Part shown: positions 1 to 64,000 of the stretch, one piece after another
Layout: the number at the start of each line of letters is the position of its first letter
How positions within the stretch are numbered: the stretch's first letter is position 1
Virus record (IMG/VR): IMGVR_UViG_3300020183_000033
Location: 25,972 to 89,971 of that record
Source of the DNA: a virus
Reading direction: 5' to 3' (one strand)
Length of the DNA: 64,000 nucleotides
Position numbers and translations under genes: made by a program
The notes under the pieces: model-generated
What the model was told of the DNA's origin: nothing
Seen by the model: the letters and a program-made list of their open reading frames with translations, nothing else
Databases searched by the model: none

Positions 1-163
1 GAAGAAGATGGCAGCAAAGATGGAAGCTAAGAAGGTAATCTCAGATGCGAATGCAGCCGAGAATAAAACAGAATCTTTACCAGTAGCGAATACTGAGATC
101 GTTAAAAAGCTAAAAGAGAAAAAGGGCAAGGATCTACCTGAGCCTGGAACACATCAAGTCTAG
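1..163 (+). CDS. 3' end of a hypothetical protein (truncated by window start)
   Basis: Open frame from nt 2 (KKMAAKMEAKKVISD...) to TAG at 161-163, abutting the next ORF. Confidence 0.6.
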   Translation, partial: KKMAAKMEAKKVISDANAAENKTESLPVANTEIVKKLKEKKGKDLPEPGTHQV

Positions 164-164
164 C

Positions 165-551
165 TTGAATATCAATATCACATCAGATAACGCACTTCTC
201 TACGCAGCCAGGGTTTATGACAATCCAGGCTGCGTAACTTTTCAGGAGTTCGAAGAGGACTACGCAAGGGTTAAGTTCATCAAAGTGCTTCTATCGAAAT
301 ACCTAAATAATAAGAAAGTCAATATCCAGATGGTGCTGAATCATATCATCTGTCTGAATAACGTCTTTCCAGGCTGGGTCGCTAAGATTTTGTTGGCAGA
401 AGTAGACAAGAATTATTGGAATCTCTTAGCCACTTTTTTGATTTATCTTAAGTTAATGCCGATTGACGATTTCTGGATTAATGGGAAAAGAATTAACGTA
501 GAGGTATTCGAATTAGATGGAGAACTCTTAGATCGACTGAGGGAGCTATAA
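165..551 (+). CDS. Conserved hypothetical protein of T4-like phages
   Basis: 128 aa; YDNPGC...FEEDY.R.K.IK.LL..Y...LNHII.L.NVF pattern recalled from a conserved T4-like phage family. Confidence 0.7.
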   Translation: MNINITSDNALLYAARVYDNPGCVTFQEFEEDYARVKFIKVLLSKYLNNKKVNIQMVLNHIICLNNVFPGWVAKILLAEVDKNYWNLLATFLIYLKLMPIDDFWINGKRINVEVFELDGELLDRLREL

Positions 552-724
552 TGCCAAAGAGATATAAAGTAACACGTATCAAAAGAGACATCTCAGAAGT
601 CACTACTGCTTCTGTTGCTGCAACAGGCTCTGATCCTAACCCAGCAATATCGATTGAAAAGTTAAAGACAGCTCGCAAGAAAAATTATGAGCCTATGCCA
701 GTTCTTAAGAGAAAAGGAAGCTAA
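551..724 (+). CDS. Small hypothetical protein (57 aa, below ORF-track cutoff)
   Basis: TAATG stop/start overlap with the upstream gene; MPKRYKVTRIKRDISEV...KRKGS*; fills the gap to the next gene. Confidence 0.6.
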   Translation: MPKRYKVTRIKRDISEVTTASVAATGSDPNPAISIEKLKTARKKNYEPMPVLKRKGS

Positions 725-726
725 CC

Positions 727-1068
727 GTGGAGATTACATCTTTACAAAAAGACGTTCAAGACGTCAGGGTTCAAGTTGAGTTAATTAAAAAGGACATCTC
801 ACAGTTCGGTAGTGTGATGGAAAAGTTGGACAAAACAAATGACAAGATTCAAGACCTCATTGACAACATACACAAAATTGTGAACCTACACGACACACAA
901 TTAACACTTTCCAAAAGAGACACAGAAGACATCCAGAACGAGATCGAAGCAATCAAAGAAAAGATCTCTAAGCTAGAGAAGTTTGAATGGGCATTTATCG
1001 GTATTATCGGGTTTCTCTCGTTTATTCTGAATATCAATAACATCATGCTTTTTTTTTCAAGTAAATAG
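727..1068 (+). CDS. Coiled-coil protein with C-terminal transmembrane helix (XhlA/holin-like)
   Basis: Heptad-rich body followed by hydrophobic WAFIGIIGFLSFIL. Confidence 0.55.
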   Translation: MEITSLQKDVQDVRVQVELIKKDISQFGSVMEKLDKTNDKIQDLIDNIHKIVNLHDTQLTLSKRDTEDIQNEIEAIKEKISKLEKFEWAFIGIIGFLSFILNINNIMLFFSSK

Positions 1069-1097
1069 TTTATTTTAGAACCATAATATAGTATAAT
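1069..1097 (+). promoter_or_regulatory. sigma70-type promoter for gp55
   Basis: TTTATT-17 bp-TATAAT, then GAGGT SD before the TTG start at 1117. Confidence 0.55.
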
Positions 1098-1116
1098 ATT
1101 ATATTGAGGTACCTGT

Positions 1117-1662
1117 TTGGCGAAAAATTATATCAATAACTCAGAGTTTCTAGTTCTATTAGCAAACTATCAGAAAGTAAAACGAGCAGCTCTGAAGAAA
1201 GGAAAGGATGTTCCTCCGATCCCTAATGAAATCGGAACGTGTATCTTAGAGATCGCGCGCGGCCTAGCACGTAGACCTAACTTCTCTGCGTACACGTTTA
1301 AAGAAGATATGATATCGGATGGTATTGAGAACTGCTTTCAGTACATTGATAACTTCAATCCAGAGATATCCAGTAACCCTTTTTCGTACTTTACCCAGAT
1401 TGTTTATTATGCATTCCTGCGACGCATCTACACCGAATCTAAGCAATCCTATGTTAAGTTTAAATCTTTTCAGAACCACGATTTATTCACAAATCACAAG
1501 CACGAAACAAAAAAGCACGTCAATCTAATTAACACAATTATCAACGATAAAACACAGGATATTATTACCAAGTTCGAAGAAAAGATGTTGGCAAAAGCAA
1601 CGAACAAAAAAGTTTTAAAAGACGACGATGAAATTATAAACCTCGAATTATTCATGGAGTAA
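1117..1662 (+). CDS. gp55: Late-transcription sigma factor gp55
   Basis: NYINN.EF..., RPNF..YT..EDMISDGIENC.QY..NF.PE...NPF.YFTQI.Y.AF.RRI..E motifs; adjacent to gp47/gp46. Confidence 0.95.
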   Translation: MAKNYINNSEFLVLLANYQKVKRAALKKGKDVPPIPNEIGTCILEIARGLARRPNFSAYTFKEDMISDGIENCFQYIDNFNPEISSNPFSYFTQIVYYAFLRRIYTESKQSYVKFKSFQNHDLFTNHKHETKKHVNLINTIINDKTQDIITKFEEKMLAKATNKKVLKDDDEIINLELFME

Positions 1663-1663
1663 C

Positions 1664-2722
1664 ATGCTCAAAGCTCTAATTACTGACACTCACTTCGGTG
1701 CCAGAGGCGATAACCCTCTTTTCTATGACTACTTTGACAAGTTCCTAGACAACGTATTCTTCCCCACCATCAAAAAGAAAAAGATCAAGAAGATTATTCA
1801 TCTCGGTGACGTAAACGATCGTCGCAAGTACATGAACTATCAGACTCTTGCATGGGCTGATACCTTCTTTAAACGTTGTGCTGATCTAGGATTGGAAGTG
1901 GATGTTATCGCTGGAAACCACGATACGTACTACAAGTCCACGAACTCTGTTAACTCTCCTGACCTACTCTTCTCAAAGTACAAGAACGTGAAGATCTACT
2001 CAGAACCAGTCGAGATTGACAACGTTCTTTATGTGCCTTGGATCAACCCAGAGAACAAAGAGAAGACCCTACAGATCATCAGAGACACTGGGTGTGAAGT
2101 AGTTATGGGTCACCTTGAACTCACTGGTTATACGATGTTTAAAGGCTCTGTGTGTCATGATGGAATGAACGCAGACGTGTTCCATAAGTTTGAGTCGGTG
2201 TACTCAGGCCATTTCCATACAAAGAATTCTTCTGGAAACGTACACTACTTGGGTTGCCCCTGGGATCTAATCTTTACTGATACAGACGACGTAAAAGGTT
2301 TTCATTTATGGGACGATGAAACGGACGCTCTGACGTTTGTTGAGAACCCATACAAGATGTATTGGAAGTTGTACTACGATGATACAACAGCGTCGGACAT
2401 AGATGACCTCTTGCTTTCTGACGCAGGATATAGTAAAATAAAGGGTACGTTTGTCAAGGTTTACGTCAAGGGTAAGAACAATCCTGTATTCTTTGATCGT
2501 TATATTCAGAAGATCAATACTTCTGAACCAGCCAACCTTTCTATTGTAGAAGATTACATTCCTGATAACAAGGAAGAAGACGCGATCTGCATCACGGAAG
2601 ATACCTTGTCTATCCTCAAGAATTCAATCAAGGATTACTCTGATCTTCTACCATCAAAGGACAAGGAAGTACAGATAGAAAAGCTTCTATCAGATCTATA
2701 TATCGAGGCATTGAAAGTTTAA
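1664..2722 (+). CDS. gp47: Recombination endonuclease subunit gp47 (Mre11/SbcD-like)
   Basis: Phosphoesterase motifs DTHFG, HLGD..DRR, GNHD, GHLE, SGHFH. Confidence 0.95.
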   Translation: MLKALITDTHFGARGDNPLFYDYFDKFLDNVFFPTIKKKKIKKIIHLGDVNDRRKYMNYQTLAWADTFFKRCADLGLEVDVIAGNHDTYYKSTNSVNSPDLLFSKYKNVKIYSEPVEIDNVLYVPWINPENKEKTLQIIRDTGCEVVMGHLELTGYTMFKGSVCHDGMNADVFHKFESVYSGHFHTKNSSGNVHYLGCPWDLIFTDTDDVKGFHLWDDETDALTFVENPYKMYWKLYYDDTTASDIDDLLLSDAGYSKIKGTFVKVYVKGKNNPVFFDRYIQKINTSEPANLSIVEDYIPDNKEEDAICITEDTLSILKNSIKDYSDLLPSKDKEVQIEKLLSDLYIEALKV

Positions 2723-2723
2723 G

Positions 2724-4439
2724 ATGATCACATTTGAAGAACTAAAATGGTGCAATTTCCTCTCTACTGGAAACAAGTTTAACACCATCAACCTAAACGA
2801 CAAGAAGACAAATCTTATCGTCGGAACGAACGGAATGGGTAAGTCGACGATCCTCGATGCCATTACGTTTGTTCTGTTTAACAAGCCTTTCCGAAAGATC
2901 AATCTTCCTCAGCTGGTGAATACAGTAAATAACCGAGACTGTATTGTAGAGATCTCGTTTAGTACTGGAGCGAACTCTTATCGAATCGTTCGTGGCCTAA
3001 AGCCAAAGGTCTTTGAAATCTGGGAGAACGACAAGATGCTGCAACAAGACGCAGCTATTCGAGACTATCAGGAATACCTTGAAAACCATATCCTGAAGAT
3101 GAACTACAAGGCATTTACCCAGATCGTTGTGATCGGTAACGCAACGTATCAGCCGTTTATGAAGTTGTCTCCACACGATCGTAGAAACATCGTAGAGACG
3201 TTTCTTGATATCGACATCTTCACCAAGATGAACTCGATCCTGAAGTCAAAGATCACTGAGACAAAGGAAAGAATCAACGACGTTTCCTATAAGTACGACC
3301 TCTCTCATGAGAAGATCAAGATGGCTCAGACTATCCTTTCTAGCTCTGAAGAATCCATTCAGAAAAAGATCTCAGACAACAACTCCGAGATCGAAAGGAA
3401 AGAGGTGGCGATCGCTGTAAAGAACAAGCAGATCTCTGACCTGAACGACGAGATTACTTCTATTGTATTCAATCAGGAACAGACGAACAAGGTACAGGAA
3501 AAAATCAATAAACTAAACGAATACCTGACTACGTTTAAGACAAAGAAGAAAACAACCGAGAAGGAGATTCAGTTCCTTGAGGCAAATGATTCTTGTGGTA
3601 CATGTAAGCAGGTGATTGATCCTGAGTTCAAGGAAAAGAACCTGACGGAAAAACGGGAAACGGCTACAAAGCTTGAAGGAGTTATTAAGCAAGCTCAGGA
3701 CGAGATCACGAAGACAAATAATACTCTGAACTCATACCTCGAGAACCTCGAAGAAATCAAGTCCAGAAAGTCTCAGATCGATCGAGTAAAGATTGATCTA
3801 GGTTATCTACAGAAGGATATTGATCGTATTGTAAACGAGAATGCTGCTCTTCTAAAGGAAAAGAAAGACAACCTAGAAAAGAACAAAGAAGAGTATCAGG
3901 TGCTTTTGGACGAGAACAAATCACTCTCGGATGCACGCGATAATCTACTATCCGAGCAACATCTGCATTCGATTGCTGCCGTTCTCTTAAAGGACGATGG
4001 TATCAAGACAAAGATCATCAAGTATTATCTGCCGTTGATGAACAAGTTGATCAACAAGTATCTACATCACCTGGACTTCTATATCAACTATACGTTGGAC
4101 GAGAACTTCGAGGAAAAGGTAAAGACTCCTTCGCGGGATTCCTTTACATACAACTCCTTCTCGGAAGGCGAGAAGCTACGAGTTGACTTAGCTATTCTGT
4201 TCGCTTGGCGGGAAATAGCTAAGTCTAAGAACTCAACAAATACCAATCTATTGTTGCTGGACGAAGTGTTTGATTCATCCCTTGACAACTCAGGGATCGA
4301 CGACTTCCTTCGTATCCTTGATGTTCTGACAGAAGACACCAACGTGTTCGTGATCTCTCATAAGGGTGACTCACTGTTCGACAAGTTCACGAATGTAATT
4401 CGGTTCGAGAAGGTAAACGGTTTCTCTAAGATTATGTGA
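2724..4439 (+). CDS. gp46: Recombination ATPase subunit gp46 (Rad50/SbcC-like)
   Basis: Walker A GTNGMGKST, Zn-hook CGTC, coiled coils, FSEGEK signature, LLLLDEVFDSSLD, SH. Confidence 0.95.
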   Translation: MITFEELKWCNFLSTGNKFNTINLNDKKTNLIVGTNGMGKSTILDAITFVLFNKPFRKINLPQLVNTVNNRDCIVEISFSTGANSYRIVRGLKPKVFEIWENDKMLQQDAAIRDYQEYLENHILKMNYKAFTQIVVIGNATYQPFMKLSPHDRRNIVETFLDIDIFTKMNSILKSKITETKERINDVSYKYDLSHEKIKMAQTILSSSEESIQKKISDNNSEIERKEVAIAVKNKQISDLNDEITSIVFNQEQTNKVQEKINKLNEYLTTFKTKKKTTEKEIQFLEANDSCGTCKQVIDPEFKEKNLTEKRETATKLEGVIKQAQDEITKTNNTLNSYLENLEEIKSRKSQIDRVKIDLGYLQKDIDRIVNENAALLKEKKDNLEKNKEEYQVLLDENKSLSDARDNLLSEQHLHSIAAVLLKDDGIKTKIIKYYLPLMNKLINKYLHHLDFYINYTLDENFEEKVKTPSRDSFTYNSFSEGEKLRVDLAILFAWREIAKSKNSTNTNLLLLDEVFDSSLDNSGIDDFLRILDVLTEDTNVFVISHKGDSLFDKFTNVIRFEKVNGFSKIM

Positions 4440-4680
4440 GGAACTTCTCTAGGCTACCGTCGTCAATCGGACCCTTCTGGACTACCTTGCCGTTGACCAT
4501 GGAATACCATTCCTTCCCAGATAAATCAATCAAAACTTGATCTGATTCGTCTTCTTTATTTGTGTAAGTAACATGGCCGTCGGCTCCTACAGCTGGACGG
4601 CCATAGCCATGATTTGCCATCAAAGCATCTAGTTCTTTTCTGTTGGCTTGCTCGTTAATAAAGTTGTTAAATGAGTACAT
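4432..4680 (-). CDS. Hypothetical protein
   Basis: 82 aa with AGGAAAAGGA SD; MYSFNNFINE start typical of T4-like small late proteins. Confidence 0.6.
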   Translation of the reverse strand: MYSFNNFINEQANRKELDALMANHGYGRPAVGADGHVTYTNKEDESDQVLIDLSGKEWYSMVNGKVVQKGPIDDGSLEKFLT

Positions 4681-4692
4681 AGTTCCTTTTCC

Positions 4693-5715
4693 TTATAGAA
4701 TCTGACTAAGCATAATAGACATCGTATTTCCTCTAGTCCTCACGTAAGGTTCCTTCTTGAAGAAGTATTCTCCCCTTTTATTCCAATCCATTACAATAAA
4801 GTCTCCGTCTTCCACTTCATCCAAAGACAAGGCATTGGATATTGGTTGCACCAATTCTTTTTCTAGAACCCTCTTTAAGTTTCTAGCGCCATATTCAACC
4901 GAATAACCTGCGTCCACAATCTTTTCTTTGGCTAATTTGGTTACACCGAGGAACACCTTTTTCATTTCGCAATGGAAAAGTCTTTCTTGAATTTCCATCA
5001 GTTCGAGATCGAAAATTCTCTCCACGTCTTTTCGTACCAGCTGTTTAAACACAACGATCTTATCAATACGATTGATAAATTCAGGAAGAAAAATTTTCTT
5101 AATTTCCTTTATTATAACTGTTTCGCGTTCTGTTGCAGAAAGAATCTTCTTAGTAAATCCAATAGTATTTTCTTCTGTCTCGATTTTTCTAACGCCAATG
5201 TTGCAGGTCATAAAAATAAAGCAGTTTACAAACGAAACATCAACGTTTGAGTTCGTGGTTACAGTAGCCGTGTCTAAAATTCCAAGAAGCATATTAAACA
5301 TAGAAGGAGAAGCCTTTTCGATTTCGTCAAAAAGGATTACATTTGGCTTTCCTTTGATCTGAATACGCTCCTTAGATAGCAAAGGTTTTGTGTCTCCGTG
5401 ACCCACGTATCCTGGGGGGGCGCCTAGAAGCTTCGACAATTCATGGTGTTGCTGCAATTCACCGCAATTTATCACAACAGGATCGACATCAAAGTAGTTT
5501 CCGATTTCTTGAACAATTTTTGTCTTTCCTGTTCCTGTCGGGCCAGCGAAAAGGAAATTAAACAAAGGCTTTTTGGGGTTGTTTAATCCCACGAAGTAAC
5601 GCTGAGATCCATTACAGATCTCTTTGATTGCTTCGTCCTGCGAAATCACTTTTGACTTTAGGTACTCAGATAAACGCCTGGCTTCGCCATTAAGATTTTT
5701 GCAGTCAAGTACCAT
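4693..5715 (-). CDS. Single-module Clp-family AAA+ ATPase (ClpA/B/C D2-like) with IGF loop
   Basis: GPTGTGKT, pore loop GAPPGYVG, VILFDEIEKA, NTIGF, PEFINRID, YGARNLKR. AGGAGG at 5731-5726 places the start at 5718 (TTG) or 5715 (ATG) rather than 5748. Confidence 0.9.
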   Translation of the reverse strand: MVLDCKNLNGEARRLSEYLKSKVISQDEAIKEICNGSQRYFVGLNNPKKPLFNFLFAGPTGTGKTKIVQEIGNYFDVDPVVINCGELQQHHELSKLLGAPPGYVGHGDTKPLLSKERIQIKGKPNVILFDEIEKASPSMFNMLLGILDTATVTTNSNVDVSFVNCFIFMTCNIGVRKIETEENTIGFTKKILSATERETVIIKEIKKIFLPEFINRIDKIVVFKQLVRKDVERIFDLELMEIQERLFHCEMKKVFLGVTKLAKEKIVDAGYSVEYGARNLKRVLEKELVQPISNALSLDEVEDGDFIVMDWNKRGEYFFKKEPYVRTRGNTMSIMLSQIL

Positions 5716-5735
5716 CAAGAAACAGCCTCCTGACG

Positions 5736-5743
5736 TATTTATG
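5736..5743 (-). promoter_or_regulatory. T4-type late promoter variant (CATAAATA) for the Clp ATPase
   Basis: CATAAATA immediately upstream of the AGGAGG SD. Confidence 0.55.
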
Positions 5744-5750
5744 GGCAAAG

Positions 5751-5778
5751 CAAAAGGCTCTCCGAAGCGAGCCTTTTG
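5751..5778 (-). terminator. Rho-independent terminator ending the tmRNA transcript (potentially bidirectional)
   Basis: CAAAAGGCTC-gcttcgga-GAGCCTTTTG hairpin with A/T tracts on both sides. Confidence 0.8.
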
Positions 5779-6040
5779 GATTCTTTCTGTTTCCGAGTGA
5801 ATCGTACTCAGCTTTAGCTACCGCTCAGGCAGCATATGCATAGGCAACGTTATTGTTGGCCTTTATGTGTTTCCGCTGTTATACAGTAGTCGGCTACTGG
5901 AAATCTCCTCTCCTCTATTCCCGCCAATCGAAACTTGACACCCCCCACAAATTTCCACTCCAGAACTAGCGAATGAAAATTTGGAGGTGGTGGCATTGCA
6001 GCCACGTCTTGACAGTAGTCGAATCGGATCAACGATTCCA
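5779..6040 (-). ncRNA. ssrA: Circularly permuted (two-piece) tmRNA
   Basis: Minus-strand order: GAC + T-arm GTGGC/GCCAC (6005-5990) + CACCTCC-A (5989-5982), then an intervening hairpin, then GGGGGTG-TCAAGTTTCGA (5945 onward). The acceptor stem has G3.U70. P2 is TTGGCGG/CTGTCAA. A pseudoknot precedes the tag ORF 5860-5825, ANNNVAYAYAA*. Confidence 0.9.
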
Positions 6041-6044
6041 ATTC

Positions 6045-6052
6045 TATTTATA
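6045..6052 (-). promoter_or_regulatory. T4 late promoter TATAAATA driving the tmRNA
   Basis: Exact gp55 consensus about 5 nt upstream of the predicted acceptor-piece 5' end. Confidence 0.75.
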
Positions 6053-6071
6053 ATCCGAAAATTTCAAATTA

Positions 6072-6278
6072 CTAAATAGTAGCAGGAGTAGAAAGTGTAC
6101 CACCATAATAACTCCTGCGATTAAAACCAACTTCCTTGGTAGATTCTATCCAAGCAGCATAGCCTTCTTCTAAGAGGGATTTCGCCGCTGAGACTACGGT
6201 TTTATTATACTCATCATAATAATGAGGTACACTACCAGTGGCAACATGTACTGGAATATCAATTGGTTTCTTAGGCAT
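6072..6278 (-). CDS. Hypothetical protein
   Basis: 68 aa, overlaps the stop of the upstream ORF, AAGGA SD. Confidence 0.55.
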   Translation of the reverse strand: MPKKPIDIPVHVATGSVPHYYDEYNKTVVSAAKSLLEEGYAAWIESTKEVGFNRRSYYGGTLSTPATI

Positions 6279-6933
6279 TCACGATTCCTTTCAGGACCAT
6301 CCATTCTTTCACGAATTTCAAAATTAGACCATACTCTTCAATTTGTTCAGGAGAGTAGGCGTTATCAATACCAATCTGATTATAGTTAGATAACCAGTCA
6401 TCAATGTGAAATTTTTGACCCCCAATAACAACGTTTCCTTCTTGGTCAGTGACACTGATATGGTGAACAGTTCCTGTTAGGAATAGGGGAGTAGTTTTCC
6501 ATTCGCCTCCTGACAACACACCAACAACTTTTGTGTTGCCATAAACCATTGCGTCACCGAAGACCATTGCGTTGCCATAGACACATGCGTTGTCAAAGAC
6601 CCTTGCGGTGCCAGAGACCCATGCGTTGCCAGAGACACATGCGTTGCCATAGACACATGCGTTGTCAGAGACCCTTGCGGTGCCAGAGACCCATGCGTTG
6701 CCATAGACACATGCGGTGTCAGAGACCCTTGCGGTGCCATAGACACATGCGGTGTCAGAGACCCTTGCGGTGCCAGAGACCCTTGCGTTGTCATAGATCA
6801 ACGCATTTGGCCCCACGAAAGCTGTGTCGTCTACAGTAGCGGTGTTCTTGACCCAACCTCCACCATTAGAGTGTTGATGCCAAGTTTCTTCTGTGGCATC
6901 GGGAAATAGCAATTGTAATTCTTGTAGTGTCAT
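6271..6933 (-). CDS. Hexapeptide-repeat (left-handed beta-helix) protein
   Basis: Tandem (A[RCWM]V[SYF][GD][TN])n repeats after the WHQHSNGGGWV..TA.V...A.VGP.A motif. Confidence 0.8.
   Translation of the reverse strand: MTLQELQLLFPDATEETWHQHSNGGGWVKNTATVDDTAFVGPNALIYDNARVSGTARVSDTACVYGTARVSDTACVYGNAWVSGTARVSDNACVYGNACVSGNAWVSGTARVFDNACVYGNAMVFGDAMVYGNTKVVGVLSGGEWKTTPLFLTGTVHHISVTDQEGNVVIGGQKFHIDDWLSNYNQIGIDNAYSPEQIEEYGLILKFVKEWMVLKGIVNA
6545..6800. repeat. 18-bp tandem repeats encoding the hexapeptide array
   Basis: Units such as GTGCCAGAGACCCTTGCG / TTGCCATAGACACATGCG repeated about 14 times. Confidence 0.85.
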
Positions 6934-6947
6934 TTTGTAATCTTTAT

Positions 6948-7082
6948 TAATTCAGAACTCAACCGTCGAAACTCTTCAGGGTTCTTATCTGTCATGGCTT
7001 GGTAGATCTTCTCTAGTATGTCTGAAACTTTCAGGTAATCAGCATACTCTTCTTGAGACATCCAGTTGAATGGTACGGTCAT
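6948..7082 (-). CDS. Small hypothetical protein (about 44 aa)
   Basis: MTVPFNWMSQEEYADYLKVSDILEKIYQAMTDKNPEEFRRLSSE*, co-oriented and filling a gap. Confidence 0.45.
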
Positions 7083-7176
7083 GGTTAATCTCTTTCAATA
7101 TTGAATTCTTTTTTAGACAGCACTGCCATTTCATAGAACGCATCAGAACGCATCTGATTGAATTCTTTTTCTTTCA

Positions 7177-7638
7177 TCAGAAGATGACCTGAATCCAGTC
7201 TTCTTGGGGTTGCGGTGTTTGTTGTTTCATCGGCCTAACGACGAGTCTTACTATCGATATGTCTAAGTCAGATTTATATTGATTAACAGTAAAATTCTTT
7301 GTTGCAATAAAGTACTCGCCTCCTTTGACCTCTCTAGGAGTCTCGCTGACCAGTTCCCATTGATTATCCAGATTTGATTTGATCTCTTCCAAAGTCTTCC
7401 CATAGATTTCAAACACTGGATCTTTCTTCCCTAGCAGGACTAGACGGGGAGCATCATACTGACTCATCTGCAACGCAGATTTCAATTCTTCACCCGCCAA
7501 AGTGACAAATGTCTCATCCCGTTTCGGGGGACGGAATTCGCAGTGATAATTTGGAATATAATACTCTTGAATTTTCTTGAGTACTTCTCCTTCATAAACT
7601 TGTTCAATTTTGATATCTTGGGTGTAGATGAGGTTCAT
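7177..7638 (-). CDS. Hypothetical protein
   Basis: 153 aa, AAGGA SD. Confidence 0.6.
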   Translation of the reverse strand: MNLIYTQDIKIEQVYEGEVLKKIQEYYIPNYHCEFRPPKRDETFVTLAGEELKSALQMSQYDAPRLVLLGKKDPVFEIYGKTLEEIKSNLDNQWELVSETPREVKGGEYFIATKNFTVNQYKSDLDISIVRLVVRPMKQQTPQPQEDWIQVIF

Positions 7639-7668
7639 GATATATTTCCTTAGTCGTTGTGGTGTGGG

Positions 7669-8388
7669 TTAGGAACGAAGCCATTCCGTTTGTAGAACCG
7701 CAGATGACCCGCGGGTCATCTGCCTTAAAGGCACGCCATTCGCTCTGAGGATCTTGACCACATTTGAACCACGCCATTGGCAACCGAACCTCGTTAGGAT
7801 TCCTTCCCTGTTCAACTCTGTAGCGATACGGTTGGCGGTGTACTTCGGCTTCTTAATGTCTGTCAGGATTCGCTTGAGAATCTCTTCTTCCCCGTCTTTT
7901 TCGCCGTAGGTCTTTCTTCCTTCGCACTTCCCTTTTTTGACCCTTTGCCGCACCCTGGCTCCTCGCAGCTTAAGAACCAGCATTTCCTTTTCGTATTGAT
8001 GGAAAGCTCCGAGAACAGTCCTCATCATCTTTCTAGATGGATCATCAGAAGCGAGATCGGGTTCTTGAACGGAGATGACCTGTATGCCTCTGGTTTTGAA
8101 ATCCCGAAGAATGGATTCCTGAACGAACTGATCCCTAGCCAGTCGGCTGAGATTCTCTACAAGAACCGTTTTCGTTCCATTGGCTAAGAGAGCCTCCAGC
8201 AATTGAGTGAAGACGGGTCGTTGAAGGGGAAAGGTCGTTCCGCTAACAACTTCCTCGTAGATTGTTCCTAAACGGAGCTTGTTGGTTTTTGCGTAGTCCT
8301 GGATGGCTTTCCTCTGCCTTTCAAAGCCATCGCCGCCTTCTTGCCCCTTTGAGCTCACTCTGAGGTATCCAAACGCCTTTTCGTTCAT
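7669..8388 (-). CDS. Serine recombinase (resolvase/invertase catalytic domain plus short DNA-binding recombinase domain)
   Basis: GYLRVSS catalytic Ser, RQ, VSG....RP.F, SRLARD, C-terminal IA..LN..G..TR.G..W....V..IL. Confidence 0.9.
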   Translation of the reverse strand: MNEKAFGYLRVSSKGQEGGDGFERQRKAIQDYAKTNKLRLGTIYEEVVSGTTFPLQRPVFTQLLEALLANGTKTVLVENLSRLARDQFVQESILRDFKTRGIQVISVQEPDLASDDPSRKMMRTVLGAFHQYEKEMLVLKLRGARVRQRVKKGKCEGRKTYGEKDGEEEILKRILTDIKKPKYTANRIATELNREGILTRFGCQWRGSNVVKILRANGVPLRQMTRGSSAVLQTEWLRS

Positions 8389-8394
8389 AGAGCA

Positions 8395-8423
8395 ACTGTA
8401 CTCTTAACCTCGCCAAAAGTAAA
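8395..8423 (-). promoter_or_regulatory. sigma70-type promoter for the recombinase (leaderless)
   Basis: TTTACT-17 bp-TACAGT, 6 nt before the ATG at 8388. Confidence 0.55.
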
Positions 8424-8570
8424 CGCATCCCGCGAAGCCTGGACCTGCTGGCCTTGGGTTTTTGCGGCAACAAAGCCAACAGGCATCGTCAGTAGACCAG
8501 AACCATAAAAAGTCAATGCAGGGGCGTCAGGGTTAAAGTGGGTTTTCATATCAATCAACCTTATAGAACT

Positions 8571-8676
8571 AGTATAGCGCGAAGTCGCAAAAAAGGCTAG
8601 AACTTTGTTCGCTTTAAAATCAACAACTTTTAGCTAAGTCTTTGATTCTAAAGAAAATCTTTTTTTCTCGTGCGCG
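8571..8676 (-). repeat. Palindromic promoter cassette, copy 1
   Basis: CGCGCACGAGAAAAAAAAGATTTT-CTTTAGAATCAAAGACTT...AAGTTGTTGATTTTAAAG-CGAACAAAGTTC followed by TAGCCT-17-TATACT. Confidence 0.75.
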
Positions 8677-9879
8677 TTACAGTTCCAATTCTTGGTCGTA
8701 GGCGGCAAGTTCGGCGAGGACGGCCCGTCGTGCGGCTTCCGCGCGACGTTTATAGGCCAAACTTAAGCTTGCCGACGATTTCGAATCAATAAACGAAATT
8801 ATCGTTTCGTTTTTCTGACGCATGATCCATTCTTGAGCCGAGACAGCCTTCCAACGACGAGCGTAGAAAAACGATTTCCAAGGAGTGTTTGCGTACAACG
8901 ACTCAATAGAAAGAGCGAACTCTTTACGATCTTCCGTGAATGGAAGAGCCGTAAAAGAAGACTCCAACTCTGCTGCGAACGATTTTATACTCGATTCAAT
9001 TTCTGTCAATCGAGAATGTAGATAGGGTAAATACGTTAAAACTTCAGTTAACTCGCCAGCGCGAATTATGTCAATTAAACTGTGGTCTAGGTTCGCGCGA
9101 GTCACAAGTGCATGAACGGCAACGTACTGGGGCGATTTCACTTTGATACGATTGAAATTGTTGTCAACCAATACGTATCCCTCAGAAGAATCAGGGGAGA
9201 GCGTTTTCGCTGCGTGTAAAATTTCTTCAATGTTGTTTAACGAATAGCGACGAACCAACGCGAGGTTAGCTACCGTATCAATCGACAATTCCTGTAACGT
9301 CACGTTGTTTCGAACGCCAATCAAAGTAAGCGAACCATTGTTGCCGCTCTGGTTCGTGACGATCTGATTAAACTGAGAAGTCAATTCAAACATGTAGGTA
9401 AATTTTGGATTACACGATTTAAAAAAGTAGCCGTTGTCTCCAAAGACCTTCCAGAATAAAGCTCTGAACGTGAACTCATTTACTCCGACGTTTCCTCCAG
9501 CATCAGGAGAACCTTTTGTTGCCACCCACCAGTTGCCGTCATAATGGTACATTATCATCAAAGACCCATCGAGTTTTTCCGCCACCTGAAAGTCATTCCA
9601 GTTAAACTGCTTCTCTCCTTCTGGGTATTCAGTGTAGTTAAAAAATCGGTTAAAGGGATACGCAACAACAGCCCAATCATTTGCGGAGTCAAGAATGACG
9701 CCGCGAGACTCAACAACAACAGGGTGAAACCGATTGTTGTAACAATTGATTTGGTTGTAGGTGAACTGAACAAGATTTGTAAATTCTGGGTGAACCGTTG
9801 TATCAATTCCAAGTTGTCGAACTGCTTCGATGCCTTTATCGCGAAGTAAAGCTTGAAGTTTAAGCGTTGGTGATAACAT
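8677..9879 (-). CDS. rnlA: RNA ligase 1 (T4 RnlA/gp63-like)
   Basis: ESRG.I, FNRFFN, motif I EKLDGSL, TYMFEL, EGYVL, R.KVKSP.Y. Confidence 0.9.
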   Translation of the reverse strand: MLSPTLKLQALLRDKGIEAVRQLGIDTTVHPEFTNLVQFTYNQINCYNNRFHPVVVESRGVILDSANDWAVVAYPFNRFFNYTEYPEGEKQFNWNDFQVAEKLDGSLMIMYHYDGNWWVATKGSPDAGGNVGVNEFTFRALFWKVFGDNGYFFKSCNPKFTYMFELTSQFNQIVTNQSGNNGSLTLIGVRNNVTLQELSIDTVANLALVRRYSLNNIEEILHAAKTLSPDSSEGYVLVDNNFNRIKVKSPQYVAVHALVTRANLDHSLIDIIRAGELTEVLTYLPYLHSRLTEIESSIKSFAAELESSFTALPFTEDRKEFALSIESLYANTPWKSFFYARRWKAVSAQEWIMRQKNETIISFIDSKSSASLSLAYKRRAEAARRAVLAELAAYDQELEL

Positions 9880-9893
9880 TTCGCTTCCTTTAA

Positions 9894-10778
9894 TTAAAAC
9901 TCGAAATCTAGAATGCCACAGTTAAACACAGGAAGTTTAAGCACGTTCCAGCACTCTCTAATCACCTGAGGGCGATCTTCAAATACAGCAATAACGTTGT
10001 ACTTCCCTTCGACGTTCTTTTTGTAGAGATTTGTTTTAACAAGAGAATCCCGACGAGTATCACCTACAGTTCGCATGTGTAGCTCGAAATTTGTCAGGTT
10101 GCATTTATCGTGCAACCACTGGAAAGTATCGTCGTAACAGGCAGTGCTACGGCCAGAAAACACAAAGAGTTTCGTGAAAGGATTTATTGCTAACATTCCT
10201 TTAACAGCCATAAGCACATGTCTACGAACTGAGTCCTGGCCAACTAAAGACTCATCAAATGGGCTACGATTTCCCGAGTCTGCCAGAGTTCCATCGATAT
10301 CAACAATTAAACAATCGGTTAGGTGATTCGGCTCGTAACTCGGGAGGGTACAGTTCTTTGCCATGTATTTGTTATACACATCCGAAATGACTTTTTGCCC
10401 AACACGCTTATGTTCTGGACGATTTTTGTCTCGCTTAACACACTCCCAATAGGACACATAGGTAAAGTCAACAAACTCAACCTCGTAACCCAGATCATCC
10501 AATAACTCCAACAGCTTCTGCAACGTCTTTGGATTTAAATGAGTGTTGTCAACAATAATGTTAAATCCGTTTTTCGCGCAATTTATGATCTGGCAAGTGC
10601 GTTCTTTGTGAACCCAATCCTGGATCTCTGGCGACCAATCGCGATGTCCTACAGTAGAATAAATTCTATCGCGGATCGCGTCGTCGTTGATAATGACTGC
10701 TTCCTTTTCCACTTGGTTTTTTTCAGCCCAGGTGGACTTACCAGAAGCTGGTAGCCCCTTTAAAACATAAGCTTTCAT
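9894..10778 (-). CDS. pseT: Polynucleotide 5'-kinase/3'-phosphatase (PseT-like)
   Basis: P-loop GLPASGKSTW, DD.R, HAD motif DIDGTLA, SGR, L.MR..GD.R.D..VK, FEDR. Confidence 0.92.
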   Translation of the reverse strand: MKAYVLKGLPASGKSTWAEKNQVEKEAVIINDDAIRDRIYSTVGHRDWSPEIQDWVHKERTCQIINCAKNGFNIIVDNTHLNPKTLQKLLELLDDLGYEVEFVDFTYVSYWECVKRDKNRPEHKRVGQKVISDVYNKYMAKNCTLPSYEPNHLTDCLIVDIDGTLADSGNRSPFDESLVGQDSVRRHVLMAVKGMLAINPFTKLFVFSGRSTACYDDTFQWLHDKCNLTNFELHMRTVGDTRRDSLVKTNLYKKNVEGKYNVIAVFEDRPQVIRECWNVLKLPVFNCGILDFEF

Positions 10779-10786
10779 ACAACTAT

Positions 10787-10843
10787 ATTATAACGCGACT
10801 AAAAGAAAAATACAAGAACTTTATTTACTTTAGAATCAATGAC
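10787..10843 (-). repeat. Promoter cassette half-copy 2 with sigma70 promoter for pseT-rnlA
   Basis: AGTCATTGATTCTAAAG...AAAGTTC then TTGTAT-17-TATAAT, 8 nt before the ATG. Confidence 0.7.
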
Positions 10844-10847
10844 TCAA

Positions 10848-11429
10848 TCAACTAAATCCAGTAGCATCTGGTACAGTTAAAGGTTTAAATTTAACGAACC
10901 TACCAACGTTCCTCGTGTGAAGTGCACGCTCCACAATCTGTTTGCAGACATCTTCAAATAAGATCGGGGTGTAGTCGATTTTTTCTACACAAACATTTAA
11001 ATAGCGAGTATCTTCTAAACTGTTTGTGTGGGTGTGTCCGTGAATGTTACAACCGAAGTGATATAGATTGGCTTCATGTACAGGAATGTGAGTCAGTAGA
11101 AAACCATTTATTAAATGAGAGCCACGAATATCGCGGAAGTATGGAGTGTAATCAGATAACTCGAAAATATCACGATTACCTCTGATAAGAACCTTATCGC
11201 CGTTTAATCGACTCAAAATCCGCAAAGAATTTCTAGAAATCGCCACATCCCCTAAGTGATACACCTTGTCGTTTGGCCGCACGGTTTCGTTCCAGCGATC
11301 GACCATGAACTCGTCCATTTCTTCACCAGAAGAAAATGGACGCGCAGGAGAACCGTCTTGTAATTTAAATTTCGTACAAAGATTCTCATGACCGAAATGT
11401 GTATCACTTATTAACCAAACTGATGGCAC
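10848..11429 (-). CDS. Calcineurin-like metallophosphoesterase
   Basis: SDTHFGH, WN..V...D.VYHLGD, GNRD (normally GNHD), THIP, HGHTH. Confidence 0.85.
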   Translation of the reverse strand: MPSVWLISDTHFGHENLCTKFKLQDGSPARPFSSGEEMDEFMVDRWNETVRPNDKVYHLGDVAISRNSLRILSRLNGDKVLIRGNRDIFELSDYTPYFRDIRGSHLINGFLLTHIPVHEANLYHFGCNIHGHTHTNSLEDTRYLNVCVEKIDYTPILFEDVCKQIVERALHTRNVGRFVKFKPLTVPDATGFS

Positions 11430-11520
11430 AAGTACTCCTCGAACAACAGACTTCTATAAAAGCTTACTGTATATTCATCATTACTATAACAAGAATCACG
11501 TAGCTTTTAGGTATAACATG

Positions 11521-11715
11521 TTAATCACTGCAACCTTTAATTATAAATTCTTTGAAATGATTGTATTTATTTAAACGAGTATTTTCGCTTTTAGGGATTA
11601 TATCCACAAATTTAGCTGTCTGAGGACAAACCGCAAGGAAATTTTCGACTTGTTCTTTTGTCATAACATTTTTCTCGTGAAACCAGTTTGGTTCGTCGTA
11701 CGGTAAATTCGCCAT
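11521..11715 (-). CDS. Hypothetical protein
   Basis: 64 aa with GAGGT SD. Confidence 0.5.
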   Translation of the reverse strand: MANLPYDEPNWFHEKNVMTKEQVENFLAVCPQTAKFVDIIPKSENTRLNKYNHFKEFIIKGCSD

Positions 11716-11736
11716 TGTTAACTAAACCTCTGTTGG

Positions 11737-12807
11737 TTAAACAAATTTGTGTAGACCTTGACTATTAACAGTTTTTGTTTTAGTAATCTCAACAGCGTAT
11801 CCTTCAGAATTCTTGAAAATTAGTTGACCTCCTCTAAATGAACCTGTTATTAAATCTTTATTAGAAAATGACACCATGTATTCAGAATTACCTGACGGTA
11901 AAGAAAAATCATATTTCTCAATTTGAATTGGATCCATGTAATATTTATAATAATCAGTTCCAGTATCTATAAAATTTCCATCTTTGTAAAATTTGAGATT
12001 ATACTCTGCTAAGTTGTCACAGTTCTGTGGTTTGACGTTTAGAATATCAATCAACTCAAGCGGAGACTCGTTATAACGATTAACTTCCTCTACAATACCC
12101 TGTAACATATCGAAATTAAATTCAGAATACATGCTTGTGGTAGCGATTAGTTCATCAAGATGACGTTTATACTTAAGTTTGTCAACACAATATTCTCGAA
12201 TAAAATTTTCATCAAGTCCATTATATTTTTTCATGTAGAAGATTCTACTGGGGCGATTCAGCATTTGTGGACTGATTCTACTAGAGTCGTTAGATGTCAT
12301 CAGGATGAGTTTCTTGGAGGAGAACAATCCATCCAAAAGAGTCAGTAAGGTATTCTGTGACCTGTCGTTACTTGACAACCTGAAAACTTTTTCAAATTCG
12401 TCGAAAAATAAAACACAGGGTTGTTGAATACTTTGAAGGAACATAACGAACTCAGTGTCATCATACTCATCATTAATAAGGATAACAGGACAACCAGCCG
12501 CCATTGCATTTACACAAACTTTCTTTGCCAGAATGGTTTTTCCTGAACCCTTCTCCCCTGTCAACAATACACCAGTCGGCTGAAGACGTTGATTAAATGT
12601 GTTCAGAATGCGGTCAGCAAACTTATTGACATCGCCATATAACTTCTCTGGAATATTAAAGGATTCAATTTCTTCTAGAAAGAATCTCGCAACCTGAGCA
12701 TCATATTTTAAAACGAAAACTTTGGGAGGAAGTTTTTCCTCGATGACATAGTTCGCTCTGTTCTGAAGAAAATATCTGCTACCACTTTTTTGATAAAAGG
12801 TTTCCAT
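11737..12807 (-). CDS. AAA+ ATPase
   Basis: GVLLTGEKGSGKT, LFFDEFEK, LLTLLDG, TSN, NRPSRI. Confidence 0.85.
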   Translation of the reverse strand: METFYQKSGSRYFLQNRANYVIEEKLPPKVFVLKYDAQVARFFLEEIESFNIPEKLYGDVNKFADRILNTFNQRLQPTGVLLTGEKGSGKTILAKKVCVNAMAAGCPVILINDEYDDTEFVMFLQSIQQPCVLFFDEFEKVFRLSSNDRSQNTLLTLLDGLFSSKKLILMTSNDSSRISPQMLNRPSRIFYMKKYNGLDENFIREYCVDKLKYKRHLDELIATTSMYSEFNFDMLQGIVEEVNRYNESPLELIDILNVKPQNCDNLAEYNLKFYKDGNFIDTGTDYYKYYMDPIQIEKYDFSLPSGNSEYMVSFSNKDLITGSFRGGQLIFKNSEGYAVEITKTKTVNSQGLHKFV

Positions 12808-12852
12808 TATTTTTTTTCCTTACTTTTAAATTTCGTAGAAAAGAAAACAGTC

Positions 12853-15021
12853 TTACTTAACTATCTTTTCAATAAATGAGTTGATCATCGTCCGCTTCTG
12901 TTTTTTGTTATTGTTAACCCAAGAAAATGTATTTTTTAAATCTTCCATGTCGGTCACCTGGATCTTACCGATATCCTTCACCTTCTTGAAGGCGTCAGTC
13001 CCGATAATGTACATTTCATCAAACTCCATGACAGCCTTCTTTTCGACCCTGTAATTGCCGCTCATGTAAGGATCAATAAAGAAGTTCACAAACGATACAC
13101 CCTTCAAACGCTTCTTCATCAGGTTCAAGAACGCAGCAGGAACCAGCAGAGAACAGTTGTTTTGGATAACAGTTCCCTTGTACTTCTCATCAAGATACGA
13201 AGACGAAACCCTTGACTTCGTTTTGGGGTCCACAAGAACGGAGTGAGTAATATTACTACCGTAACTATAGTAGTTGCTCATCGAGTACTTATCGCAAGAG
13301 TGAGTGTCGCCACCATCAGTCAAGAACACAACATTAACAATCTCCGCGCGAGTGTTACGACGGAAGCGATTCACAACAGCTTCCAAGGTATTGATAGCCA
13401 TTACCAGCGGAGTGCCTCCGAGAGGAAACCAATCAATCCGCTTCCACTTCGGAGAGAGAAACAAATCAAACATGTCAACGAACTGCTTGTTCGTCATGTT
13501 GCTCGAGAAAAGTTCGATCAAAGCAAACTCATATTCGGTAGTACTTTCTGGCTTTTCTTTGAACTGAACGAACTCTTTGGCACCTTTCTTGATAGTTCTT
13601 TGATGCAAGTAACCAATCGCATGATGGTTATCAGTGAATCCGTATACAGAAGCAGGAATCCCACAATTACGGCAGAACGACAAAACTTCCATCAACTGAG
13701 TTAGCGTCTCACGGAAGTACTTATTCATCGAACCAGACATATCCAGGTAGAAAACGATCCCGTGATTTTTACCTTTCTGACGGACCTGAGTCGTGAGGAA
13801 AACGTTTTCATCAAATTTGTAATTAGGAAGTGCGTTCATATTAAGGCGGCCAGTCTTGAACTGAAGTGTGTTTTTGTACTCAGTCGCCTTCTTCTTCATA
13901 TCGAACATCTTCGTGTAGTAAGCGATAGAAGCTGCGTGATCCTTGCTGAATTTCTTGTAGGAAGCAGCAATCGAACTCAAGTCCATTGGTTCTTCTTCGC
14001 CTTGAACTTCGGTGACTCTGTTGCAACCATAGTATTTATCAAACACGTGTGTCTTAAGGTACGTGCGGAGCTCTTCGTTGGTGATTAAGATGTTCTCAAT
14101 AATCGGCTCAGGCAGTTCATAGTAAGTGTTCTTGACTTGAGCTTCTGTCTTCGATTCAAGAAACTTTTTCATCTTTTCTTCGACTTTGTTCGTGTACTTG
14201 CTCTCGAACGAACTTGCCTTGCCTTTTTCCTTTAAAGGTTCAGGTGAAGCTTCGCCGACTGGTTCTGATTTATTTGAATCAGTGGCGGACTCAGATTCTT
14301 CTTCTGATCCTTCGCCTTCAGAAGACTTGCCGTTGCTGCCAGTCTTTTGTTTTTTTTGTTGGTCTTCAGAACCACCAGAATCCTTTTGCTGACTCTTGCG
14401 TGTTTCCGACTCTTCTTGCATCTGGCCTTCAGGTGAAGACATCATCTGCTGGTCGCTGTTGAACTCTTCTTCACACAGACCGTAGATCTCGTTTGTCAAC
14501 GCCACGACGTCTTCGAAGGTTTCGCAATTTTCAACTTTATTCACCAACTGCCAAAACTGATCGTCGGTTTCAAACGGAATCTTGCCTGGAATCTTGAAGT
14601 GGAAATTGATCTTGTCAATCAGCGTCATCTGGCTGGGATCAAAACCTTTTGTGAAAATACCACGTTCAAAGAGTTCCTCGTAACCAAAGTAGAAAACTTT
14701 GCGCATACCAGGATACTTTTTCTTTACTGCGCGTTCGATGCGTGGGTCTTCAATCACGTTCATGACGGTCTTGAAAACATTCTTGTTTCCGTTGAAGGAT
14801 TCAATTGCGGAGACCCACGCATCAGAAGGAGTATAAAGAGCGTGACCGATTTCGTGGCCGATAAGCATCTCAGTTTCCATTTCACTGAGATCTTTCCAGG
14901 TCGGCAGGACTAGGGTGCGGTTTTCTGTATCGAAATAAGCAGTAGGAACGTTTTGCTGCTGTATGTCGATATCTTCGGTTGCCATTAACTTCGCTAGCAA
15001 CTCAGTGCGTTCATCAAGCAT
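12853..15021 (-). CDS. CobT-like protein: N-terminal HEXXH metallopeptidase-like domain, acidic linker, C-terminal vWA domain
   Basis: HEIGHALYT, NVIED.RIE, MIDAS DMSGSM, GGTPL, FLTDG. Confidence 0.85.
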   Translation of the reverse strand: MLDERTELLAKLMATEDIDIQQQNVPTAYFDTENRTLVLPTWKDLSEMETEMLIGHEIGHALYTPSDAWVSAIESFNGNKNVFKTVMNVIEDPRIERAVKKKYPGMRKVFYFGYEELFERGIFTKGFDPSQMTLIDKINFHFKIPGKIPFETDDQFWQLVNKVENCETFEDVVALTNEIYGLCEEEFNSDQQMMSSPEGQMQEESETRKSQQKDSGGSEDQQKKQKTGSNGKSSEGEGSEEESESATDSNKSEPVGEASPEPLKEKGKASSFESKYTNKVEEKMKKFLESKTEAQVKNTYYELPEPIIENILITNEELRTYLKTHVFDKYYGCNRVTEVQGEEEPMDLSSIAASYKKFSKDHAASIAYYTKMFDMKKKATEYKNTLQFKTGRLNMNALPNYKFDENVFLTTQVRQKGKNHGIVFYLDMSGSMNKYFRETLTQLMEVLSFCRNCGIPASVYGFTDNHHAIGYLHQRTIKKGAKEFVQFKEKPESTTEYEFALIELFSSNMTNKQFVDMFDLFLSPKWKRIDWFPLGGTPLVMAINTLEAVVNRFRRNTRAEIVNVVFLTDGGDTHSCDKYSMSNYYSYGSNITHSVLVDPKTKSRVSSSYLDEKYKGTVIQNNCSLLVPAAFLNLMKKRLKGVSFVNFFIDPYMSGNYRVEKKAVMEFDEMYIIGTDAFKKVKDIGKIQVTDMEDLKNTFSWVNNNKKQKRTMINSFIEKIVK

Positions 15022-15027
15022 ACAACT

Positions 15028-15121
15028 ATGATAATACGGCCATCGAAAAAAGTAAAGAACTATATTCCCTTTAGAATCAGTAGTTTACCTGCAACTCGTT
15101 CATTCTAAAGGGAATGTAGTT
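15028..15121 (-). repeat. Palindromic promoter cassette, copy 3 (drives the cobT-like gene)
   Basis: 22-bp arms AACTATATTCCCTTTAGAATCA / TCATTCTAAAGGGAATGTAGTT (15058-15121), then TTTACT-17-TATCAT, 6 nt before the ATG. Confidence 0.85.
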
Positions 15122-15151
15122 TTTTCGTTCACCTTATAATATGCATGCATG

Positions 15152-15258
15152 CGCGCGAGAGAAAAAAAGATCTCCTTTAGAATCAGTGACTTAGCTGCAA
15201 GTCGTTGATTCTAAAGGGAATATAGTTCTTTACTTTAATGGTTCGTCCGTGTTATGAT
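15152..15258 (+). repeat. Palindromic promoter cassette, copy 4
   Basis: CGCGCGAGAGAAAAAAAGATCT-CCTTTAGAATCAGTGACTT-agctgc-AAGTCGTTGATTCTAAAGG-GAATATAGTTC then TTTACT-18-TATGAT. Confidence 0.85.
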
Positions 15259-15264
15259 ATATGT

Positions 15265-15519
15265 ATGAAGTTTGATAAAACGAAGTTTACGTATCACGGC
15301 GGATACCTGATGTACGGAACGCAGTTTGTGGCGCGATTCAAATATCGTGGCCCTGTGACAATGGCTCGCTTCAAGGCTGTATTGCTGAAGTATTACAGCA
15401 CAGAAAACTACTTCGCTCGCTTGAGTGCTGGCGCGACTCCGCTGGGAATTTTGACAGAAGACGGCCACCTGAATTACACTAAAGGAAAATTGGTCCTCGA
15501 CGGAAAGGTTTTGAACTAA
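15265..15519 (+). CDS. Hypothetical early protein
   Basis: MKFDKTKFTYHGGYLMY...FVARFKY; start moved to 15265 because the annotated ATG at 15238 lies inside the promoter. Confidence 0.65.
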   Translation: MKFDKTKFTYHGGYLMYGTQFVARFKYRGPVTMARFKAVLLKYYSTENYFARLSAGATPLGILTEDGHLNYTKGKLVLDGKVLN

Positions 15520-15522
15520 AAC

Positions 15523-15584
15523 CGCAAGCTGTTGAAAACAGGGCGAATATAGTTCTTTACTTTTCGCCTTCTCCGTTTTAGAAT
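15523..15584 (+). repeat. Degenerate half cassette, copy 5, with sigma70 promoter for the cobS-like gene
   Basis: GCAAGCTGTTGAAAACAGGGCGAATATAGTTC-TTTACT-17-TAGAAT. Confidence 0.7.
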
Positions 15585-15602
15585 TGATATATTAAGGAAA
15601 TT

Positions 15603-16805
15603 ATGAACCCCAAACTGACTGAATTTATTGACGCGCTCCGCGCTGCCTTCCCTGACGCTGAAACTGTTTATCGTCCTGCAGTAGACCAAGTTTTCGAAGC
15701 AACTCGTAACGCAAAGGGACGCACCCTTTTTTGCACAACTCCTGAGTTCAAGTTGTCTCGTGGAATTTATCGTATTCCTAAGGTGGGAGAAGTCATTTCT
15801 CAGTCTGTAGCTGCTGCTCCTGTTCCTGTTCCCGTCGCCCAGGCTAGTTCCGCTAACGCAGAAATGGTTATGGCTCTTAAACAGCCGATCGAGTTCCCGA
15901 ATCGTTCTCTGATTCCTTCTGTTGACAAGGACTTCGTTCCTTTTGGTGATTTCCGTCTAATCTTAAATTTCTTGAAGTCGGATATGTTTTACCCGATTTT
16001 TATTTCAGGCGAGTCAGGTAACGGTAAAACCAAGATGGTTTACGAGGCTTGCGCGAAGGCTAGACGCGAGTTAATTCGCGCTAACATTACCGAGACCACA
16101 GACGAAGACGATCTGATTGGCGGATTCCGTTTGGTTAACGGAGAAACAGTCTGGCAGGACGGTCCTGCGTTGGAAGCGATGAAGCGTGGCGCTGTATTGC
16201 TGCTTGACGAAGTCAACCTTGGTTCACCAAAGATCATGTGCCTTCAGCCGATCTTGGAAGGCAACCCGATTTTCGTCAAGAAAATCTCAAAGCTTGTTCA
16301 ACCTGCTCCTGGCTTCACGGTAATCGCTACTGCCAACACAAAAGGCAAAGGCTCAGACGATGGTCGCTACATCGGTTCGAACATTTTGAGCGAAGCGTTC
16401 CTTGACCGTTTTGCTGTCACAATCGAACACGATTACCCAACAAAGGTTGCTGAGTTAAAGATCCTCGAGAACGTTCTCCAGCGCGAATCGATTCTTAACA
16501 AAGACACACAAGACTTCGCTGCTAAGCTTGTTGAATGGGCTGGTGTTGTTCGCGCTACCTTCAAGGAAGGCGCCATTGATGAAGTCATCACCACTCGTCG
16601 TTTGATTCACATCCTGAACTTCTATGCCTTCGGCAAGCAGAACAAGATGGCCGCGATTGAATATTGCACTTCCCGCTTCGACGAAGAAACCAAAGCCTCT
16701 ATCCGTTCCCTTTATCAGAAGGTTGATGACACTATTGTTCTGAGTCAAGAACAGCAGGGTGATCAGTCGGTTGATGAAGACGAGCTTCTCCTTTCTAATC
16801 TTTAA
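15603..16805 (+). CDS. CobS/MoxR-like AAA+ ATPase
   Basis: FYP.FI.G.SGNGKT, T.ETDEDDLIGGFRL.NG.TVW.DGP, LLLDE, ANTKGKGSDDGR, AFLDRF, I.TRRL. Confidence 0.9.
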   Translation: MNPKLTEFIDALRAAFPDAETVYRPAVDQVFEATRNAKGRTLFCTTPEFKLSRGIYRIPKVGEVISQSVAAAPVPVPVAQASSANAEMVMALKQPIEFPNRSLIPSVDKDFVPFGDFRLILNFLKSDMFYPIFISGESGNGKTKMVYEACAKARRELIRANITETTDEDDLIGGFRLVNGETVWQDGPALEAMKRGAVLLLDEVNLGSPKIMCLQPILEGNPIFVKKISKLVQPAPGFTVIATANTKGKGSDDGRYIGSNILSEAFLDRFAVTIEHDYPTKVAELKILENVLQRESILNKDTQDFAAKLVEWAGVVRATFKEGAIDEVITTRRLIHILNFYAFGKQNKMAAIEYCTSRFDEETKASIRSLYQKVDDTIVLSQEQQGDQSVDEDELLLSNL

Positions 16806-16823
16806 TAGATGTTGTTTCCATTC

Positions 16824-16851
16824 AGGCTGGGCTTCGGTCCAGCCTTTTTTT
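16824..16851 (+). terminator. Rho-independent terminator
   Basis: AGGCTGGGC-TTCG-GTCCAGCCT followed by a T-tract. Confidence 0.85.
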
Positions 16852-16880
16852 GTTGATAAATACGTTGAGAGGTTATCTAT

Positions 16881-17165
16881 ATGCCACGTTATGATTACTA
16901 TTGTTCCAATGAAAAATGTGGGACAACCTTCGAACTGTTTCTTCCTATGTCAAGGGTAGACGAACCAACACAAAAGCCTTGTCCTTCTTGCAACTACAAA
17001 ACAATTTTAAGAAAAACTGCTGCCCCGTTAATTGGCGATCCTGTTCGTATGGGCGTCACCAAGCCGCCAGCAGATTTCAGCAAATACGTTCTTGGCAAGA
17101 TCAAACAAAAACACCCCAATCATTCTATGGGCAACACAAAAATAAATCACGCTAGAGATATCTAA
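16881..17165 (+). CDS. FmdB-family zinc-ribbon protein
   Basis: MP.YDY.C...C...FE.......CP.C. Confidence 0.8.
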   Translation: MPRYDYYCSNEKCGTTFELFLPMSRVDEPTQKPCPSCNYKTILRKTAAPLIGDPVRMGVTKPPADFSKYVLGKIKQKHPNHSMGNTKINHARDI

Positions 17166-17170
17166 AACAT

Positions 17171-17899
17171 ATGGCAAGCAAGACATCGAAACCAAGAAAA
17201 TCAGTTGAACCTAAAATTGATTCGTCGTTTACTCTTAAGAATATTCAACCAATCAACGAATGTCAGAAAGACGTTATTGAGTCATTTCAACAAGGTCAGA
17301 ATATGGTTTTAATGGGAACAGCAGGAACTGGAAAAACGTTCCTCTCGTTATTTCTTGCACTTAACGACATCATAAAAGGAAAGGGCGAACGTCCTAACAA
17401 GATTATGATTATCCGTTCAATTGTTGCTTCGCGCGACATCGGGTTTCTACCTGGAACGGTTAAAGAAAAAATGGCTGTTTACGAAGAACCATACAAAGGC
17501 GTATTCGCTGAACTGTTTGGCAGAGGCGACGCTTATGAAGTTCTTAAGAGCAAAGGATTTGTGGAGTTTTGCTCCACTTCCTATCTAAGAGGCACAACGA
17601 TTAATAACACGTATGTGATTCTTGACGAATTCCAGAACTGCACTTTCGCTGAGCTCGATACGGTAATATCTCGACTCGGAATTGGGTCGCTTTTAATCTT
17701 TTGTGGTGACATTGAACAGACTGACCTTAACAAGAAGTGTAATGATGTAACAGGGTTACCTGACTTTGTTCGTATTATCGAGGAAATGGAATCCTTTGAT
17801 ATTATCGAGTTCGGAGTAGAAGACATTGTACGTAGCGGTTTGGTAAAGGAATACATCTTAGCTAAACGAAAGTTAGATCTAAATTTTAGAGACGAATAG
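17171..17899 (+). CDS. phoH: PhoH-like ATPase
   Basis: GTAGTGKT, GFLPG...EK, LRG.T, DE.QN, GD..QTDL, DIVRSGLV. Confidence 0.92.
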   Translation: MASKTSKPRKSVEPKIDSSFTLKNIQPINECQKDVIESFQQGQNMVLMGTAGTGKTFLSLFLALNDIIKGKGERPNKIMIIRSIVASRDIGFLPGTVKEKMAVYEEPYKGVFAELFGRGDAYEVLKSKGFVEFCSTSYLRGTTINNTYVILDEFQNCTFAELDTVISRLGIGSLLIFCGDIEQTDLNKKCNDVTGLPDFVRIIEEMESFDIIEFGVEDIVRSGLVKEYILAKRKLDLNFRDE

Positions 17900-18583
17900 G
17901 TGAAGAAATTTATTCATAAGGGATTAGAGATCCCTGTGCTAGAAACTTTTTATAAGGAAGGGCATAGATACTATGTCACGCCAACGGGCAACTCTTATCC
18001 TTCTGTTTCTACAGTCATGGGATCTCTTTCCAAAGATTCAATTGAACAATGGCGTAAGCGAGTCGGCGAAGAAGAAGCCGATAAGATCTCGAACTACGCC
18101 ACTACCTTTGGAACGAACATCCATAAGATCATTGAAGATTATATAGACAATAAAGAAGGCTATATAAACTTCGCGAGACCTCAAGAGAAATGGGTCTTCA
18201 ATGCAGCAGAACCAATTATAGACGAGTGTATTGACAACGTATTCTGTCAGGAAGCTTGCCTGTATTCTGATGTACTACAACTCGCTGGAAGAACAGATTG
18301 TATCGCCGAGTTCAATGGTATACCTTCTGTTATCGACTTCAAGACAGCACGCAAGATGAAGAAGGAAGAACACATTGAGTCATATTTCCTTCAGGCAACT
18401 TGCTACTCTTTGATGTTCGAAGAGATTACTTCTATCAGAGTCCCGCAAATTGTTATCCTTATGATGACATATGATGCGGAAGTTAAAGTTTTCATCAAGT
18501 CTAGAAAAGATTATTATAAGCGTTTGAAAGAGGTTCTAAATGAGTTTAGAGGAAATCAAAGAAGCGATTGCAGCGGATCTTAA
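17900..18583 (+). CDS. PD-(D/E)XK exonuclease
   Basis: YPSV.TV, WR.RVG, GT..H, AGR.DCI......IDFKT, Y.LQ...Y. Confidence 0.85.
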   Translation: MKKFIHKGLEIPVLETFYKEGHRYYVTPTGNSYPSVSTVMGSLSKDSIEQWRKRVGEEEADKISNYATTFGTNIHKIIEDYIDNKEGYINFARPQEKWVFNAAEPIIDECIDNVFCQEACLYSDVLQLAGRTDCIAEFNGIPSVIDFKTARKMKKEEHIESYFLQATCYSLMFEEITSIRVPQIVILMMTYDAEVKVFIKSRKDYYKRLKEVLNEFRGNQRSDCSGS

Positions 18584-18965
18584 GATTGACAGGTTTAACC
18601 TTGTTGATGAGACATCCAGAACTCCTCAGTTGTTTTCTAAGTACCTTTCCATCTATACAGATGAGAAGCTGAAGTTAAGAATGTTGAAGCGGAAGTCGTT
18701 TCAAATGTACGCTGACCGCAGAGAGTTCTACATGGGTCAGAAACCAGATGATAAATATGTTGAGGAACCTTGGGACAAAAAGGTATTGCGCCAAGACGTT
18801 GACATTTACCTTGACGCAGACTCAAAACTCCAAGACCTAATGGATAAGATTTCTTATCAGGAAACAATTGTAGAGATGCTAGAACGCACTCTCAAGGAAA
18901 TTTCTGGAAGAAACTACCAAATCAAGAACATGGTAGATATAATCAGGTTTGAATCAGGCGCATGA
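18540..18965 (+). CDS. uvsY: Recombination mediator UvsY
   Basis: DL.ID...L..E....P.L..KY, Y.G, YLDAD, R...IKN....RF..G; precedes uvsW. Confidence 0.85.
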   Translation: MSLEEIKEAIAADLKIDRFNLVDETSRTPQLFSKYLSIYTDEKLKLRMLKRKSFQMYADRREFYMGQKPDDKYVEEPWDKKVLRQDVDIYLDADSKLQDLMDKISYQETIVEMLERTLKEISGRNYQIKNMVDIIRFESGA

Positions 18966-20442
18966 CATCTCGGTAATTAGAGTTAACTCTGTATGGTCCA
19001 GGGTCGAGGCCGATCCTGGCATCATAAAAGAATTATCTGACTCCTTTACATTTGATGTCCCCTCGGCTAAATTTATGCCGTCGTTCAGGAAGAGATACTG
19101 GGACGGCAAGATTCGCCTTATTAAAGCAGGAACGAATAAAGTCTATTCTGGTTTGCTACACTCTATCGAGGAGTGGGCCAAGGAACGCGACTATACCTTC
19201 GGAACTGATTTAGAGTTTAACACCAAACCAATTCCACTTTCCTTCAACAAATGGTATTCTTCTGGGAATAGAATCGAACCCAGAGAGTACCAAGCCAAAG
19301 CAATCTACAATGCTCAGAAGTACAAGCGTGCGATCTTCCTTTCCCCTACTGCCTCAGGCAAATCCCTAATCATCTATACGATTGCTAGAAACCTTCTTTC
19401 CAAGGTCGAAGGCAAAATCCTTATTCTTGTTCCCACTACATCTCTTGTAGAGCAGTTGTACGCTGACTTCCAAGACTACGCAAACGGTGAATGGAATGTT
19501 GTTGCCAACTGCACGAGGATCTACTCTGGAATGGAGAGAGAAGACAAGCGTATTGTTATCTCGACTTGGCAATCCCTATACGATCAACCAGCAAAATACT
19601 TTGATCCATTTGATGCAGTGATCGGCGACGAGTGCCATCTGTACAAGTCAAAAGAGATCTCTGGACTCTTGGAAAAAATGTCAAACGCTGAATACAGATA
19701 CGGTTTTACAGGAACTCTAGACGGCTCACAAACAAACAAGCTAATCCTTGAAGGCCTCTTTGGAAAAGTTGTTCAAGTAGCTTCTACTTCGCAGTTGGTA
19801 AAGGACAAACACTTGTCTCAGTTCAAGATTAACTGTATTTTGATTGATTATTCAAAAGAAGAAAAGGCTAAAAACAAAAACAACAACTACGAAGAAGAGA
19901 TCCAGTATATTATCGGTGGTAAGCTTAGGAACATGTTTATCGCTGATCTAGCGAAGTCCACAAAAGGTAACACTCTGGTCCTTTTCTCTAGAGTAGAAAC
20001 CCATGGCAAGATTATCTTTGATCTGATCAAGGAATCAACTGACCGCGATATCTACTTTATATACGGCGGAACAGAAACTTCTATCCGAGAAGACGTCAGA
20101 AAAAAAGTAGAAAACGCCGAGAACGCAATCATTGTTGCATCAACTCAGGTCTTTTCAACGGGCATAAATATAAAGTCGTTAGCCAATATTATATTTGCGT
20201 ACCCTTCAAAATCGAGAGTACGCACTCTACAGTCAATAGGAAGAGTTCTAAGATTATCGGATAAAAAGGAAATGTCTATTGTTTATGACATCTCAGATGA
20301 TCTTACCTGGAAGAATAAAAAGAATTACACTCTAAATCATTTCCTTGAGCGTTTAAAAATCTACACGTCGGAGGAATTTAACTACTCTATTAAGAAAGTA
20401 AATCTAAAAAACATCTATGTCGAAAATCAACTCAAACTTTGA
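18949..20442 (+). CDS. uvsW: DNA helicase UvsW
   Basis: F.P......WDGKIRL, PREYQ, SPTASGKS, VPTTSLV.Q, DECH, TGT, QSIGRVLR. Confidence 0.95.
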   Translation: MNQAHDISVIRVNSVWSRVEADPGIIKELSDSFTFDVPSAKFMPSFRKRYWDGKIRLIKAGTNKVYSGLLHSIEEWAKERDYTFGTDLEFNTKPIPLSFNKWYSSGNRIEPREYQAKAIYNAQKYKRAIFLSPTASGKSLIIYTIARNLLSKVEGKILILVPTTSLVEQLYADFQDYANGEWNVVANCTRIYSGMEREDKRIVISTWQSLYDQPAKYFDPFDAVIGDECHLYKSKEISGLLEKMSNAEYRYGFTGTLDGSQTNKLILEGLFGKVVQVASTSQLVKDKHLSQFKINCILIDYSKEEKAKNKNNNYEEEIQYIIGGKLRNMFIADLAKSTKGNTLVLFSRVETHGKIIFDLIKESTDRDIYFIYGGTETSIREDVRKKVENAENAIIVASTQVFSTGINIKSLANIIFAYPSKSRVRTLQSIGRVLRLSDKKEMSIVYDISDDLTWKNKKNYTLNHFLERLKIYTSEEFNYSIKKVNLKNIYVENQLKL

Positions 20443-20596
20443 AAAACGCATTCCAACTTCTGTTGATGAAGCTATGGAAGAATTAGATCGAAGGATCAGA
20501 CTTGCTTCATTAGGAGAGTTATCAACCAGACTTAATATAAGAGTTATCGTTAAGGGAGTTCTTGAAGACTTAGTTACTGGATTGGCTAATAAGTAA
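20417..20596 (+). CDS. Small hypothetical protein (59 aa)
   Basis: MSKINSNFEKRIPTSVDEAMEELDRRIRLAS...NK*, co-oriented and overlapping the uvsW end. Confidence 0.5.
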   Translation: MSKINSNFEKRIPTSVDEAMEELDRRIRLASLGELSTRLNIRVIVKGVLEDLVTGLANK

Positions 20597-20708
20597 CTAA
20601 ATATATTATTTTCGTAGAACATACTTATTGTAACTTTTTTTTATTCCTAAGTAAAGCGATTAGATAAAAAAAACCTCTTTACTTTTACATCCAATCAAGG
20701 TATACTAA

Positions 20709-20972
20709 ATGAGTAGAATAAAAAAGAAAGACCTTTATATGATGATTGGAATAACCCCTGAGCAGTTGGTGCAAGATATCTCAGATATCGTTTATCGGAA
20801 TAAGATGAATTATATCGATGCCACGGTATTCTATTGTGAGAAGAACAACCTTGACGTCGAGTCAGTAGGAAAGATCGTTCCTTCCTCTCTTAAGTCTAAG
20901 ATTGAAGAATCCGCTCGTGTCAATAGAATGTTAAAAAGAAAATACAACGACATCTCTACTCTTCCTATTTAA
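20709..20972 (+). CDS. gp33: Late-transcription coactivator gp33
   Basis: YIDA...YCE.N..D.E.V......LK.KI..A...; gp33-gp59-gp32 synteny. True start may be 20739. Confidence 0.85.
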   Translation: MSRIKKKDLYMMIGITPEQLVQDISDIVYRNKMNYIDATVFYCEKNNLDVESVGKIVPSSLKSKIEESARVNRMLKRKYNDISTLPI

Positions 20973-20974
20973 GT

Positions 20975-21604
20975 ATGAACCTTTCTGAGAGATCATTTAA
21001 TTATTACCGATATTTCATTGCCATCAAACTTCATTTTAAAAACAAGAACTACGATTTCTTTAAGTCTGCTGGAAAGACAACCACTTCTGTATCAGCATTT
21101 CAAGGAAGAAACGACAGGTACTTTTTCGAGAAAATGGCAAAGGTTTTTAACACTGACAAGTTCTTAGACAAGTGCTTAACTGAAGTAAAAAAGAACAGAA
21201 ACTTCTCTAGTCGAGATTTGTTTAGTCCTGATAACGAATCTCGATACCTGAAAAGAAAGGGCTACTTAGAATCTTTTCGAAGTTCGTTTGATAGAGAAAT
21301 TTCTGATGTTGTAAATCATTGTCTTAAAAACAAAATCTCAATAAAGGAACTAGTAGAAGGAACTGATGAACAGAGACCGCATATCTATCTTTTATTACAC
21401 AGAAATGTAATCTCAGAAGAAACATATCTATGTTTTGATCGTGTGTTTGATGTGTCTGTACATTTGGCGAAATTTTCAATGGATCCGCTATTAAGCGACA
21501 CAGAATTCTTTCTAAAGAAATACTATCCGTTTGTGGCAAAGTATTTTCCAAGAGATTCTGAGCTTAAAACTATTTTATCCAAAACGCTTGACATTTTGAG
21601 CTGA
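20975..21604 (+). CDS. gp59: Helicase loader gp59
   Basis: Y..F.AIKLHF....YDFFK..GK.......F..R.DRYFFEK. Confidence 0.85.
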   Translation: MNLSERSFNYYRYFIAIKLHFKNKNYDFFKSAGKTTTSVSAFQGRNDRYFFEKMAKVFNTDKFLDKCLTEVKKNRNFSSRDLFSPDNESRYLKRKGYLESFRSSFDREISDVVNHCLKNKISIKELVEGTDEQRPHIYLLLHRNVISEETYLCFDRVFDVSVHLAKFSMDPLLSDTEFFLKKYYPFVAKYFPRDSELKTILSKTLDILS

Positions 21605-21616
21605 ATATATTATAAT
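21588..21616 (+). promoter_or_regulatory. Consensus sigma70 promoter
   Basis: TTGACA-17 bp-TATAAT, then GAGGTG SD. Confidence 0.85.
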
Positions 21617-21633
21617 AAGTAAAGAGGTGATTA

Positions 21634-21984
21634 ATGGCTGATCGTAATCATGACGAAGATGATGACCTAGATGAATTTAAAGACGACGATGAGCTATTGG
21701 GAGATGATCCATCAGAGGATGGCTTAACTACTATAAGCCTGAGTCCTGAAGACATCGACAATATCTTTGAGTCTGTATATCGTGGCGTAGAATTATTGCA
21801 CTCGGTAATGGCGAACTTATATAAGAACCATCAGCAAAGGGTGGTTGATTATGATGTTTTGAAAACAACGCTTGATACCAAGAACGATGAGTTAAAGAAG
21901 TACAAAGACAAACTACTAGAAATTTACTCGCAACAGGCACCTAAGCCGACAAAGAGAAAAGGAAATAAAACAAATGAACTTTAA
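21634..21984 (+). CDS. Hypothetical protein with acidic N-terminus and coiled coil
   Basis: 116 aa, strong promoter and SD. Confidence 0.65.
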   Translation: MADRNHDEDDDLDEFKDDDELLGDDPSEDGLTTISLSPEDIDNIFESVYRGVELLHSVMANLYKNHQQRVVDYDVLKTTLDTKNDELKKYKDKLLEIYSQQAPKPTKRKGNKTNEL

Positions 21985-22885
21985 AGATCTAAAGAACAAA
22001 AGCAATTCAAGTATCAACAACTTGATTAACGAACTAGAAAAAACGAAGTCTTCTAGCTCTAAGTATATCGACGAACGTTATTGGTCTGTTCCGATAGACG
22101 AAAAGACTGGTAACGGTACAGCCCTGATTCGTTTCCTTCCTGTATCAAACGGCGACAAGGTTCCATGGGTAATTTTCTATTCTCACGGTTTCCAGGGTCC
22201 AGGCGGATGGTATATCGAGAATTCTCTTACTACTATCGGTCAACCTGATCCTGTTTCTGAAATGAACTCAGAACTCTGGGCAACTGGTATCGACGCCAAT
22301 AAGGAGATCGTACGCAAGCGTAAACGCAAGCAGCACTTTATCTCCAACATTCTTGTGCTTTCTGATCCAAAGAACCCACAGAATGAAGGTAAGGTTTTCC
22401 TGTTCAAGTATGGTAAGAAACTGTTCTCGAAGATTCAGGAAAAGCTGCAGCCAGAGTTTGCTGACGAACAGCCAACTGATGTGTTTGATTACTGGAAGGG
22501 TGCTAACTTCCGTCTAAAGATCAAGAAGGTTGAAGGTTATCCTAACTATGATTCTTCTATGTTCGAGGCTCCTTCGGCTCTGTTTGACGGTGACGAAGCA
22601 AAGCTAGAAAAACTTTGGAACTCTCAGTTTTCTCTTTCCGAGGAAGTCGGACCATCTAAGTTCAAGAATTACGATGAGCTAAAGACTCGTATGAATAAGG
22701 TGCTTGGTAATAAACCAGCAGCGGCTTCTCAGACAATGGCTGAAGCTGCACCGCCTTCGTTCAAGATCAAAGAAGCACCACCAGCAAAGGCTGCGACTTC
22801 TTCTGAAGAAGACTTGCCTTGGAAGGAATCTTCTGACGACGAAGATGAAGCACTCGCTTACTTCAAGAACATGAGCGACGAGTAA
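21974..22885 (+). CDS. gp32: Single-stranded DNA-binding protein gp32
   Basis: GNG.A.IRFLP, HGFQGPGGWYIENSLTT, P.NEGKVFL..YGKK.F.KI, GANF.LKI, NYD.S.F, acidic tail. Confidence 0.97.
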   Translation: MNFKDLKNKSNSSINNLINELEKTKSSSSKYIDERYWSVPIDEKTGNGTALIRFLPVSNGDKVPWVIFYSHGFQGPGGWYIENSLTTIGQPDPVSEMNSELWATGIDANKEIVRKRKRKQHFISNILVLSDPKNPQNEGKVFLFKYGKKLFSKIQEKLQPEFADEQPTDVFDYWKGANFRLKIKKVEGYPNYDSSMFEAPSALFDGDEAKLEKLWNSQFSLSEEVGPSKFKNYDELKTRMNKVLGNKPAAASQTMAEAAPPSFKIKEAPPAKAATSSEEDLPWKESSDDEDEALAYFKNMSDE

Positions 22886-22901
22886 TTAACAGGGAAAATA
22901 A

Positions 22902-23087
22902 ATGGACTACAGTTTCTTATTCGGGAAAACTGTTCAGGAAGCGTGTCAGTATTTAAAAGATATTGGCATTCCCTTCCGCGTTTCTTCAGACAACAACATG
23001 CCGACGCTTATAACTTCTGATTATAATGTGTCTCGTGTTAACCTACAAGTAAAAAATGGTGTTGTACAAAAGATATATATAGGCTAA
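22902..23087 (+). CDS. Small protein resembling the I78/potato-inhibitor-I protease inhibitor fold
   Basis: GK....A...........T.DY...RVNL.V.NG.V.....G pattern. Confidence 0.55.
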   Translation: MDYSFLFGKTVQEACQYLKDIGIPFRVSSDNNMPTLITSDYNVSRVNLQVKNGVVQKIYIG

Positions 23088-23107
23088 AAAAATTATAAAA
23101 AGCCTTG

Positions 23108-23167
23108 CCTTTTAGAATCAATGAGTTACAGCTAAGTCACTGATTCTAAAAGGAAATAAAGTTCTTG
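23108..23167. repeat. Palindromic promoter cassette, copy 6
   Basis: CCTTTTAGAATCAATGAGTTA-cagc-TAAGTCACTGATTCTAAAAGG-AAATAAAGTTC. Confidence 0.85.
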
Positions 23168-23219
23168 TGTTCTTCACGCTGCGCGCGAGGAATACTAAAA
23201 AAAAGTCAAAAAAAATTCT

Positions 23220-23247
23220 TTGACTTTGGGCGTTAGTACGGTATACT
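23220..23247 (+). promoter_or_regulatory. sigma70-type promoter
   Basis: TTGACT-16 bp-TATACT preceded by A-tracts. Confidence 0.65.
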
Positions 23248-23306
23248 AATAAAGTAGTAGTTGATAAGCTACTATGAGTAGTTTAATTTGATAGGAGAAA
23301 AAAATT

Positions 23307-23516
23307 ATGTCAAATCTGTCGCAGAATGAAAAGATTACTTCTGTTCTAGAAAGGGGAGGTTCGCTTACTGCTGCGCAGGCGCGTTCCCGCTTCGGCGTAC
23401 GGAATCTTCGTGCTCGTATCTATGACCTCCGTGAAGAAGGTCTTGATATTCGTACCACTATGAAGGCAACTCGTACTTCTAGTAAGCCAGTCGCTTTCTA
23501 TTCACTAGAAGCTTAA
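23307..23516 (+). CDS. Winged helix-turn-helix DNA-binding protein
   Basis: L..G.SLT..QA...FGV.NLRARI.DLR..G..I pattern, AGGAG SD. Confidence 0.75.
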   Translation: MSNLSQNEKITSVLERGGSLTAAQARSRFGVRNLRARIYDLREEGLDIRTTMKATRTSSKPVAFYSLEA

Positions 23517-23534
23517 CTTTGTTCATACCATGAA

Positions 23535-23570
23535 GCCCGAGAGCACCCAAGTGCTCTTGGGCCACCTTTT
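23535..23570 (+). terminator. Probable terminator hairpin
   Basis: GCCCGAGAGCAC-ccaa-GTGCTCTTGGGC followed by CACCTTTTT. Confidence 0.6.
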
Positions 23571-23579
23571 TGAGGTAAT

Positions 23580-23852
23580 ATGTTTTCTTATAATGAAGAT
23601 AAACAGTTAGAAAAAATCAAGAAGTATATTGAGACAACCTATGGTCAACATTATGTCTCGACTGTAGACGGCAAACCTGTGCAGGTTCAAGATCTCTTAA
23701 TTGCATCAGGCCATGCTGAATCGTTTTATGTTGGTAATGCAGCGAAGTATTTACTTCGATATGGTAAAAAGGAAGGTCAGAACGAGAAAGATCTGTTAAA
23801 GGCAGCGCATTATATTACGTTGCTCTTAAACTTAAATCATCCCGTGAAGTGA
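23580..23852 (+). CDS. DUF3310-like (T7 gp1.7-related) protein
   Basis: TY.QHY, F..GN..KY..RYGKK.G....DL.KA.HY. Confidence 0.75.
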   Translation: MFSYNEDKQLEKIKKYIETTYGQHYVSTVDGKPVQVQDLLIASGHAESFYVGNAAKYLLRYGKKEGQNEKDLLKAAHYITLLLNLNHPVK

Positions 23853-23853
23853 T

Positions 23854-24183
23854 ATGCAAAAATTTAATGGCCCTGTTGAATTTAGAAATCATATTGTTCT
23901 TTCTTTAATGAAGGGTCCGTGTTATGCAATCTTTCAGAAGAAAGATGGAACAGTAAGACACATGGTGTGTACCTTACATAACCAGTTGATTCCTCAGAAC
24001 ACAGAAGAAGATCCAACTGTAAGTAAGACTTATAAACAAAGATCAGATAAAAGCATTTCCGTTTATGATCTTGAGAAGTGTCAATGGCGTTCTTTTGTTG
24101 TTGAAAATATAAAGTTTTTCAAAGAACTAAATAAATTTGACGAAACAACTAAGAGTACCTTAAAGGAGAAATATAATGTTTAA
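23854..24183 (+). CDS. WYL_2/SH3-barrel-like protein
   Basis: F.KKDG..R.M..TL, V.D.E...WRSF. Confidence 0.75.
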   Translation: MQKFNGPVEFRNHIVLSLMKGPCYAIFQKKDGTVRHMVCTLHNQLIPQNTEEDPTVSKTYKQRSDKSISVYDLEKCQWRSFVVENIKFFKELNKFDETTKSTLKEKYNV

Positions 24184-24577
24184 ACTAATTGTTGTATTCT
24201 TGATTTTTTCTGCTATTTCTTTTGGTCAAACTTATTGGCCTTCTGGTTCTGAACATTTATATTACAGAAATTATTATTATAATAATTTCTATAGAAACTA
24301 TTATCGGAACCTAAATTATCGTTATTACAACAACTTGCCTGGGATCTCAGGAGCAGCTACTACTGCTATTGGCATTGGCGCTGGTTTGGCTGGTTATATT
24401 ATCGGTTCTAAAACTGCACCGAAGAAACAAGATGCACCAGTTTATCAACAAGATGCATCGGTTTATCAAAATATCGAATGCAAAGAATTTCCAGTAAAGG
24501 TTAAGGTCGAAGGAAAAGAAGTTGACGCCAAGATTCAAAAGTGCCGTGTCGGTGATGGACCTTGGCAGATTCCTTAA
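24176..24577 (+). CDS. Secreted/membrane hypothetical protein with glycine-zipper segment
   Basis: Signal peptide MFKLIVVFLIFSAISFG, Y/N-rich tract, AIGIGAGLAGYIIG. Confidence 0.6.
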   Translation: MFKLIVVFLIFSAISFGQTYWPSGSEHLYYRNYYYNNFYRNYYRNLNYRYYNNLPGISGAATTAIGIGAGLAGYIIGSKTAPKKQDAPVYQQDASVYQNIECKEFPVKVKVEGKEVDAKIQKCRVGDGPWQIP

Positions 24578-24610
24578 ATCTAAAAGAAAGCGAATTTAAA
24601 CGAGAACAGT

Positions 24611-24886
24611 ATGGTTCTAAATTCTGAAAATTTCACCAGCGAGACTTCTTCAGGAGAATCGCTGGTTGTTTTTTCTTCCTCCAACTCTGCGAAATTAGCA
24701 CCAGTTCTCGCCAAACTTTCTTTCCATCCCAGAGTCTTTACTCTTGATATTGAGACAAATCGAGATTTGGCGGCTAACTACAATATCAGAATTACACCGA
24801 TTGTATATCATTTTAAAGAAGGCAACATTATAAATACCTATAAGATCAACCAACTAGAAGAACTCATATGTACACTAAAATATTAG
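24611..24886 (+). CDS. Thioredoxin-fold protein lacking the CxxC active site
   Basis: LNSENF...LVVF...KLAPVL..L....F.LDI..N.DLA..Y.I...P....FK.G aligns with thioredoxin, but WCGPC is missing. Confidence 0.65.
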   Translation: MVLNSENFTSETSSGESLVVFSSSNSAKLAPVLAKLSFHPRVFTLDIETNRDLAANYNIRITPIVYHFKEGNIINTYKINQLEELICTLKY

Positions 24887-25578
24887 AAGGCGTAAAGGTA
24901 ATATGCCTCTGTGCTTTTGTTTGGATTATTTATGACATTTCTTTAACTGTTAAACATACCAGTCAAGAATTAGTTTTAATCGCCAAGGAAACAAAAAACG
25001 AAACCCTCCAAGAAGTAACTTCTATCCGAAAAGATACCTTTTCTTTTCTTGATAGAACAACAAACAAAATAGAAAACAGGTTATCTTCCGTAGAAGCAAA
25101 AACGTTTAATCGCTTAGACTCTATAGAAGATAACCTTTTCGCAGAAGTTCGTCTCGCGCGCAAGGACTTAAATTCTCAGTTAACTGTCACTAATAATACA
25201 GTCAAGAACCTCGCGGAAGAATATTCTACCTTACCAAAGGAGATAAGGTTAATCGCTTCTAGATTAGAAGAACAAACTAATTGCGAGATAAACGAATTGT
25301 GCTGGCAAAATATGACAACTGATTTATTGATCGACACAAGAAACGTTGTCAGAGATGGTTCCAAAACTTTCAGAATAATAAATAATTCTGTACCGAAGTT
25401 GGTAGAAGATTCAACAAAAGTTTCTTCTGCCGTTGCAACTAACCTTCCTATTGTGACCAAAAATGTCGCTGAGACTTCTGATCACATTAGGAGAATTACT
25501 AAACCGAGATGGTATGACAAGTTCATTACCTATGGCCTGAGCGGTGCCTTATTATACGTGACCGCTTCAAAACCTTAA
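24868..25578 (+). CDS. Membrane-anchored coiled-coil protein
   Basis: N-terminal TM helix, long helical body, hydrophobic C-terminus. Confidence 0.6.
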   Translation: MYTKILEGVKVICLCAFVWIIYDISLTVKHTSQELVLIAKETKNETLQEVTSIRKDTFSFLDRTTNKIENRLSSVEAKTFNRLDSIEDNLFAEVRLARKDLNSQLTVTNNTVKNLAEEYSTLPKEIRLIASRLEEQTNCEINELCWQNMTTDLLIDTRNVVRDGSKTFRIINNSVPKLVEDSTKVSSAVATNLPIVTKNVAETSDHIRRITKPRWYDKFITYGLSGALLYVTASKP

Positions 25579-25587
25579 GGAGACATC

Positions 25588-25932
25588 ATGAAAATAATCG
25601 ATTTTTTCAAGAAGTTATTTAGTTCTTATACAAGCAAGAAGATCGGTTCCGTTCTATCTATTCTAGATAAGGTCGGTCCTCTTGTGGAGAAGGCATATCC
25701 TATTGTTAAGCGCATTGCAGAACTCACGCCTAACAAGACAGATGATCAGATTCTAGCAGTATACAAACAATACGGTGTGGAAAATTACTTCAAAACAGGA
25801 GCAGATCGAGCAATTCTTCTGCGCGATCTAGCAAAGGTTGTTCTTATTCAAGTAGAAAATATTAACCCTGTTGCCGAATACATTTTAAACCTAGCTGTCG
25901 AATTGGCTTACGCTAAATTTAAAGAAAAGTAG
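25588..25932 (+). CDS. Hypothetical protein (possible lysis-associated)
   Basis: AAGGAG SD; TPNK.DD motif in an amphipathic helical protein. Confidence 0.55.
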   Translation: MKIIDFFKKLFSSYTSKKIGSVLSILDKVGPLVEKAYPIVKRIAELTPNKTDDQILAVYKQYGVENYFKTGADRAILLRDLAKVVLIQVENINPVAEYILNLAVELAYAKFKEK

Positions 25933-25939
25933 ATAATCC

Positions 25940-26218
25940 GTGGAACAAAACTTAAAAACATTTTGCAATAGTAAGTGGGAGATCTTCGTTAGAAGTATAG
26001 CGAGTGAAGGTGGCAATATTATTGTTTTGTTGTTTTTGATTCTTGTTCTTGGAATTTTTGTTTTATTGAAATTTGATGGTGCCACTGAGCAGCTGTACTT
26101 TGTACTCGGTGCATTAGTTGGTGTATTAAAAGGAAGGATAGCCTCTAATCCTAATCAAATAGATATTAAAACAGAAAAAACTATTTCTTTACTTGAGGAT
26201 AATTCTAAGGTAGAATAG
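25940..26218 (+). CDS. Two-TM membrane protein (holin-like)
   Basis: IIVLLFLILVLGIFVLL and LYFVLGALVGVL hydrophobic segments. Confidence 0.55.
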   Translation: MEQNLKTFCNSKWEIFVRSIASEGGNIIVLLFLILVLGIFVLLKFDGATEQLYFVLGALVGVLKGRIASNPNQIDIKTEKTISLLEDNSKVE

Positions 26219-26243
26219 TTATATAAGAGAAGGTTATTACTTG

Positions 26244-26442
26244 ATGATAAATTTGAAATATTACAAGCTGAATTTAGAAGTGCGCGATCCTTTTTTCGCA
26301 ACTTCTAATTCAGCTTGTTTTGATTTATGCGTACATCTTACCGAATACACTCCCGTAAAAGTTTATGATGCAAAAAGTAGTTAGTGATAAACCAACAACA
26401 AAGACTGATTATATCGGCGGCTTCGGTTTAACAGGGAAGTGA
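26244..26442 (+). pseudogene. dut: dUTPase relic with large internal deletion and frameshift
   Basis: N-terminus YYKL......P.FAT.NSACFDL (motif I) stops at codon 47; another frame gives DKPTTKTDYIGGFGLTGK* (degenerate motif V); motifs II-IV absent. Upstream promoter TTTACT-17-TAGAAT at 26188-26216. Confidence 0.75.
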
Positions 26443-26445
26443 TAC

Positions 26446-26859
26446 ATGACAGAAAAGCAGCGGTTTGAATCTTTTAAGAAATGGGTAATAGAAGACGATA
26501 TCACCGTAGAAGTTGATTCAACTTATTACGAGTTCGCCAAGACTCCCGTAGAAGACAGAATCATCAATGGTCAAGCTGGTTCTGATGGATATATTATTTT
26601 GTACAAAGATTCAAAAGAAAAAAATTATAATATGTTGACCTCTCTTCTTATTCACGAATACGGACATGTCGTTGAGTGGAGGGATAAAGGTAGAGATAAC
26701 CATAGTGAAAAACAAGCGTGGAAAACTGGTATTGAAAATGTACCAGAAGAATATTGGCCTCCCACGCTAAAAGAAGATTGCAAACTTTGCCTTGGTTCTT
26801 ATGGATACAAGAGGTTTAATTGGTTAGATAGGCTCGTGACACCTTTGGCGACGTCTTAA
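26446..26859 (+). CDS. Putative HEXXH zinc metallopeptidase
   Basis: LIHEYGH followed by E..AW..G. Confidence 0.65.
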   Translation: MTEKQRFESFKKWVIEDDITVEVDSTYYEFAKTPVEDRIINGQAGSDGYIILYKDSKEKNYNMLTSLLIHEYGHVVEWRDKGRDNHSEKQAWKTGIENVPEEYWPPTLKEDCKLCLGSYGYKRFNWLDRLVTPLATS

Positions 26860-26926
26860 ATTCCCTAAATAGTATTATGGTCCTGAATGATGTATTTGAG
26901 AATTGCTAATACTCAAGGAGAATTAA

Positions 26927-28018
26927 ATGCCTACTCACGGTAATAAAGATATTGTAACTTTTGCAAGTAAATACGATATCACCACAGGCGGAGTAATCAC
27001 CCGTCAAACTGGCACGGATAGCTTTTTCACAAAGGCAACTCTGGCTGGAGACTCAATTAATTACGCTGGTCAAGAATATGTAATCAAGTCAGTTGACTCA
27101 GCAACACAAGTAACTGTTCGCCTCGCAGAATTCGGCGGCACAATTACTGGTGCAACAGGTGCTACTGTTTTCGTTCAGCAGAAACCAAAGCACGTAAAGT
27201 TTATCACAGATCCATCTTCAATCACTGGTCGTAAAGACGTTTACGGTGTTTCAACTGGAGCGACTGGCACTTTCTCACCAACAGAACAACAAGTATCTAG
27301 AACCTACAACAATCACCCACAACACGCTGGTTGGGTAAGAAACATCAATGGTTATGGCGGAATTGATTCTGTTGCAATCACAAATAGTGGTTCTGGTTAT
27401 CGCGGAGTTGCTCCAACTGTTTCTTTCTCTACAACAAGAGGCGCAACAGGTGTTCTAGCAGCTTCTGGTACAGCTGTATTGTCTAACAACAACTCAGTAT
27501 CAAGCGTAACCTTTAGCAGCAACGGATTGTATACAACAAGCCCAGCAGATTGGGTTGGTGGTGCAACTGGTCTGGTAAATCCAGTATCAGTTTCATTTAC
27601 TGCTCCTGCAAATCTTGTTTATAACAATTCTACTAATGTTAACACTACTTCTAAGACAATCACATTCTCGACACCAACCTTTCTACAGAACGGCGATCCA
27701 GTAGTTTATGGTGGCGCTTCTGGCGCAACTGGTGTGACTGGTCTAACAGTAGGAACAACTTACTTCGTAAGATCCACTGGCGCAACTGGTATTCAGTTGT
27801 TTACAACTGCTATTGGTGCACAAACTGGCGCAACTGCTGCTCTAGTTGCTATTACATCTGACGGTGCACCTGGTTTCGGTGTGTTTCTCCAAGGTGTAAC
27901 TGCTACAGGTTCGCCTTTGATGGGTGGTCGCTTCGGACGTCAGTTAAACGAAACCTTGGTAGCGTTCAAGAACATTACCAATGATGCTGCTGACGACGCT
28001 GCTTTCCCTGATACCTAA
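26927..28018 (+). CDS. Virion structural/decoration protein rich in G/T/S
   Basis: CTAAATA late-type promoter at about 26865, AAGGAG SD, ITNSGSGY repeat domain, HAGWV motif, strong terminator. Confidence 0.7.
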   Translation: MPTHGNKDIVTFASKYDITTGGVITRQTGTDSFFTKATLAGDSINYAGQEYVIKSVDSATQVTVRLAEFGGTITGATGATVFVQQKPKHVKFITDPSSITGRKDVYGVSTGATGTFSPTEQQVSRTYNNHPQHAGWVRNINGYGGIDSVAITNSGSGYRGVAPTVSFSTTRGATGVLAASGTAVLSNNNSVSSVTFSSNGLYTTSPADWVGGATGLVNPVSVSFTAPANLVYNNSTNVNTTSKTITFSTPTFLQNGDPVVYGGASGATGVTGLTVGTTYFVRSTGATGIQLFTTAIGAQTGATAALVAITSDGAPGFGVFLQGVTATGSPLMGGRFGRQLNETLVAFKNITNDAADDAAFPDT

Positions 28019-28026
28019 TTTAAAAC

Positions 28027-28052
28027 AGAGGGACTCTTCGGAGTCCCTCTTT
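28027..28052 (+). terminator. Rho-independent terminator
   Basis: AGAGGGACTC-TTCG-GAGTCCCTCT-TT. Confidence 0.85.
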
Positions 28053-28060
28053 AATTTATT

Positions 28061-28831
28061 TTGAAACGGAATGGAACCTTGAGAATCAAATCCCTATGGA
28101 TGTCCGACCTGCATTTAGGAGCAAAAGCCTGTAACGCAGATTTGATAATAAACGTCTTAAAACATTTCGATATGGATTACATCATACTAAACGGAGATGT
28201 AATCGACTTTTGGCAATTGTCTATTTCAAGTAATTGGTCCGACAAGCACACCGAAGTTATTAGGGCCTTGTTTAAAAAGGCGAAACAAGGTGTGAAAATA
28301 ATAATCACCATTGGAAACCACGACGAAGTATTAAGAGAATACGCTCCACTTCATTTCGGAAGTACAATAACAATAACAGATCGATACACCTATAAATCTA
28401 TCTCACACGGCGAGATACTTTTTGTTCACGGAGACATATTCGACTTCGTTATCAGATCTCATAAATGGTTGGCTAGAATAGGATCTGTTTTATATGACGG
28501 TTTAGTTTACGTCAATCACTACTACAATAAATTAAGAAAAATGTTCGGACTTGATTATTGGTCGTTATCTAAGTATCTAAAAGAACAGACCAAGAAAAAA
28601 ATTGGAATACTATCAAAGTTCGATAGTTTCGTTGTAGATTATGCAAAGAAAAAGGGTTTTGCAACTGTTTCCGCAGGTCATATTCACATACCAGAATACA
28701 AGACAATAGATGATATCCTGTATATCAACACAGGGGATATGTGCGAGACAGGTTCTTTTGTTATAGAACATATGAGTGGAAAAATTAATTTAGTGAAAAA
28801 TTTCAATAAATTTGTGAAAAGACACGAATAG
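28061..28831 (+). CDS. LpxH/YbbF-like metallophosphoesterase (UDP-2,3-diacylglucosamine hydrolase family)
   Basis: SDLHLG, L.GD.ID.W, GNHDE, HGD.FD, YWSLS.YLK, GHIH, NTGD. Confidence 0.8.
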   Translation: MKRNGTLRIKSLWMSDLHLGAKACNADLIINVLKHFDMDYIILNGDVIDFWQLSISSNWSDKHTEVIRALFKKAKQGVKIIITIGNHDEVLREYAPLHFGSTITITDRYTYKSISHGEILFVHGDIFDFVIRSHKWLARIGSVLYDGLVYVNHYYNKLRKMFGLDYWSLSKYLKEQTKKKIGILSKFDSFVVDYAKKKGFATVSAGHIHIPEYKTIDDILYINTGDMCETGSFVIEHMSGKINLVKNFNKFVKRHE

Positions 28832-28850
28832 TTATATAATAAATATAGGT

Positions 28851-28903
28851 GAAGATGCCTTCGGGGTCTTCTACTTAAATCTCGCTTAAATGGAGAAAAT
28901 AAA
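28851..28903 (+). promoter_or_regulatory. Structured hsp20 5' leader, ROSE-like RNA thermometer candidate
   Basis: GAAGATGCC-TTCG-GGGTCTTC hairpin followed by CTCGCT-taaat-GGAG covering the SD. Confidence 0.55.
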
Positions 28904-29416
28904 ATGACTGCAACAAAGACATACACACTTACTTCTGGTTCGAATACCGCTGTTGGTAATACGACTGGAACATACCTCTCAGGTGGAAGTTCAACGGATT
29001 GGGATACAAACATCTGGAATTACTTCCCGATTTATTCAAACCAACTGGCTGCTTATTGGAATGAGCAAGCCAAGACTTCTGGCACCTTTCCTCCTTACAA
29101 TCTATTAAAGAACAGTGACAATTCAGAATTCGTTCTTTCTTTAGCAGTAGCTGGTTTCTCACCTGATGAATTAGATGTTACCGTAAAGGATAGCAAATTG
29201 ATCATCACTGGTAATGTAGAATCCAAGGATTTACCTGAAGGTTTTAGTTATGCTCATAAGGGTATTGCCGAACGTTCCTTCACTAAAGCGTTTACTCTTC
29301 ACGAGTACGTCGAGGTAAAGGAAGTGACCTTTAAGAACGGAATGCTAGAAGTTAAGTTACAACTAGTGCTTCCTGAAAACAAAAGGCCAAAGAAGTTCCA
29401 AATCACTTCTAAATAA
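28904..29416 (+). CDS. hsp20: Small heat-shock protein Hsp20 (IbpA-like)
   Basis: FPPYN, LAVAGF....L.V......L.I.G, Y.HKGIA.R.F...F.L, NGML...L....PE...PK.F.I. Confidence 0.92.
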   Translation: MTATKTYTLTSGSNTAVGNTTGTYLSGGSSTDWDTNIWNYFPIYSNQLAAYWNEQAKTSGTFPPYNLLKNSDNSEFVLSLAVAGFSPDELDVTVKDSKLIITGNVESKDLPEGFSYAHKGIAERSFTKAFTLHEYVEVKEVTFKNGMLEVKLQLVLPENKRPKKFQITSK

Positions 29417-29427
29417 TCATATGTGAA

Positions 29428-29458
29428 TCGAGGGAGGTTCTTCCTCCCTCGAATTTTT
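29428..29458 (+). terminator. Rho-independent terminator
   Basis: TCGAGGGAGG-ttctt-CCTCCCTCGA followed by ATTTTT. Confidence 0.8.
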
Positions 29459-29472
29459 AAAAAGGACAAATT

Positions 29473-30111
29473 ATGATCAAAGACAAAATTGAAGAAGTGC
29501 TGTATGATATCAAAGACGCGTACAGGAATATCAAATACTTCTTCCGATATCGTTTCACCGATAAGTATCACATTGTAGATACCAAACTCAAACCAGGTTA
29601 TTATGACATTGATATGAGAATGCTACATGCAAATTTCTCGCTGCTTGTAGATTATGTGGAAGTTGAACTTGCTCACCTTCATACTTGTTGCGTCCAAGAT
29701 GAATATGAAAAGTTGACATGGTGGCAGAAAAAGTTCGGAGTTCGTTCTGCTGATCTTGGATTGCGTTATTTGGATTTTAAACTAGACAAGAATGATGACC
29801 ACTACTCTAGATCAAAAGCTAAAGAATGCAAACTCATTAAGGATCTGTATCACTGGTGGACTGTAACTCGTCCTAGCAGAAAAGATGCGTATGAAAAATA
29901 TTACGAATTATCAAAACGAGTCGATATGAAAACTCTCCGAACTGATTATTTTTTAGATACTCAGAAAGTAGAAGACGCAGAACAAAGTTCTATTTTAAAT
30001 GAGTTAAGAGAAACTCTGGATCATTGTCATGAGATCGACCAACAATACGAAAAGGAAGACGAGAAGAATCTGATAGCTTTAATCAAAATCAGAGGATCTC
30101 TCTGGACATAG
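29473..30111 (+). CDS. Conserved hypothetical phage protein
   Basis: L.PG.YD.D.R.L.A.F..LVD.VE.E, LY.WW...RP.R, LI.LI.IR..LWT. Confidence 0.7.
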   Translation: MIKDKIEEVLYDIKDAYRNIKYFFRYRFTDKYHIVDTKLKPGYYDIDMRMLHANFSLLVDYVEVELAHLHTCCVQDEYEKLTWWQKKFGVRSADLGLRYLDFKLDKNDDHYSRSKAKECKLIKDLYHWWTVTRPSRKDAYEKYYELSKRVDMKTLRTDYFLDTQKVEDAEQSSILNELRETLDHCHEIDQQYEKEDEKNLIALIKIRGSLWT

Positions 30112-30113
30112 AT

Positions 30114-30731
30114 ATGGATAACAAATTACAACCCATCCTGGACGCATTTGTTGCTTGTGGAATAACTGATAAGTTTCTTCAAAAGGCAATCATTGCCAAC
30201 ATGAAGAAAGAATGCGGTCTGGTTCCAAAAGAAGAAAACCTCAATTACTCAAAGACTGGCAACCCAAGGATTCGTTCTATCTTTGGTTCAAGAGTAGCTA
30301 GTCTAACAGATGAAGAATTAAACGCAGCAAAGGCAAATCCAGAAGTATTCGCTGAGTTGATCTATGGTTCTGGTAATTCTATTGGTAAGTCCATGGGCAA
30401 CACCGAACCTGGTGATGGTTGGAAGTATCGTGGTCGCGGATATATTCAGCTAACAGGAAAGAACAATTACAAATACTTTGGTGACCTATCTGGGTTTGAT
30501 ATCGTTGAGAACCCAGACTGGCTCGTAAACAATCCTTCTTTGTCTGCTATGGTTTCTGTAAATTTTGTCAAGTACGGCCTAAAGAACAATCTTACATTTA
30601 CAGATCAAAAGTCAGCGAACAAAGCAGTTACACAAATAATTGGTGGCAGAGGTTTAAATCTAAACACAGGTTATGGTGCTGAATTGTTGGCCAAAGTAAA
30701 TCAATATTCAGAAGAAATAATTCTAGCTTAA
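30114..30731 (+). CDS. Glycoside hydrolase family 19 (chitinase-like) endolysin
   Basis: E....ENLNYS, MGN.EPGDGWKYRGRGYIQLTGKNNY. Confidence 0.85.
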   Translation: MDNKLQPILDAFVACGITDKFLQKAIIANMKKECGLVPKEENLNYSKTGNPRIRSIFGSRVASLTDEELNAAKANPEVFAELIYGSGNSIGKSMGNTEPGDGWKYRGRGYIQLTGKNNYKYFGDLSGFDIVENPDWLVNNPSLSAMVSVNFVKYGLKNNLTFTDQKSANKAVTQIIGGRGLNLNTGYGAELLAKVNQYSEEIILA

Positions 30732-30758
30732 CAATCAACTTCATACTATAATATAATA

Positions 30759-33281
30759 GTGAACCATTATACCAATGTACAGGCTTGGGGTAACAAGCTA
30801 TTCGTTCGTAAAGTAGAAAATGGAAGTCGGTTCAATGAAGAAGTAACTGACTTCCATCCTCCCATCTGGGTTCCTGCCAAATCTAAGACTTCCAATACTA
30901 AATTTAAAAATCTATCTGGTTATCCCGTAGAACAGTTCGACGCAGGTTCGATCAAAGAAACAAAAGAGTTTATCGAGTCAAACAAAGGCGTTGATAACTT
31001 CTCGGTCTACGGCGACATCCAACCTCCTTACCAATACATTTCGCAGAACTATCCGTCTGATATTCATTGGGATCTCTCTAATATCGTGATCGCATATCTT
31101 GATATCGAGACGGAGTGTGAGAACGGCTTTCCTGATATCGCATCCGCTTCTGAAGTAGTCAACGCCATCGCGATTAAGTTCACGAACCAATCTAAACAGA
31201 TTGTATTTGGATGCGGTGAATATAATCGTATGAACACAGGAAACTTTGATTACGTAAAGTGTTCTTCGGAACATGAGTTACTAGAGAAGTTCATGAAAGT
31301 ATGGCGCGACAACTGCCCAGATATTATTACAGGCTGGAACGTTAAGTTCTTCGATATCCCTTACCTCACGAACCGCATCACGAAACTGTTCGGTGACACA
31401 AAGGCTTCTTATCTTTCACCTTGGCGTATTCTAAAACCACGCGAAATTGAGATCATGGGAAGAACACAATCTACTTATGAAATCTTCGGCATCTCAGTTC
31501 TTGATTACATTGACCTGTACAAGAAATTCACCTACACAAATCAAGAGAGCTACAAGCTAGATCACATTGCTTCGGTTGAGCTTGGTGTAAAGAAGATTGA
31601 TTATTCTGAATACGGTTCGCTTCATCTTCTTTACAAGAATGACTGGGAAAAGTTTATTGATTACAACGCTCATGACATTACTCTTGTAGAAGCGTTAGAA
31701 GATAAGATGAAGTTGATCGAGCTTGCGATCACCATGGCTTATGACGCCAAGGTAAACTTTGATGACGTGTTCGGTCAGGTTCGTATGTGGGACGTTATCA
31801 TCTACAACCATCTACTCAAGAAGGGTTATGTTATTCCTTCTCGCAAAGAGTCAAAAAAGACTTCGATTGAAGGTGCGTTCGTTAAAGACCCGATGGTAGG
31901 TTTCCATAACTGGGTCGTGTCATTTGATTTAACATCTCTATATCCGATGTTAATTCAGCAGTACAATATCTCGCCTGAGTGTTTAGTAGAAAATAGTTTT
32001 AAAAACTTGGATATCAACAAACTAGTTGAGAAGAAGCTAGATACTTCTTGGGCTAAAAATCAAAACGTTTGTGTTACAGCAAACGGTCATATGTTTGATC
32101 GTACTGCGAGAGGATTTTTACCTGAGTTGATGGCATGGATGTTCGATCAACGTAAGGAATATAAAAAGAAGCAACTCTTTGTTGAAAAAGAATTAGAAGC
32201 TAAGAAACACGAGCTAAACGCAGTTGAACTAAAGAAATACACAAACGAGATTTCAAAATACAAAAATCTGCAGATGGCGAAAAAGATTGCTTTAAACTCT
32301 GCGTATGGTGCTATGGGTAATCAATACTTCAGGTTTTTCGATTCAAGGTTGGCAGAAGCGATCACTGTTTCAGGACAGTTGTCAATTCGCTGGATTGAGA
32401 GGAAGTTAAATGAGTATTTCAATAAGTTGCTTGGCAGTAATCGCGATTACATTATTGCTGTTGATACAGATTCAGTCTATATTGACTTCGATCCGATCGT
32501 CACTAAATTTGTTAAAAACAAAAATAAGGAACAAACAATTAACCTGATCGATAAGATCTGCGAAGATCAAATCGGTCCTTACATTGACAAGTCATATGCT
32601 GAGCTTGCTGAGTATATGAATGCGTTTGATAACAAGATGTCGATGAAAAGAGAATCAATCGCGGATCGTGGTATCTGGACTGCAAAAAAGCGTTACATTC
32701 TTCACGTTCATGACTCAGAAGGTGTTCGTTATTCTGAACCAAAGTTAAAGATCATGGGTATTGAAGCAGTGCGTTCTTCTACACCTGGGTCTTGTCGTTC
32801 TAAGATCAAAGACGCGCTAAAGATTATTATGACAAAAGAAGAAGACGATTTGATTCAGTTCGTGTCTGCCTTTAAACAATCTTTCTTTAAAATGAAACCA
32901 GAAGAAATTTCTTTTCCAAGAACTGTTAATGGGTTAGCGAACTATCGCGACAGAACTAACATTTACAAGAAGGCAACACCAATCCATGTTCGAGGATCCC
33001 TAATTTACAACCATCTTCTTAATAAGCTTGATCTGACCAATACATACTCTACCATTAACGAAGGCGAGAAGATTAAATTTATTTACCTTAAGAAGCCTAA
33101 TGTTATTCAAGAAGACATTATTTCGTTTTCTTCTAATTTGCCTAAAGAGTTTATGTTAAACGAATCAATTGATTACGAGAAGCAATTTGAGAAAACATTT
33201 CTAGATCCTCTAACATTGATTTTGGGAGTTATAGGTTGGAACCATAAAAAGATATCAACGCTTGACTCTTTTTTCGTTTAA
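30759..33281 (+). CDS. gp43: Family B DNA polymerase gp43
   Basis: DIETE exo I, GWNV..FDIPY, SFDLTSLYP, K..LNSAYG, DTDS, KKRY; no intein or intron seen. Confidence 0.98.
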   Translation: MNHYTNVQAWGNKLFVRKVENGSRFNEEVTDFHPPIWVPAKSKTSNTKFKNLSGYPVEQFDAGSIKETKEFIESNKGVDNFSVYGDIQPPYQYISQNYPSDIHWDLSNIVIAYLDIETECENGFPDIASASEVVNAIAIKFTNQSKQIVFGCGEYNRMNTGNFDYVKCSSEHELLEKFMKVWRDNCPDIITGWNVKFFDIPYLTNRITKLFGDTKASYLSPWRILKPREIEIMGRTQSTYEIFGISVLDYIDLYKKFTYTNQESYKLDHIASVELGVKKIDYSEYGSLHLLYKNDWEKFIDYNAHDITLVEALEDKMKLIELAITMAYDAKVNFDDVFGQVRMWDVIIYNHLLKKGYVIPSRKESKKTSIEGAFVKDPMVGFHNWVVSFDLTSLYPMLIQQYNISPECLVENSFKNLDINKLVEKKLDTSWAKNQNVCVTANGHMFDRTARGFLPELMAWMFDQRKEYKKKQLFVEKELEAKKHELNAVELKKYTNEISKYKNLQMAKKIALNSAYGAMGNQYFRFFDSRLAEAITVSGQLSIRWIERKLNEYFNKLLGSNRDYIIAVDTDSVYIDFDPIVTKFVKNKNKEQTINLIDKICEDQIGPYIDKSYAELAEYMNAFDNKMSMKRESIADRGIWTAKKRYILHVHDSEGVRYSEPKLKIMGIEAVRSSTPGSCRSKIKDALKIIMTKEEDDLIQFVSAFKQSFFKMKPEEISFPRTVNGLANYRDRTNIYKKATPIHVRGSLIYNHLLNKLDLTNTYSTINEGEKIKFIYLKKPNVIQEDIISFSSNLPKEFMLNESIDYEKQFEKTFLDPLTLILGVIGWNHKKISTLDSFFV

Positions 33282-33298
33282 TACAAGGAACTATTCAA

Positions 33299-33922
33299 TT
33301 GAAAGAAACAGAAGTATTACCGTCTCGATATAAGATCGCCAAATATTGGTTCAATCTAAAAAAGAACAACAACCCAATATACATAAAGTCAACAACCGAT
33401 CTAGGAGAGCCGCAATGCTTTGCTTGCGGCTTCTATAACCCTAGATGGGAAAGAAAAGTAATTGAAGAATGGGAACAGAAGAACAAAAAAGAGTTCTCTG
33501 GTTGGCATGAAGATGATCCTAAATTTGAATCATGGATGGAAAAGATATGGAGCAACACCAAGTTAGAAAGAGCGCATATCATAGCTTCTTCCGTAGAAGG
33601 TGATTGTAGTGTTGACAATTTAGTTCTTCTTTGTTCTGGTTGTCACTTAAATGCGCCAATGACAAACAACCCACAATACATGTATGATTACATCAACAAC
33701 AAACCATACTTTACTTCTAGTAATCTAGAACAATTTCAGAAGGATTTAAATGCTTCGCCCTATGGCGAGTCCATCATAGAGAAATTGACAAAATTAAAAA
33801 CAGAAGAAGAAGAGCAAGAAATAGTGAATAAGTTTATCGAAAAATTCAATGAATTGCAAGTAGGAAATCATTTTAGTCATGTTAGTAATTTTAGTTTGAT
33901 TTGCGCACTAAACGAGTTATAA
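33299..33922 (+). CDS. HNH endonuclease
   Basis: CFAC ... LERAHI.....GD....NLVLLC..CH. Confidence 0.8.
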   Translation: MKETEVLPSRYKIAKYWFNLKKNNNPIYIKSTTDLGEPQCFACGFYNPRWERKVIEEWEQKNKKEFSGWHEDDPKFESWMEKIWSNTKLERAHIIASSVEGDCSVDNLVLLCSGCHLNAPMTNNPQYMYDYINNKPYFTSSNLEQFQKDLNASPYGESIIEKLTKLKTEEEEQEIVNKFIEKFNELQVGNHFSHVSNFSLICALNEL

Positions 33923-33938
33923 TATAGTAAGAGGATCC

Positions 33939-34844
33939 ATGTCACTTTTAGATAAAATTTTAAAGAATTCAACAATCAAGACTACTTCTACTCTCGGTGA
34001 GTCAAAGGTATTCACTAAGCAGGAAGAAGTTTCTACTCCGATTCCTGCGATAAACGTAGCAGTTTCAGGAAAACTTGATGGTGGATTTGTACCAGGAATT
34101 ACAGTATTCGCTGGACCTTCAAAGCACTTTAAAACAGCCTTTGCCCTTCTCTTGGGAAAGGCATTTATGGAAAAATACCCAGACTCTGTGATGCTTTTCT
34201 ATGACAATGAGTTCGGTGCACCGCAGCAGTATTTTGATAATTTCGGGATTGATACCTCGCGCGTAGCTCATACACCGATTACCAATATTGAAGAGTTAAA
34301 GTTTGATATCGCAAAGCAGTTAAACGACCTGTCCGAGAAGGAAAAGGTTATTATCGTTATTGACTCAGTTGGTAATCTTGCTTCAAAGAAAGAAGCACAA
34401 AACGCCTTAGAAGAGAACTCCGCTGCCGATATGACTCGCGCAAAGGAGATGAAGTCTCTTTTCCGTATCGTGACTCCTCATATCAAGATGAAGAACATTC
34501 CTATGATTGTTATTAATCACACCTACAAGGAAATGGGTTTGTTCCCAAAAGATGTTGTTTCTGGTGGATGTGTTGTCGCTGGTACGATGATACAAACGCC
34601 AGAAGGATTGAAGGCAGTAGAAGAATTTAAAGTCGGTGATCGTGTAATTACTGTTGGTGGATCTAATCTTGTCACACATGTCTGGGACCCCACTACATTA
34701 GAAGAAGGAGAACCTGAGTGTTTCGAGATCGAGTTCGAAGACGGTTACAAGGTAGTGTGTTCCGAACGTCATAAATTTTTGATTGATGGAGTTTGGGTGG
34801 AGGCCAAAGATCTCTTGATAGGTCAAGAAGCTTCTGTAGTATAG
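33939..34844 (+). CDS. uvsX: UvsX recombinase N-extein (aa 1-210) fused to split-intein N-fragment (91 aa)
   Basis: AGPSKHFKT, FYD.EFG, IDSVGNLASKKE, ADMTRAK..KSLFR, NHTY, VVSGG, then CVVAGT.I.T..G (block A) and CSERHKFL (block B). Confidence 0.95.
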   Translation: MSLLDKILKNSTIKTTSTLGESKVFTKQEEVSTPIPAINVAVSGKLDGGFVPGITVFAGPSKHFKTAFALLLGKAFMEKYPDSVMLFYDNEFGAPQQYFDNFGIDTSRVAHTPITNIEELKFDIAKQLNDLSEKEKVIIVIDSVGNLASKKEAQNALEENSAADMTRAKEMKSLFRIVTPHIKMKNIPMIVINHTYKEMGLFPKDVVSGGCVVAGTMIQTPEGLKAVEEFKVGDRVITVGGSNLVTHVWDPTTLEEGEPECFEIEFEDGYKVVCSERHKFLIDGVWVEAKDLLIGQEASVV

Positions 34845-35669
34845 TATAGTCAAAAATCTGTTTTTTATATATCTATTATACTGTAGATAAAATAAGGAGC
34901 AGAATATGAACTATAAGAGAATATACGAAGAATTGATATTCAACGCAAAAAAATAGAGAAGTACAAGGTTATACAGAGAATCATCATATAATACCAAAGT
35001 GTATGGGCGGAGATGATTCTATGGATAACCTTGTACGTTTAACAGCCAGAGAACATTATTTGGCGCATGAATTGTTATTTAAACATTATAAGACTACTAA
35101 ATTGGCGCACGCTTGGTTTAGTATGTTGAGGCGTGATGCGAATCAAGAAAGGTTCTTTACTTCGAAACAATATGAAAAGGCTAGAATAGCACACTCAGAA
35201 GCCATGAAAGAAACCATGGGCGGTAGTAATAATCGTTTTTTTGGTCGAAAACATACAGAAGAAACTAAAAGAAAAATCGGAGAAGCTAATTTAGGAGAAA
35301 AACGGAGCGCAGATCAAATTAAATTATGGGTCGAACGAGTCGCTAAAAAACCAAAAAGCATTGAGCATCGTGCTAAAATTAGTCGCCCTGGTTTTATCAT
35401 GTTGAAGAATATAGAAACTGGCGAATGCATTAGAGTTGACAAACAAGTTGCAATAGGCTATAATAGTAGTATATGGAAAAATCCAGCTTCAATAACACAA
35501 AAAAGAGAAGTTTGCGTTTATTGTGGTAAAGAATCGGTATCAGGAAATATAAAAAGGTGGCATAATGAAAATTGTAAACATAACCCCGATAGGTAAGAAA
35601 CAGGTATATGACTTATCAGTTGAAGCGGTCGAACATTACGTACTGGCTAATGGTGTAGTAACTCATAAC
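34569..35669 (+). mobile_element. Split intein (IntN 34569-34841, IntC 35565-35669) flanking a free-standing homing endonuclease
   Basis: Cys1 after SGG; IntN ends at a stop; IntC MKI..I...G...VYDL.V...H.Y.LANG.VTHN followed by Thr+1. Confidence 0.92.
34906..35596 (+). pseudogene. HNH/NUMOD3-type homing endonuclease with a +1 frameshift in an A7 run
   Basis: AAGGAG SD, MNYKRIYEELIFNAK then stop at 34954. Removing one A restores NREVQGYTENHHIIPKCMGGDD...NLV.LTAREH..AH.LL and NUMOD3-like FGRKHTEETKRKI. Confidence 0.8.
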
Positions 35670-36050
35670 ACAGGTATCTATTACTCAGCTGACAACATCT
35701 ATATCATTGGTCGTCAGCAGGATAAAGACGGCAAGGAAGTTGTTGGATTTAACTTCATTATCAACGTAGAGAAGTCACGGTTCGTAAAAGAAAAGTCCAA
35801 GATCCCTGTTGAGTTCTCGTTGGAAGATGGCATCTCTAAGTATTCAGGTCTGCTTGATATGGCATTGGAATCTGGGTTTGTAACTAACCCAACTAAGGGA
35901 TGGTATCAGTTCGGGGAGAACAAGTTCCGTGCTGATAACTTTGGTGAGCACGCAGAAGTTCTTCTCGCGTCTGATGAGTTCAAGCAATGGGTTATTGATA
36001 AATATTCACTGAATACCAGACTCTGGCAAGCAGAAGAGGAAGAAGAATAA
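35565..36050 (+). CDS. uvsX: Split-intein C-fragment (35 aa) fused to UvsX C-extein (126 aa)
   Basis: THN|TGIYYSADNI.IIGRQQ.K.G....G.NF.INVEKSR.VKEKSKIP, continuing UvsX exactly after SGG. Confidence 0.95.
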   Translation: MKIVNITPIGKKQVYDLSVEAVEHYVLANGVVTHNTGIYYSADNIYIIGRQQDKDGKEVVGFNFIINVEKSRFVKEKSKIPVEFSLEDGISKYSGLLDMALESGFVTNPTKGWYQFGENKFRADNFGEHAEVLLASDEFKQWVIDKYSLNTRLWQAEEEEE

Positions 36051-36421
36051 TGACAAAGAAGAAATCAGATAGCTATAATTTCGTGACGATGCCTGACCTA
36101 AAGTGCTCCTACTTTTTAGTAGAGAACAAGCAGAAGGGAAACGATGTCATCGCTCTTCTCCTTCGCCTTGAAGAAGGAAGACATAAAGGAATTATCGTCG
36201 AGATTTCTAAGTTTGAACTAGCTGAAAATTCAAACAACTTGACTTTTAACTATGATGTAGTGTATAATCCATATGAGAAGATTCCAAACGTTAAAACAAT
36301 TGAAACCTTTATCCGTAAAACTGTTGGTCGTATTATTACTAATGCACTTAGTTGTGTTCTTTTAAACGAGGGTTTTCCTGATGAAAATAGAATCTCTGAT
36401 TCTGAAGTCGTTACTAGTTAA
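36050..36421 (+). CDS. Hypothetical protein at the gp40 position (possible head-vertex assembly chaperone)
   Basis: Between uvsX and gp41 as in T4; L.F.Y.V..NP pattern. Confidence 0.45.
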   Translation: MTKKKSDSYNFVTMPDLKCSYFLVENKQKGNDVIALLLRLEEGRHKGIIVEISKFELAENSNNLTFNYDVVYNPYEKIPNVKTIETFIRKTVGRIITNALSCVLLNEGFPDENRISDSEVVTS

Positions 36422-37769
36422 CGAAAATTATTGCCGTGCTGTATTACCATATCTAAAACCTGAGTATTTCACAGATTTTACTCAAAAAACGATCTTTAAA
36501 GCTATCAATGGATTCGTTAATAATTACAACGAACAACCTACCATTGAAGCGTTGCGCGTTATTCTTTCTGAGTCTTCCCTAAAAGAAGAGGAGTCAGATT
36601 CTGCTCTAACTTCTCTTGATGATTATGTTGACGGAGAAGAAAACAATTTTAACTGGTTAATGGATAAAACTGAAGAGTTCTGTAAGGAACAGGCTATCCA
36701 TAATGCTGTACTTGAGTCTATTCATATTATTTCTGACAAAAAAGAGAAAAAAGATAAAGGTGTTATCCCTGAGCTATTGAAAGAAGCTCTCGCAATCTCT
36801 TTTGATCCTACCGTTGGTCACGATTTCATGGAAGACTATGAAGCGCGATATGACTTCTATCATCGTAAAGAAGAACGTATTCCGTTTGATATCGAACAAT
36901 TAAATCAGATCACAAAGGGTGGTCTGCCACGCAAGACGCTCAACATTATCTTGGCGGGAACGGGAAGTGGAAAATCTCTTTCCATGTGTCACTTCGCTAC
37001 AACAAATCTAACGCAGGGTAAGAACGTTTTGTACATCACGATGGAAATGGCAGAACAGAAGATCGCGGAACGTATTGACGCAAATATGTTGGATATCTCC
37101 CTAGAGAATCTGGCTCTTATTTCTAAGGAACAATACACGAAGTTAATTACAAGCGCGAAGAAGCGCACGACAGGTAGGTTGATCGTGAAGGAATATCCGA
37201 CTTCTTCTGCAAATGTAAATCACTTCCGTCATCTTCTGAATGAGTTGAACCTCAAGAAGAAGTTTGTTCCTGATATTATCTACATTGACTATTTGAATAT
37301 CTGTTCTTCTTCTAGAATGAAGTTCTCACCAAACGTGAACTCTTACACGATGATTAAATCTATTGCAGAAGAGATCCGTGGTCTAGCTGTTGAATTTGAC
37401 GTTCCAATTATCAGTGCTACCCAGACGAATAGAACAGGCTTTTCTTCTTCTGACGTTGAACTAACAGATACGTCTGAATCGTTTGGTTTGCCAGCAACGG
37501 CTGACTTTATGATTGCTCTTATCAACACAGAAGAGTTGGAAAAGATGTCTCAATTGTTAGTAAAGCAGCTAAAGAACAGATACAACGATGTATCCTCGAA
37601 CAAGAAGTTCTGTGTTGGAATTGATCGTTCTAAGATGAGATTATATCAAGTTTCTGAAACCACAAGCGGATATGAAACATCTAATAATAGTGAGGACTTC
37701 TATACGGATGCGCCTGATTATGGTGGTCGGTCTACGTTAAAGGACAAGTTCAACAACTTTAAATTCTAG
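36381..37769 (+). CDS. gp41: Replicative helicase gp41
   Basis: AGTGSGKS, LYITMEMAE..IAERIDAN, KEYPT, IDYLNIC, SATQTNR, SESFGLPATAD, QLKNRY. Confidence 0.97.
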   Translation: MKIESLILKSLLVNENYCRAVLPYLKPEYFTDFTQKTIFKAINGFVNNYNEQPTIEALRVILSESSLKEEESDSALTSLDDYVDGEENNFNWLMDKTEEFCKEQAIHNAVLESIHIISDKKEKKDKGVIPELLKEALAISFDPTVGHDFMEDYEARYDFYHRKEERIPFDIEQLNQITKGGLPRKTLNIILAGTGSGKSLSMCHFATTNLTQGKNVLYITMEMAEQKIAERIDANMLDISLENLALISKEQYTKLITSAKKRTTGRLIVKEYPTSSANVNHFRHLLNELNLKKKFVPDIIYIDYLNICSSSRMKFSPNVNSYTMIKSIAEEIRGLAVEFDVPIISATQTNRTGFSSSDVELTDTSESFGLPATADFMIALINTEELEKMSQLLVKQLKNRYNDVSSNKKFCVGIDRSKMRLYQVSETTSGYETSNNSEDFYTDAPDYGGRSTLKDKFNNFKF

Positions 37770-37778
37770 AGGATTGGT

Positions 37779-38015
37779 ATGAAAAGATTTAATGCATTTA
37801 GCATGCTAATTTGTACACTGTGTATTGGTGTAGTGTATTTGGTATCAACTGGTTTGGTTATTATTATTGGGACGATTTCTAATTTCTTTCTCTGGATAAA
37901 CAGGAAGTTGGCGTTAACTCTTATCTGGGCTGAACGTGAATACCTTCGCGAAAAAGGCGTTGAGTACGACGAGGCGTATTACGAAAAAGCTATTGACTTT
38001 ATCAAAAAGCTTTAG
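37779..38015 (+). CDS. Small membrane protein
   Basis: Hydrophobic N-terminal 35 aa, GAGGA SD. Confidence 0.55.
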   Translation: MKRFNAFSMLICTLCIGVVYLVSTGLVIIIGTISNFFLWINRKLALTLIWAEREYLREKGVEYDEAYYEKAIDFIKKL

Positions 38016-38023
38016 AATAAAAC

Positions 38024-38052
38024 TTGACAATTTAACGTAAAAGAGGTATAAT
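38024..38052 (+). promoter_or_regulatory. Consensus sigma70 promoter for the dioxygenase-glycosyltransferase pair
   Basis: TTGACA-17 bp-TATAAT, 8 nt before the ATG. Confidence 0.85.
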
Positions 38053-38060
38053 AGAAATAT

Positions 38061-39371
38061 ATGGGAAAGCCTAAGCAAATTTTTCTAAAAGAGACTGTAC
38101 CTGCGAATGATTGTGAGCACTTGCTCGGTACGTTTCTTGACGACTCTCACTATGATCTTCTAATTGAAGAAGACTGCGACGTATACAAACCAATCCCTGA
38201 TCATATAAAGAATAAATTTTTTGATAGCGAGCTTCTTAACTTAGAAAATTATCTGCTTCTGAAGTTTCGTAAGAATGTCTTCCCCGAAGACATGCAGAAG
38301 GAAGCGTATGTTGGTCTACGAGAGGCTGCGGTTGAATCACAGAACCGTGGGATCGCGGCAGGTTCGAGAACTGAAAAGTCCACAGGTCGTGACTGGGTGA
38401 CTATCCTTCAGGAAAAGGTAATAGATATTCTCTCAGAAGATAGTACCCCTCTTCCCGGCGAGGATCCTGTAGCTGATGCGTTCTTGAAATACGGTAACAG
38501 TAATGAAGTTGGAGCCAGAGGTTCTGTGTGGTTAACTGGCAAGAAGCCAGCGAACTTTAACTTCGTTGAATGGGCAAACGCAACTAAGAAGCTATCCTAC
38601 AAAGACCGTATCAAGGAAGTAGAAAAAATCAATGATTGTATCTCAGATACCTCTTATGCTAATCCAGTATACAGTGGCATCGCAGGATACTTTGATCGTT
38701 ATCCTCGTATTCCTTATTGCCGAACCACAGCTTACACTTCTCATCAAGGCGATAAGTTCGCTGCTGCTGTTCCTTTTATTGAGAAGATCTCAGAAAAGTT
38801 TAAGGAGTTAGTTCCAGGTCGATGGGAAAATCAGAATAAAGAAGTTTCTAAGTTGGATAGATCGTTTAAAATTGGAAATTCGGTCTACACTACAATCACC
38901 GTTAACAAATCATATAGAACGGCGGCACATCGAGACGCTGGTGATTTACCTACTGGCTTCGGCAATCTTGCTGTCTTGTCTGACGGTAATCCTTATAATG
39001 GTTGCTATACATTATTTCCTAAGTTCCGTGTTGCGGTTAACGTGAGACCTGGTGATCTTGTGATGATGAACGTTCATGAGATTCACGGCAATACGAAGTT
39101 TGAAGGCGAAGGCGAACGTATCTCGATTGTCTGTTACATGCGCGAAAAGATGGCCGAATGTAAGACAAAGTCCTACGAGGATTGCCGTTATCGCTTCGTA
39201 GAGTCGCGTCGTTTAAATCAGGATCATCCTCTCTGGCACGAACACTGGAATGGTGTTTCAAGTGGTATGTGGAAGTCAGAGGAATGGCGTGACTATCTGA
39301 TGGAAAATGGTTTACATGAATACGCTGATCAACTCAACATCTCTTCTGGTGGAGTGGAGTTAGACATCTAA
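38061..39371 (+). CDS. TET/JBP-family 2OG-Fe(II) dioxygenase (5-methylpyrimidine oxidase)
   Basis: SGIAGYFDRYPRIPYCR.T, YTT.TVN...RTAAHRD.GD (HxD), HEIHGNT (distal His), RIS.VCY.RE (2OG-binding Arg). Confidence 0.88.
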   Translation: MGKPKQIFLKETVPANDCEHLLGTFLDDSHYDLLIEEDCDVYKPIPDHIKNKFFDSELLNLENYLLLKFRKNVFPEDMQKEAYVGLREAAVESQNRGIAAGSRTEKSTGRDWVTILQEKVIDILSEDSTPLPGEDPVADAFLKYGNSNEVGARGSVWLTGKKPANFNFVEWANATKKLSYKDRIKEVEKINDCISDTSYANPVYSGIAGYFDRYPRIPYCRTTAYTSHQGDKFAAAVPFIEKISEKFKELVPGRWENQNKEVSKLDRSFKIGNSVYTTITVNKSYRTAAHRDAGDLPTGFGNLAVLSDGNPYNGCYTLFPKFRVAVNVRPGDLVMMNVHEIHGNTKFEGEGERISIVCYMREKMAECKTKSYEDCRYRFVESRRLNQDHPLWHEHWNGVSSGMWKSEEWRDYLMENGLHEYADQLNISSGGVELDI

Positions 39372-40177
39372 TGTTAGAAATTATTATCCCGACTCTGGGT
39401 CGTTGTGACAACCAGATTACTTTAAATTCTCTTCCTCATAAGTGGAAAAAAAATACTACATTAGTTGTTCAAGAACACGAGTATGACTATATGAATAAGA
39501 AATATGGTAACTCTTGTTCTGTTTGGCGATTGCCTTCTGGTACTAAAGGTATTGCTTGGACTAGAAAGCATATCGCTAATAACTGGAAGAACAAGAACAT
39601 CTTTGTTATGGACGACGATCTAAAGTTTGTTCAGTTAAAAGATGTTGAAGGTAAGATGATTGGGTCTTCTCCAACGGAAGAAGAGTTCGACTTTACTATG
39701 TCAGAAGTAAGTCGTCATATGCAGGAGGGTGTTGTTCATGGTGGATTCGCTGTAAACAACACTCCTCCTGTTCCTAATCCTTATAACTATAATTCGCGTA
39801 TTTGGACAAACGTATTCTACTCAGCCGATTTCCCTGTGGATCAGATAGACTTCGGCACGCAGTATGAACTAATGCCAGAAGACTTCTATGTAAATCTACA
39901 GTTGCTTACAAAAGGTTACAAGAACGTGATTTTCAATCACTTCAGAGTTTCGCCTTCGGCTACAAATGCTAAAGGTGGATGCGCTGAATACAGAACTATT
40001 AACAACCATAACCGTGGTCAAGAAATTCTAGCGGAGTTATTCCCTGAGTTTGTTACAGTAACTAGTAAGGCACAAACATCAGGACCATGGGCTGGGCAAG
40101 AAAAAAAGGCTCTTTCCATTCAATGGAAAAAAGCCTTTGAATCTTCTCAGATTTCTTCTCTGGAATCTTTTTTCTAG
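39371..40177 (+). CDS. TET-associated GT-A glycosyltransferase (TAGT-like)
   Basis: IIIPT.GR, GI...R..I, MDDD (DxD), ED....LQLL..G..N, GGC...R; TAATG-coupled to the dioxygenase. Confidence 0.82.
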   Translation: MLEIIIPTLGRCDNQITLNSLPHKWKKNTTLVVQEHEYDYMNKKYGNSCSVWRLPSGTKGIAWTRKHIANNWKNKNIFVMDDDLKFVQLKDVEGKMIGSSPTEEEFDFTMSEVSRHMQEGVVHGGFAVNNTPPVPNPYNYNSRIWTNVFYSADFPVDQIDFGTQYELMPEDFYVNLQLLTKGYKNVIFNHFRVSPSATNAKGGCAEYRTINNHNRGQEILAELFPEFVTVTSKAQTSGPWAGQEKKALSIQWKKAFESSQISSLESFF

Positions 40178-42855
40178 ACAAAAATAAAGTCGTTTTGTAT
40201 TGCTCTGACATAAGAAGAAAGATCTGATCGAATGGGCATAACTCCTTTGTGCCCATTTCCAGAACTATTTGATCCAACAGAGCTGTTATTGTTAGTAACG
40301 TTACTGATATTGTTAACGACAGTAGAACCTGTTTGTTTATTTGCAGCGTTGTTTTCAGAAGACTTATTTACCAGGTTCGCGCCGTTGTTAATTGGCGGAG
40401 TAACTTGATCTGGTGCAGCAGTAGGAGTTGGAGTATTAACTGATTCCGGCTGCATTCCATTTAATCGTCTAACTAATTTTCTGACATTTTTAATGGAATT
40501 TTTTTGTTGTTCAGTATACAAGTTTTCAGGTACAGGTTTCCCATTAATCTCTGTAGGAATGTTTCCTTCAAACCTAGCCGATTCCAATTGTATTCCCATC
40601 TTATCAGCAAACTCTGTGGCCAACTTTTCTTTTTCTTCTTCGTTTTCTTCTTTGTTACTGTAAACTCTGGTAGGAGTTCCTGGTGTAGCAGTAAGAGTTC
40701 CTGTTGTAGCAGTAAGAGTTCCTGTTGTAGCAGTAAGAGTTCCTTGCCCTGTTGTAGCAGTAGGAGTTCCTTGCCCTGTTGTAGCAGTAGCAGCAGGAGT
40801 TGGAGTATTAACTGATTCCGGCTGCGTTCCATTTAATTGTCTGTTTAATTGTCTGGCATTTTTAATGGATTTTTTTTGTTCTTCAGTATACAAGTTTTCA
40901 GGTACAGGTTTCCCATTAATTTCTATAGGAATGTTTCCTACAAACTTAACTGATTCATACTGTATTCCCATCTTATCAGCAAATTCTTTAGCCAACTTTT
41001 CCTTTTTTTCTTCTTTTTCTTCTCCTCCGTCAGAAGGCTTATTCATATCTTTCAAATCTTTAGCGGCTAATGCTGCATCTACAGCAAGTGAAGCACCAGT
41101 TCCAATACCTGGAACAGTTCCCAAAATACCAGATCCTGCTTCCATGGCAGCACCTAAGTAGTCGCCTTTCATAGCTCTATTAGCTGCGAATCCAAGACCA
41201 GCCGCCAGACCAATAAACGGAATCTTCTTGACCAAAGCCTTTCCACCAATCTTAGACAAAAACTTGGACGCTTTGGATGCTGCAGGCGCTGCAGTTTCTG
41301 CTGCCTTACCAGCCGTTTCAGCAATCTTGGATGCTGCAGGCGCTGCAGTTTCTGCTGCCTTACCAGCCGTTTCAGCAATCTTGGATACTGCAGGCGCTGC
41401 AGTTTCTGCTGCCTTACCAGCCGTTTCAGCACCTAGTGCACCACCGATACCTAAAAATCTGCCTAATTTTCCACTTCCGCTCAAACGACCGGTCGCGCGA
41501 CCTGGTTTTTTTCTCCGCCTTCCCCGCCGAGAACCTGAGAAATCCAACATGTCGAGTAAAGAGGTTCCTCCTCCTTCTTTATCATCTTCTTCTAGTTTAT
41601 TTTTCCCTTCTTCTGGTATAGCTATTGGTGTTGTAGAAGCTTCTGGTGTTGCGTTTAGTTTTTCTAGCATGCTTTCTTTTAACTCAGAAGCACGCTCTTG
41701 TTCTTTTCTTTCCCTGGTTTCTTGTAACTCTTTACTCTCTTTAAATGCCTTTGTTAGAGTGTCATAAATTTTAAGTAAGTGCTCGTCGATAGTTTTGAGT
41801 TCACCGACGATAAGGTTAACACCAGGCGTAGGTTCTGCTTCTGCTCCTGCGAAACCTGTCGCTGCCACTGGTTGAGGAAAAGTTTCAGGTTCGTTTTCAA
41901 CAGTAGGTTCAGTAGTTACTTTATCGGGAGTTTTAGACTCGGTTGTTACTTCAGGCGATTCTGGTGCCTTTGCTTCAACGTTTACTTCTGGTGTAGGCTC
42001 TGGTGTGGGAGACTTTATCTTTTCAAAACTAGCTGCTAGAGATCGCTTATTTTCTTCTTCTATTTCGTTTTGTTCTTTTTTTTCTGAGTACTTGCGTTTT
42101 GCGCCTATAACAACGCTGCCAAGAAGACCAGCGAGCACATTATTTTTGTAGAGGTCGCTCAGTAAATCGTCTTCGGCAACTTTAAGTTCTTCTTTACTTT
42201 TCTTTTCATCAAGCTGCTTAACATTTAACTGTTCAGCTTTTGTAGAAAGTTCAACGATCTTATCTATGTCGTCAGAAGTTTTATCAGTCTTCTCGAGTAA
42301 GTTCTTTAACAAATTCCTGTCTGTGTCCGCAAGAAACTTTAAATTTCCTTTTAATTTTTCGAGGAAATTATTACTGGTTTCAAGCAACTGGTTGGTTTTT
42401 TTGTTACCACTAGAAATATCACGCAACTCTTCCAAAACTGATTCGTTGGCTTCTCTCAGTTTCTTTTGTTCTTGTGCGTTTTTTTCTGCTTTAAGTACCA
42501 TTGCGCCCAGGCCGCGCAATGCCTCTAGTGAATCTGCGTCTATCTTTTTCGAATCCAGAATAGCTTTAAGTGTTTTTTTGGAATTATTGTCTAACAGTTC
42601 GGCCTTGGAAATAAGAAGTTCAATTAATTCATTTGATTCCTTTGTGCCGTTTATGATCTTAGTTAGCTCTAAACTCTTTCTTTGTAAGAACGGTTTTTCC
42701 TTTGATGACTTTGACTTTCCGAATATTTTGATTTGCTCTGCCAGTTTTTCGTTAGAAGAATTGAGTTGGCGAATCTCAGCAGCCAGCTCGTTATTTTGTT
42801 TCTGCTGCTGTTCTTGACCTTGCTTTTGGTTTTGTTTATTTTTCTTTTTAGCCAT
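40174..42855 (-). CDS. Tape-measure-like / baseplate hub (gp29-like) protein
   Basis: Coiled-coil N-terminus, KKIP.IG...G..FA..R...GD..GA..E..SG membrane-like segment, N-rich C-terminus; downstream of gp26/gp51. Confidence 0.7.
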   Translation of the reverse strand: MAKKKNKQNQKQGQEQQQKQNNELAAEIRQLNSSNEKLAEQIKIFGKSKSSKEKPFLQRKSLELTKIINGTKESNELIELLISKAELLDNNSKKTLKAILDSKKIDADSLEALRGLGAMVLKAEKNAQEQKKLREANESVLEELRDISSGNKKTNQLLETSNNFLEKLKGNLKFLADTDRNLLKNLLEKTDKTSDDIDKIVELSTKAEQLNVKQLDEKKSKEELKVAEDDLLSDLYKNNVLAGLLGSVVIGAKRKYSEKKEQNEIEEENKRSLAASFEKIKSPTPEPTPEVNVEAKAPESPEVTTESKTPDKVTTEPTVENEPETFPQPVAATGFAGAEAEPTPGVNLIVGELKTIDEHLLKIYDTLTKAFKESKELQETRERKEQERASELKESMLEKLNATPEASTTPIAIPEEGKNKLEEDDKEGGGTSLLDMLDFSGSRRGRRRKKPGRATGRLSGSGKLGRFLGIGGALGAETAGKAAETAAPAVSKIAETAGKAAETAAPAASKIAETAGKAAETAAPAASKASKFLSKIGGKALVKKIPFIGLAAGLGFAANRAMKGDYLGAAMEAGSGILGTVPGIGTGASLAVDAALAAKDLKDMNKPSDGGEEKEEKKEKLAKEFADKMGIQYESVKFVGNIPIEINGKPVPENLYTEEQKKSIKNARQLNRQLNGTQPESVNTPTPAATATTGQGTPTATTGQGTLTATTGTLTATTGTLTATPGTPTRVYSNKEENEEEKEKLATEFADKMGIQLESARFEGNIPTEINGKPVPENLYTEQQKNSIKNVRKLVRRLNGMQPESVNTPTPTAAPDQVTPPINNGANLVNKSSENNAANKQTGSTVVNNISNVTNNNSSVGSNSSGNGHKGVMPIRSDLSSYVRAIQNDFIFV
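40425..41010. repeat. About 210-bp direct duplication separated by 21/27-bp tandem repeats
   Basis: EKLA.EFADKMGIQ.ES..F.GNIP.EINGKPVPENLYTE.QK.SIKN.R.L.R.LNG.QPESVNTPTP occurs twice; TATTG(QG)T[LP] repeats lie between. Confidence 0.85.
41273..41430. repeat. Three 54-bp tandem repeats
   Basis: AETAGKAAETAAPA[VA]SKI x3. Confidence 0.9.
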
Positions 42856-42976
42856 TTCTCTTTCTTCTTTCGTTTTCTTCTTCTACAAACTTATTCAATA
42901 GAGATATGTAAATTTCCCTTTCCCATGGAAGCATATTTTCTAATTCAGTCAGAGAGTATCCATGATATTGCATCAT
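42848..42976 (-). CDS. gp51: gp51-like baseplate hub assembly protein (probably the -1 frameshift extension of gp26)
   Basis: MMQ.H.YSLTELENM.PWER.IY..LL motif; its reading frame stays open upstream across the gp26 stop. Confidence 0.75.
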   Translation of the reverse strand: MMQYHGYSLTELENMLPWEREIYISLLNKFVEEENERRKRNG

Positions 42977-43023
42977 AGCGAAATTAGATAGATAATAATT
43001 GGTCAGCGTTTCGTTGCTGACCG

Positions 43024-43752
43024 CTATGCGAAAAAATCCTGCATTCCCTTTAGAACTAAATCTTCTTTGTATCCACACTTCTTGCAGACATAAGGAATCG
43101 TTTCTGAGATGTAGGGAATATTAGAATAGAATTTAATTAACTTATCCATGCTGGTAATTGAAAGAGTAAGAACAAATTCTCTTAGTTCCTCTCGTGTAAA
43201 GTCATCATAGATCTTTTCCGAGTCAAAAACATATTCGGTGTCGTTTGTAACCATGTCAATAACAGCAGTGTATTCCGACGTCGTTCCTTTGCCCTTAAAC
43301 AAATCTTCTGCAGTGCTGAGATTCGGATATTTGAGTTTGATGCCAAGGTTGTCAGTTAGTTTGATTTCGTTGTTCGAACCTTCAGGCCAGATTACCTTTA
43401 CTTTATCTAGCTGAGCTTCTGAAACATTGATAGCACCACACTTAATCCCGTCAATTATATTGTTACATTTATAACTGAGTTCTACCTTTTCGCCAACCGA
43501 CTTAGCTCTTAGATTAATAAAGAAGTATTCTATATCAAACGACGTAAGTTTATCTACGTCTATTCCTGGTGTTACGATACACGAAGAAACTATTTCTTTT
43601 GTCGCGTGGATAATATCCTGAATATCAGACGCTTCAGAAGACATCAGGAGGATGGATTGTTCCTTTACTGTATACGGTCTAAAAGTAATCTTCTTACCCG
43701 TGGAAGGTATCGTTAATTCGTATGTTGGTGTAGATAATGTTGGTAATGGCAT
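43024..43752 (-). CDS. gp26: Baseplate hub assembly protein gp26-like
   Basis: MPLP....P.Y.L..PSTG..I.FRP..VKE...L, FD.EY.F..LRAKS.GE, C..CG, DFF C-terminus. Confidence 0.85.
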   Translation of the reverse strand: MPLPTLSTPTYELTIPSTGKKITFRPYTVKEQSILLMSSEASDIQDIIHATKEIVSSCIVTPGIDVDKLTSFDIEYFFINLRAKSVGEKVELSYKCNNIIDGIKCGAINVSEAQLDKVKVIWPEGSNNEIKLTDNLGIKLKYPNLSTAEDLFKGKGTTSEYTAVIDMVTNDTEYVFDSEKIYDDFTREELREFVLTLSITSMDKLIKFYSNIPYISETIPYVCKKCGYKEDLVLKGMQDFFA

Positions 43753-43759
43753 ATTATTC

Positions 43760-44377
43760 CTATATCATTGGTTCCTTGTCTAAATGTGTCCAGTTAATTT
43801 GTAATGCTTGTTCGTTGTCGGTTGGTCTCTTAACAATTAAGTTTTCGTAAGTTAATAAGACGGTTTGTTCTAAAATGTCATCAGTCTTACCCCAGTCCAG
43901 GTTTGTCGCGTCTACCCGAGAAGGGTAGGCGTTTTGTAGAGTAATAGAGTAGACGTGCTTGGGGGTTCCTTCTTCTTTTTCAGCGTATGAGTAATGATCT
44001 ATAGTAACGTTGGTTACATACTCTTTATAGTAGGCAACGTTATTTGTCTCGAAGGAATTAATTGCTTCGACCCAGTTTTCAAAAAAATATCTCTGATACC
44101 ATGTATTGTCTACTAAAAAGGTCATGTCAACACTATCTACTGATCTACCATAAACAGAACTATACATCATACCATAGGTTCTAGTTTCTGTGGCATTAAG
44201 ATTAATCGAGGGGATAGAAACAGACTTACAATATAATGTGAGTTTTTCATTTTTAGCAGAGCCACTGTTTCTTTTCTGTAAGATCGGAGGTGGAACAAAA
44301 ATCACACTAAATCTGGCGGGACTTGCTAGATCTAAAATTGCCTTTGACTTAAACTCCTGAAGGTTAAAAGGACGCAT
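43760..44377 (-). CDS. gp54: Tail-tube initiator gp54-like (tube fold)
   Basis: A...RF.V, C..V.IP, F..W...I, Y..Y, L..AYP..V....L.W. Confidence 0.65.
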   Translation of the reverse strand: MRPFNLQEFKSKAILDLASPARFSVIFVPPPILQKRNSGSAKNEKLTLYCKSVSIPSINLNATETRTYGMMYSSVYGRSVDSVDMTFLVDNTWYQRYFFENWVEAINSFETNNVAYYKEYVTNVTIDHYSYAEKEEGTPKHVYSITLQNAYPSRVDATNLDWGKTDDILEQTVLLTYENLIVKRPTDNEQALQINWTHLDKEPMI

Positions 44378-44390
44378 ATGTTATTATTTA

Positions 44391-44834
44391 TTATTTTCCG
44401 AACAGTTCTTTTTCTGTGAATACTTTAAAGATAATTCCGTTTATCTCTGCAAACTTCTCTGCGGCTTGCCACTTCGCCTGATTTACCGCATAGTTCTGAC
44501 ACTCTTTTATATATGCAGGAGTTACTCGCTTTTTTTGGACAGGAGGTTGAGTCTGGGAATATGGCTTAACTTCAATGATATATGTCTTAATCTTCCCTGA
44601 AGAATCTCTTAACTTAACGTAGAAGTCTACGAAGTACCGATGTATCCTGCCGTCTAACGGAGAGATATAAGGAACAATGATTTCTTCCGAACCATACTCC
44701 AGAACACCTGGGTTCTCGTCCAGAAACTTCATCAGCTTGTATTCCCAAGAAGAACGGAAGATAATATTGTTGACGTCGCCGCGATACTTCTGCGGATTCT
44801 TTGGAGTAAATCTTCCCTTATAAGTGTTTCTCAT
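44391..44834 (-). CDS. gp4: Head completion nuclease gp4 (TnsA-like)
   Basis: YKG.F.P.NP.KY.GD...I..RSSWE, SEE..VPY.SP.D...HRYF.DF, IEVKP, N.AKW.AA. Confidence 0.92.
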   Translation of the reverse strand: MRNTYKGRFTPKNPQKYRGDVNNIIFRSSWEYKLMKFLDENPGVLEYGSEEIIVPYISPLDGRIHRYFVDFYVKLRDSSGKIKTYIIEVKPYSQTQPPVQKKRVTPAYIKECQNYAVNQAKWQAAEKFAEINGIIFKVFTEKELFGK

Positions 44835-44845
44835 ATATTCTAAAA

Positions 44846-44859
44846 TATTTAGCTAAATA
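44846..44859. promoter_or_regulatory. Back-to-back late promoters (palindrome TATTTAGCTAAATA) for the divergent gp4 and gp48 operons
   Basis: CTAAATA on both strands within a 30-bp intergenic gap. Confidence 0.65.
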
Positions 44860-44864
44860 GATAT

Positions 44865-45881
44865 ATGGGCGATATTAAAACTTCTGACGTTTACAAATAC
44901 TCTGCTTACAGTTATCCAGAAGATCTTTGGCAAAATCCCGAGCGCCATGGTAATAATTATTGTGTTTTTTTTGTCAACGTCAGATCCAATTCCAAATTAG
45001 CCAAAAATAAAAACTTGAAGGTACAGAATGCAGATGGCGGCGATGCGCCTAGGTCCTCTGCGGGAGCTTTCGGCGATCGGTTTTCCGGTAATGTACTTGG
45101 CGGTTCATCTCTAATTAGAACAAACACAGCTATTTGTTTATATATGCCTAATACTATTTCCATGGGCCATAATGTGCTATACGACAATGTTGAACTTGGG
45201 CTGTTGGGTGGTGCTCAAGCAGGATCAGATTTTTCATTAAGTGAAGCAGCAAAAACAGGTGCTGCTACTATAACTGATTCTTCGGGACAGATTTTAAAAA
45301 CTGTTGGCAAAGCTCTTGGAGCCAAAGGAAAAACAACGGCAGGGAAGGTGCTTTCGGGTCTGGGACAGTCCGCAGAAAATAACAAGGAACTGTTGAAAAA
45401 TGTTGCTGCCGCTACTACGGGACAAGTAATTAATCCCCACGTAGAAGTGCTTTTTAAGGGGGTAGACTTCAGAAAGTTTACTTTTGACTTCGATTTTTAC
45501 CCAAAGACCGAGGCCGAGCAAGAACAAGTTAGAGAAATTATCTCCGAATTTAGGTTTCACATGCATCCTGAGTTAGCCGATGTAGGTGGATCAAATCGCT
45601 TTTTCTTGTTTCCTTCTGAATTTGATATTTCTTTCTATCACAAAGAAGAAGAAAACAAACATATGTTTGCGCTTTCTTCCTGTGCGCTTACTAACGTAAC
45701 GGTAGATTACACGGCAACAGGTTTCTTTGCCACCCACTCGCAAGGTGAACCTGTTGGTATTAAAATGACTTTAGATTTTACCGAACTAGAAATTCTTACA
45801 AAGGAAAGACTCGCGGAACTAGAGTTCGAGCGTTATGGAACTGTTAAAACTGAAATAGACGGATTTACCCACAAAAATTAG
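44865..45881 (+). CDS. gp48: Baseplate tail-tube cap gp48
   Basis: I.LYMP, NP..E.LF.G..FR.F.F.F.F.P....E...V..II..F...M.P, P.EF.I, L.F.E.E.LT. Confidence 0.85.
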   Translation: MGDIKTSDVYKYSAYSYPEDLWQNPERHGNNYCVFFVNVRSNSKLAKNKNLKVQNADGGDAPRSSAGAFGDRFSGNVLGGSSLIRTNTAICLYMPNTISMGHNVLYDNVELGLLGGAQAGSDFSLSEAAKTGAATITDSSGQILKTVGKALGAKGKTTAGKVLSGLGQSAENNKELLKNVAAATTGQVINPHVEVLFKGVDFRKFTFDFDFYPKTEAEQEQVREIISEFRFHMHPELADVGGSNRFFLFPSEFDISFYHKEEENKHMFALSSCALTNVTVDYTATGFFATHSQGEPVGIKMTLDFTELEILTKERLAELEFERYGTVKTEIDGFTHKN

Positions 45882-45889
45882 TAAAACAT

Positions 45890-46432
45890 ATGTCATACTT
45901 TTCTCAATTCCCGTATTTACTCTATCCTTCTTTTAAAGGCAACGAATCTGAGATTGTAAAAAATCTGAGCGTCCGTGTTGTAAATTTCACTCCACCACAC
46001 GACCGAACGCTTTTTTACGACTACACTCTTTTGGAATCCGATACTCTAGACTCGGTTTGTATCAATGAATATAACGATATTAACTATTATTGGACAATTC
46101 TAGTATATAATAACATCTTTGATATTAACTACGATTTACCTTTAAACTACAGGCAGTTCTCGGATTACATTATAGAAAAATACGGTTCTGAGTCGTCGGC
46201 TATGACAAACTACAAGTATTTTATCAAACCAAATAAATACGAAGCTGAGTTTATCGAGGTTCCAGAATCGACATATACCCAAACTCCAGAGGCAATAGAT
46301 GGAGTTATCGTTCGTAAGGCTCAGTCTATATATTACTTTGAAATGGAAAAAAACGAAGCCAAAAGAAAAATTAAGCTAATTAAACCTGAGTTCATACAGT
46401 TATTTGTAGATACATTTAACTCTAAATTCTAA
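45890..46432 (+). CDS. gp53: Baseplate wedge gp53
   Basis: MSYFS.FP...Y, Y.W.IL..N, I..KYG, E...NE.KR.IKL.KP. Confidence 0.88.
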   Translation: MSYFSQFPYLLYPSFKGNESEIVKNLSVRVVNFTPPHDRTLFYDYTLLESDTLDSVCINEYNDINYYWTILVYNNIFDINYDLPLNYRQFSDYIIEKYGSESSAMTNYKYFIKPNKYEAEFIEVPESTYTQTPEAIDGVIVRKAQSIYYFEMEKNEAKRKIKLIKPEFIQLFVDTFNSKF

Positions 46433-47784
46433 TGCAAACTTATCAACTCATTCCAGGAAAATATGAACTAACCAGTCTTCTTATTTCTTCTAAGAAGACT
46501 GTAGATATTAAATCTGTTTTTCAAGAGTTAAACATCTTTGAAGATCTATACTCGCCTACCATCTCGGGAAACATTGTTGTGCAAGACGCCAACAACATGA
46601 TCTCTGGTAGCTACGGTTTACCTATACTCGGAAATGAATATATTAGAATTGAAGTTAAAGTGCCTTCGGTGGATTTATCCGGACCCGAAAATTCTTTCCA
46701 GAAAACAGGAGAGTTTAAAGAACGCAATATTATTCTGCTTGGTAGAATCGTTGACATCGAAGCCAGGAGATTGTTAACGGAAAGATCTCAGCAGTATATT
46801 ATTCATTTCGTTCAGGAAGAAATTATTACAGACAAGAAAACCAGGATTTCAAAGTCATTTAAGAACAAGACTTACAAAAAAATAATTTCAAATATCCTAA
46901 GCGAGATTTCTCCTGGAAACCAAAATATTGAGTTAGAAGATACTAGAAATACTTATAATTTGGTGGTTCCCAACTGGCATCCGTTTAAAGCAATTAACTG
47001 GATGACGAGCCGTGCGCTTTCCCCGAAACATGATACAATGTTCTTTTTCTATTCTACTGTATACAACAAAAATGCAAAAGAGTCAAACAACACTTCTAAT
47101 TATTTTAAGTTAAAGTCGCTGGCAGAGATGTTGATTGCACCGATTGCCAGAAAAGTATTTTTTCAACCAAAGAACACAGACACCGTAAAAGATGACAAAG
47201 ATCCTAGAAGGTTTTCTTCACTGGAAACTTATGAGATCACAAACTCCTTTGACGTGCTTCAAAATCTAGATGCAGGGTTCTATGCCTCTAAGCTGTATAC
47301 CCATGACATCATTAATAAATATTATTCTATTTACGATTTTAACTACGAAAAGTCTTTTCCTAAGTTTGCACATACTAATCGCGGGAAATTACTTGGACTT
47401 TTACCTGATAGATTTGGTAAGTCTTTTTCTGATTACCCGAACCAGGCGTTACGTTTATATTCTACGGACAATGCTCTTTCAAAGAATTACATAAACGAAG
47501 TAGTAGGAAGAAACCTGAATCAGGCAGCTTCTCTAAATAACTTCAGGCTCAAGTTTTACCTTCCAGGCGACGGGAAACTTTCCGTGGGCGATTTGATTTA
47601 CTTTGACATTCCTTCTCCGGAAAAAGTTACAGTTGACCCAAAGAATGATGTGTTTTATTCAGGCAAGTATCTAGTAACTGCCATCCGTCATCAATTTATT
47701 TCTGAGAAATATTACTTGGCAGTAGAGTGTGTCAAAGAGTCGTTAAATATTGATGTAAAGGATTTCGTTCCAACAAATGGCTAG
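46432..47784 (+). CDS. Baseplate hub protein (gp27-like)
   Basis: I.ED......G...V.D, P..G.E, PNW.P..AI.W, PG...L.VG, SGKYL.TA.RH; lies between gp53 and gp5. Confidence 0.7.
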   Translation: MQTYQLIPGKYELTSLLISSKKTVDIKSVFQELNIFEDLYSPTISGNIVVQDANNMISGSYGLPILGNEYIRIEVKVPSVDLSGPENSFQKTGEFKERNIILLGRIVDIEARRLLTERSQQYIIHFVQEEIITDKKTRISKSFKNKTYKKIISNILSEISPGNQNIELEDTRNTYNLVVPNWHPFKAINWMTSRALSPKHDTMFFFYSTVYNKNAKESNNTSNYFKLKSLAEMLIAPIARKVFFQPKNTDTVKDDKDPRRFSSLETYEITNSFDVLQNLDAGFYASKLYTHDIINKYYSIYDFNYEKSFPKFAHTNRGKLLGLLPDRFGKSFSDYPNQALRLYSTDNALSKNYINEVVGRNLNQAASLNNFRLKFYLPGDGKLSVGDLIYFDIPSPEKVTVDPKNDVFYSGKYLVTAIRHQFISEKYYLAVECVKESLNIDVKDFVPTNG

Positions 47785-49858
47785 AAACATATTAGGCTTT
47801 ATGGGTTTTGAGAACTTCACCTGGTTCCAGGGTGTGGTGGAAGATCGCGTTGATCCTCTAAAATTAGGAAGAGTAAAGGTTCGTGTTCTTGGAATTCATA
47901 CCGATGTAAAAGATGATATTCCCACAGAAGATCTTCCTTGGGCGTATCCTATTCAACCTATTACCTCTGCTTCAATGAATGGTTTAGGTCATACTCCCAT
48001 GGGTCCAGTAGAAGGAACCTGGGTAATCGGTTTTTTTAGAGACAGCGAAAATTGTCAGGAACCTGTTATCTTTGGAACTATTGCTGGTATTCCTCATGAG
48101 TATCCTTATCCTAAAAACAAGAAAAAAGGCTTTATGGATCCGCGCGAGGACCTTTCCGCTAGACCTAGAAAGTATAAAAAGAAAGAATATCCTAACGATG
48201 GCACAGGCGCGAAGTTAGACACTGAAGTTCCTACTCCGCCCACAGGAGAATTATATCCAAGAACTTCACATCCATTGGGAACGGTTGTTGATGAGTCAGA
48301 TATTAATCGTTTAGCAAGAAACGAAAAGATTTATGATACTATTGTAAAACTAAAGCGCGATACCGTAGATGAAAATGTTCCCGTTGCTGACGGAACTACC
48401 TGGTCGGAACCTAAGACTCCCTATTATGCTTCTTATCCTTATAATCATGTTCTAGAATCCGAGTCAGGTCATATCATTGAAATAGACGATACCGTTGGTG
48501 TAGAAAGACTACACAATTATCATAAATCAGGAACTTTTGAAGAAATTTATCCTGACGGTATTAAAGTAGAAAAGATCGTAAAAAATTCCTACCGTATTGT
48601 TCTTGCCGAACAGTATCAACACATTCACAATAGATGCAATCTTACTATTGATGGACCCTTTAATGTAATAGTACAAAACAACGCCAATGTCATTATTAAA
48701 GGAAACGCCAAGGTAGATATTGGAAAAAACCTAGATATCAACGTTGGCGGAAATTTTAACCTTGGTGTAAAAGGAAAATGTGTTATCCAATCCGAGGAAC
48801 AACTTACTTTAAAGTCTAATGAAAATACTCTTGTTGGTTCAAAAAACACAGTACAGTTAAAGGGCGCTCTGGTTACTTCAAATCCTCCTGTGGATCAATC
48901 ATTTGAGAGCCAACGAACAACAGTTGCCGGAGCCGTCTTACCAGGTCTTACAATTACACCCAACCAACCGCAACCGCAGGCGGCAGCAGTGAATGTCCCG
49001 TCTAATAATGGTTTAGAAAGACTTTATCCTATTGAAGTTCCAATCTATCCAGGTATCATGCAGGTGTTCGCTGCTGTTGAAGATAACTTTGAGGAAACTC
49101 CAACTATTACTCAGTATAAGTTAGATCTAATAGAGGCGGGAATAGTCGATCCACCGCCGACCCCAGCTCCAGTGCCTGGAGCAACAGCTCCAGTGCCTGC
49201 AGCAGCTCCAACGCCTGATAAGTCTGATAATCAGATTGTAGAAACTAAGACAGATCCCCCAAAAGAAACAAAGGTAGAAGTCAAGTCATGTCAGGAATTT
49301 TCTTACGAAGACAAGCCTTATCCATCACCAGCTCTTGATGGCCTTAAGATGTCTGCAAACTATACTCTTGGGCAAATCTACAAGCACGAGCATATTATTC
49401 GTCCACAGGTTGGTCTGAGTGTAAATAGAATTCTCTGTAACATCAAGGCAGCAGCCAACAACATCCTAGAGCCTCTTGCTGGTAAGTATGGTAAACGTAA
49501 CTTAATTATTAGCTCAGGTTTTAGAAACCTAGGTAAGCCTAATTCTCCAACTTCTCAGCATCCTAACGGAGAAGCTTTTGATATTCAATGGAGCGCACAG
49601 TTCGCATATTCCAACAGAAACGATAGAGAAAAGTATTTATTTGATATCGCCAGTGAAATTATATCTAGTAAGTTAGTTCCTTTTGACCAGATGATCCTGG
49701 AATGTCCTGGATCTTATGGTCCCTGGATTCATATTTCTTATGCTTCTACTTCTCAAAAAGGTCCAAGCGGTATTCAAAGAGGCGTAGTCAATACCTGGTT
49801 CGGCGGATCTTATCTGCCAGGTCTAGTAAGGAGAGGAACTCCTGGTTCAAAAAACTAA
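47777..49858 (+). CDS. gp5: Baseplate spike gp5 with C-terminal peptidase M15-type domain
   Basis: WF.GVVEDR.DPL.LGRV.VR..G.H OB-fold, YPYNHV.ESESGH..E.DDT...ER...H.SGT; C-terminal ISSGFR, SQH..GEA.DI, WIH.SY. Confidence 0.9.
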   Translation: MARNILGFMGFENFTWFQGVVEDRVDPLKLGRVKVRVLGIHTDVKDDIPTEDLPWAYPIQPITSASMNGLGHTPMGPVEGTWVIGFFRDSENCQEPVIFGTIAGIPHEYPYPKNKKKGFMDPREDLSARPRKYKKKEYPNDGTGAKLDTEVPTPPTGELYPRTSHPLGTVVDESDINRLARNEKIYDTIVKLKRDTVDENVPVADGTTWSEPKTPYYASYPYNHVLESESGHIIEIDDTVGVERLHNYHKSGTFEEIYPDGIKVEKIVKNSYRIVLAEQYQHIHNRCNLTIDGPFNVIVQNNANVIIKGNAKVDIGKNLDINVGGNFNLGVKGKCVIQSEEQLTLKSNENTLVGSKNTVQLKGALVTSNPPVDQSFESQRTTVAGAVLPGLTITPNQPQPQAAAVNVPSNNGLERLYPIEVPIYPGIMQVFAAVEDNFEETPTITQYKLDLIEAGIVDPPPTPAPVPGATAPVPAAAPTPDKSDNQIVETKTDPPKETKVEVKSCQEFSYEDKPYPSPALDGLKMSANYTLGQIYKHEHIIRPQVGLSVNRILCNIKAAANNILEPLAGKYGKRNLIISSGFRNLGKPNSPTSQHPNGEAFDIQWSAQFAYSNRNDREKYLFDIASEIISSKLVPFDQMILECPGSYGPWIHISYASTSQKGPSGIQRGVVNTWFGGSYLPGLVRRGTPGSKN

Positions 49859-49867
49859 GAGGAATAT

Positions 49868-49875
49868 TATAAATA
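49868..49875 (+). promoter_or_regulatory. T4 late promoter TATAAATA
   Basis: Exact consensus 5 nt before the gp25 ATG; further copies at 50216-50223 and 55030-55037. Confidence 0.7.
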
Positions 49876-49880
49876 ATTCT

Positions 49881-50273
49881 ATGTCAACAGAGTTCAGGTT
49901 TAAAGATCTAGATATTTCTCTAAAAAGAAATCTATTTTCAGGTGATATTAACACCCTGACTGACGCGGATGCAGTTAAACGATCCATTAAGTTACTCGTT
50001 ATGACAAACTTCTTTGAACGACCGTTTCAACCTGAGTGCGGTTCTAATGTTTATTTTCATCTTTTTGAGAACTTCACAAACTTTACCTTTATTGCCCTGC
50101 GAAGGTCTATTAAACAAGTTATCAATAATTTTGAGCCGCGCGCAAAGAACGTAATAGTTCAAATTAAAGAGAATACAGAAGATTTAAACAAGCTAAACGT
50201 AAATATTTACTTCTCTATAAATAATATAGAAGATCAATACAAGATTTCTTTCAAGATAGAAAGAGTAAGATAA
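49881..50273 (+). CDS. gp25: Baseplate wedge gp25
   Basis: DL...........D..AVKRS...L..T...ERPF.P..G......LFE, I.N.EPR. Confidence 0.92.
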   Translation: MSTEFRFKDLDISLKRNLFSGDINTLTDADAVKRSIKLLVMTNFFERPFQPECGSNVYFHLFENFTNFTFIALRRSIKQVINNFEPRAKNVIVQIKENTEDLNKLNVNIYFSINNIEDQYKISFKIERVR

Positions 50274-50274
50274 G

Positions 50275-52086
50275 ATGGCAGATAACAGAGTTAAACTAAT
50301 CTCAGATCTAGACTTCGAAGATATTAAAGCCAATATATCCTCTTTTATTGCGAACAATTCAGAGTTCACAGATTATAATTTCAAGGGGTCTGCGCTAAAC
50401 TTTCTCACAGATATTCTAGCGTACAACACTCATTACAACGCCTTTTATCTGAACATGGCGATTAATGAGAACTTTATTGACACCGCAGTTACTAGATCAT
50501 CTGTTGTTTCTCTTGCAAAGAACTTTGGTTACACCCCAAGATCTAAGAAGTCTTCTATTGCTGAGGTTAGCTTTACTGTTTCCACTACCGATCCTAATGG
50601 TACTTCGATTACCATGGATCAAACAAATTTTTTCTCGACTTCTGTGAACAATGTAACATATGTCTTTACTCCGATTGCTTCTCAAACTGCCACGGCTCAA
50701 TCCGGATTGTATACGTTTAATGATGTAAAACTTCGCGAAGGTTCTTATGCCACGATTACTTACCCAGTAACAAGCTCGCCCAACGAAAAGTTTCAGATCG
50801 ATACATTTAATATTGATCTGGATTCGGTTCAGGTTTCTGTACAGGTTTCCGAGTCAGATACAAACGTTGAACCGTATTCTCTTATCTCAGATATCACTAA
50901 ACTTACCCCTGAATCAAAGATCTTCTACATGTTTGAAACAACAGATAAGAAGTATTCAATTGAATTCGGGGACGGCGTTTTGGGTTATAAACCAAGTCCA
51001 GGAAACATTGTTATAATTCGTTTCCAGACTTCTTCTGGTGCAGACGCAAACGGTGCAAGTTCATTTACTCTAGTTAACGAGATCGTAGGTAACTCTCTTT
51101 CCAGTCCTACTATAGAATTCACAAATGTTGTAAATTCCTATGGTGGCGACGCGGAAGAAAAAATTGATTCAATTCGTTTAAATGCTCTACAGAATTTTAG
51201 AACCCAGGGAAGAGCAGTAACTGCAGAAGACTACAAGTTTTTTATCTCCAGAGATTATCCCCTGGCTCAGACTATTTCGGTCTGGGGCGGACAGGACAAC
51301 GATCCTCCTATATATGGAAAAGTCTTTATCTCGTTTAAGCCAGTAGACGGTTACTTTCTTTCAAACGCTGCGAAAAAGTATATCCTTGATGAGATTATCA
51401 AGAAAAAGAACATTGTATCCATTATCCCTGAGATTGTGGATCCTGAGTATCTGTTCCTGGAGATTTCTACAGATATTAAGTTTAACAACAGAAAAACTCT
51501 TAACTCTGCAGCTGAAATCAAGAACCTGGTATTATCTCAGATTCAGAACTTTAACGATACTACACTAACTCAGTTTGGAACAAACTTTAATTACTCGAAA
51601 TTTTCTACACTAATCGACTCTACAGATCCTTCTATCACAGGTAACATTACTACTCTTAAGATGAGAAAAAATGTTCCTATTATTCTTAATAAATTACTTA
51701 CTTATAACATTGACTTCCAGAATGGCATTCACCCAGGATCACTAGAAAACAAGTTTCCGTTTAAGGCTGTAAACGACTCCAGAATCGGATCGCCTACAGA
51801 AGACTTGTTTATTGATGACGATGAAAAAGGTGTTGTCAGAATATTTAAGTATACTGGTCCTGGATTTAATGTAAAATCAATTGTTAACGCAAACGCAGGA
51901 ACTATAAATTATACTACAGGAAAAGTTGTGTTGTCAGACTTCTCTCCTTCTTTAGTTAATACAGATTTAACTTTGGATTTTGTCGCGAAACCAGTAGATT
52001 ATTCAATCGGTGATATTTCCTCTTATAGAAACACCATTATTACAATTTTAGACACAGACATAAAAGTTGATGTCCAGGTAGCCTAA
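50275..52086 (+). CDS. gp6: Baseplate wedge gp6
   Basis: LDF..IK, FTDYNF.GS....L.D.LAYNTHY, A..R.SVVS.A...GY.P.S, FGDG..G, Q.RAVT..DY, WGG.DN.PP.YG. Confidence 0.95.
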   Translation: MADNRVKLISDLDFEDIKANISSFIANNSEFTDYNFKGSALNFLTDILAYNTHYNAFYLNMAINENFIDTAVTRSSVVSLAKNFGYTPRSKKSSIAEVSFTVSTTDPNGTSITMDQTNFFSTSVNNVTYVFTPIASQTATAQSGLYTFNDVKLREGSYATITYPVTSSPNEKFQIDTFNIDLDSVQVSVQVSESDTNVEPYSLISDITKLTPESKIFYMFETTDKKYSIEFGDGVLGYKPSPGNIVIIRFQTSSGADANGASSFTLVNEIVGNSLSSPTIEFTNVVNSYGGDAEEKIDSIRLNALQNFRTQGRAVTAEDYKFFISRDYPLAQTISVWGGQDNDPPIYGKVFISFKPVDGYFLSNAAKKYILDEIIKKKNIVSIIPEIVDPEYLFLEISTDIKFNNRKTLNSAAEIKNLVLSQIQNFNDTTLTQFGTNFNYSKFSTLIDSTDPSITGNITTLKMRKNVPIILNKLLTYNIDFQNGIHPGSLENKFPFKAVNDSRIGSPTEDLFIDDDEKGVVRIFKYTGPGFNVKSIVNANAGTINYTTGKVVLSDFSPSLVNTDLTLDFVAKPVDYSIGDISSYRNTIITILDTDIKVDVQVA

Positions 52087-52087
52087 A

Positions 52088-55000
52088 ATGGATCTAAATT
52101 TTACAAGATCACTATTTGTTGACAAACTTATTCCCCAGTACATCAGGGAAGAATATCCGCTGTTCGTTTCTTTTGTAAAGGAATACTATAATTACCTTGA
52201 CAGAAAAAGCGGCCAATTAGCTGTTGTTAAAATAAAAAATACAGGAAAGAATTATTCTTCTGTTCCTACTATTACAATGGAAATTTTGGATACTAATCCA
52301 GATTCTATTACTTATAATCAATACATATCAGATTACAAAGGCGCAGCATTTAATGCTTTTGTTGTTAACGGTAAACTAGAAAAGATTCTTGTTACAAATT
52401 ATGGTAGTGGTTATTCTTCAGAAGATAAACCAAGAATTATAATTACTGACGCCACAGGAACTGGTGCAACTGCAGAACCTGTTATTATTGATTCTCCTGG
52501 CGGAATAAATCAGTCTTCAAAGTTAGTAGCTTTTTCTAGAGACATCGATAATGAAGTTGATGTATTTGTCGACTTTTTAAAGAACGAGTATATTCCTACG
52601 CTTCCACAAAAACTTTATAAGTCTCAGATTTCATCAGTAGAAGTAACAAAATTTGTAAAATTTATTCGTCAGTTTTATAATTCTACAGGCGTCGAAGACT
52701 CAATTCGTTTTCTTTACAGAATCCTGTTTAACGTAGAAGTTAACTTTTATTATCCAAAGGTAGATGTTCTAAGAACTTCTGCAGGTAGATGGCAGCTGGA
52801 TAATGTTCTTAGAGTTTATCCTGCTCCTGTTGACTTAACTGAGTTTAAGAATAATAACGTTGGCTCTAGAATTCTAATTACTGGTGCCACAGGCGTTGCC
52901 ACAGCAATTCTGGAAAACGTAGAAAAAATTGGATCTACAGGACCACATGCTCTTTTATATCTTTCTACTATAAATGGATTTATCTCCCCGACTGGTGGAC
53001 AGACTGTTTTAAATTACCCTATTACTGGAGCCACAGGATTTCTCGGAAATTCTTATGTCGATGGAGCAACAGGTGCGTTTTATTCAACAAACGGAAGATA
53101 TATCGGAGATGACGGTCAGTTAGATTCTACAAAAAAGATTCAAGGTTCGCCTAATATCGCCTATGGTGCTTCTGGTGCATTACCTTATTATTACCAAGAC
53201 TTTTCTTATGAGTTACAATCAGAAGAATCTATTAGACAATTTAAGGGTCTACTCGAAGAGTTAGTTCACCCTGCTGGTCTTGTTTACTTTATTCGTTTAA
53301 CTATTGAAAAGTCTAATCAGTTGGGCGGAAATTCTTCACAAGCAATCACTGATGTTTTTATTGGTGCAGATCAATATTATTCTTCCGAGTTAGTATACAA
53401 CGCTGGCGCAACAGGTTTAAATTATTCCCTTAAAGATCTTGGTCCAACTGCTCTGGATTTTGATAAGTTTAAATGGGATTCTTATCCACAACCTTATGTT
53501 GACTTTTCAGGAATCGCAACAGTAACTTCTAACACTTCTTATAATACTTTGGTAATTTCCACCAATACATCTTCTTTTATCGGAAACAAAGATGAATATA
53601 CAAATTATTCTGTGATAATTACGGATTTAATAACAGATATAAATTATTATAGATATGTAACAGCATATAACCCAGATACATTTACAATTACCTTAAACTC
53701 TTCATTTACAACTGGAGCTTCAACCAACGCGGTTCAATATAGAATTATTCAGAACTACAGATTCGGTTATGTAAATCCAACTACAGTTGGGCTTTCTACT
53801 TTGGACCCTATGCGTTATGTTCCTTTTGATCCTTCTTTTGTTTCTACTTTAATTACAGGAGCAACCTCTGCTAGTGGTGCTACAGGATTTGTTTTAAACA
53901 CTTCTGATAACTTTAATGTAAAAGTAGGAGACGTTCTTAAGGTTGATTCAGAAGATCTTCTCGTAAACTATATTGTAGGAGCAACTGGATCATTTAATAT
54001 ATCGGCAACTCGTGGATTTAATTCTACAACAATCGCGGGTCACTCAATCGGCGCAACAGCTTATAATAAAACGGATCATCGTTACCGTAACTGGAGATTG
54101 TATGTTACCTCGGGTCCAGGTGCAGGTCAGTTCTCAAAAGTTACAACTTATGGGGCTACAGGTGTTCTAGGATTTTCTGATTATACAATTAACACTGGAT
54201 CAACTGGTCCTACTACAGATTCAACTTATTGGCTAGTTCCTGATTTCGCCGGAGCAACAGGATCTGTAAACGACGGTTACTTTACAACAGGTTCTACAGG
54301 AATCTCAGAAATTGTAATATCAAACCCTGGCGCTGGATATTCTCAGGGTGCGACAGGAGTTTATGTTGATGTTGCAATCGCTGCACCTCCTTACGGAACT
54401 CAGGCAACAGCCACAGTAACTGTTGGAGCTACTGGAGCTATTTCTGCTATAAATATTACAAATTATGGCAGCGGTTATCTCTTTACTCCACTTGTAACAA
54501 TTAATCAGATTGGAGCAACATCTCCAACAACAACTGCTTTTGCCTATGCAAATATCTTGAATACTAATTTACCTATGTCTCAGTTTGAGAATATATCATA
54601 TTCAGCAGGCGTAATTCTTTCTGTTGCTGACGCAAAGAATAAGTTTAAAACCGCAACGGCAACTGCAAACCTTGATTCGATCACAGGAACAACAGTGTTT
54701 AGCTGCAATATTATAGAACCTGGAATAGGTTATATAAAAACTCCTAGTATCACCTTTAGAAAAGGCGGAGGTTCTGGAGCTGCAGCTGTGGCAACAATAG
54801 CAGGTGGTTCTGTTACAGGTATCACCATGTTAAACTTAGGCTTTGATTATGTTGAACCTCCTGATGTAAAGTTTGAAGATCCGATTATTGAACCAGGTGA
54901 AGTAATTCTACAGGATTTAACTGGAGCAAAGGGTAGAGTCGAGTTGTGGGATAAGGAAAACAATTTTCTGTATGTTGTAAAAGATCCTGGGTCGCTCGAT

Positions 55001-55123
55001 TTCGCGGCAGGACAAATCTCATATAATGATATAAATATAGTAGTGAGTTCTGTTGTAGGCTATTACGATACATCTGGTAAGAGAATTAACTCCCTACCAG
55101 AATCAGAAATTGCCGTAATCTAA
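52088..55123 (+). CDS. gp7: Baseplate wedge gp7-like
   Basis: P....EYP.FV.F...YY, FY...G...S...L.R.LF, YYQDFSY, VHPAG; lies between gp6 and gp8. Confidence 0.75.
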   Translation: MDLNFTRSLFVDKLIPQYIREEYPLFVSFVKEYYNYLDRKSGQLAVVKIKNTGKNYSSVPTITMEILDTNPDSITYNQYISDYKGAAFNAFVVNGKLEKILVTNYGSGYSSEDKPRIIITDATGTGATAEPVIIDSPGGINQSSKLVAFSRDIDNEVDVFVDFLKNEYIPTLPQKLYKSQISSVEVTKFVKFIRQFYNSTGVEDSIRFLYRILFNVEVNFYYPKVDVLRTSAGRWQLDNVLRVYPAPVDLTEFKNNNVGSRILITGATGVATAILENVEKIGSTGPHALLYLSTINGFISPTGGQTVLNYPITGATGFLGNSYVDGATGAFYSTNGRYIGDDGQLDSTKKIQGSPNIAYGASGALPYYYQDFSYELQSEESIRQFKGLLEELVHPAGLVYFIRLTIEKSNQLGGNSSQAITDVFIGADQYYSSELVYNAGATGLNYSLKDLGPTALDFDKFKWDSYPQPYVDFSGIATVTSNTSYNTLVISTNTSSFIGNKDEYTNYSVIITDLITDINYYRYVTAYNPDTFTITLNSSFTTGASTNAVQYRIIQNYRFGYVNPTTVGLSTLDPMRYVPFDPSFVSTLITGATSASGATGFVLNTSDNFNVKVGDVLKVDSEDLLVNYIVGATGSFNISATRGFNSTTIAGHSIGATAYNKTDHRYRNWRLYVTSGPGAGQFSKVTTYGATGVLGFSDYTINTGSTGPTTDSTYWLVPDFAGATGSVNDGYFTTGSTGISEIVISNPGAGYSQGATGVYVDVAIAAPPYGTQATATVTVGATGAISAINITNYGSGYLFTPLVTINQIGATSPTTTAFAYANILNTNLPMSQFENISYSAGVILSVADAKNKFKTATATANLDSITGTTVFSCNIIEPGIGYIKTPSITFRKGGGSGAAAVATIAGGSVTGITMLNLGFDYVEPPDVKFEDPIIEPGEVILQDLTGAKGRVELWDKENNFLYVVKDPGSLDFAAGQISYNDINIVVSSVVGYYDTSGKRINSLPESEIAVI

Positions 55124-55138
55124 AGGTATAGGAAAAAA

Positions 55139-56719
55139 ATGCCCAATATACTAACTTCCGAGTTAAGACACAAAAACATCGATAACTTCTTGAATACTAT
55201 TACCGACGAATCGGTATATTTCGCTTTCTCTAACCCAGATCCCTGGACAAACGAAAATGTACCAAATATTCCTAAGGACTCCCACAACCTAACCTCGGAC
55301 GTCTTTACAGACATGCTGTATGCCAAAAAGGTTACGGCAACAAACGTTTCTAGAGTTATTAAAAATTACGGTTGGGTTTCTGGTTCTAGATATCAACAGT
55401 ATTCTTCTACGGATGATATCAATGATCTTACAAGAATTAAGAGTTTTGTAAAAGCTATAGCAACTGCAACAGTTGCTGGTGGTGTTGTTACGGCAATTAC
55501 CATTACTAATCCAGGAGCAGAATACACTTCTGCTCCAGCGGTTACAATTAGCGCTCCTGCATCTGGAACAACAGCTTCAGCTACAGCAAACATTGTTTCG
55601 GGTTCTGTTGTTTCAATTACTATAAACAGCGGTGGTACTGGGTATGCTTCTGTTCCAACTGTAACAATTGATGCTCCTTCTGCTATTTCCAATAACAACT
55701 TTTCTCTTAGACCTTTTTATGTAATCACAGACGAATATAACGTTTATAAATGTCTTGGAAACAATTCAGGAGCTGCTTCTACTATAAAGCCAACTTCTAC
55801 ATCAACAGCAGCTGGTGTATCAGAAACAACTGCTGATTCTTATCAATGGAAGTATATGTTCACACTTTCTTCCAATGATATTGAACGCTTCTATACTTCT
55901 TCCTGGATTCCTGTAAAAACTCTTAACTCAAACGATGGTTCTTCTCAGTCAACTGTTCAAACAAACGCTGAAGCTGGTTCTGAGCCAAAGCACGGTGCTG
56001 ATCCTGTAAAAGAATTAAACGCAACTAATGTAATGATAAAGGTAAGAGTTAGTGGTAATGAAGGTTCTGCAATTGTAGATACAAACGAATACCGTCAGAT
56101 TTCAGTTGTTCTAGATCCTATCTTTAGTAGCTCTTATTATACAGTAGGTGCTACAGGTCTAAATGTTTCTAATCAGATGGGTCTAAATGCTTCTCATTCC
56201 TATGCTGATTCAACAAAGACTTATTATCCAAGCGTAGGTAAGAAGATTATTATTTTAAGCGGTCCCGGAAAAGGCCAAATCAGAGAAATTTCTTCTTTGC
56301 AACTTCCTGTAGTTACACTTACAACTCCCTGGAATGTACAACCAACCACTACATCTTATTACGGTATTATTGCTAACTCTTCTGTTATTAACCAAACAGT
56401 AATTCTTGATCTCGGAGCAGTTACCAACGGACCTTTTGTGCCTGATTCTACAGTTACACAGGCAACTTCAGGCGCGACAGGTAAGGTCGTGAAATACGAC
56501 TCAACTTCTGCGCCTAAGCAGATTTATCTAACTTCTGTTTCTGGGACTTTTAACGGTGCCAATAATATTTCTTCTGGAGCAGTTTCTTCAACTGTAACAG
56601 CCGTGACTCAACCAACTGCGGTAAAAAACCTTGGAAGAGTTTTGTATATTGAAAATAGAAAAGCTATTACCAGAAACCCTGACCAAATCGAAGACATTAA
56701 AGTTATCATCCAATACTAA
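55139..56719 (+). CDS. gp8: Baseplate wedge gp8
   Basis: W.SG..Y, FYV.T....VYKCL.N, Y.WKY.F, YRQI....DP, LY.ENR..I.R..DQ.ED.K.I. Confidence 0.88.
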   Translation: MPNILTSELRHKNIDNFLNTITDESVYFAFSNPDPWTNENVPNIPKDSHNLTSDVFTDMLYAKKVTATNVSRVIKNYGWVSGSRYQQYSSTDDINDLTRIKSFVKAIATATVAGGVVTAITITNPGAEYTSAPAVTISAPASGTTASATANIVSGSVVSITINSGGTGYASVPTVTIDAPSAISNNNFSLRPFYVITDEYNVYKCLGNNSGAASTIKPTSTSTAAGVSETTADSYQWKYMFTLSSNDIERFYTSSWIPVKTLNSNDGSSQSTVQTNAEAGSEPKHGADPVKELNATNVMIKVRVSGNEGSAIVDTNEYRQISVVLDPIFSSSYYTVGATGLNVSNQMGLNASHSYADSTKTYYPSVGKKIIILSGPGKGQIREISSLQLPVVTLTTPWNVQPTTTSYYGIIANSSVINQTVILDLGAVTNGPFVPDSTVTQATSGATGKVVKYDSTSAPKQIYLTSVSGTFNGANNISSGAVSSTVTAVTQPTAVKNLGRVLYIENRKAITRNPDQIEDIKVIIQY

Positions 56720-56744
56720 ATAGGAACAGAGGCATAAGCGCAAA

Positions 56745-59700
56745 ATGAGCGTTATTACAGAACTAAATTCTGCACCATATTTCGACGATTACTCTCCTGA
56801 GAAATTAAATTCTGCGGGAATCCCAGAAGTTGATAAAGATTTTTTAAGAATTTTATTCCGTCCTGGATATGCAGTTCAAACTAGGGAACTTAACCAGTTA
56901 CAATCGATTTTACAAATGCAGGTGGAAAGATTTGGTAAACACATCTTTAAAGAAGGTTCAATTGTTATTGGTGGCCTTACAACTATTGACACCCAGACTG
57001 CAAAGTATCTTACGATAGAGACAAATTATAACTCATACGAAGTACTAGTAGCTTCCGCCAAAAACAAAGTTATCACAGGCACGGTTTCTCATGATGGCGT
57101 ATATGCCAAGGGATTAGTAACTGTAGTTGCAGATGCAGACAACACAGAACCAAAAACTCTTATCTATAAGCCTCTAAACGGTTATCCATTTGAAACTGGA
57201 GAAACAATTTCAGTAGAAGGTCTTGGTAATTATGCGACTATCAGATCAGCCACTTTTACTGGAAACGATTCCGCAACTCACAACGCCATCGGTGATTCTT
57301 CAACTGTTTCTATTGACGAAGGTATTTTCTTTTCCAAGGGAACTTTCGTAATCAATGCAAAACAAACTGTCCACCTTGACAAGTATTCAAAGACTCCAGA
57401 TAAACTTGCTGGTTTGCTTTCTTCTGTTTCTATTATTGACGAAACCGTGGACGAAACTCTACTCGACAATGCTAGCGGTTCTTACAACTACGCTGCTCCT
57501 GGGGCACATCGTCTAAAGATTAATTTAACTCTTACCTCTAAAGATACAAATTATAACGAAGATGTCAACAAGTTTATTCAGCTTTTAGAAGTTCGCGACG
57601 GTAAACTCTACAAGCAAATCTCCAGACCAACCTACAACATGCTTGCAAAGCTTTTGGCTCGTAGAACTTTTGACGAATCAGGCGACTATACAGTAACACC
57701 ATTTCTCCTGAATATTGAATCCTATAAAGGTGCAACAGGTTCTGTTCTTGGTCGATTGTCTGTAGGCAAGGCTTATGTCAAAGGTTTTGAAGTAGAAACA
57801 ATTGCTACTCAGGATATTGACATCCCAAAGGCTAGAACAACCGAAAATTATATAGGCGCGGATGCTCCAATTAACTACGGCAATTTTGTTACAGTAAGAT
57901 CTGTTTCTTCTTTGCCAAATATTAATTTATTTGAAAGACTATATCTTTATGATCAAGACGGGGCCACAGGACCGATCGGTTTTGCAAGAGTTCGCGACAT
58001 TCAATTTAACGGAGCTTTTGGTCCAAACTATAAACTAAGCCTTTTTGACACAACAATTACTTCTCCTTCCAAAACCTTTGGAAACGTTCTTTACATGGCA
58101 ACTGGTGCCACTGGACTAAATTACACAGGTTCTGAAAAGAAATTTCAATTGTTTGGTAATACTGGCGCAACAGGAATGGGTCTTCAAAATCCTGAAGTTA
58201 CTACTCTTGTTTTTAATACTGGTTATACTGCTGTTAAGGAGCTAACAAACATTCAGCTTACTTACAGAAAAAATTATAACTCAGTAACAGTTGCTGGAAA
58301 TATAGCAACAATTCAGTCAGGTTCTTCAAGAGAAAGATTTCAGGGTGGAGCTGGTGCAACAGTTACAGCTTCTGAAGCTTTACAATACGGTTACATTATT
58401 ACCAACGCCACCACTGGTGCTCAGTTAACAAATTTTACAATTACATTAAACAGCCCTGGATCAGGTTCTCAACAAACTGCTACAATTACCTTTTCTGCTT
58501 CTCAATCTAATCCAGTAAACATTATTGCAGTTATTAACAACAATGATGCAAGTCCAAATACAAAGACTGAAAAGAATAATGAATTTACCGAAGGTTATAT
58601 TCAGGCTAATGCAAATTCCACCAGCACAGTTACGGTTCCTTCTTATGTAACAAGTGCCCGTGTAAATACAACTCCAGGCAATCCGCTCTTTAAAATTGTA
58701 AGCGGCCCGAATGCTTCGGAAACAACTTACGCGATCTCGAGTTTCGCTGGAAATACGATTACTCTTACTACCCCGATTCCAGCAGTAACAACTGGTGATT
58801 ACTTTAAAATTTCCCCGTACTTTGCTGCTGCAACTTCATATACTTCTTCGGCAAGAGGTATTGTATATGTTAAGCCAACAACATTAGGATCATCTATCAG
58901 CACAACAACAACAAAATCTGTAACTCTTGCTGCTGGTACAATTACTAATGCTTCTGTTATTAAAGTTGATAATGAACAAATGTTTGTTGTCTCAGGCGGT
59001 GGCACGACTTCTGTCACCGTTATTAGAGGTTATAACGGAACAACTGCTGCAACCCATTCAAGTGGTGCAGTAGTTTATCTACAGGAAATCGGACTAAACG
59101 TTCCAGACGTAACTCGTGTAAATAAAGTCCTTGCCAGCACAACCGATCCTGTAATGAATGATTGGTTTAATAACTCAAAGAACGCTGCTAAGGACTGGAT
59201 TCTAGACAACGGCCAGCGCCATAATTACTACGACATCGCTTCGTTAAAATTGATTTCAGGAAAAACACCAACAACAGACGCTTTTGTTGTATTCTTTGAT
59301 TATCTGGCTCATGGTGTAAATGATGGATTTTTCTGTGCTAATTCTTATCAGAATAAAGATATTCCATATTTTTACAATGATTCTGCTAACAAGCAAATTA
59401 ACCTCATAAATTCAATAGATTGTCGTCCAACAAAAACAAATCCAACCACTTTTACTTCTACAACTTTAGTTTCAGCAAATACAAATTTTGGCTTTAATTC
59501 TGAATATTATCTGCCTAGAATTGATAAGATTGCAGTATCTGTAGACGGTGCATTTATAGACATCCAAGGAATTCCTTCAGTAACACCAAAGGCACCAAAA
59601 GATATTAACGATGGAATGACCCTTTATCATCTCTACATCCCAGCTTATACCTACACTCCAAGTTCGATCAGAACTAAGTTTATAGAAAATAAGCGTTATA

Positions 59701-62700
59701 CAATGCGTGATATCGGTAAGATTGAAAAAAGAATCGAGAACATTGAATATTATACTGCTCTAAGTTCTCTAGAACAGAGCACCTCTCTATTCGACATAAA
59801 GGATTCAGCAGGGTTTGATAGATTTAAGAACGGTTTTATTGTAGACTCGTTTATAGGCCATAACGTAGGAGATCCTACTAACCCTGATTACCACTGCTCG
59901 ATTGATATCGAAAATCAAGAATTAAGACCCGAGTTCCGTCAAAAGGTTTATTCTCTTTATTTAAAAACTGCAGATTCTTCAAACTACCAAGAACGTGGCG
60001 GACTAATTACGAAAAACTTTACAGACGTAATCTTTATCAATCAGCCATTGGCTTCGCGTTCTGTAAACGTTAATCCGTTCTCAGTGTTTGCCTGGTGGGG
60101 TAATCTGGAACTTACACCAAACAACGACTTCTGGAAAGATACTCGTGCAGTTCCTGCAGATGTAAATAATCCTGATGGCTTGTTAGATAACGTTACTGTT
60201 GGTGGTGTTCCATTCGGCACTATGTTTAACCAATGGAACAACATGTGGTTCGGAACCGACGACGTGGTAACTGGTTTTGAGACGCAAGAGATTCCGTCAC
60301 AAGAAGTACCAGGAGGCTGGGTAGACATAGCTATAACAGACACAACTGGTAGTTCTAGCGTAGGAATCACCATGTCTGGTCGCCCGGGAGATCCGCCTAT
60401 AATTATAGCGATTGATCCGAACGGGACTACTCAGACTGTTCAACGACAACAGTTGCCACCTACCATTATTCCAGCGCGCACGGTAGAAGTCCCAATCATA
60501 GAACAGGTCAGAGTACCTATTCCTCCTCCGATTAACTTAACAACTGTTTCCTCTGGTGAAATAATCAGAGACGTTAACATGTCTGAATTTATCAGACCAA
60601 GAAGAATATCGTTTTCTGCAACTGGTATGAAGCCAGACACTCTAGTCTATCCATTTTTTGATGGTAAACTAGTTTCTGTTTTCGTGACGCCTTCTGGTGG
60701 AACGATTGGTGGAACGCTCAGAACAAATTCAGTAGGTTCAATTTCTGGGACATTTAATATTCCATTCGGTCAGTTCTTCGTAGGCGATCGCATATTTTTG
60801 CTGTCGGACGCTAAGAACGCAAACGATACACCTAACCGTTCACTGGAAACAACTTCTGCTGAATCTAGATATAAAGCAGAGGGGTTGGAATTAACTACTA
60901 CAACTCTAAACATTCCAGTTGCTCTGCCTGATCCTAACTCGCCATTTTGGGGGCAACAAGGGTTGTCCTTAGGACAACCCAATCCTGGCGCCCCGGGGCA
61001 AAATTTCGTTAATGTCGCGCCTGCTGCACGCGTAGTCGACCCATTGGCCGAAACCTTTTTCGTAGATCCAGTTATCTATCCTGAAGGTTTATTTATTTCC
61101 AAGGTTGATCTTTTCTTTAAAACAAAGGATTCAAACATTCCTCTTATTGTTCAAATTAGAGAAACTGTAAACGGTTATCCTTCGTCTACAGCAGTTCTTT
61201 CTTCTACTACAGTTCCTGCTGCAAACGTTAACACTTCCGAAAATGCAACAACACCAACAACCGTAACATTTCCGCACGTGGTTTTTTTAAGACCTGGTGA
61301 ATATGCGATCGTCCTAATCGCTAACTCAAACAACTATGAAGCTTGGGTTGCTCAGATCGGCGAGCAGCAGGTTGAAACAACAAAGATTATCTCTGAACAA
61401 CCTTATGTTGGTTCACTGTTTAAATCTCAGAACGCAAGCACCTGGACTGCAGAACAAACCCAGGATTTAATGTTTAAGTTGTATCGTTGCAGCTTTGTTA
61501 CAGGTACAATGACAACAGTATTTACCGATTGGGACGCAACTGCTGGCGACAATGTTATCACAATTCCAACCGACAAGAATAAACCTACAAATGGTTCTAC
61601 TGGATTTGACCCAGGCGGGTCAGGAGTTGTAGACGCAACCAACAGAACTATCAATATTAATTTTCATCCATATAAAAATGGTTCAAAAGTAACTTACACT
61701 GGTTCAACTGGTTTCTTAGGTGTTCCATATGGTGATTATTATGTCCATAGAATGAACTCTGATACGATCAAACTCTACTATAACGAGGCTGATTCTTTAA
61801 TCGGCGGTGCTACAGGATTGGTTCCTATCGTACCAGAATCAACTCCAGGAAAGAGTAACGTATTTAGTAATGGCGCGCGTGTTCTGTATCTAAACAATGT
61901 GTTCTTGAACTATATTGTCCCGGATTCAAGTGTATCACTCCCGACTTATATTAACAACGGTTCAACATTAGAAGATTCAAACATCTTTGAAGATACTGCA
62001 GTTCTTTCTCAGGATGTTATTAAGACAATCCCTGGAGCAACTGGAATTACCTTTAACAGAAAGTTAGAAGGTGTGGGTTTGGCCGATGTATTTATGGTTC
62101 CTGCTGGTTACTTTAATCCATTTTCAAGTGCTACCGTTACGTTGTACGCAAAGGGTGCAACTGGTGCGCTTGATCCAACCTACTCAACAATTGTTCCCAA
62201 CAAGAACATTGAATACAACTACCAACACAACATCAGCGCTTCTGCTGAATCGTTCTTAACAAAGATTGAGGCAAAGGTTACTAACGAAAATGTGTCGCCT
62301 GTAATTAATGCCAGCAGACAATCAGTTTGTCAGATTGAAAACATTATCAACTATGACGATACTGGTGAAACTGGAGTTTCAGGTGGAAACGCTCGGTCTA
62401 AGTATATCACAAGAAACGTAAGACTTCTAAATGATTCTACTTATGCCAAGGTATTTTTAACCGTCAACAGGCCTTCTGGATCTAATATAAGAGTTTATTA
62501 CAAGATTAAATCTTCTTCGGATTCAGAATCGATTGAGCAAAAGTCCTGGATCTCAATGGTACAGAATACTCCTGATTCCAGCAACTTCTCGCCAAGTTCA
62601 ACTGAATTTATAGAATACACCTTTTTACCAAGTACTGATGCTGAATATACAAAAACTACCTTTGCAGGAACAAAGATGATCTACAAGGCAGGCGAGGCTA

Positions 62701-62804
62701 CTTATGAAGATTTCGTGGAGATCAAGTTTAAAATCGTCATGACTTCTGATAATACTTGTCATGTTCCAAGGATTGCTGATTTTAGAGCAATTGTATTAGA
62801 GTAA
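56745..62804 (+). CDS. Large virion structural protein (DUF4815/VrlC-like)
   Basis: PYFDD, LFRPG..VQ.REL.QLQ..LQ.Q, LARRTFDESGDY, RYTMRDIG..E.RI..EYY, RFKNGF.VD.F, DPLA.TF, GSLFKSQN.STW. Confidence 0.85.
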   Translation: MSVITELNSAPYFDDYSPEKLNSAGIPEVDKDFLRILFRPGYAVQTRELNQLQSILQMQVERFGKHIFKEGSIVIGGLTTIDTQTAKYLTIETNYNSYEVLVASAKNKVITGTVSHDGVYAKGLVTVVADADNTEPKTLIYKPLNGYPFETGETISVEGLGNYATIRSATFTGNDSATHNAIGDSSTVSIDEGIFFSKGTFVINAKQTVHLDKYSKTPDKLAGLLSSVSIIDETVDETLLDNASGSYNYAAPGAHRLKINLTLTSKDTNYNEDVNKFIQLLEVRDGKLYKQISRPTYNMLAKLLARRTFDESGDYTVTPFLLNIESYKGATGSVLGRLSVGKAYVKGFEVETIATQDIDIPKARTTENYIGADAPINYGNFVTVRSVSSLPNINLFERLYLYDQDGATGPIGFARVRDIQFNGAFGPNYKLSLFDTTITSPSKTFGNVLYMATGATGLNYTGSEKKFQLFGNTGATGMGLQNPEVTTLVFNTGYTAVKELTNIQLTYRKNYNSVTVAGNIATIQSGSSRERFQGGAGATVTASEALQYGYIITNATTGAQLTNFTITLNSPGSGSQQTATITFSASQSNPVNIIAVINNNDASPNTKTEKNNEFTEGYIQANANSTSTVTVPSYVTSARVNTTPGNPLFKIVSGPNASETTYAISSFAGNTITLTTPIPAVTTGDYFKISPYFAAATSYTSSARGIVYVKPTTLGSSISTTTTKSVTLAAGTITNASVIKVDNEQMFVVSGGGTTSVTVIRGYNGTTAATHSSGAVVYLQEIGLNVPDVTRVNKVLASTTDPVMNDWFNNSKNAAKDWILDNGQRHNYYDIASLKLISGKTPTTDAFVVFFDYLAHGVNDGFFCANSYQNKDIPYFYNDSANKQINLINSIDCRPTKTNPTTFTSTTLVSANTNFGFNSEYYLPRIDKIAVSVDGAFIDIQGIPSVTPKAPKDINDGMTLYHLYIPAYTYTPSSIRTKFIENKRYTMRDIGKIEKRIENIEYYTALSSLEQSTSLFDIKDSAGFDRFKNGFIVDSFIGHNVGDPTNPDYHCSIDIENQELRPEFRQKVYSLYLKTADSSNYQERGGLITKNFTDVIFINQPLASRSVNVNPFSVFAWWGNLELTPNNDFWKDTRAVPADVNNPDGLLDNVTVGGVPFGTMFNQWNNMWFGTDDVVTGFETQEIPSQEVPGGWVDIAITDTTGSSSVGITMSGRPGDPPIIIAIDPNGTTQTVQRQQLPPTIIPARTVEVPIIEQVRVPIPPPINLTTVSSGEIIRDVNMSEFIRPRRISFSATGMKPDTLVYPFFDGKLVSVFVTPSGGTIGGTLRTNSVGSISGTFNIPFGQFFVGDRIFLLSDAKNANDTPNRSLETTSAESRYKAEGLELTTTTLNIPVALPDPNSPFWGQQGLSLGQPNPGAPGQNFVNVAPAARVVDPLAETFFVDPVIYPEGLFISKVDLFFKTKDSNIPLIVQIRETVNGYPSSTAVLSSTTVPAANVNTSENATTPTTVTFPHVVFLRPGEYAIVLIANSNNYEAWVAQIGEQQVETTKIISEQPYVGSLFKSQNASTWTAEQTQDLMFKLYRCSFVTGTMTTVFTDWDATAGDNVITIPTDKNKPTNGSTGFDPGGSGVVDATNRTININFHPYKNGSKVTYTGSTGFLGVPYGDYYVHRMNSDTIKLYYNEADSLIGGATGLVPIVPESTPGKSNVFSNGARVLYLNNVFLNYIVPDSSVSLPTYINNGSTLEDSNIFEDTAVLSQDVIKTIPGATGITFNRKLEGVGLADVFMVPAGYFNPFSSATVTLYAKGATGALDPTYSTIVPNKNIEYNYQHNISASAESFLTKIEAKVTNENVSPVINASRQSVCQIENIINYDDTGETGVSGGNARSKYITRNVRLLNDSTYAKVFLTVNRPSGSNIRVYYKIKSSSDSESIEQKSWISMVQNTPDSSNFSPSSTEFIEYTFLPSTDAEYTKTTFAGTKMIYKAGEATYEDFVEIKFKIVMTSDNTCHVPRIADFRAIVLE

Positions 62805-62808
62805 CTAT

Positions 62809-63051
62809 ATGCGAATAATTAAAACAGAAAACCCTAAAACCGTTCGCGATATAAATTCTAAAGCGATACTCGTAACCGACAATTCAGCTCGGGAAGAGTA
62901 TCGCCGCAGGGTTCAAGAAAAACAAATGATTCAGTCGCAAATAAATACTCTTAAGGATAACGTCGACCAATTAAAGACCGACTTAAGCAAAGAGATCTCT
63001 GACCTTAAAGATATTATTTTAAGTGCCATCTCGCAAAAAGGAAATATTTAA
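62809..63051 (+). CDS. Small coiled-coil hypothetical protein
   Basis: RD..S.AI...D...Y.........I..LK........I..LK..L pattern commonly following the large structural gene. Confidence 0.65.
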   Translation: MRIIKTENPKTVRDINSKAILVTDNSAREEYRRRVQEKQMIQSQINTLKDNVDQLKTDLSKEISDLKDIILSAISQKGNI

Positions 63052-63056
63052 TCTAA

Positions 63057-64000
63057 ATGCCATCAACAATCAGTAGATTAAAAAACACGGATTCACTGGG
63101 TCAGTGGGCGGATAAAATCAATGCACTGATTGGTTCATTAGAAAGCTTTTTAGCAACTGGTGGTACGTTCACGTCATCGGCTTCTGTTACTTCTTCTGAT
63201 TTACTTGTTTATGATGCAGGATGGAAGAACAAAACTCTTATCGGTGAAATCGTAATCGACACGACATTTTCCAGCGCTTCTCAGTTTAAGTATAAAATTG
63301 AACCAACTGCAATAAGCAATAGAACAGCCATTACATCTGTTGAAGCGAACGCGGATTATCTTTTGATTTGGGACGCAACAGATTCTGCTCTTAAAAAGGT
63401 TAATCCTCAATATATTGCAAGCCCAGGTGGTTCTGCTGGTCAAGTCCAGTTTAATCAAGGCGGCACAACCTTTATGGGTGCCACTGGGTTTACATTTAAC
63501 GGGACTCGCCTTTCGGTTCCAACTCTATCGGTTAATACGAACACAATCTATGTAGACGAAGTAAACGGAAGAGTTGGTATTGGTAACTCTACACCAGCTT
63601 ATACTCTAGACGTTACAGGAAATACGAATACTAGCGTTGCGTATCTGATTGGTGGAACTTCAGTCCTTTCTGCAACTACGTTAGGTTCTGGTGTTGTTAA
63701 TTCTTCCTTGACATCGCTTGGAACTATTACAACGCTAAACGCTGGAACAGGAACTTTCTCAGGATCAATTTCTGGTCTTTCCTTGACCGTATCAAATGCT
63801 GTTTCTACAGCAACCCTTTCTACTTCAGGTAATGTAGGAGTCGGAGGAACTTTTGGTGCCACTGGAGCTGTTACGTTTGGTTCAACGCTAGCAGTAACTG
63901 GTAACACAACTGTTGGTGGAACTTTTGGTGCCACTGGAGCAGCCACTTTTTCTTCTTCTGTTGCTGTAACTGGTGTTTTAACTGGTAGAAGAAATATTAT
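63057..64000 (+). CDS. Tail-fibre-like structural protein (truncated by window end)
   Basis: MPSTISRLKNTDSLGQWADKIN..., GGSAGQVQFN, RVGIG...P...LDV.G, G/T-rich repeats; open to 64000 and absent from the ORF track. Confidence 0.75.
   Translation, partial: MPSTISRLKNTDSLGQWADKINALIGSLESFLATGGTFTSSASVTSSDLLVYDAGWKNKTLIGEIVIDTTFSSASQFKYKIEPTAISNRTAITSVEANADYLLIWDATDSALKKVNPQYIASPGGSAGQVQFNQGGTTFMGATGFTFNGTRLSVPTLSVNTNTIYVDEVNGRVGIGNSTPAYTLDVTGNTNTSVAYLIGGTSVLSATTLGSGVVNSSLTSLGTITTLNAGTGTFSGSISGLSLTVSNAVSTATLSTSGNVGVGGTFGATGAVTFGSTLAVTGNTTVGGTFGATGAATFSSSVAVTGVLTGRRNI

Follow-up and report, generated by a model that had tools for sequence, protein, structure and literature searches.

A two-piece tmRNA and a single-ring Clp ATPase inherited together in T4-like phages suggest a tag-and-degrade cassette

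Introduction

Does a phage that carries a tmRNA also bring the machine that destroys the proteins tagged by it? This question is raised by a 64,000-nt window of a viral record, from a T4-like phage of a lake, in which a tmRNA gene and the gene of a Clp-type ATPase stand side by side (Table 1). We know of no agreed function for phage tmRNAs after 20 years of cataloguing, and a conserved genetic partner would turn the problem into a concrete hypothesis, namely that phages bring both the writer and the reader of a tag. The initial annotation had described the tmRNA and the ATPase as adjacent and co-oriented, and all the elements that it listed were confirmed in place. The published rate of tmRNAs is 2.3% of phage genomes (PMC9004378), and we found no published description of a tmRNA-Clp linkage.

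Results

The upstream gene of the pair is a circularly permuted tmRNA. The Rfam model tmRNA_permuted (RF04321) matches 5825-6040 (-) with 81.2 bits (E 5.6e-14, model positions 1-213; gathering score, 47), and the covarying pseudoknot carries the 3' limit beyond the model, to about 5778. When the gene was aligned across six lineages (RNAalifold), 48 pairs were found, with compensatory changes in 22. The acceptor piece precedes the coding piece as in the model, the G3:U70 acceptor pair is invariant (U:G at alignment columns 59/168 in 6/6 sequences) and stem 2 of the pseudoknot is kept by full compensation in other lineages (GCCGCC/GGCGGC, GAAGTTTTT/AAAAACTTC and GCAACTT/AAGTTGC). The gene thus has the score, the G3:U70 acceptor stem and T-arm, the piece order and the tag frame of an RF04321 tmRNA. 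The T-arm (GUGGC-UGCAAU-GCCAC) has a loop of 6 nt and, in contrast to 5/5 relatives among the six lineages compared, the window tmRNA has no encoded CCA. The intervening segment is presumed to be removed at maturation. Altogether, these features strongly support an RNA of conserved structure to which alanine should be attachable, and we consider the tmRNA very probably functional.

The tag is encoded by GCC AAC AAT AAC GTT GCC TAT GCA TAT GCT GCC TGA (5860-5825). The tags of relatives differ in sequence (ANTNVLVMSAAA in G003, ADTKVFAMAA in G004), those of L137 and L132 likewise end in AA, and an AA end is found in every lineage. The exact tag-coding 37-mer had 0 matches in viral contigs, and a tmRNA 17-mer had 18, of which four were true relatives (G001-3 and L132) and the others were chance matches without a tmRNA. 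ARAGORN missed the tmRNA in the window and found only 3 in related loci, against roughly forty found by Rfam in the scanned loci, so that ARAGORN-based frequencies of phage tmRNAs are probably underestimates. A 63-aa ORF that overlaps the tmRNA (5850-6041) is spurious, and we rejected an attP-type integration fragment because this is a full-length tmRNA of a lytic T4-like phage.

Table 1. Position of the tmRNA, the ATPase and their neighbours in the window
Feature	Position	Strand	Evidence or remark
T4-like core genes	1117..4439	+	convergent flank of the tmRNA-ATPase cassette
gp55 late sigma	1117-1662	+	phrog_234, 175 bits
gp47	1664-2722	+	core gene flanking the cassette
gp46	2724-4439	+	core gene flanking the cassette
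Clp/Hsp100 D2-type AAA+ ATPase, single-ring, 340 aa	4693..5715	-	Pfam, PHROG, model
IGF tripeptide, residues 185-187	5155..5163	-	presumed ClpP-docking loop
CATAAATA, late-promoter-like motif	5736..5743	-	28 nt upstream of the ATPase start
Hairpin (10 bp, -15.7 kcal/mol) then U-rich UUUUGCUUUG	5751..5778	-	intrinsic-terminator-like, between tmRNA and ATPase
Circularly permuted (two-piece) tmRNA gene, whole precursor	5778..6040	-	Rfam RF04321 and covariation
3' pseudoknot of the coding piece	5779..5811	-	stem 2 GAUUC/GAAUC around AACAGAA
Tag reading frame ANNNVAYAYAA and TGA stop	5825..5860	-	RF04321 match and frame
Acceptor 5' strand GGGGGUG, start of the coding piece	5939..5945	-	pairs with CACCUCC
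Intervening segment	5946..5981	-	variable-length gap region of the tmRNA alignment
Acceptor piece	5982..6040	-	5' strand of the long-range helices, T-arm, acceptor 3' strand CACCUCC, discriminator A
TATAAATA, T4-type late-promoter-like motif	6045..6052	-	12 nt upstream of the tmRNA 5' end
RNA-repair genes	8677..11429	-	upstream of the tmRNA-ATPase pair, same strand
Rnl1-type RNA ligase	8677-9879	-	
Polynucleotide kinase-phosphatase (PNKP)	9894-10778	-	
Phosphoesterase	10848-11429	-	

The ORF of the downstream gene spans 4693-5748 (-), and its start is most likely the ATG at 5715, behind an AGGAGG Shine-Dalgarno sequence (5726-5731). The product matches AAA_2 (119 bits) and ClpB_D2-small (62 bits) in Pfam and belongs to PHROG 4871, 'ATP-dependent protease'. 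Its AlphaFold2 model (pLDDT 86.5) has as best Foldseek matches the D2 rings of ClpC and ClpA solved in ClpP complexes. Walker A K64, Walker B D130/E131, the GYVGH pore loop, sensor-1 N172, R216 and GAR276-278 are invariant in the family, and the domains, the Walker A/B motifs, sensor-1, the Arg finger, sensor-2 and the GYVG pore loop are those of a Clp/Hsp100 D2 ATPase. It falls outside the named families: it scores 229 bits against the ClpA (TIGR02639)/ClpC cut-off of 993, with model positions 448-730 only; 44 bits against the ClpX (TIGR00382 / PRK05342) cut-off of 359, without the N-domain; and it differs from ClpB/Hsp104 disaggregases in having a single ring, no M-domain and a longer loop, which bears the IGF. 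In full-length sequence searches the best matches were ClpB NBD2, and single D2 rings of the Skd3/CLPB type were among the PDB matches.

ClpP-binding loops carry IGL in E. coli ClpA and VGF in ClpC. The IGF of the phage ATPase aligns with the ClpA IGL in the ClpB-ClpA (BAP) chimera 5ofo and, when the loop region was searched alone, the best match was the ClpP-binding loop of ClpA. In the model, IGF lies in a loop of lower pLDDT between helices 175-183 and 194-208. This loop is longer than its T. thermophilus ClpB counterpart; among 19 family members G186 is invariant and a phi-G-F/Y motif is conserved. IGF is thus a hydrophobic-Gly-Phe/Leu tripeptide in a flexible loop after sensor-1, as in unfoldases that partner ClpP. 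The docking loop that had been proposed for this protein is therefore borne out at the level of sequence and fold, by the 5ofo alignment, the helix-loop-helix arrangement and the fold matches to ClpC and ClpA in complex with ClpP. Sequence and model strongly support an intact single-ring unfoldase of the Clp D2 type with a predicted ClpP-docking loop, and the ATPase probably depends on ClpP.

We then looked for the partners of the two genes. Neither the window nor the full 89,971-bp record, roughly half of the phage genome, yielded SmpB, ClpP, SspB or ClpS; the sole ClpS match in the record was 11.7-bit noise. ClpP was not found in most relatives either, and the closest IMG/VR relative (G003) encodes a ClpP-like protein with Ser/His/Asp motifs. 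The earlier proposal that SmpB and ClpP are borrowed from the host is consistent with their absence from the record and from a 94%-complete relative, but because G003 has its own ClpP-like gene, borrowing of host ClpP is not universal. Two small flanking ORFs (82 aa, 4432-4680; 68 aa, 6072-6278) were considered as adaptors and rejected, since they have zero family matches and are not conserved in relatives.

The tmRNA is preceded by a late-promoter-like motif, TATAAATA, which is not enriched across the window (7 sites vs 4.0 expected). A NATAAATA motif is found 12-14 nt upstream of the tmRNA in 5/6 related lineages, so the position of the motif is conserved. Upstream of the ATPase, the motif of L004 is AATAAATA at -22, and L134 has no clear late-promoter-like motif. 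With a TATAAATA element and a gp55 gene, the locus has the elements of a T4-type late transcription unit. Each gene had been credited with its own late-type promoter, with a terminator between them; both motifs and the hairpin are indeed present, but late expression does not follow from the motifs alone.

If the two genes belong together, their arrangement should outlast sequence divergence, and conservation of the adjacency in relatives had been named as a check of the initial reading. The adjacency holds in six T4-like lineages, and other phage clades show it too. In the six lineages, the tmRNA-then-ATPase order is kept down to about 39% ATPase identity, with gaps of 87 nt in G080, 85 nt in G001-3, 670 nt in G004, 601 nt in G082 and about 600 nt in G130. 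The order persists even where a gene is inserted between the pair and the flanks have changed (in the clade of the window). In a wider set of 129 viral contigs whose Clp ATPases are related, 53 have a tmRNA, within 7 kb and on the same strand in 46 of the 53; in 7 records the two genes are >18 kb apart. The linked cases come from no fewer than four separate ATPase clades and vary in tmRNA type and gene order, and independent linkage was also seen with standard tmRNAs and two-domain ClpC-like ATPases. P0002-P0006 are relatives at 66-80% identity, and the matches listed in a metagenome scan with the family alignment are relatives of no more than 39% identity.

At the gp46 locus the tmRNA and the ATPase are either both present or both absent; among 79 gp46-anchored T4-like control contigs, a permuted tmRNA was found in 1 and the ATPase in 0. 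The coupling is not obligatory, as each part occurs alone in a complete phage (the tmRNA in G184, the ATPase in G084). Since the region beside gp46 in which the cassette is found is variable and accessory, part of the synteny could reflect descent rather than selection. Altogether, these observations strongly support that the two genes are inherited together.

The gp55/gp47/gp46 order of the window is also present in L004. The pair is linked to both the RNA ligase and the phosphoesterase in G003 and to the RNA ligase in G004. Contigs of four further lake runs carry the locus with identical sequence (zero polymorphism), and the identical tmRNA sequence is contained in lake metagenomes of 2018 and 2021. 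Searched as DNA, the 1.9-kb locus had zero matches among 50,697 phage records, and no RNA sequencing run was listed as carrying it. A serine recombinase lies nearby, with no convincing inverted repeats around it.

Discussion

Joint inheritance across many phage lineages suggests, but does not prove, a tag-and-degrade circuit run by the phage. That the locus is a phage-carried cassette for trans-translation and proteolysis is the reading that we favor, tentatively and at somewhat less than an even chance, and that the ATPase acts on the phage tag is a possibility we hold a little more loosely still. In such a circuit, gp55-directed RNA polymerase would transcribe the tmRNA from TATAAATA late in infection, and host enzymes would excise the intervening segment and supply the CCA end. 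The tmRNA would then be loaded by host AlaRS, SmpB and EF-Tu onto stalled ribosomes, which are expected where host nucleases, or the host shut-off of the phage itself, truncate mRNAs and tRNAs. Nascent chains would receive the ANNNVAYAYAA tag, and the ATPase hexamer would dock on ClpP through its IGF loops and feed in the tagged chains, with ClpP coming from the host here and possibly from the phage in G003. As an outcome, ribosomes would be freed and amino acids recycled as host supplies dwindle. A role in countering RNase-based defence had been suggested from the outset, and it gains support from the Rnl1, PNKP and phosphoesterase genes on the same strand; this RNA-repair link suggests that the pair acts against ribotoxic defences, for example anticodon nucleases, RNA-cutting CRISPR and toxin systems.

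The most serious competitor, which we judge unlikely but well short of negligible, is that the two genes are co-located late accessory genes that do not act on each other. The tmRNA would only rescue ribosomes, leaving tagged products to host ClpXP or other proteases, and the ATPase would degrade other substrates with ClpP (host or defence proteins, misassembled virion proteins), both parts sustaining translation and protein quality after host shut-off. The complete phages with one part alone fit this independence, as do the Acidobacteriota homologues that function without a linked tmRNA; the tags are of the ordinary AA-ending ssrA type and should be readable by host ClpXP; and tmRNA and Clp genes are unlinked in phage G and other large phages (PMC12484599). 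Against it stand the tight same-strand linkage, repeated in four or more ATPase clades with varied tmRNA types and gene orders, and the joint presence or absence at the gp46 locus. The same recurrence weighs on the idea that adjacency is a historical accident, both genes having landed in one hypervariable region and never separated since. The site beside gp46 is variable, with other content there in 79 relatives, and many of the class C records are close relatives; but the pair persists to about 39% ATPase identity through changed flanks and an inserted gene, and the linkage is independent with standard tmRNAs and two-domain ClpC-like ATPases, so that we regard an accident as very improbable.

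Other explanations concern one gene of the pair. The ATPase could be a ClpP-independent chaperone or disaggregase (cf. Skd3/CLPB, ClpB NBD2) that aids the folding or assembly of phage proteins, its IGF being incidental; its best full-length matches and the lack of a ClpP gene in the record and most relatives point this way. This is improbable in our view, given a loop longer than in T. thermophilus ClpB, with an invariant Gly in its phi-G-F/Y motif across the family and a best match to the ClpP-binding loop of ClpA when taken alone, the absence of the M-domain for DnaK coupling and the ClpP-like gene in G003. Alternatively, the window tmRNA could be a decoy or decaying copy that titrates SmpB or competes with the host tmRNA instead of tagging. 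It is alone among the six lineages in lacking an encoded CCA, its T-loop has only 6 nt, and a phage molecule reduced to the tRNA-like domain, with a possible inhibitory action, has been discussed (PMC4131195). However, its helices, G3:U70, tag frame with stop and pseudoknot are all intact, and the sequence was identical in lakes sampled in 2018 and 2021. The T4 tRNA genes without CCA are matured by host enzymes. A decoy or decaying copy is quite improbable.

A bolder version of the favored cassette reading, speculative and rather unlikely, makes it one arm of a phage island against RNA-targeting defences. Rnl1 and PNKP would repair cut tRNAs, the tmRNA would free ribosomes that have stalled on cut mRNAs, and the D2-only unfoldase would provide a private ClpP channel that prefers the phage tag and is independent of host ClpX and SspB. 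On this bolder version, the recurrent tmRNA-Clp linkage in unrelated clades would stem from selection, more than once, of a self-contained pair of tag writer and tag reader.

How does the locus compare with known systems? Bacterial trans-translation with ClpXP/ClpAP shares the alanine-identity acceptor stem, the AA-ending tag and an AAA+ unfoldase with a ClpP-docking tripeptide. Here, in contrast, a lytic T4-like phage carries the genes side by side, its unfoldase is distinct from both ClpX and ClpA, and SmpB, ClpP and SspB were not found in the DNA examined; in bacteria, to our knowledge, the genes of the tmRNA and the unfoldase are not adjacent. The initial description as a new system is not borne out, and the locus is better described as a known bacterial pathway in phage form.

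The ATPase is closest to the D2 ring of ClpA and ClpC in identity (about 34-37% over D2 and D2-small), in fold (Foldseek E about 1e-30) and in the position of its IGF loop, but it lacks the N-domain, the D1 ring and the M-domain and has 340 aa as compared to about 760-820 aa. ClpX, which recognises ssrA tags, is alike in principle, with one AAA+ ring, a GYVG pore loop and an IGF loop; the phage ATPase is homologous to it in the AAA+ core only, is without the zinc-binding N-domain and belongs to the Hsp100 D2 lineage. Single-domain Clp D2 ATPases of Acidobacteriota (Bryobacterales) share about 40% identity, the D2-only architecture and an LGF loop; these uncharacterised homologues are chromosomal, of about 390 aa and with a C-terminal extension, and a tmRNA or ClpP lies within 5 kb in 0/80 of their loci. 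The phage protein is thus a natural ClpA/C-D2-only unfoldase with a putative ClpP loop, of a kind also found in Acidobacteriota, and would be a minimal protease motor of the Hsp100 type.

Among phages, huge and jumbo phages are alike in encoding ribosome-rescue and Clp components; tmRNA, SmpB and Clp genes are listed separately for them and no linkage is described (PMC7162821; PMC12484599), with the tmRNA and ClpXP of phage G at distant positions (PMC12484599). Two-piece tmRNAs have been reported in aquatic T4-like myophages, the Methylophilales phage Melnitz and pelagimyophages, where tagging of proteins for degradation by the phage tmRNA was already a matter of speculation (PMC9004378). These tmRNAs resemble that of the window in being permuted, of alphaproteobacterial type and carried by a T4-like aquatic phage. 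In Melnitz an early promoter precedes the tmRNA, the late-transcription coactivator lies downstream of it and no Clp partner is reported (PMC9004378), whereas the tmRNA of the window has a late-type motif in front of it and a conserved Clp ATPase downstream.

The permuted tmRNA and the Clp ATPase

Both genes named in the initial annotation, a tmRNA and an adjacent Clp ATPase, hold with the features it gave them: the Rfam permuted-tmRNA model matches at full length (81.2 bits at 5825-6040 (-)), and the ATPase matches Pfam AAA_2 and ClpB_D2-small. The tmRNA is real. ARAGORN reported none in the window, and across the scanned related loci it called 3 tmRNAs vs about 40 for the Rfam covariance models, so ARAGORN-based phage tmRNA counts (2.3% of 18,146 phage genomes in one such survey; PMC9004378) are probably too low. 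When six related phage tmRNAs (from the window and loci L134, L004, L005, L137 and L132) were aligned and folded with RNAalifold, the two-piece architecture was recovered with 48 pairs, 22 of them showing compensatory double changes. In all six the G3:U70 pair reads U:G, and pseudoknot stem 2 is maintained by wholly different sequences (GATTC/GAATC, GCCGCC/GGCGGC, GAAGTTTTT/AAAAACTTC and GCAACTT/AAGTTGC). For L004 and L005 the tmRNA additionally scores as alphaproteobacterial in type. The 3' CCA is encoded in all five relatives (CCUCC-ACCA); the window tmRNA alone among the six lineages lacks it, and its T-loop is 6 nt long. This CCA-less sequence recurs in several lake metagenomes and host enzymes can add CCA, as for T4 tRNA genes that lack it; the function of the window tmRNA may be weakened or altered.

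Coordinates of the features discussed (window positions unless a locus or contig is named)
Feature	Position	Detail
Late-type motif TATAAATA	6045-6052	heads the tmRNA element order
Acceptor piece	6040-5982	T-arm, 3' acceptor strand CACCUCC, discriminator A
3' end CCUCC-A-AAU	5982-5990	no encoded CCA
Intervening segment		36 nt, between acceptor piece and GGGGGUG
5' acceptor strand	5945-5939	GGGGGUG
Tag frame	5860-5825	GCC...GCC TGA, giving ANNNVAYAYAA
Pseudoknot	to ~5779	after tag frame
Hairpin		after pseudoknot; 10 bp, -15.7 kcal/mol, then U-rich stretch
Clp ATPase	4693-5715 (-)	most likely start ATG 5715, AGGAGG ahead; 340 aa
220-aa protein	6271-6933 (-)	YdcK-type beta-solenoid repeats (GNAxVxG and similar)
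Serine recombinase/DNA invertase	7669-8388 (-)	Pfam Resolvase, 101 bits; 1.6 kb from tmRNA
Inserted ~190-aa gene	L005:3331-3964; L137:4076-4676; L132 equivalent region	near-consensus sigma-70 promoter TTGACA-17-TACAAT
ClpP-like protein, G003	L114:1825-2439 = contig 13,324-13,938	204 aa
SmpB, G043	contig 187,024-187,425	138 bits
GOLLD RNA (Rfam RF02032)	L099:2420-2827; L096:956-1362; L091:223-634	306-327 bits
Class-C 275-aa protein	L078:4966-5793 (-); L046:5376-6203 (-)	between ClpC-like gene and tmRNA
Acidobacteriota D2-only ATPase	L214-L293, e.g. L225:5001-6173	~390 aa, LGF loop

The ATPase matches PHROG 4871 ('ATP-dependent protease'), and its best solved-structure sequence matches are ClpB NBD2, ClpC and ClpA, in all cases to the second ring only. 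Its scores against the NCBIfam models of ClpA (positions 448-730 matched, 229 bits vs a cut-off of 993) and ClpX (44 bits vs 359) show that it is neither of these but a D2-only protein. Across an alignment of 19 family members, the invariant features are Walker A K64, Walker B D130/E131, the pore loop G-Y-x-G-H, sensor-1 N172, R216, the GAR sensor-2 and the phi-G-F/Y glycine. With the loop region as sole query, the top solved-structure match was 5ofo, a ClpB chimera carrying the ClpP-binding loop of ClpA, and IGF (residues 185-187) falls opposite ClpA IGL; by sequence comparison, the T. thermophilus ClpB loop is shorter and has no phi-G-F/Y-type motif, whereas the window loop has IGF. In the AlphaFold2 model (pLDDT 86.5, pTM 0.82) IGF lies in a flexible loop between two helices, and the top Foldseek matches are the ClpC and ClpA subunits of solved ClpC-ClpP and ClpA-ClpP complexes. 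Alignment and model support the ClpP-engaging loop that had been proposed, engagement itself being a prediction.

The pairing recurs in related phages

The adjacency noted initially is conserved. A first set of 79 viral records with a related ATPase yielded 39 with a tmRNA that passes the Rfam cut-off; in 35/39 it is within 7 kb of the ATPase, in every case on the ATPase strand. Of 50 further records that do not overlap with this set, 14 have a tmRNA, linked in 11 as judged by reading coordinates. Three arrangements recur. In class A, the clade of the window, a single-domain ATPase directly follows a permuted tmRNA; the gap is 109 nt in the window, 87 nt in G080 (ATPase identity 65%) and 85 nt in G001-3 (42%). 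Longer gaps are found in G004 (670), G082 (601) and G130 (~600), where an ORF with a sigma-70-type promoter is inserted between tmRNA and ATPase. The inserted gene, seen in three lineages, has its own promoter, a terminator hairpin and a start resembling a signal peptide. In class B the permuted tmRNA is 6.4 kb upstream of an ATPase of 383 aa. In class C, a two-domain ClpC-like ATPase with a VGF loop and no N-domain is followed, 1-5.6 kb downstream and past two opposite-strand genes, by a standard tmRNA. A D2-domain tree splits single-domain from two-domain proteins with 100% support and distributes the linked cases over at least four separate positions, namely class A, class B and two subclades of class C. 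As a control, 80 T4-like loci were fetched via gp46 alone: 79 lacked both the ATPase and an adjacent tmRNA, and the sole locus with both was G080. Neither gene was found in four other gp46-anchored relatives.

The coupling has limits. Two complete genomes have one part each: G184 (149.5 kb, T4-like) a permuted tmRNA but no ATPase, and G084 (117 kb) the ATPase but no tmRNA. In seven records the distance between the two exceeds 18 kb. Either part can therefore function on its own, presumably with a host counterpart as its partner.

GOLLD RNA lies ~1 kb or less from the class-C tmRNA, so that Clp ATPase, tmRNA and GOLLD form one neighbourhood. The conserved class-C 275-aa protein has weak M20/M42 peptidase matches, below Pfam cut-offs, and from its sequence could be another proteolysis-related neighbour. 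Chromosomal D2-only Clp ATPases are widespread in Bryobacterales and other Acidobacteriota; no ClpP or tmRNA was found near these genes, which stand alone.

Protein partners, neighbourhood and source phage

SmpB and ClpP, initially seen to be missing from the window, were not found across its whole record either (89,971 bp, window at bases 25,972-89,971; ~50% complete by CheckV), nor were SspB and ClpS. SmpB was not found in G001-4, and both SmpB and ClpP are absent from the class-B phage G054 (94% complete). The complete class-C jumbo phage G043 (321 kb) has an SmpB gene of its own, ~100 kb away from the tmRNA, and no ClpP was found in it. The ClpP-like protein of G003 (Pfam 110 bits) carries Ser/His/Asp motifs; for it, ClpP models outscore the ClpP-related head-protease model, the scores lying below the curated cut-offs of both. 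In this T4-like phage the gene adjoins a gp23-like capsid gene; the usual prohead protease of T4-like phages is gp21, unrelated to ClpP.

Upstream of the window tmRNA, on the same strand, lie a phosphoesterase, a T4-type polynucleotide kinase-phosphatase and an Rnl1-type RNA ligase; T4 counters the PrrC anticodon nuclease with such an RNA-repair kit. The pair is also linked to RNA ligase and phosphoesterase in G003 and to ligase in G004. The 220-aa YdcK-type gene sits between the recombinase and the tmRNA. The recombinase, which here belongs to a lytic T4-like phage, is absent from relatives, and flanking inverted repeats were looked for and not found.

The window phage is T4-like: genes for gp47, gp46 and the late sigma factor gp55 are all in the window, and gp46 shares 44% identity with its counterpart in T4-like cyanophages, S-ShM2 for example. 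The locus is present in about 20 lake and freshwater metagenomes (2018 and 2021), contigs of four further runs show zero differences from the window, and no RNA runs were found among the runs containing it.

Comparison with known systems

The tag-and-degrade interpretation of the pair is a reasonable one, and the comparative data strengthen it; its key functional link, reading of the phage tag by the motor, is inferred. Phage tmRNAs are known from mycobacteriophages and phage G (PMC4131195), from huge phages, alongside SmpB (PMC7162821), and from Melnitz and pelagimyophages (PMC9004378), and phage pf16 encodes SspB and no tmRNA (PMC5587285). Our literature searches found no published account of tmRNA-Clp ATPase linkage or of this D2-only ATPase family. 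In phage G, tmRNA and ClpXP lie at separate sites (PMC12484599), whereas here tmRNA and ATPase are near neighbours; the locus is a variation on a known kind of system, trans-translation combined with Clp proteolysis.

Follow-up and report, generated by a model that had tools for sequence, protein, structure and literature searches.

The question raised by this locus is whether a freshwater virus carries, underneath a short predicted open reading frame (ORF), the gene for a circularly permuted tmRNA made in two pieces, and what such an RNA could do for a phage. tmRNA comes to the rescue of ribosomes that have stalled, and it marks the unfinished proteins for destruction. An earlier note, made from the letters of the DNA, had proposed a compact two-piece tmRNA under late control, possibly from an independent permutation lineage, and we followed this proposal by computational analysis of the 64,000-nt stretch in which it lies (hereafter the window).

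The window makes up the last 64 kb, at the 3' end, of a 90-kb IMG/VR contig with a CheckV completeness of about 50%. Its genes are those of a T4-like myovirus, including gp47/gp46, RnlA, Pnk, gp55, and baseplate and tail genes. The nearest cultured relatives are cyanomyophages, with an amino-acid identity in gp46 of only 44%. Near-identical DNA was present in approximately 20 lake-water or freshwater metagenome runs, and none of the sequencing runs listed with phage sequence was an RNA run. SmpB, ClpP and psbA were not found on the 90-kb contig, which represents about half of the genome.

Anatomy of the gene

Based on our reading of the sequence and on Rfam, a complete permuted tmRNA gene occupies positions 6052 to approximately 5747 of the window, on its minus strand. 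Every element named in the earlier note was recovered at its position, and the gene was found to extend to a terminator at about 5747, roughly 30 nt beyond the 3' coordinate given there (5779). All features described below are on the minus strand. A T4-type late promoter motif, TATAAATA, is located at 6052-6045, and the 5' end of the RNA is predicted at about G6039. The acceptor piece (5982-6039), which was delimited with the RF04321 alignment and the helix tables and is around 58 nt long before CCA addition, starts with the terminal P2 strand GGAATC and the conserved UGAUC. These are followed by the 5' strand of P2a, CTGTCAA (6015-6009), by GAC (6008-6006), by a T-arm GTGGC/TGCAAT/GCCAC with a 5-bp stem and a 6-nt loop (6005-5990), and by the 3' acceptor strand CACCTCC (5989-5983) with the discriminator A at 5982. 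As AAT lies directly 3' of A5982, the CCA is absent from the DNA.

The two pieces are separated by an intervening sequence (IVS) of 36 nt (5946-5981), which together with A5982 forms the 12-bp hairpin described in the earlier note (-10.1 kcal/mol, z -3.5). The length of the IVS varies from 12 to 88 nt across the homologs. The coding piece then begins with the 5' acceptor strand GGGGGTG (5945-5939), in which G1 is at 5945 and G3 forms the G3.U70 pair, followed by the D-loop analogue TCAAGTTTCGA (5938-5928) and the 3' strand of P2a, TTGGCGG (5927-5921), the partner of CTGTCAA. The 3' strand of the terminal P2 helix, GATTTC, and the first pseudoknot (PK1) are at 5873-5905, where stem 1 of PK1 is CAGTAG/CTACTG (5899-5884) and stem 2 pairs the loop CCG (5893-5891) with CGG (5875-5873).

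The tag frame (5860-5825) is preceded by ATAAAG, has GCC as the resume codon, encodes ANNNVAYAYAA and ends at the stop codon TGA (5827-5825); this region aligned to the resume and tag part of both RF04321 and beta_tmRNA. Folding placed the stop codon in the loop of a hairpin, GCTGCC/GGTAGC (5817-5833), and downstream of it is a 3' pseudoknot (5779-5811) composed of stem 1 CTGAGT/ACTCGG, the linker GAAACAGAA and stem 2 GATTC/GAATC. A GC-rich terminal hairpin, AAAAGGCTC...GAGCCTTTT (5777-5752), followed by GCTTT, completes the gene to 5747. This hairpin, which aligned to the terminator hairpin of beta_tmRNA, is probably an intrinsic terminator. The terminator scan flagged it in the plus orientation only, because the U-run lies partly inside the stem.

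The elements therefore follow each other in the permuted order: the P2 3'-side strands come first, with the T-arm and the 3' acceptor strand, and downstream of them is the part that runs from the 5' acceptor strand through the D-loop analogue, P2 and PK1 to the tag. The terminal P2 helix GGAAUC/GAUUUC and P2a CUGUCAA/UUGGCGG tie the two pieces together, and both were also found in the minimum free energy (MFE) fold. The precursor folded at -97.2 kcal/mol (z -3.7), a stability that was reached in none of 200 shuffles, and its MFE structure also contained the acceptor/IVS stack, PK1 stem 1, the stop-codon hairpin and the terminal hairpin.

Covariance models, homologs and covariation

RF04321 (tmRNA_permuted) is the merged Rfam 15 model for permuted tmRNAs, built in PMC11915505, the supplements of which do not mention phage. 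When searched against the 64-kb window, it matched the locus over all 213 positions with 81.2 bits (gathering score 47, E 5.6e-14). The clade-specific models also gave full-length alignments, with all three under their own cut-offs: beta_tmRNA (RF01850) covered positions 1-331 of 331 at 70.5 bits versus a cut-off of 84 (E 4e-21), alpha_tmRNA (RF01849) scored 31.2 bits versus 50, and cyano_tmRNA (RF01851) 31.0 bits versus 70.

Five further distinct homologs (L002, L003, L006, L090 and L205) were recovered through the neighbouring ATPase gene and conserved RNA motifs, all of which passed RF04321 with 89-111 bits. L003 is identical to L004, L005, L202 and L207, the last being a Lake Mendota MAG contig binned as Phycisphaerales; L090 is identical to L204, and L203 is nearly identical to L205. 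With the clade-specific models, L003, L205, L006 and the pelagiphage HTVC008M passed alpha and L002 passed beta, and the window copy and L090 scored best on beta, under its threshold.

The motif searches also returned candidates that were rejected. L086, L089 and L091, from the first motif scan of viral contigs, were chance matches in coding DNA, and with a relaxed motif more than 100 stretches were picked up, almost all by chance, among which the known family alone passed the screen for a tRNA-like domain. A composite motif used on metagenome and genome collections yielded one new variant (L203/L205), duplicates and three chance matches, and no bacterial tmRNA was found in these collections with it. 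The PK1/3'-pseudoknot motif of the family was likewise absent, in an exact-match scan, from the bacterial genomes among 185,579 species representatives. As the scans require exact matches, the size of the family is a lower bound. A search for related loci with the L006 ATPase returned only L006 itself.

Covariation was determined in seven sequences, consisting of the six phage family variants (window included) and HTVC008M. MAFFT alignments misplaced the T-arm and the IVS, and the counts were therefore made by script from anchored helix strands. All 84 of 84 cells of the acceptor and T stems were paired, with compensatory, double-sided changes at 8 of the 12 positions. When the partner strand was slid by 1-3 nt as a control, only 39-48 of the 84 cells were paired and 1-3 positions showed double-sided changes. 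The G3.U70 pair, which the earlier note had named as the alanine determinant, and the discriminator A73 are invariant in 7/7 sequences, acceptor positions 4-6 covary, and the 5-bp T-stem is present and covarying.

The same pattern was found in the helices outside the tRNA-like domain. P2a and the terminal P2 helix are completely different between members and keep their complementarity. PK1 stem 1 changes from CAGUAG/CUACUG to UGGUAG/CUACCA and PK1 stem 2 from CCG/CGG to ACG/CGU. Five versions of stem 2 of the 3' pseudoknot occur around the invariant linker, no two of them alike and each perfectly complementary. Judged from the sequences, such a pattern marks an RNA whose structure is under selection. 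The tags of the homologs have 10-12 residues and end in AA; the window copy has the resume codon GCC and an open frame.

L003 and L205 have the tag, the 3' half and the downstream gene in common, and differ entirely in the tRNA-like domain, P2 and PK1. As the permuted gene keeps the whole tRNA-like domain contiguous in the DNA, this domain could be exchanged by a single recombination event.

Detection by search programs

The earlier note had also recommended ARAGORN, and no tmRNA was called by it on the window. Run on the window, L002, L003, L006 and L090 (L205 was left out), it found one of the five members, L002, which is the member with a canonical T-loop. ARAGORN is therefore not a valid negative test for this permuted family. 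Censuses of phage tmRNAs that are made by ARAGORN or by clade-specific Rfam models will undercount them, since the former found one of the five members given to it and the latter miss the window copy. Blastn of the window tmRNA and the L006 tmRNA against 50,697 phage records returned no match, short and divergent RNAs being beyond the reach of blastn. When positions 5500-6400 were compared with Rfam at E values up to 10, no glutamine riboswitch or other family was found beyond chance-level matches.

Putative late promoter

In T4 biology, a late promoter consists of a motif at about -10, lacks a -35 element and is directed by gp55. In 5 of the 6 family variants, a spacing of 4-6 nt separates the motif NATAAATA from the start of the 5'-terminal helix downstream of it, and this spacing is kept in L203 and L205, whose upstream flanks are different from each other. 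For window ORFs of at least 100 aa, the motif was observed nine times within 120 nt upstream of same-strand ORF starts, versus 1.7 expected and a maximum of six in 200 shuffles. A gene for the late sigma factor, gp55, is present at 1117-1662 (phrog_234, E 2e-51), and a scan found no sigma-70-like site upstream of the RNA. Late transcription of the tmRNA from TATAAATA, as the earlier note had envisaged, is therefore plausible by analogy with T4.

Probable role in trans-translation and alternative explanations

The locus is very likely a genuine phage-encoded two-piece tmRNA gene of a freshwater T4-like myovirus, which would act in trans-translation. By homology with known tmRNAs, its transcription, processing, charging and tagging, and the fate of the tagged proteins, could be as follows. 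Late in infection, RNA polymerase directed by gp55 would start about 6 nt downstream of the promoter motif and produce a precursor of approximately 290 nt, ending at the terminal hairpin. Host RNase P would cut 5' of G5945, the hairpin-forming IVS would be discarded, and host 3'-processing enzymes would trim the acceptor piece to A5982, to which the CCA-adding enzyme would supply CCA. The 58-nt acceptor piece (6039-5982) and a coding piece of about 195 nt would then stay associated through the acceptor stem of 7 bp and the P2 helices. Host alanyl-tRNA synthetase (AlaRS) could charge this RNA through G3.U70 and A73, and with host SmpB it may enter stalled ribosomes, where translation would resume at GCC 5860 and append (A)ANNNVAYAYAA. 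The gene contains every component that trans-translation requires apart from those expected of the host, which would have to provide RNase P and AlaRS, the trimming of the 3' end and the addition of CCA, as well as EF-Tu and SmpB. Tagged proteins would probably be degraded by ClpP, with either a host enzyme or the D2-type Clp ATPase of the phage, encoded downstream, as the unfoldase.

What could speak against such a role, besides the scores under all three clade-specific cut-offs, the missing ARAGORN call and the absence of SmpB from the 90-kb contig, are oddities of the tRNA-like domain. The T-loop of the window copy has 6 nt (UGCAAU) versus the canonical 7 nt, and the T-loops of the family range from 6 to 9 nt, L002 alone being canonical; HTVC008M has UGCAAUA, and the remaining members have GGCGGAA, UUUAACU or a 9-nt loop. 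The CCA is missing in the window copy only, and all relatives encode it. Contigs from the lake-metagenome runs X15, X19 and X20, which cover the tRNA-like domain, agree with the window at every nucleotide of the T-loop and of the 3' end that lacks CCA, therefore neither feature is an assembly error. In the contigs of four lake or freshwater runs, no variants were present where the region was covered. The heterogeneous T-loops indicate that the tRNA-like domain can vary widely while the helices stay conserved.

An aberrant tRNA-like domain of this kind could serve as a decoy, which titrates host SmpB, AlaRS or EF-Tu and inhibits host trans-translation without any tagging. The non-canonical T-loop, its heterogeneity in the family and the CCA that is not encoded would all fit with this, and there is a precedent in the proposal made for the tmRNA of mycobacteriophage DS6A, which has a tRNA-like domain only (PMC4131195, PMC11915505). 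However, the window copy keeps a complete mRNA-like domain, with a covarying PK1, the resume context AAAC..ATAA, a 3' pseudoknot and an open tag frame that ends in AA and a stop codon within a hairpin, none of which a decoy needs. We therefore regard a decoy as improbable.

Slightly less probable again is that the window copy is a decaying, non-functional tmRNA, which has lost one T-loop nucleotide and the CCA, and that the gene is functional in related phages. It is the only copy with a 6-nt T-loop and the only one that lacks CCA, and its RF04321 score is the lowest of the six variants (81 bits versus 89-111). On the other hand, the helices are all intact with zero mismatches, as are the tag frame, promoter and terminator. 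The sequence is also invariant across the lake samples compared, and the phage recurs in the approximately 20 runs mentioned above. An encoded CCA is typical of tmRNA genes and not essential, and as in tRNA maturation its loss does no harm in a host that possesses a CCA-adding enzyme.

A functional two-piece tmRNA could still have acquired its permuted arrangement independently within a phage lineage, as the earlier note had suggested. This would be consistent with none of the three clade-specific models reaching its cut-off, and with the absence of the PK1/3'-pseudoknot motif from the bacterial representatives scanned. Against it, the alignment to beta_tmRNA runs from end to end, relatives pass alpha or beta, and the domain order and reduced complement of pseudoknots match those of proteobacterial two-piece forms. 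The alpha-type tmRNA of HTVC008M has exactly the same acceptor stem, and it is closely similar in its T-loop and in its 3' pseudoknot with the AACAGAA linker. To our knowledge, in all permuted forms of tmRNA the break falls after the last pseudoknot and before the 3' strand of P2, so that the break point does not discriminate between these origins. Due to the resemblance to HTVC008M and the end-to-end alignment with proteobacterial models, we consider an independent permutation very improbable, and this part of the earlier note is not supported.

The minus-strand ORF at 5850-6041 (63 aa, TTG start), which overlies the RNA gene, had been called spurious in the earlier note, and it has no match in Pfam or PHROG. 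Each of the five homologs from IMG/VR and metagenomes contains 5-9 stops per sense frame in all three frames, HTVC008M being left out of this count. As the frame is closed in the homologs examined, the ORF is a gene-calling artefact, illustrating that gene callers can put a false ORF over a tmRNA. That the region instead encodes this 63-aa protein and resembles an RNA fortuitously can be dismissed for practical purposes, in spite of the open frame with its TTG start, since the stops accumulate while the helices covary, protein-family matches are lacking and the covariance-model E value is 6e-14.

Downstream Clp ATPase

The neighbour of the tmRNA, a gene for a Clp unfoldase, is the most interesting lead of this locus. 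The gene occupies 4693-5743 on the minus strand, with CATAAATA at 5743-5736, a Shine-Dalgarno (SD) sequence and an ATG at 5715, and encodes 340 aa in which Pfam recognised only AAA_2 and ClpB_D2-small. Matches in the PDB were to the D2 modules of ClpB, ClpC and ClpA (E about 1e-55 to 1e-50), and NTIGFTKK of the phage protein aligned to KSIGLIH, the ClpP-docking loop of E. coli ClpA, with IGF in place of IGL. By sequence, the protein is a single-ring Hsp100 AAA+ ATPase of the ClpA/C-D2 type with a predicted IGF ClpP-docking loop. The tripeptide [IVLM]-G-[FYL] is kept in nearly all of the 76 viral homologs of the ATPase. It is missing through a deletion, as it is from ClpB, in L023, L027 and L078 only, the first two of which are on provirus-classed contigs.

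In the ATPase clade closest to the window, the tmRNA is directly upstream of the ATPase gene in the window, L002, L003 and L205, and in L006 it is one gene away, giving linkage in 5 of the 6 family variants; the one variant without the ATPase, L090, is on a 24-kb fragment. Among cultured phages there was no close homolog of the ATPase (best identity 37%). The ATPase family as a whole is widespread in phages without tmRNA. No match to the permuted-tmRNA model was found in 40 of the 44 contigs with distant homologs (L007-L050), including three complete jumbo-phage genomes; in G030 and G039 a different permuted tmRNA lies at a distance of about 6 kb from the ATPase, and two more of the 44 gave sub-threshold matches only.

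The tags end in YAA, AAA or MAA in the ATPase-linked variants versus LAA in the unlinked L090 and HTVC008M, a difference that, with so few cases, is a lead only. It is possible, and we suggest this tentatively as the less likely outcome, that the phage owns a private tag-and-degrade cassette made up of the tmRNA and the ATPase, with late expression from NATAAATA promoters. The tmRNA would mark the products of stalled ribosomes with a non-canonical degron, to which the unfoldase, attached to host ClpP by its IGF loop, would give preference. The permuted layout would also make the whole tRNA-like domain one exchangeable DNA module. A description of a tmRNA-Clp module was not found in the searchable literature. 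The recurrent pairing with a predicted ClpP-docking unfoldase suggests that some phages may bring both halves, trans-translation and proteolysis, and if they do, this bears on why phages carry tmRNA.

Comparison with known systems

The earlier note's statement that known phage tmRNAs are one-piece agrees with a survey from 2014 (PMC4131195) and is now outdated. Buchholz et al. (2022) reported that 53 of 133 unique phage tmRNAs are two-piece, 50 of these 53 being marine or aquatic, and the set includes HTVC008M, the cyanomyophages S-CAM1 and S-SSM6a, Caulobacter phages and Melnitz (PMC9004378). The tmRNA described here is therefore a new, uncultured freshwater member of the known two-piece phage tmRNAs, to which it adds a freshwater, uncultured branch.

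The closest resemblance is to HTVC008M, whose tmRNA is listed as permuted in Table S1 of PMC9004378. We located it at 145161-145370 of NC_020484; it is unannotated in the RefSeq record. Both phages are T4-like aquatic myoviruses, and their tmRNAs have the permuted order, an identical acceptor stem (GGGGGUG/CACCUCC), a single 3' pseudoknot with the AACAGAA linker and a tag of the AN.N...AA type (ANFNEYALAA in HTVC008M), and their T-loops are UGCAAUA (7 nt) and UGCAAU, respectively. In contrast to the window copy, the HTVC008M tmRNA has an encoded CCA, passes alpha_tmRNA at 83.8 bits and differs in the sequence of PK1; it has no TATAAATA upstream, and there is no Clp ATPase anywhere in the HTVC008M genome.

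The Methylophilales phage Melnitz is similarly an aquatic myophage of a streamlined host with a two-piece tmRNA, and 17 of 47 related marine myophage contigs carry one too (PMC9004378). The Melnitz tmRNA is reported to lie behind an early promoter and upstream of a gp33-like coactivator, and to contain a glutamine riboswitch within the 3' domain (PMC9004378), whereas, going by that published description, the window differs in its late-type promoter, the absence of a riboswitch match and the Clp ATPase downstream.

With the two-piece tmRNAs of bacteria, the window copy shares the permuted order, the joining of the pieces by the acceptor stem and P2, the position of PK1 before the tag and a reduced set of 3' pseudoknots. 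It is unlike them in its 6-nt T-loop, the CCA that is not encoded, its T4-type late promoter and its location in a phage, and it falls under the gathering score of every clade-specific model. Mycobacteriophages of the Bxz1 group and Bacillus phage G also carry ssrA, but in a one-piece, unpermuted form, and the RNA of DS6A consists of the tRNA-like domain only (PMC4131195). All of these belong to phage groups, and infect hosts, that are different from those of the window phage.

Gene neighbourhood of the tmRNA

Directly 3' of the permuted tmRNA gene of the window lies a gene for a single-ring ATPase of the Hsp100 D2 type (4693-5743, minus strand; 340 aa) with an IGF ClpP-docking loop. This arrangement is kept in five of the six family variants (the window, L002, L003, L205 and L006), among which the ATPases are 40-64% identical and the upstream flanks differ. 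The tmRNA-linked ATPases form a clade that is set apart from other viral homologs by an insertion of 3-7 aa right behind the GYVG pore loop and by a basic C-terminal extension. In L006, a small gene for a secreted, SleB-like cell-wall hydrolase (2516-2956) sits between the tmRNA and the ATPase; a gene of the same kind follows the tmRNA of L090 (7433-7879), with no ATPase after it.

On the other side, just 5' of the tmRNA promoter, the window encodes a 220-aa protein (6271-6933, minus strand) consisting mostly of YdcK-type beta-solenoid repeats. Because of these repeats, long but spurious ORFs also appear in the remaining frames and on the complementary strand. Less than 3 kb from the tmRNA is an RNA-repair cluster (8677-11429, minus strand), assigned by family to a T4 Rnl1-like ligase, a polynucleotide kinase and a phosphoesterase. 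A serine recombinase with Resolvase and Recombinase domains (7669-8388, minus strand) is encoded 1.6 kb from the tmRNA, in a T4-like and presumably lytic phage. tmRNA genes are frequent integration targets; the tmRNA of the window is complete and is not an att fragment.

Across the whole window, the late-promoter motif NATAAATA was found within 120 nt 5' of ORF starts nine times, against 1.7 expected. Examples are at 24829, 28838, 35997, 49868, 50216, 55030 and 62940 on the plus strand and at 44392 and 5743 on the minus strand, and these positions provide a usable predicted map of the late promoters of the phage.

Possible exchange of the tRNA-like domain

The tmRNA genes of L003 (2676-2990) and L205 (7385-7657, minus strand) are near-identical in the tag region and the 3' pseudoknot, as is the downstream ATPase, whereas the tRNA-like domain, the intervening segment, P2 and the pseudoknot before the tag (PK1) are wholly different. 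This pattern in the sequences suggests modular exchange of the tRNA-like domain, which the permuted layout could allow because it keeps that domain contiguous.

Detection and related phage tmRNAs

When ARAGORN was run on five family members (L002, L003, L006, L090 and the window), only the one with a canonical T-loop was found, and phage tmRNA censuses built on this program are therefore likely to undercount the group. A contig from a 'Phycisphaerales' MAG of Lake Mendota (L207, JBIKJV010000305.1) is identical to the phage locus L003 throughout the tmRNA and ATPase; most likely it is phage DNA that was wrongly binned with a bacterial genome.

An unrelated phage group (L214/L215, on contigs G030 and G039) also carries a permuted tmRNA, scoring 64.8 bits with the Rfam model RF04321. 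Its T-loop is canonical, only 3 nt separate CCA from G1, the promoter is sigma-70-like and the tag reads AKNTKVLYANA; an ATPase homolog (33% identity) is encoded about 6 kb away. In the Pelagibacter phage HTVC008M, the two-piece tmRNA (NC_020484.1, 145161-145370; L221, 1501-1710) is absent from the RefSeq annotation; at its 5' end it overlaps the gene for the hypothetical protein gp194 (144891-145181), whose 3' end lies within the tmRNA.

Follow-up and report, generated by a model that had tools for sequence, protein, structure and literature searches.

The window analysed here is a stretch of 64,000 nucleotides from a virus (IMG/VR record IMGVR_UViG_3300020183_000033), and it carries a uvsX gene in two pieces, with the two halves of an intein and a homing-endonuclease gene lying between them. 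The parts that belong to uvsX and to the intein, together with a candidate promoter in front of them, are the following:

33896..33923, plus strand: putative (weak) sigma-70-like promoter, TTGATT-16-TATAAT, 10/12 in a consensus scan, just 5' of the uvsX N-half
33939..34568, plus strand: UvsX N-extein, residues 1-210, ending VVSGG (Pfam RecA, phrog_97/phrog_8337; aligns to T4 UvsX 3IO5)
34569..34844, plus strand: N-intein (IntN), 91 aa from Cys1, then TAG (Pfam Hint_2, PT-HINT; match to 6QAZ)
35565..35669, plus strand: C-intein (IntC), 35 aa with blocks F and G, ending VVTHN (Pfam Intein_splicing 122-155/155; phrog_18112 from profile position 1)
35670..36050, plus strand: UvsX C-extein, 126 aa from Thr+1 (TGIYYSAD...), then a stop (Pfam T4_UVSX_C; alignments A2 and A3)

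The two halves of uvsX and the insertion site

The first open reading frame (33939-34844, 301 aa) comprises UvsX residues 1-210 (...KDVVSGG), 91 residues reading CVVAGTMIQT...GQEASVV and a TAG, and is matched by the Pfam families RecA, Hint_2, PT-HINT and Intein_splicing. The second (35565-36050, 161 aa) consists of the 35 residues MKIVNITPIGKKQVYDLSVEAVEHYVLANGVVTHN and of 126 residues beginning TGIYYSADNIYIIGR, with matches to positions 122-155 of the 155 of Intein_splicing and to T4_UVSX_C. Each uvsX half possesses its own start codon and its own Shine-Dalgarno sequence (SD). These boundaries had been given in the original prediction, and the open reading frames and the raw sequence confirm them to the base.

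Relatives without the intein define the site. In phage C48C1 the N- and C-exteins are contiguous and read ...VSGG-TGIYYSAD, and an intein-less IMG/VR locus (L030), to which the N-extein is 87% identical, has the same 30 residues at the junction, YKEMGLFPKDVVSGG directly followed by TGIYYSADNIYIIGR. Compared with both, the insertion is exact and in-frame, with residues neither extra nor missing, and the cassette directly follows Gly210 and precedes Thr211 in the conserved SGG-TG motif, which in RecA lies at the end of the DNA-binding loop L2. Splicing, as proposed beforehand, would restore this motif and give a UvsX of 210 + 126 = 336 aa.

Substitution patterns indicate purifying selection on the exteins, on both intein halves and on the nuclease gene. 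For the exteins, pN/pS is about 0.05-0.16 against relatives; compared with locus L009, the N-extein (94% identical) shows 0.037 nonsynonymous and 0.70 synonymous differences per site, IntN a pN of 0.14 and a pS of 0.82, and IntC (80% identical) 0.11 and 0.64, respectively. These values bear on the possibility that uvsX is dead in this phage, the cassette having destroyed the gene and left decaying remnants. Such a loss would fit the frameshift in the adjoining endonuclease gene and the ability of some T4-like lineages to do without uvsX (PMC4177764). However, the selection on the exteins speaks against it, as do two full-length open reading frames with starts and SDs and a two-ORF layout retained by hundreds of lineages, among them phages that are cultured and viable, so that we regard a dead gene as highly improbable.

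The locus in its full length, with the A7 run discussed below, is covered without gaps by independent Logan assemblies from four lake or freshwater samples, which differ in sample and year and carry the same sequence; therefore, the arrangement is not an assembly artefact. None of these four assemblies contains a contig joining across the insert, which does not mean that the lakes are free of alleles without the intein. Another conceivable explanation is removal of the insert as RNA, by a group I intron or a similar element, or an assembly chimera. Other phages do have group I introns in their recA/uvsX genes (PMC2677866), but a search of Rfam at E<=1 over 33800-36200 matched nothing on either strand, and the intron reading was rejected. 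Moreover, at either end of the insert lies an in-frame half of a HINT domain, these halves come with a stop, a start and an SD of their own, and the agreement of the four assemblies opposes a chimera. Of all explanations weighed here we consider this the least probable, close to negligible.

By megablast against 50,697 phage records, the region 33000-37000 remained unmatched; the phage is without a close cultured relative. A single uvsX/recA match was obtained within the 90-kb virus record; since the completeness of this record is only about 50%, another intact recombinase gene may be located elsewhere in the genome. Upstream of uvsX a second HNH gene was observed, which is polymorphic.

Residues, homology and predicted fold of the intein

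All residues expected for splicing are present. Cys1, the N-terminal nucleophile, follows directly on VVSGG; block B provides S-E-R-H, block F the Asp (VYDLS), and IntC ends with the terminal His-Asn before Thr+1, so that its end and the junction read ...VYDLSVEAVEHYVLANGVVTHN followed by T. In block B, Ser occupies the position where Thr is usual. In the alignment with the gp41-1 intein (6QAZ), C-S-E-R-H-K-F stands opposite CSEEH, S-E-x-H being common to both, and alignments A1 and A3 show S..HKF to be conserved. Of 80 IMG/VR loci taken for comparison, 44 have this intein at the identical position in UvsX, with Cys1 and the terminal Asn in 44/44, Thr+1 in 43/44 and Ser+1 in the remaining one. 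A Cys1 and a Thr+1 nucleophile in a RecA-family host, as announced in the original prediction, are thus both found. In one sub-clade of the UvsX intein family the penultimate His is replaced by Ser. IntN has a net charge of -11, and three Lys are located among the first 12 residues of IntC.

IntN alone matches the gp41-1 intein 6QAZ with an E-value of 5.4e-8. As a stand-in for the two chains of the window, the HINT fold was examined on a natural contiguous homologue, P0104, in which IntN and IntC are joined into a single insert of 130 aa at this UvsX site and whose identity to the window is 64% over a query of 107 residues made up of the junction plus IntN. Its intein matches 6QAZ over the full length (residues 1-128, E 5.9e-12). 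In the AlphaFold2 model of P0104, pLDDT of the intein region is mostly 85-96; the predicted HINT domain superposes on 6QAZ with a TMt of 0.89 and an rmsd of 2.1 A, and the predicted UvsX core on 3IO5 with a TMt of 0.93. Residues, gp41-1 homology, this predicted fold and the lack of an Rfam intron support the view that the two halves are a canonical class 1 split intein of natural origin, for which protein splicing would be the expected activity.

It could be argued that the intein halves no longer splice and that the UvsX pieces work together without a covalent bond, kept in contact by the associated intein halves or in some other way, like NrdA of Aeromonas phage Aeh1, which is split and has no intein. 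T4-like phages do have split genes that work unligated (PMC3045599), and the sub-clade with Ser for the penultimate His reveals some drift at catalytic positions. However, in the window all catalytic residues are in place and they are conserved across the 44 loci, both halves are under purifying selection, and a HINT domain of 126 aa left in the SGG-TG motif would probably disturb filament function. An unspliced complex therefore seems very unlikely.

The endonuclease gene and predicted expression signals

Between the intein halves, and partly overlapping IntC, the following features were assigned:

34845..34915, plus strand: endonuclease 5' UTR with a predicted hairpin in which the SD (AAGGAG) is paired to an upstream U-rich arm (MFE -21.7 kcal/mol, z -4.8)
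34906..34956, plus strand: first 16 codons of an HNH homing-endonuclease gene (MNYKRIYEELIFNAKK), from ATG 34906 to a TAG directly after an A7 run at 34947-34953
34952..35596, plus strand: endonuclease body in the +1 frame (NREVQGYTENHHIIPKCMGG...), with the HNH motif ENHHIIPKCMGGDDSMDNLVRLTAREH, NUMOD3 and a C-terminal Cys/His DNA-binding domain (phrog_655)
35436..35464, plus strand: predicted sigma-70 promoter with perfect consensus, TTGACA-17-TATAAT, 12/12, within the endonuclease gene towards its 3' end and 129 nt ahead of the start of IntC
35554..35560, plus strand: Shine-Dalgarno sequence AAGGTGG of the C-half ORF, read from the sequence

The original prediction of an endonuclease gene between the halves needs one correction, as this gene is not a single intact reading frame. 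The body belongs to phrog_655, 'homing endonuclease' (E 3.4e-50), and NUMOD3 scores 36 bits at a cut-off of 20.4; the Pfam matches to HNH, HNH_4 and HNH_5 are weak and below their cut-offs, and the HNH motif is visible by eye. The frame is broken by the TAG after 16 codons and continues in +1 up to 35596. No uninterrupted ORF of this gene includes the first catalytic His; the longest one (ATG 35003) begins past the HH of the HNH motif. In L009 and L010, the homologous nuclease is intact with 229 aa. The A7 run itself is reproduced without gaps in the four independent assemblies. Compared with L009 the endonuclease is 79% identical, with 0.13 nonsynonymous and 0.58 synonymous differences per site (pN/pS about 0.23). 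Its C-terminal domain is 36-45% identical to that of the GIY-type nucleases of phages PspYZU05 (E 2e-24) and EniLVp02 (E 2e-26).

All promoter and hairpin assignments are predictions from consensus or energy. The equivalent hairpin of L009 has a z of -3.9, and its 5' arm carries the T4 late-promoter consensus TATAAATA, which is present in L009 and 14 others of the 34 representative loci tabulated. At this position the window has TATATATC, which indicates that the late-promoter consensus was lost in its lineage. Because of the A7 frameshift together with this loss, the endonuclease has most likely been inactivated recently, an outcome to which we give somewhat better than even odds. Synthesis at a low level only, through slippage, is possible and somewhat less probable. 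Towards the C-half, L009 keeps the 35436-35464 promoter at the same position and with the same sequence, despite near-saturated synonymous sites, and most related loci have comparable SDs ahead of IntC.

Proposed trans-splicing, known fractured genes and the spread of the UvsX intein

From the layout of the parts, their homology, the exactness of the insertion, the selection on them and their presence in populations, all of which the sequence and its comparisons show, we interpret the locus as a fractured uvsX gene whose two proteins would be joined by split-intein trans-splicing into a recombinase of 336 aa (probability about 0.88). A mobile cassette of a split mini-intein and a free-standing homing-endonuclease gene would have been placed into the SGG-TG motif. 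UvsX(1-210)-IntN would be translated from 33939 and IntC-UvsX(211-336) separately from 35565, the latter via its own SD and probably from its own promoter, whose use we infer from its sequence. The acidic IntN and IntC with its basic N-terminus would associate into one HINT domain and allow class-1 trans-splicing, that is an N-S acyl shift at Cys1, transesterification to Thr+1, Asn cyclisation and an O-N shift, with a seamless recombinase as product. The HNH endonuclease, provided that it was active, would have driven the homing by which the cassette reached uvsX alleles without an intein.

Fractured genes of this type were described by Dassa, London, Stoddard, Schueler-Furman and Pietrokovski in 2009 for gp41-1 to -9, NrdJ-1, NrdA-1 to -7, IMPDH-1, DnaE, ligase and terminase (PMC2677866). 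As there, three co-oriented ORFs encode host-N plus IntN, an endonuclease, and IntC plus host-C, the endonuclease being frameshifted in the window and intact in L009 and L010. The lengths of IntN and IntC are inside the published ranges (88-105 and 33-54 aa), the endonuclease ORF ends 32 nt into IntC, a predicted hairpin would sequester the endonuclease ribosome-binding site (with a T4-late promoter inside it in relatives of the window), and the host is a replication/recombination gene of a T4-like phage. Variants of the UvsX cassette lacking the endonuclease gene exist as they do for gp41-7. In contrast to the published cases, UvsX is the host here, whereas PMC2677866 names it merely as a neighbour of gp41; the +1 nucleophile is Thr and not the Cys given there (in its DnaE coordinates); and the endonuclease is HNH-NUMOD3 instead of GIY-YIG or Vsr-like. 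The closest solved homologue is the gp41-1 split intein (6QAZ), which shares the block B motif CSExH with the UvsX intein at an identity of about 30-40% and differs in host site and +1 residue. Similarities also extend to the free-standing mobE, segA and I-TevI of T4 (PMC2988022), which combine HNH or GIY-YIG with NUMOD modules, a late promoter and a hairpin sequestering the ribosome-binding site. The T4 genes are located between genes, while the endonuclease gene of the window lies inside a coding sequence, where the split intein makes it tolerable. uvsX is a known target gene of the T4 homing endonuclease SegA (T4 enzymes are reviewed in PMC2988022).

The fractured uvsX of this uncultured freshwater T4-like phage belongs to a known kind, which is already frequent in databases and among cultured phages, and the claim of a 'new' split intein was overstated. 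Homologues of IntN are found in at least 255 protein clusters, and the UvsX intein occurs at the same site in hundreds of metagenomic clusters and in dozens of deposited cultured phage genomes. Cultured carriers come from several genera of Straboviridae and include Escherichia phage HY03, Proteus phage Pm5461, Pseudomonas phage PspYZU05, Shewanella phage Thanatos-1, the Vibrio phages vB_VmeM-32 and EniLVp02, and others. In these phages IntN and IntC are about 55-65% identical to those of the window, the GG-TG site is identical, and the halves are separated by an endonuclease gene. Their nucleases are GIY-type (SegG-like or Seg-like) whereas the catalytic domain in the window is HNH, on a C-terminal DNA-binding domain common to the nucleases of PspYZU05 and EniLVp02. 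This combination, the A7 frameshift, the perfect sigma-70 consensus and the second HNH gene are particular to the window. The PHROGs families phrog_8337 and phrog_18112 exist for the two halves, which GenBank labels only as 'recombination protein', 'hypothetical protein' or 'HintC'. Literature searches found no published description of a UvsX split intein and no splicing assay or other experimental evidence for any member of the family. UvsX-hosted inteins are reportedly included in the intein field's lists of atypically split inteins (Lake Vida metagenomes).

The related loci document an entire homing cycle at one site: empty (L030), with a contiguous mini-intein (P0104, L048 and L052), with a split intein and an intact nuclease (L009), with a frameshifted nuclease (the window), with nuclease remnants (L011, L024 and L039), and with a split intein whose nuclease gene is almost or wholly gone (L013, L023 and L045). 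They also show the exchange of catalytic domains between nucleases with a common DNA-binding domain. A joint reading, which we hold to be unlikely, goes further. The endonuclease would be throttled, A-AAA-AAA-UAG acting as a +1 recoding or transcriptional-slippage switch by which few transcripts or ribosomes give full-length HNH; the landing pad would host nucleases that swap HNH and GIY-type catalytic domains on one uvsX-targeting DNA-binding domain; and the Thr+1 UvsX intein would be an untapped fast family orthogonal to gp41-1.

Independently of this joint reading, the known picture of fractured genes is unchanged by our findings and is extended to another host gene. Some of the fastest tools for protein ligation are natural split inteins that come from fractured genes of phages (gp41-1, NrdJ-1). 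To these, a Cys1/Thr+1 family with the native junction SGG-TG, which is large, diverse and apparently uncharacterised, could add orthogonal split inteins. The UvsX intein is also carried by cultured coliphages, which opens the trans-splicing of an important recombinase to genetic testing.

Structure of the split intein in uvsX

The T4-type genes in the window are arranged in the order gp43, uvsX, a small gene at the gp40 position and gp41, with uvsX divided between two open reading frames:

30759-33281: gp43, T4-type gene 5' of uvsX
33939-34844: UvsX N-half, 301 aa, comprising UvsX 1-210 and the 91-aa IntN, then TAG
35565-36050: UvsX C-half, 161 aa, comprising the 35-aa IntC and 126 aa of UvsX
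between uvsX and gp41: small gene at the gp40 position
36381-37769: gp41, T4-type gene

The UvsX part of the first ORF ends with ...NHTYKEMGLFPKDVVSGG, and IntN starts with CVVAGTMIQTPEGLKAVEEF... and ends with CSERHKFLIDGVWVEAKDLLIGQEASVV, directly followed by TAG. In the second ORF, IntC reads MKIVNITPIGKKQVYDLSVEAVEHYVLANGVVTHN and the UvsX part begins with TGIYYSADNIYIIGRQQDK... (junctions are marked by a slash below). Pfam assigns RecA, Hint_2, PT-HINT and Intein_splicing to the N-half, and the final 34 positions of Intein_splicing together with T4_UVSX_C to the C-half. The ORFs, the raw sequence and Pfam agree exactly with the coordinates, residue counts and junctions of the original prediction, a uvsX gene fractured by a split intein. 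Only one uvsX/recA-like match was found in the IMG/VR virus record of 89,971 bp, which is about 50% complete.

The comparison of IntN alone with the cyanophage-like gp41-1 intein (crystal structure 6QAZ) gave an E-value of 5.4e-8, with CSERH of block B aligned to CSEEH. A query of the junction and IntN (residues 195-301) matched 255 clusters in the protein database. One of these, P0104, is a 472-aa UvsX with IntN and IntC joined there into a single uninterrupted insert of 130 aa (...VVSGG/CVVAGT...VGVDVNQIENRIMKIAKINKVGKKPVYDLSV...VVTHN/TGIYYSAD). The gp41-1 intein aligned to it across its full length (residues 1-128, E 5.9e-12), and T4 UvsX aligned on both sides of the insert. In an AlphaFold2 model of P0104 (input alignment A3, 44 rows; mean pLDDT 83.6), Foldseek matched the core to T4 UvsX 3IO5 (TMt 0.93) and the inserted domain to 6QAZ (TMt 0.89, rmsd 2.1 A, 30% identity). 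Since this contiguous insert aligns and is modelled as a gp41-1-type HINT fold, we regard IntN and IntC of the window as two parts of a single HINT domain, with the division at the position canonical for split inteins. The net charge of IntN is -11 and IntC has three Lys among its first 12 residues, a complementarity of charge of the kind described for the inteins of fractured genes (PMC2677866).

The insertion site is defined by intein-less alleles. In Phage C48C1 the unsplit UvsX has the sequence ...KDIVSGG/TGIYYSADNIW... (alignments A1, A2). L030, a much closer IMG/VR allele with exteins 87% identical to those of the window, has the same 30 residues at the junction, YKEMGLFPKDVVSGG/TGIYYSADNIYIIGR, within a single 333-aa ORF, and T4 UvsX (3IO5) aligns to it uninterrupted across the GG/TG motif. 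Both UvsX and RecA show strong conservation of this motif, which in RecA lies at the C-terminal end of loop L2, one of the DNA-binding loops. Because both alleles run straight through the junction, excision and ligation would deliver a normal 336-aa UvsX, the contiguous product expected from the beginning.

IntN occupies the uvsX site in 45 of the 80 best IMG/VR loci that encode N-half relatives, and both intein halves are readable in 44 of these (L038 ends before IntC). Cys1 and the terminal Asn are present in all 44, and the +1 residue is Thr in 43 and Ser in one (L051). In one clade (L033-L036, L044, L053) the penultimate His is replaced by Ser (LVVSN/T). Compared with the closest intein-bearing relatives L009/L010, pS is near saturation (0.57-0.82), and pN amounts to 0.037 for the N-extein, 0.142 for IntN, 0.110 for IntC and 0.089 for the C-extein. 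The intein halves are thus under purifying selection, weaker than that on the exteins, as expected if splicing is needed for UvsX production. These observations bear on three other explanations: non-covalent function of the UvsX pieces without splicing is improbable, a dead uvsX slightly more so, and removal of the insert at the RNA level, or an artefact, is the most improbable. Against all three stand the catalytic residues, the selection on both halves, the absence of Rfam matches at the locus and the independent assemblies that reproduce it. The fractured uvsX with its split intein is real and was interpreted correctly in the original prediction; protein splicing itself is inferred.

The endonuclease genes and expression of the C-half

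Three further elements are located between gp43 and the C-half, and a frameshift lies in one of them:

33299-33922, (+): HNH ORF, 207 aa, between gp43 and uvsX (Pfam HNH, 24.3 bits)
34906, (+): ATG of the endonuclease gene, with SD AAGGAG and a 61-nt spacer after IntN
34947-34953: A7 run interrupting the HNH endonuclease gene (34947-34956 including TAG)
35436-35464, (+): sigma-70 consensus promoter (12/12, TTGACA-17-TATAAT) inside the 3' part of the nuclease gene

By its matches, the gene between the halves is assigned as an HNH homing endonuclease: phrog_655 was hit with E 3.4e-50 and Pfam NUMOD3 above cut-off; matches to HNH-family Pfam models were weak and below cut-offs. From ATG 34906 it encodes MNYKRIYEELIFNAKK, followed by TAG immediately 3' of the A7 run, and the +1 frame continues with NREVQGYTENHHIIPKCMGGDDSMDNLVRLTAREHY... 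for 214 codons to 35596. The homologue in L009/L010 is an intact 229-aa ORF (MNYKRIYDELIDNAKQRKAQGYTELHH...), and the window gene has the same length if one A is removed or the T of TAG is skipped. A 197-aa ORF from ATG 35003 lacks an SD and the first catalytic His.

Assembly or random homopolymer error at A7 is unlikely because Logan contigs from four lake or freshwater samples (2018 and 2021, four studies, none flagged as possible source) bridge the run with 0 gaps. The endonuclease body has a pN/pS of about 0.23 versus L009, so either the break is recent or slippage still allows the gene to be expressed. We slightly favour a recent pseudogene; low-level restoration of the frame, by transcriptional slippage at A7 or a +1 ribosomal shift at AAA-UAG, is a less probable but serious candidate, and the small remainder falls to a systematic error. 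L009 and 14 other of 34 tabulated representative loci have a T4-late consensus, TATAAATA, a short distance upstream of the nuclease start; the window site reads TATATATC, an alteration which suggests decay of the nuclease gene. In the 5' UTR, a predicted hairpin pairs with the SD (z-score -4.8 in the window, -3.9 in L009), like the regulatory layout with RBS-pairing hairpins described for fractured genes by Dassa et al. (PMC2677866).

The start of the IntC ORF precedes the nuclease stop by 32 nt, and the ORF has its own SD (AAGGTGG). The promoter at 35436-35464, purely a prediction by consensus scan, is located 129 nt upstream of the IntC start and is unchanged in L009 although nucleotide divergence is 22%; in other clades, promoters that match at 11/12 positions precede IntC by 37-151 nt. 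With this SD and conserved promoter, the C-half is probably independent of read-through from the N-half.

None of the 80 related loci contains the HNH ORF at 33299-33922. About 27 nt separate the end of the polymerase gene from uvsX in L009, L010 and L030, the closest relatives. Contigs from lake metagenomes break at 33931-33966, some with different upstream sequence. The relatives and contig breaks point to a second free-standing endonuclease gene that is polymorphic, being present in some genomes and absent from others. Annotation of Vibrio phage vB_VmeM-32 (L005, 1-2372) divides the DNA polymerase upstream of the fractured uvsX into several parts, between which lies a hypothetical ORF; this may be a further fragmented replication gene in the same phage.

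Variation at the split site

The gaps between the halves were tabulated for 34 representative loci, to which two contiguous forms are added.

Content of the gap between the uvsX halves
Full HNH nuclease: window-like
GIY-like nuclease (YK.TF..PYYYIGSK, SegG-like): as in cultured phages
Third nuclease type: MTFKLMIKTH...
Seg-like GIY-YIG nuclease: Thanatos-1
C-terminal nuclease remnants: L011, L024, L039
Short 5' fragment of GIY-like gene: L041
Little or nothing (shortest gaps): L013 (106 nt, with tblastn trace of nuclease C-terminus), L023 (75 nt), L045 (35 nt)
No gap, contiguous mini-inteins: L048, L052

Taken together, loci L011, L013, L023, L024, L039, L041 and L045 show stages of endonuclease decay with the split intein retained. 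The window HNH enzyme has a C-terminal region of about 130-150 aa (NUMOD3 ... C.YCGK...KRWH.E.C) in common with the PspYZU05 and EniLVp02 enzymes of GIY type (36-45% identity, E 2e-24 and 2e-26; window 34937-35593 versus L004:3459-4307 and L006:3514-4365), but at the N-terminus their catalytic domains are not related. The pattern looks like an exchange of catalytic domains on a shared DNA-binding module directed to uvsX, in keeping with the modularity known of these enzymes.

Contiguous (cis) mini-inteins of the same family at the same site are found in L048:3501-4928, L052:3501-4973 and P0104. P0104 keeps the Met of the IntC start within its linker, which suggests derivation from the split form through loss of the endonuclease gene. 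The metagenomic protein P0073 (366 aa) is a middle piece of UvsX which ends with IntN of the GG/T site and starts, where the Walker A motif would be, with a sequence resembling the C-terminal part of another intein (...IIHHN/T). With intein parts at both ends of this protein, uvsX of some phages seems to be divided into three parts by two different split inteins.

Distribution of fractured uvsX genes

In a tblastn search of 50,697 phage records, the matches of 46 span 80% or more of the N-half and take in IntN; these phages also match the C-half, starting at residue 1 of IntC. The three-gene layout is seen in annotated regions of Escherichia phage HY03 (Tequatrovirus), Proteus phage Pm5461 (Bragavirus), Pseudomonas phage PspYZU05 (Jiangsuvirus), Shewanella phage Thanatos-1 and Vibrio phages vB_VmeM-32 and EniLVp02. 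The halves in cultured phages are annotated as recombination or hypothetical proteins, with a 'HintC' note once, and PHROGs v4 holds them as two families, phrog_8337 (extending into IntN) and phrog_18112 (starting at IntC). No description of a UvsX split intein was found in the literature searched; it is absent from Dassa 2009 (PMC2677866) and from the orthogonal-intein library paper (PMC7090010).

The UvsX intein family is large, and public phage genomes already contain it without remark. It is a plausible candidate for a new orthogonal split intein, one that is not specific to the window, and cultured coliphage carriers offer a better entry point. Within the known class of phage fractured genes, uvsX is an additional host gene, with Thr+1 and an HNH nuclease. 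Three features are specific to the window: the nuclease gene has a genuine frameshift at A7 and contains the conserved promoter, and a second, polymorphic HNH gene lies upstream of uvsX.
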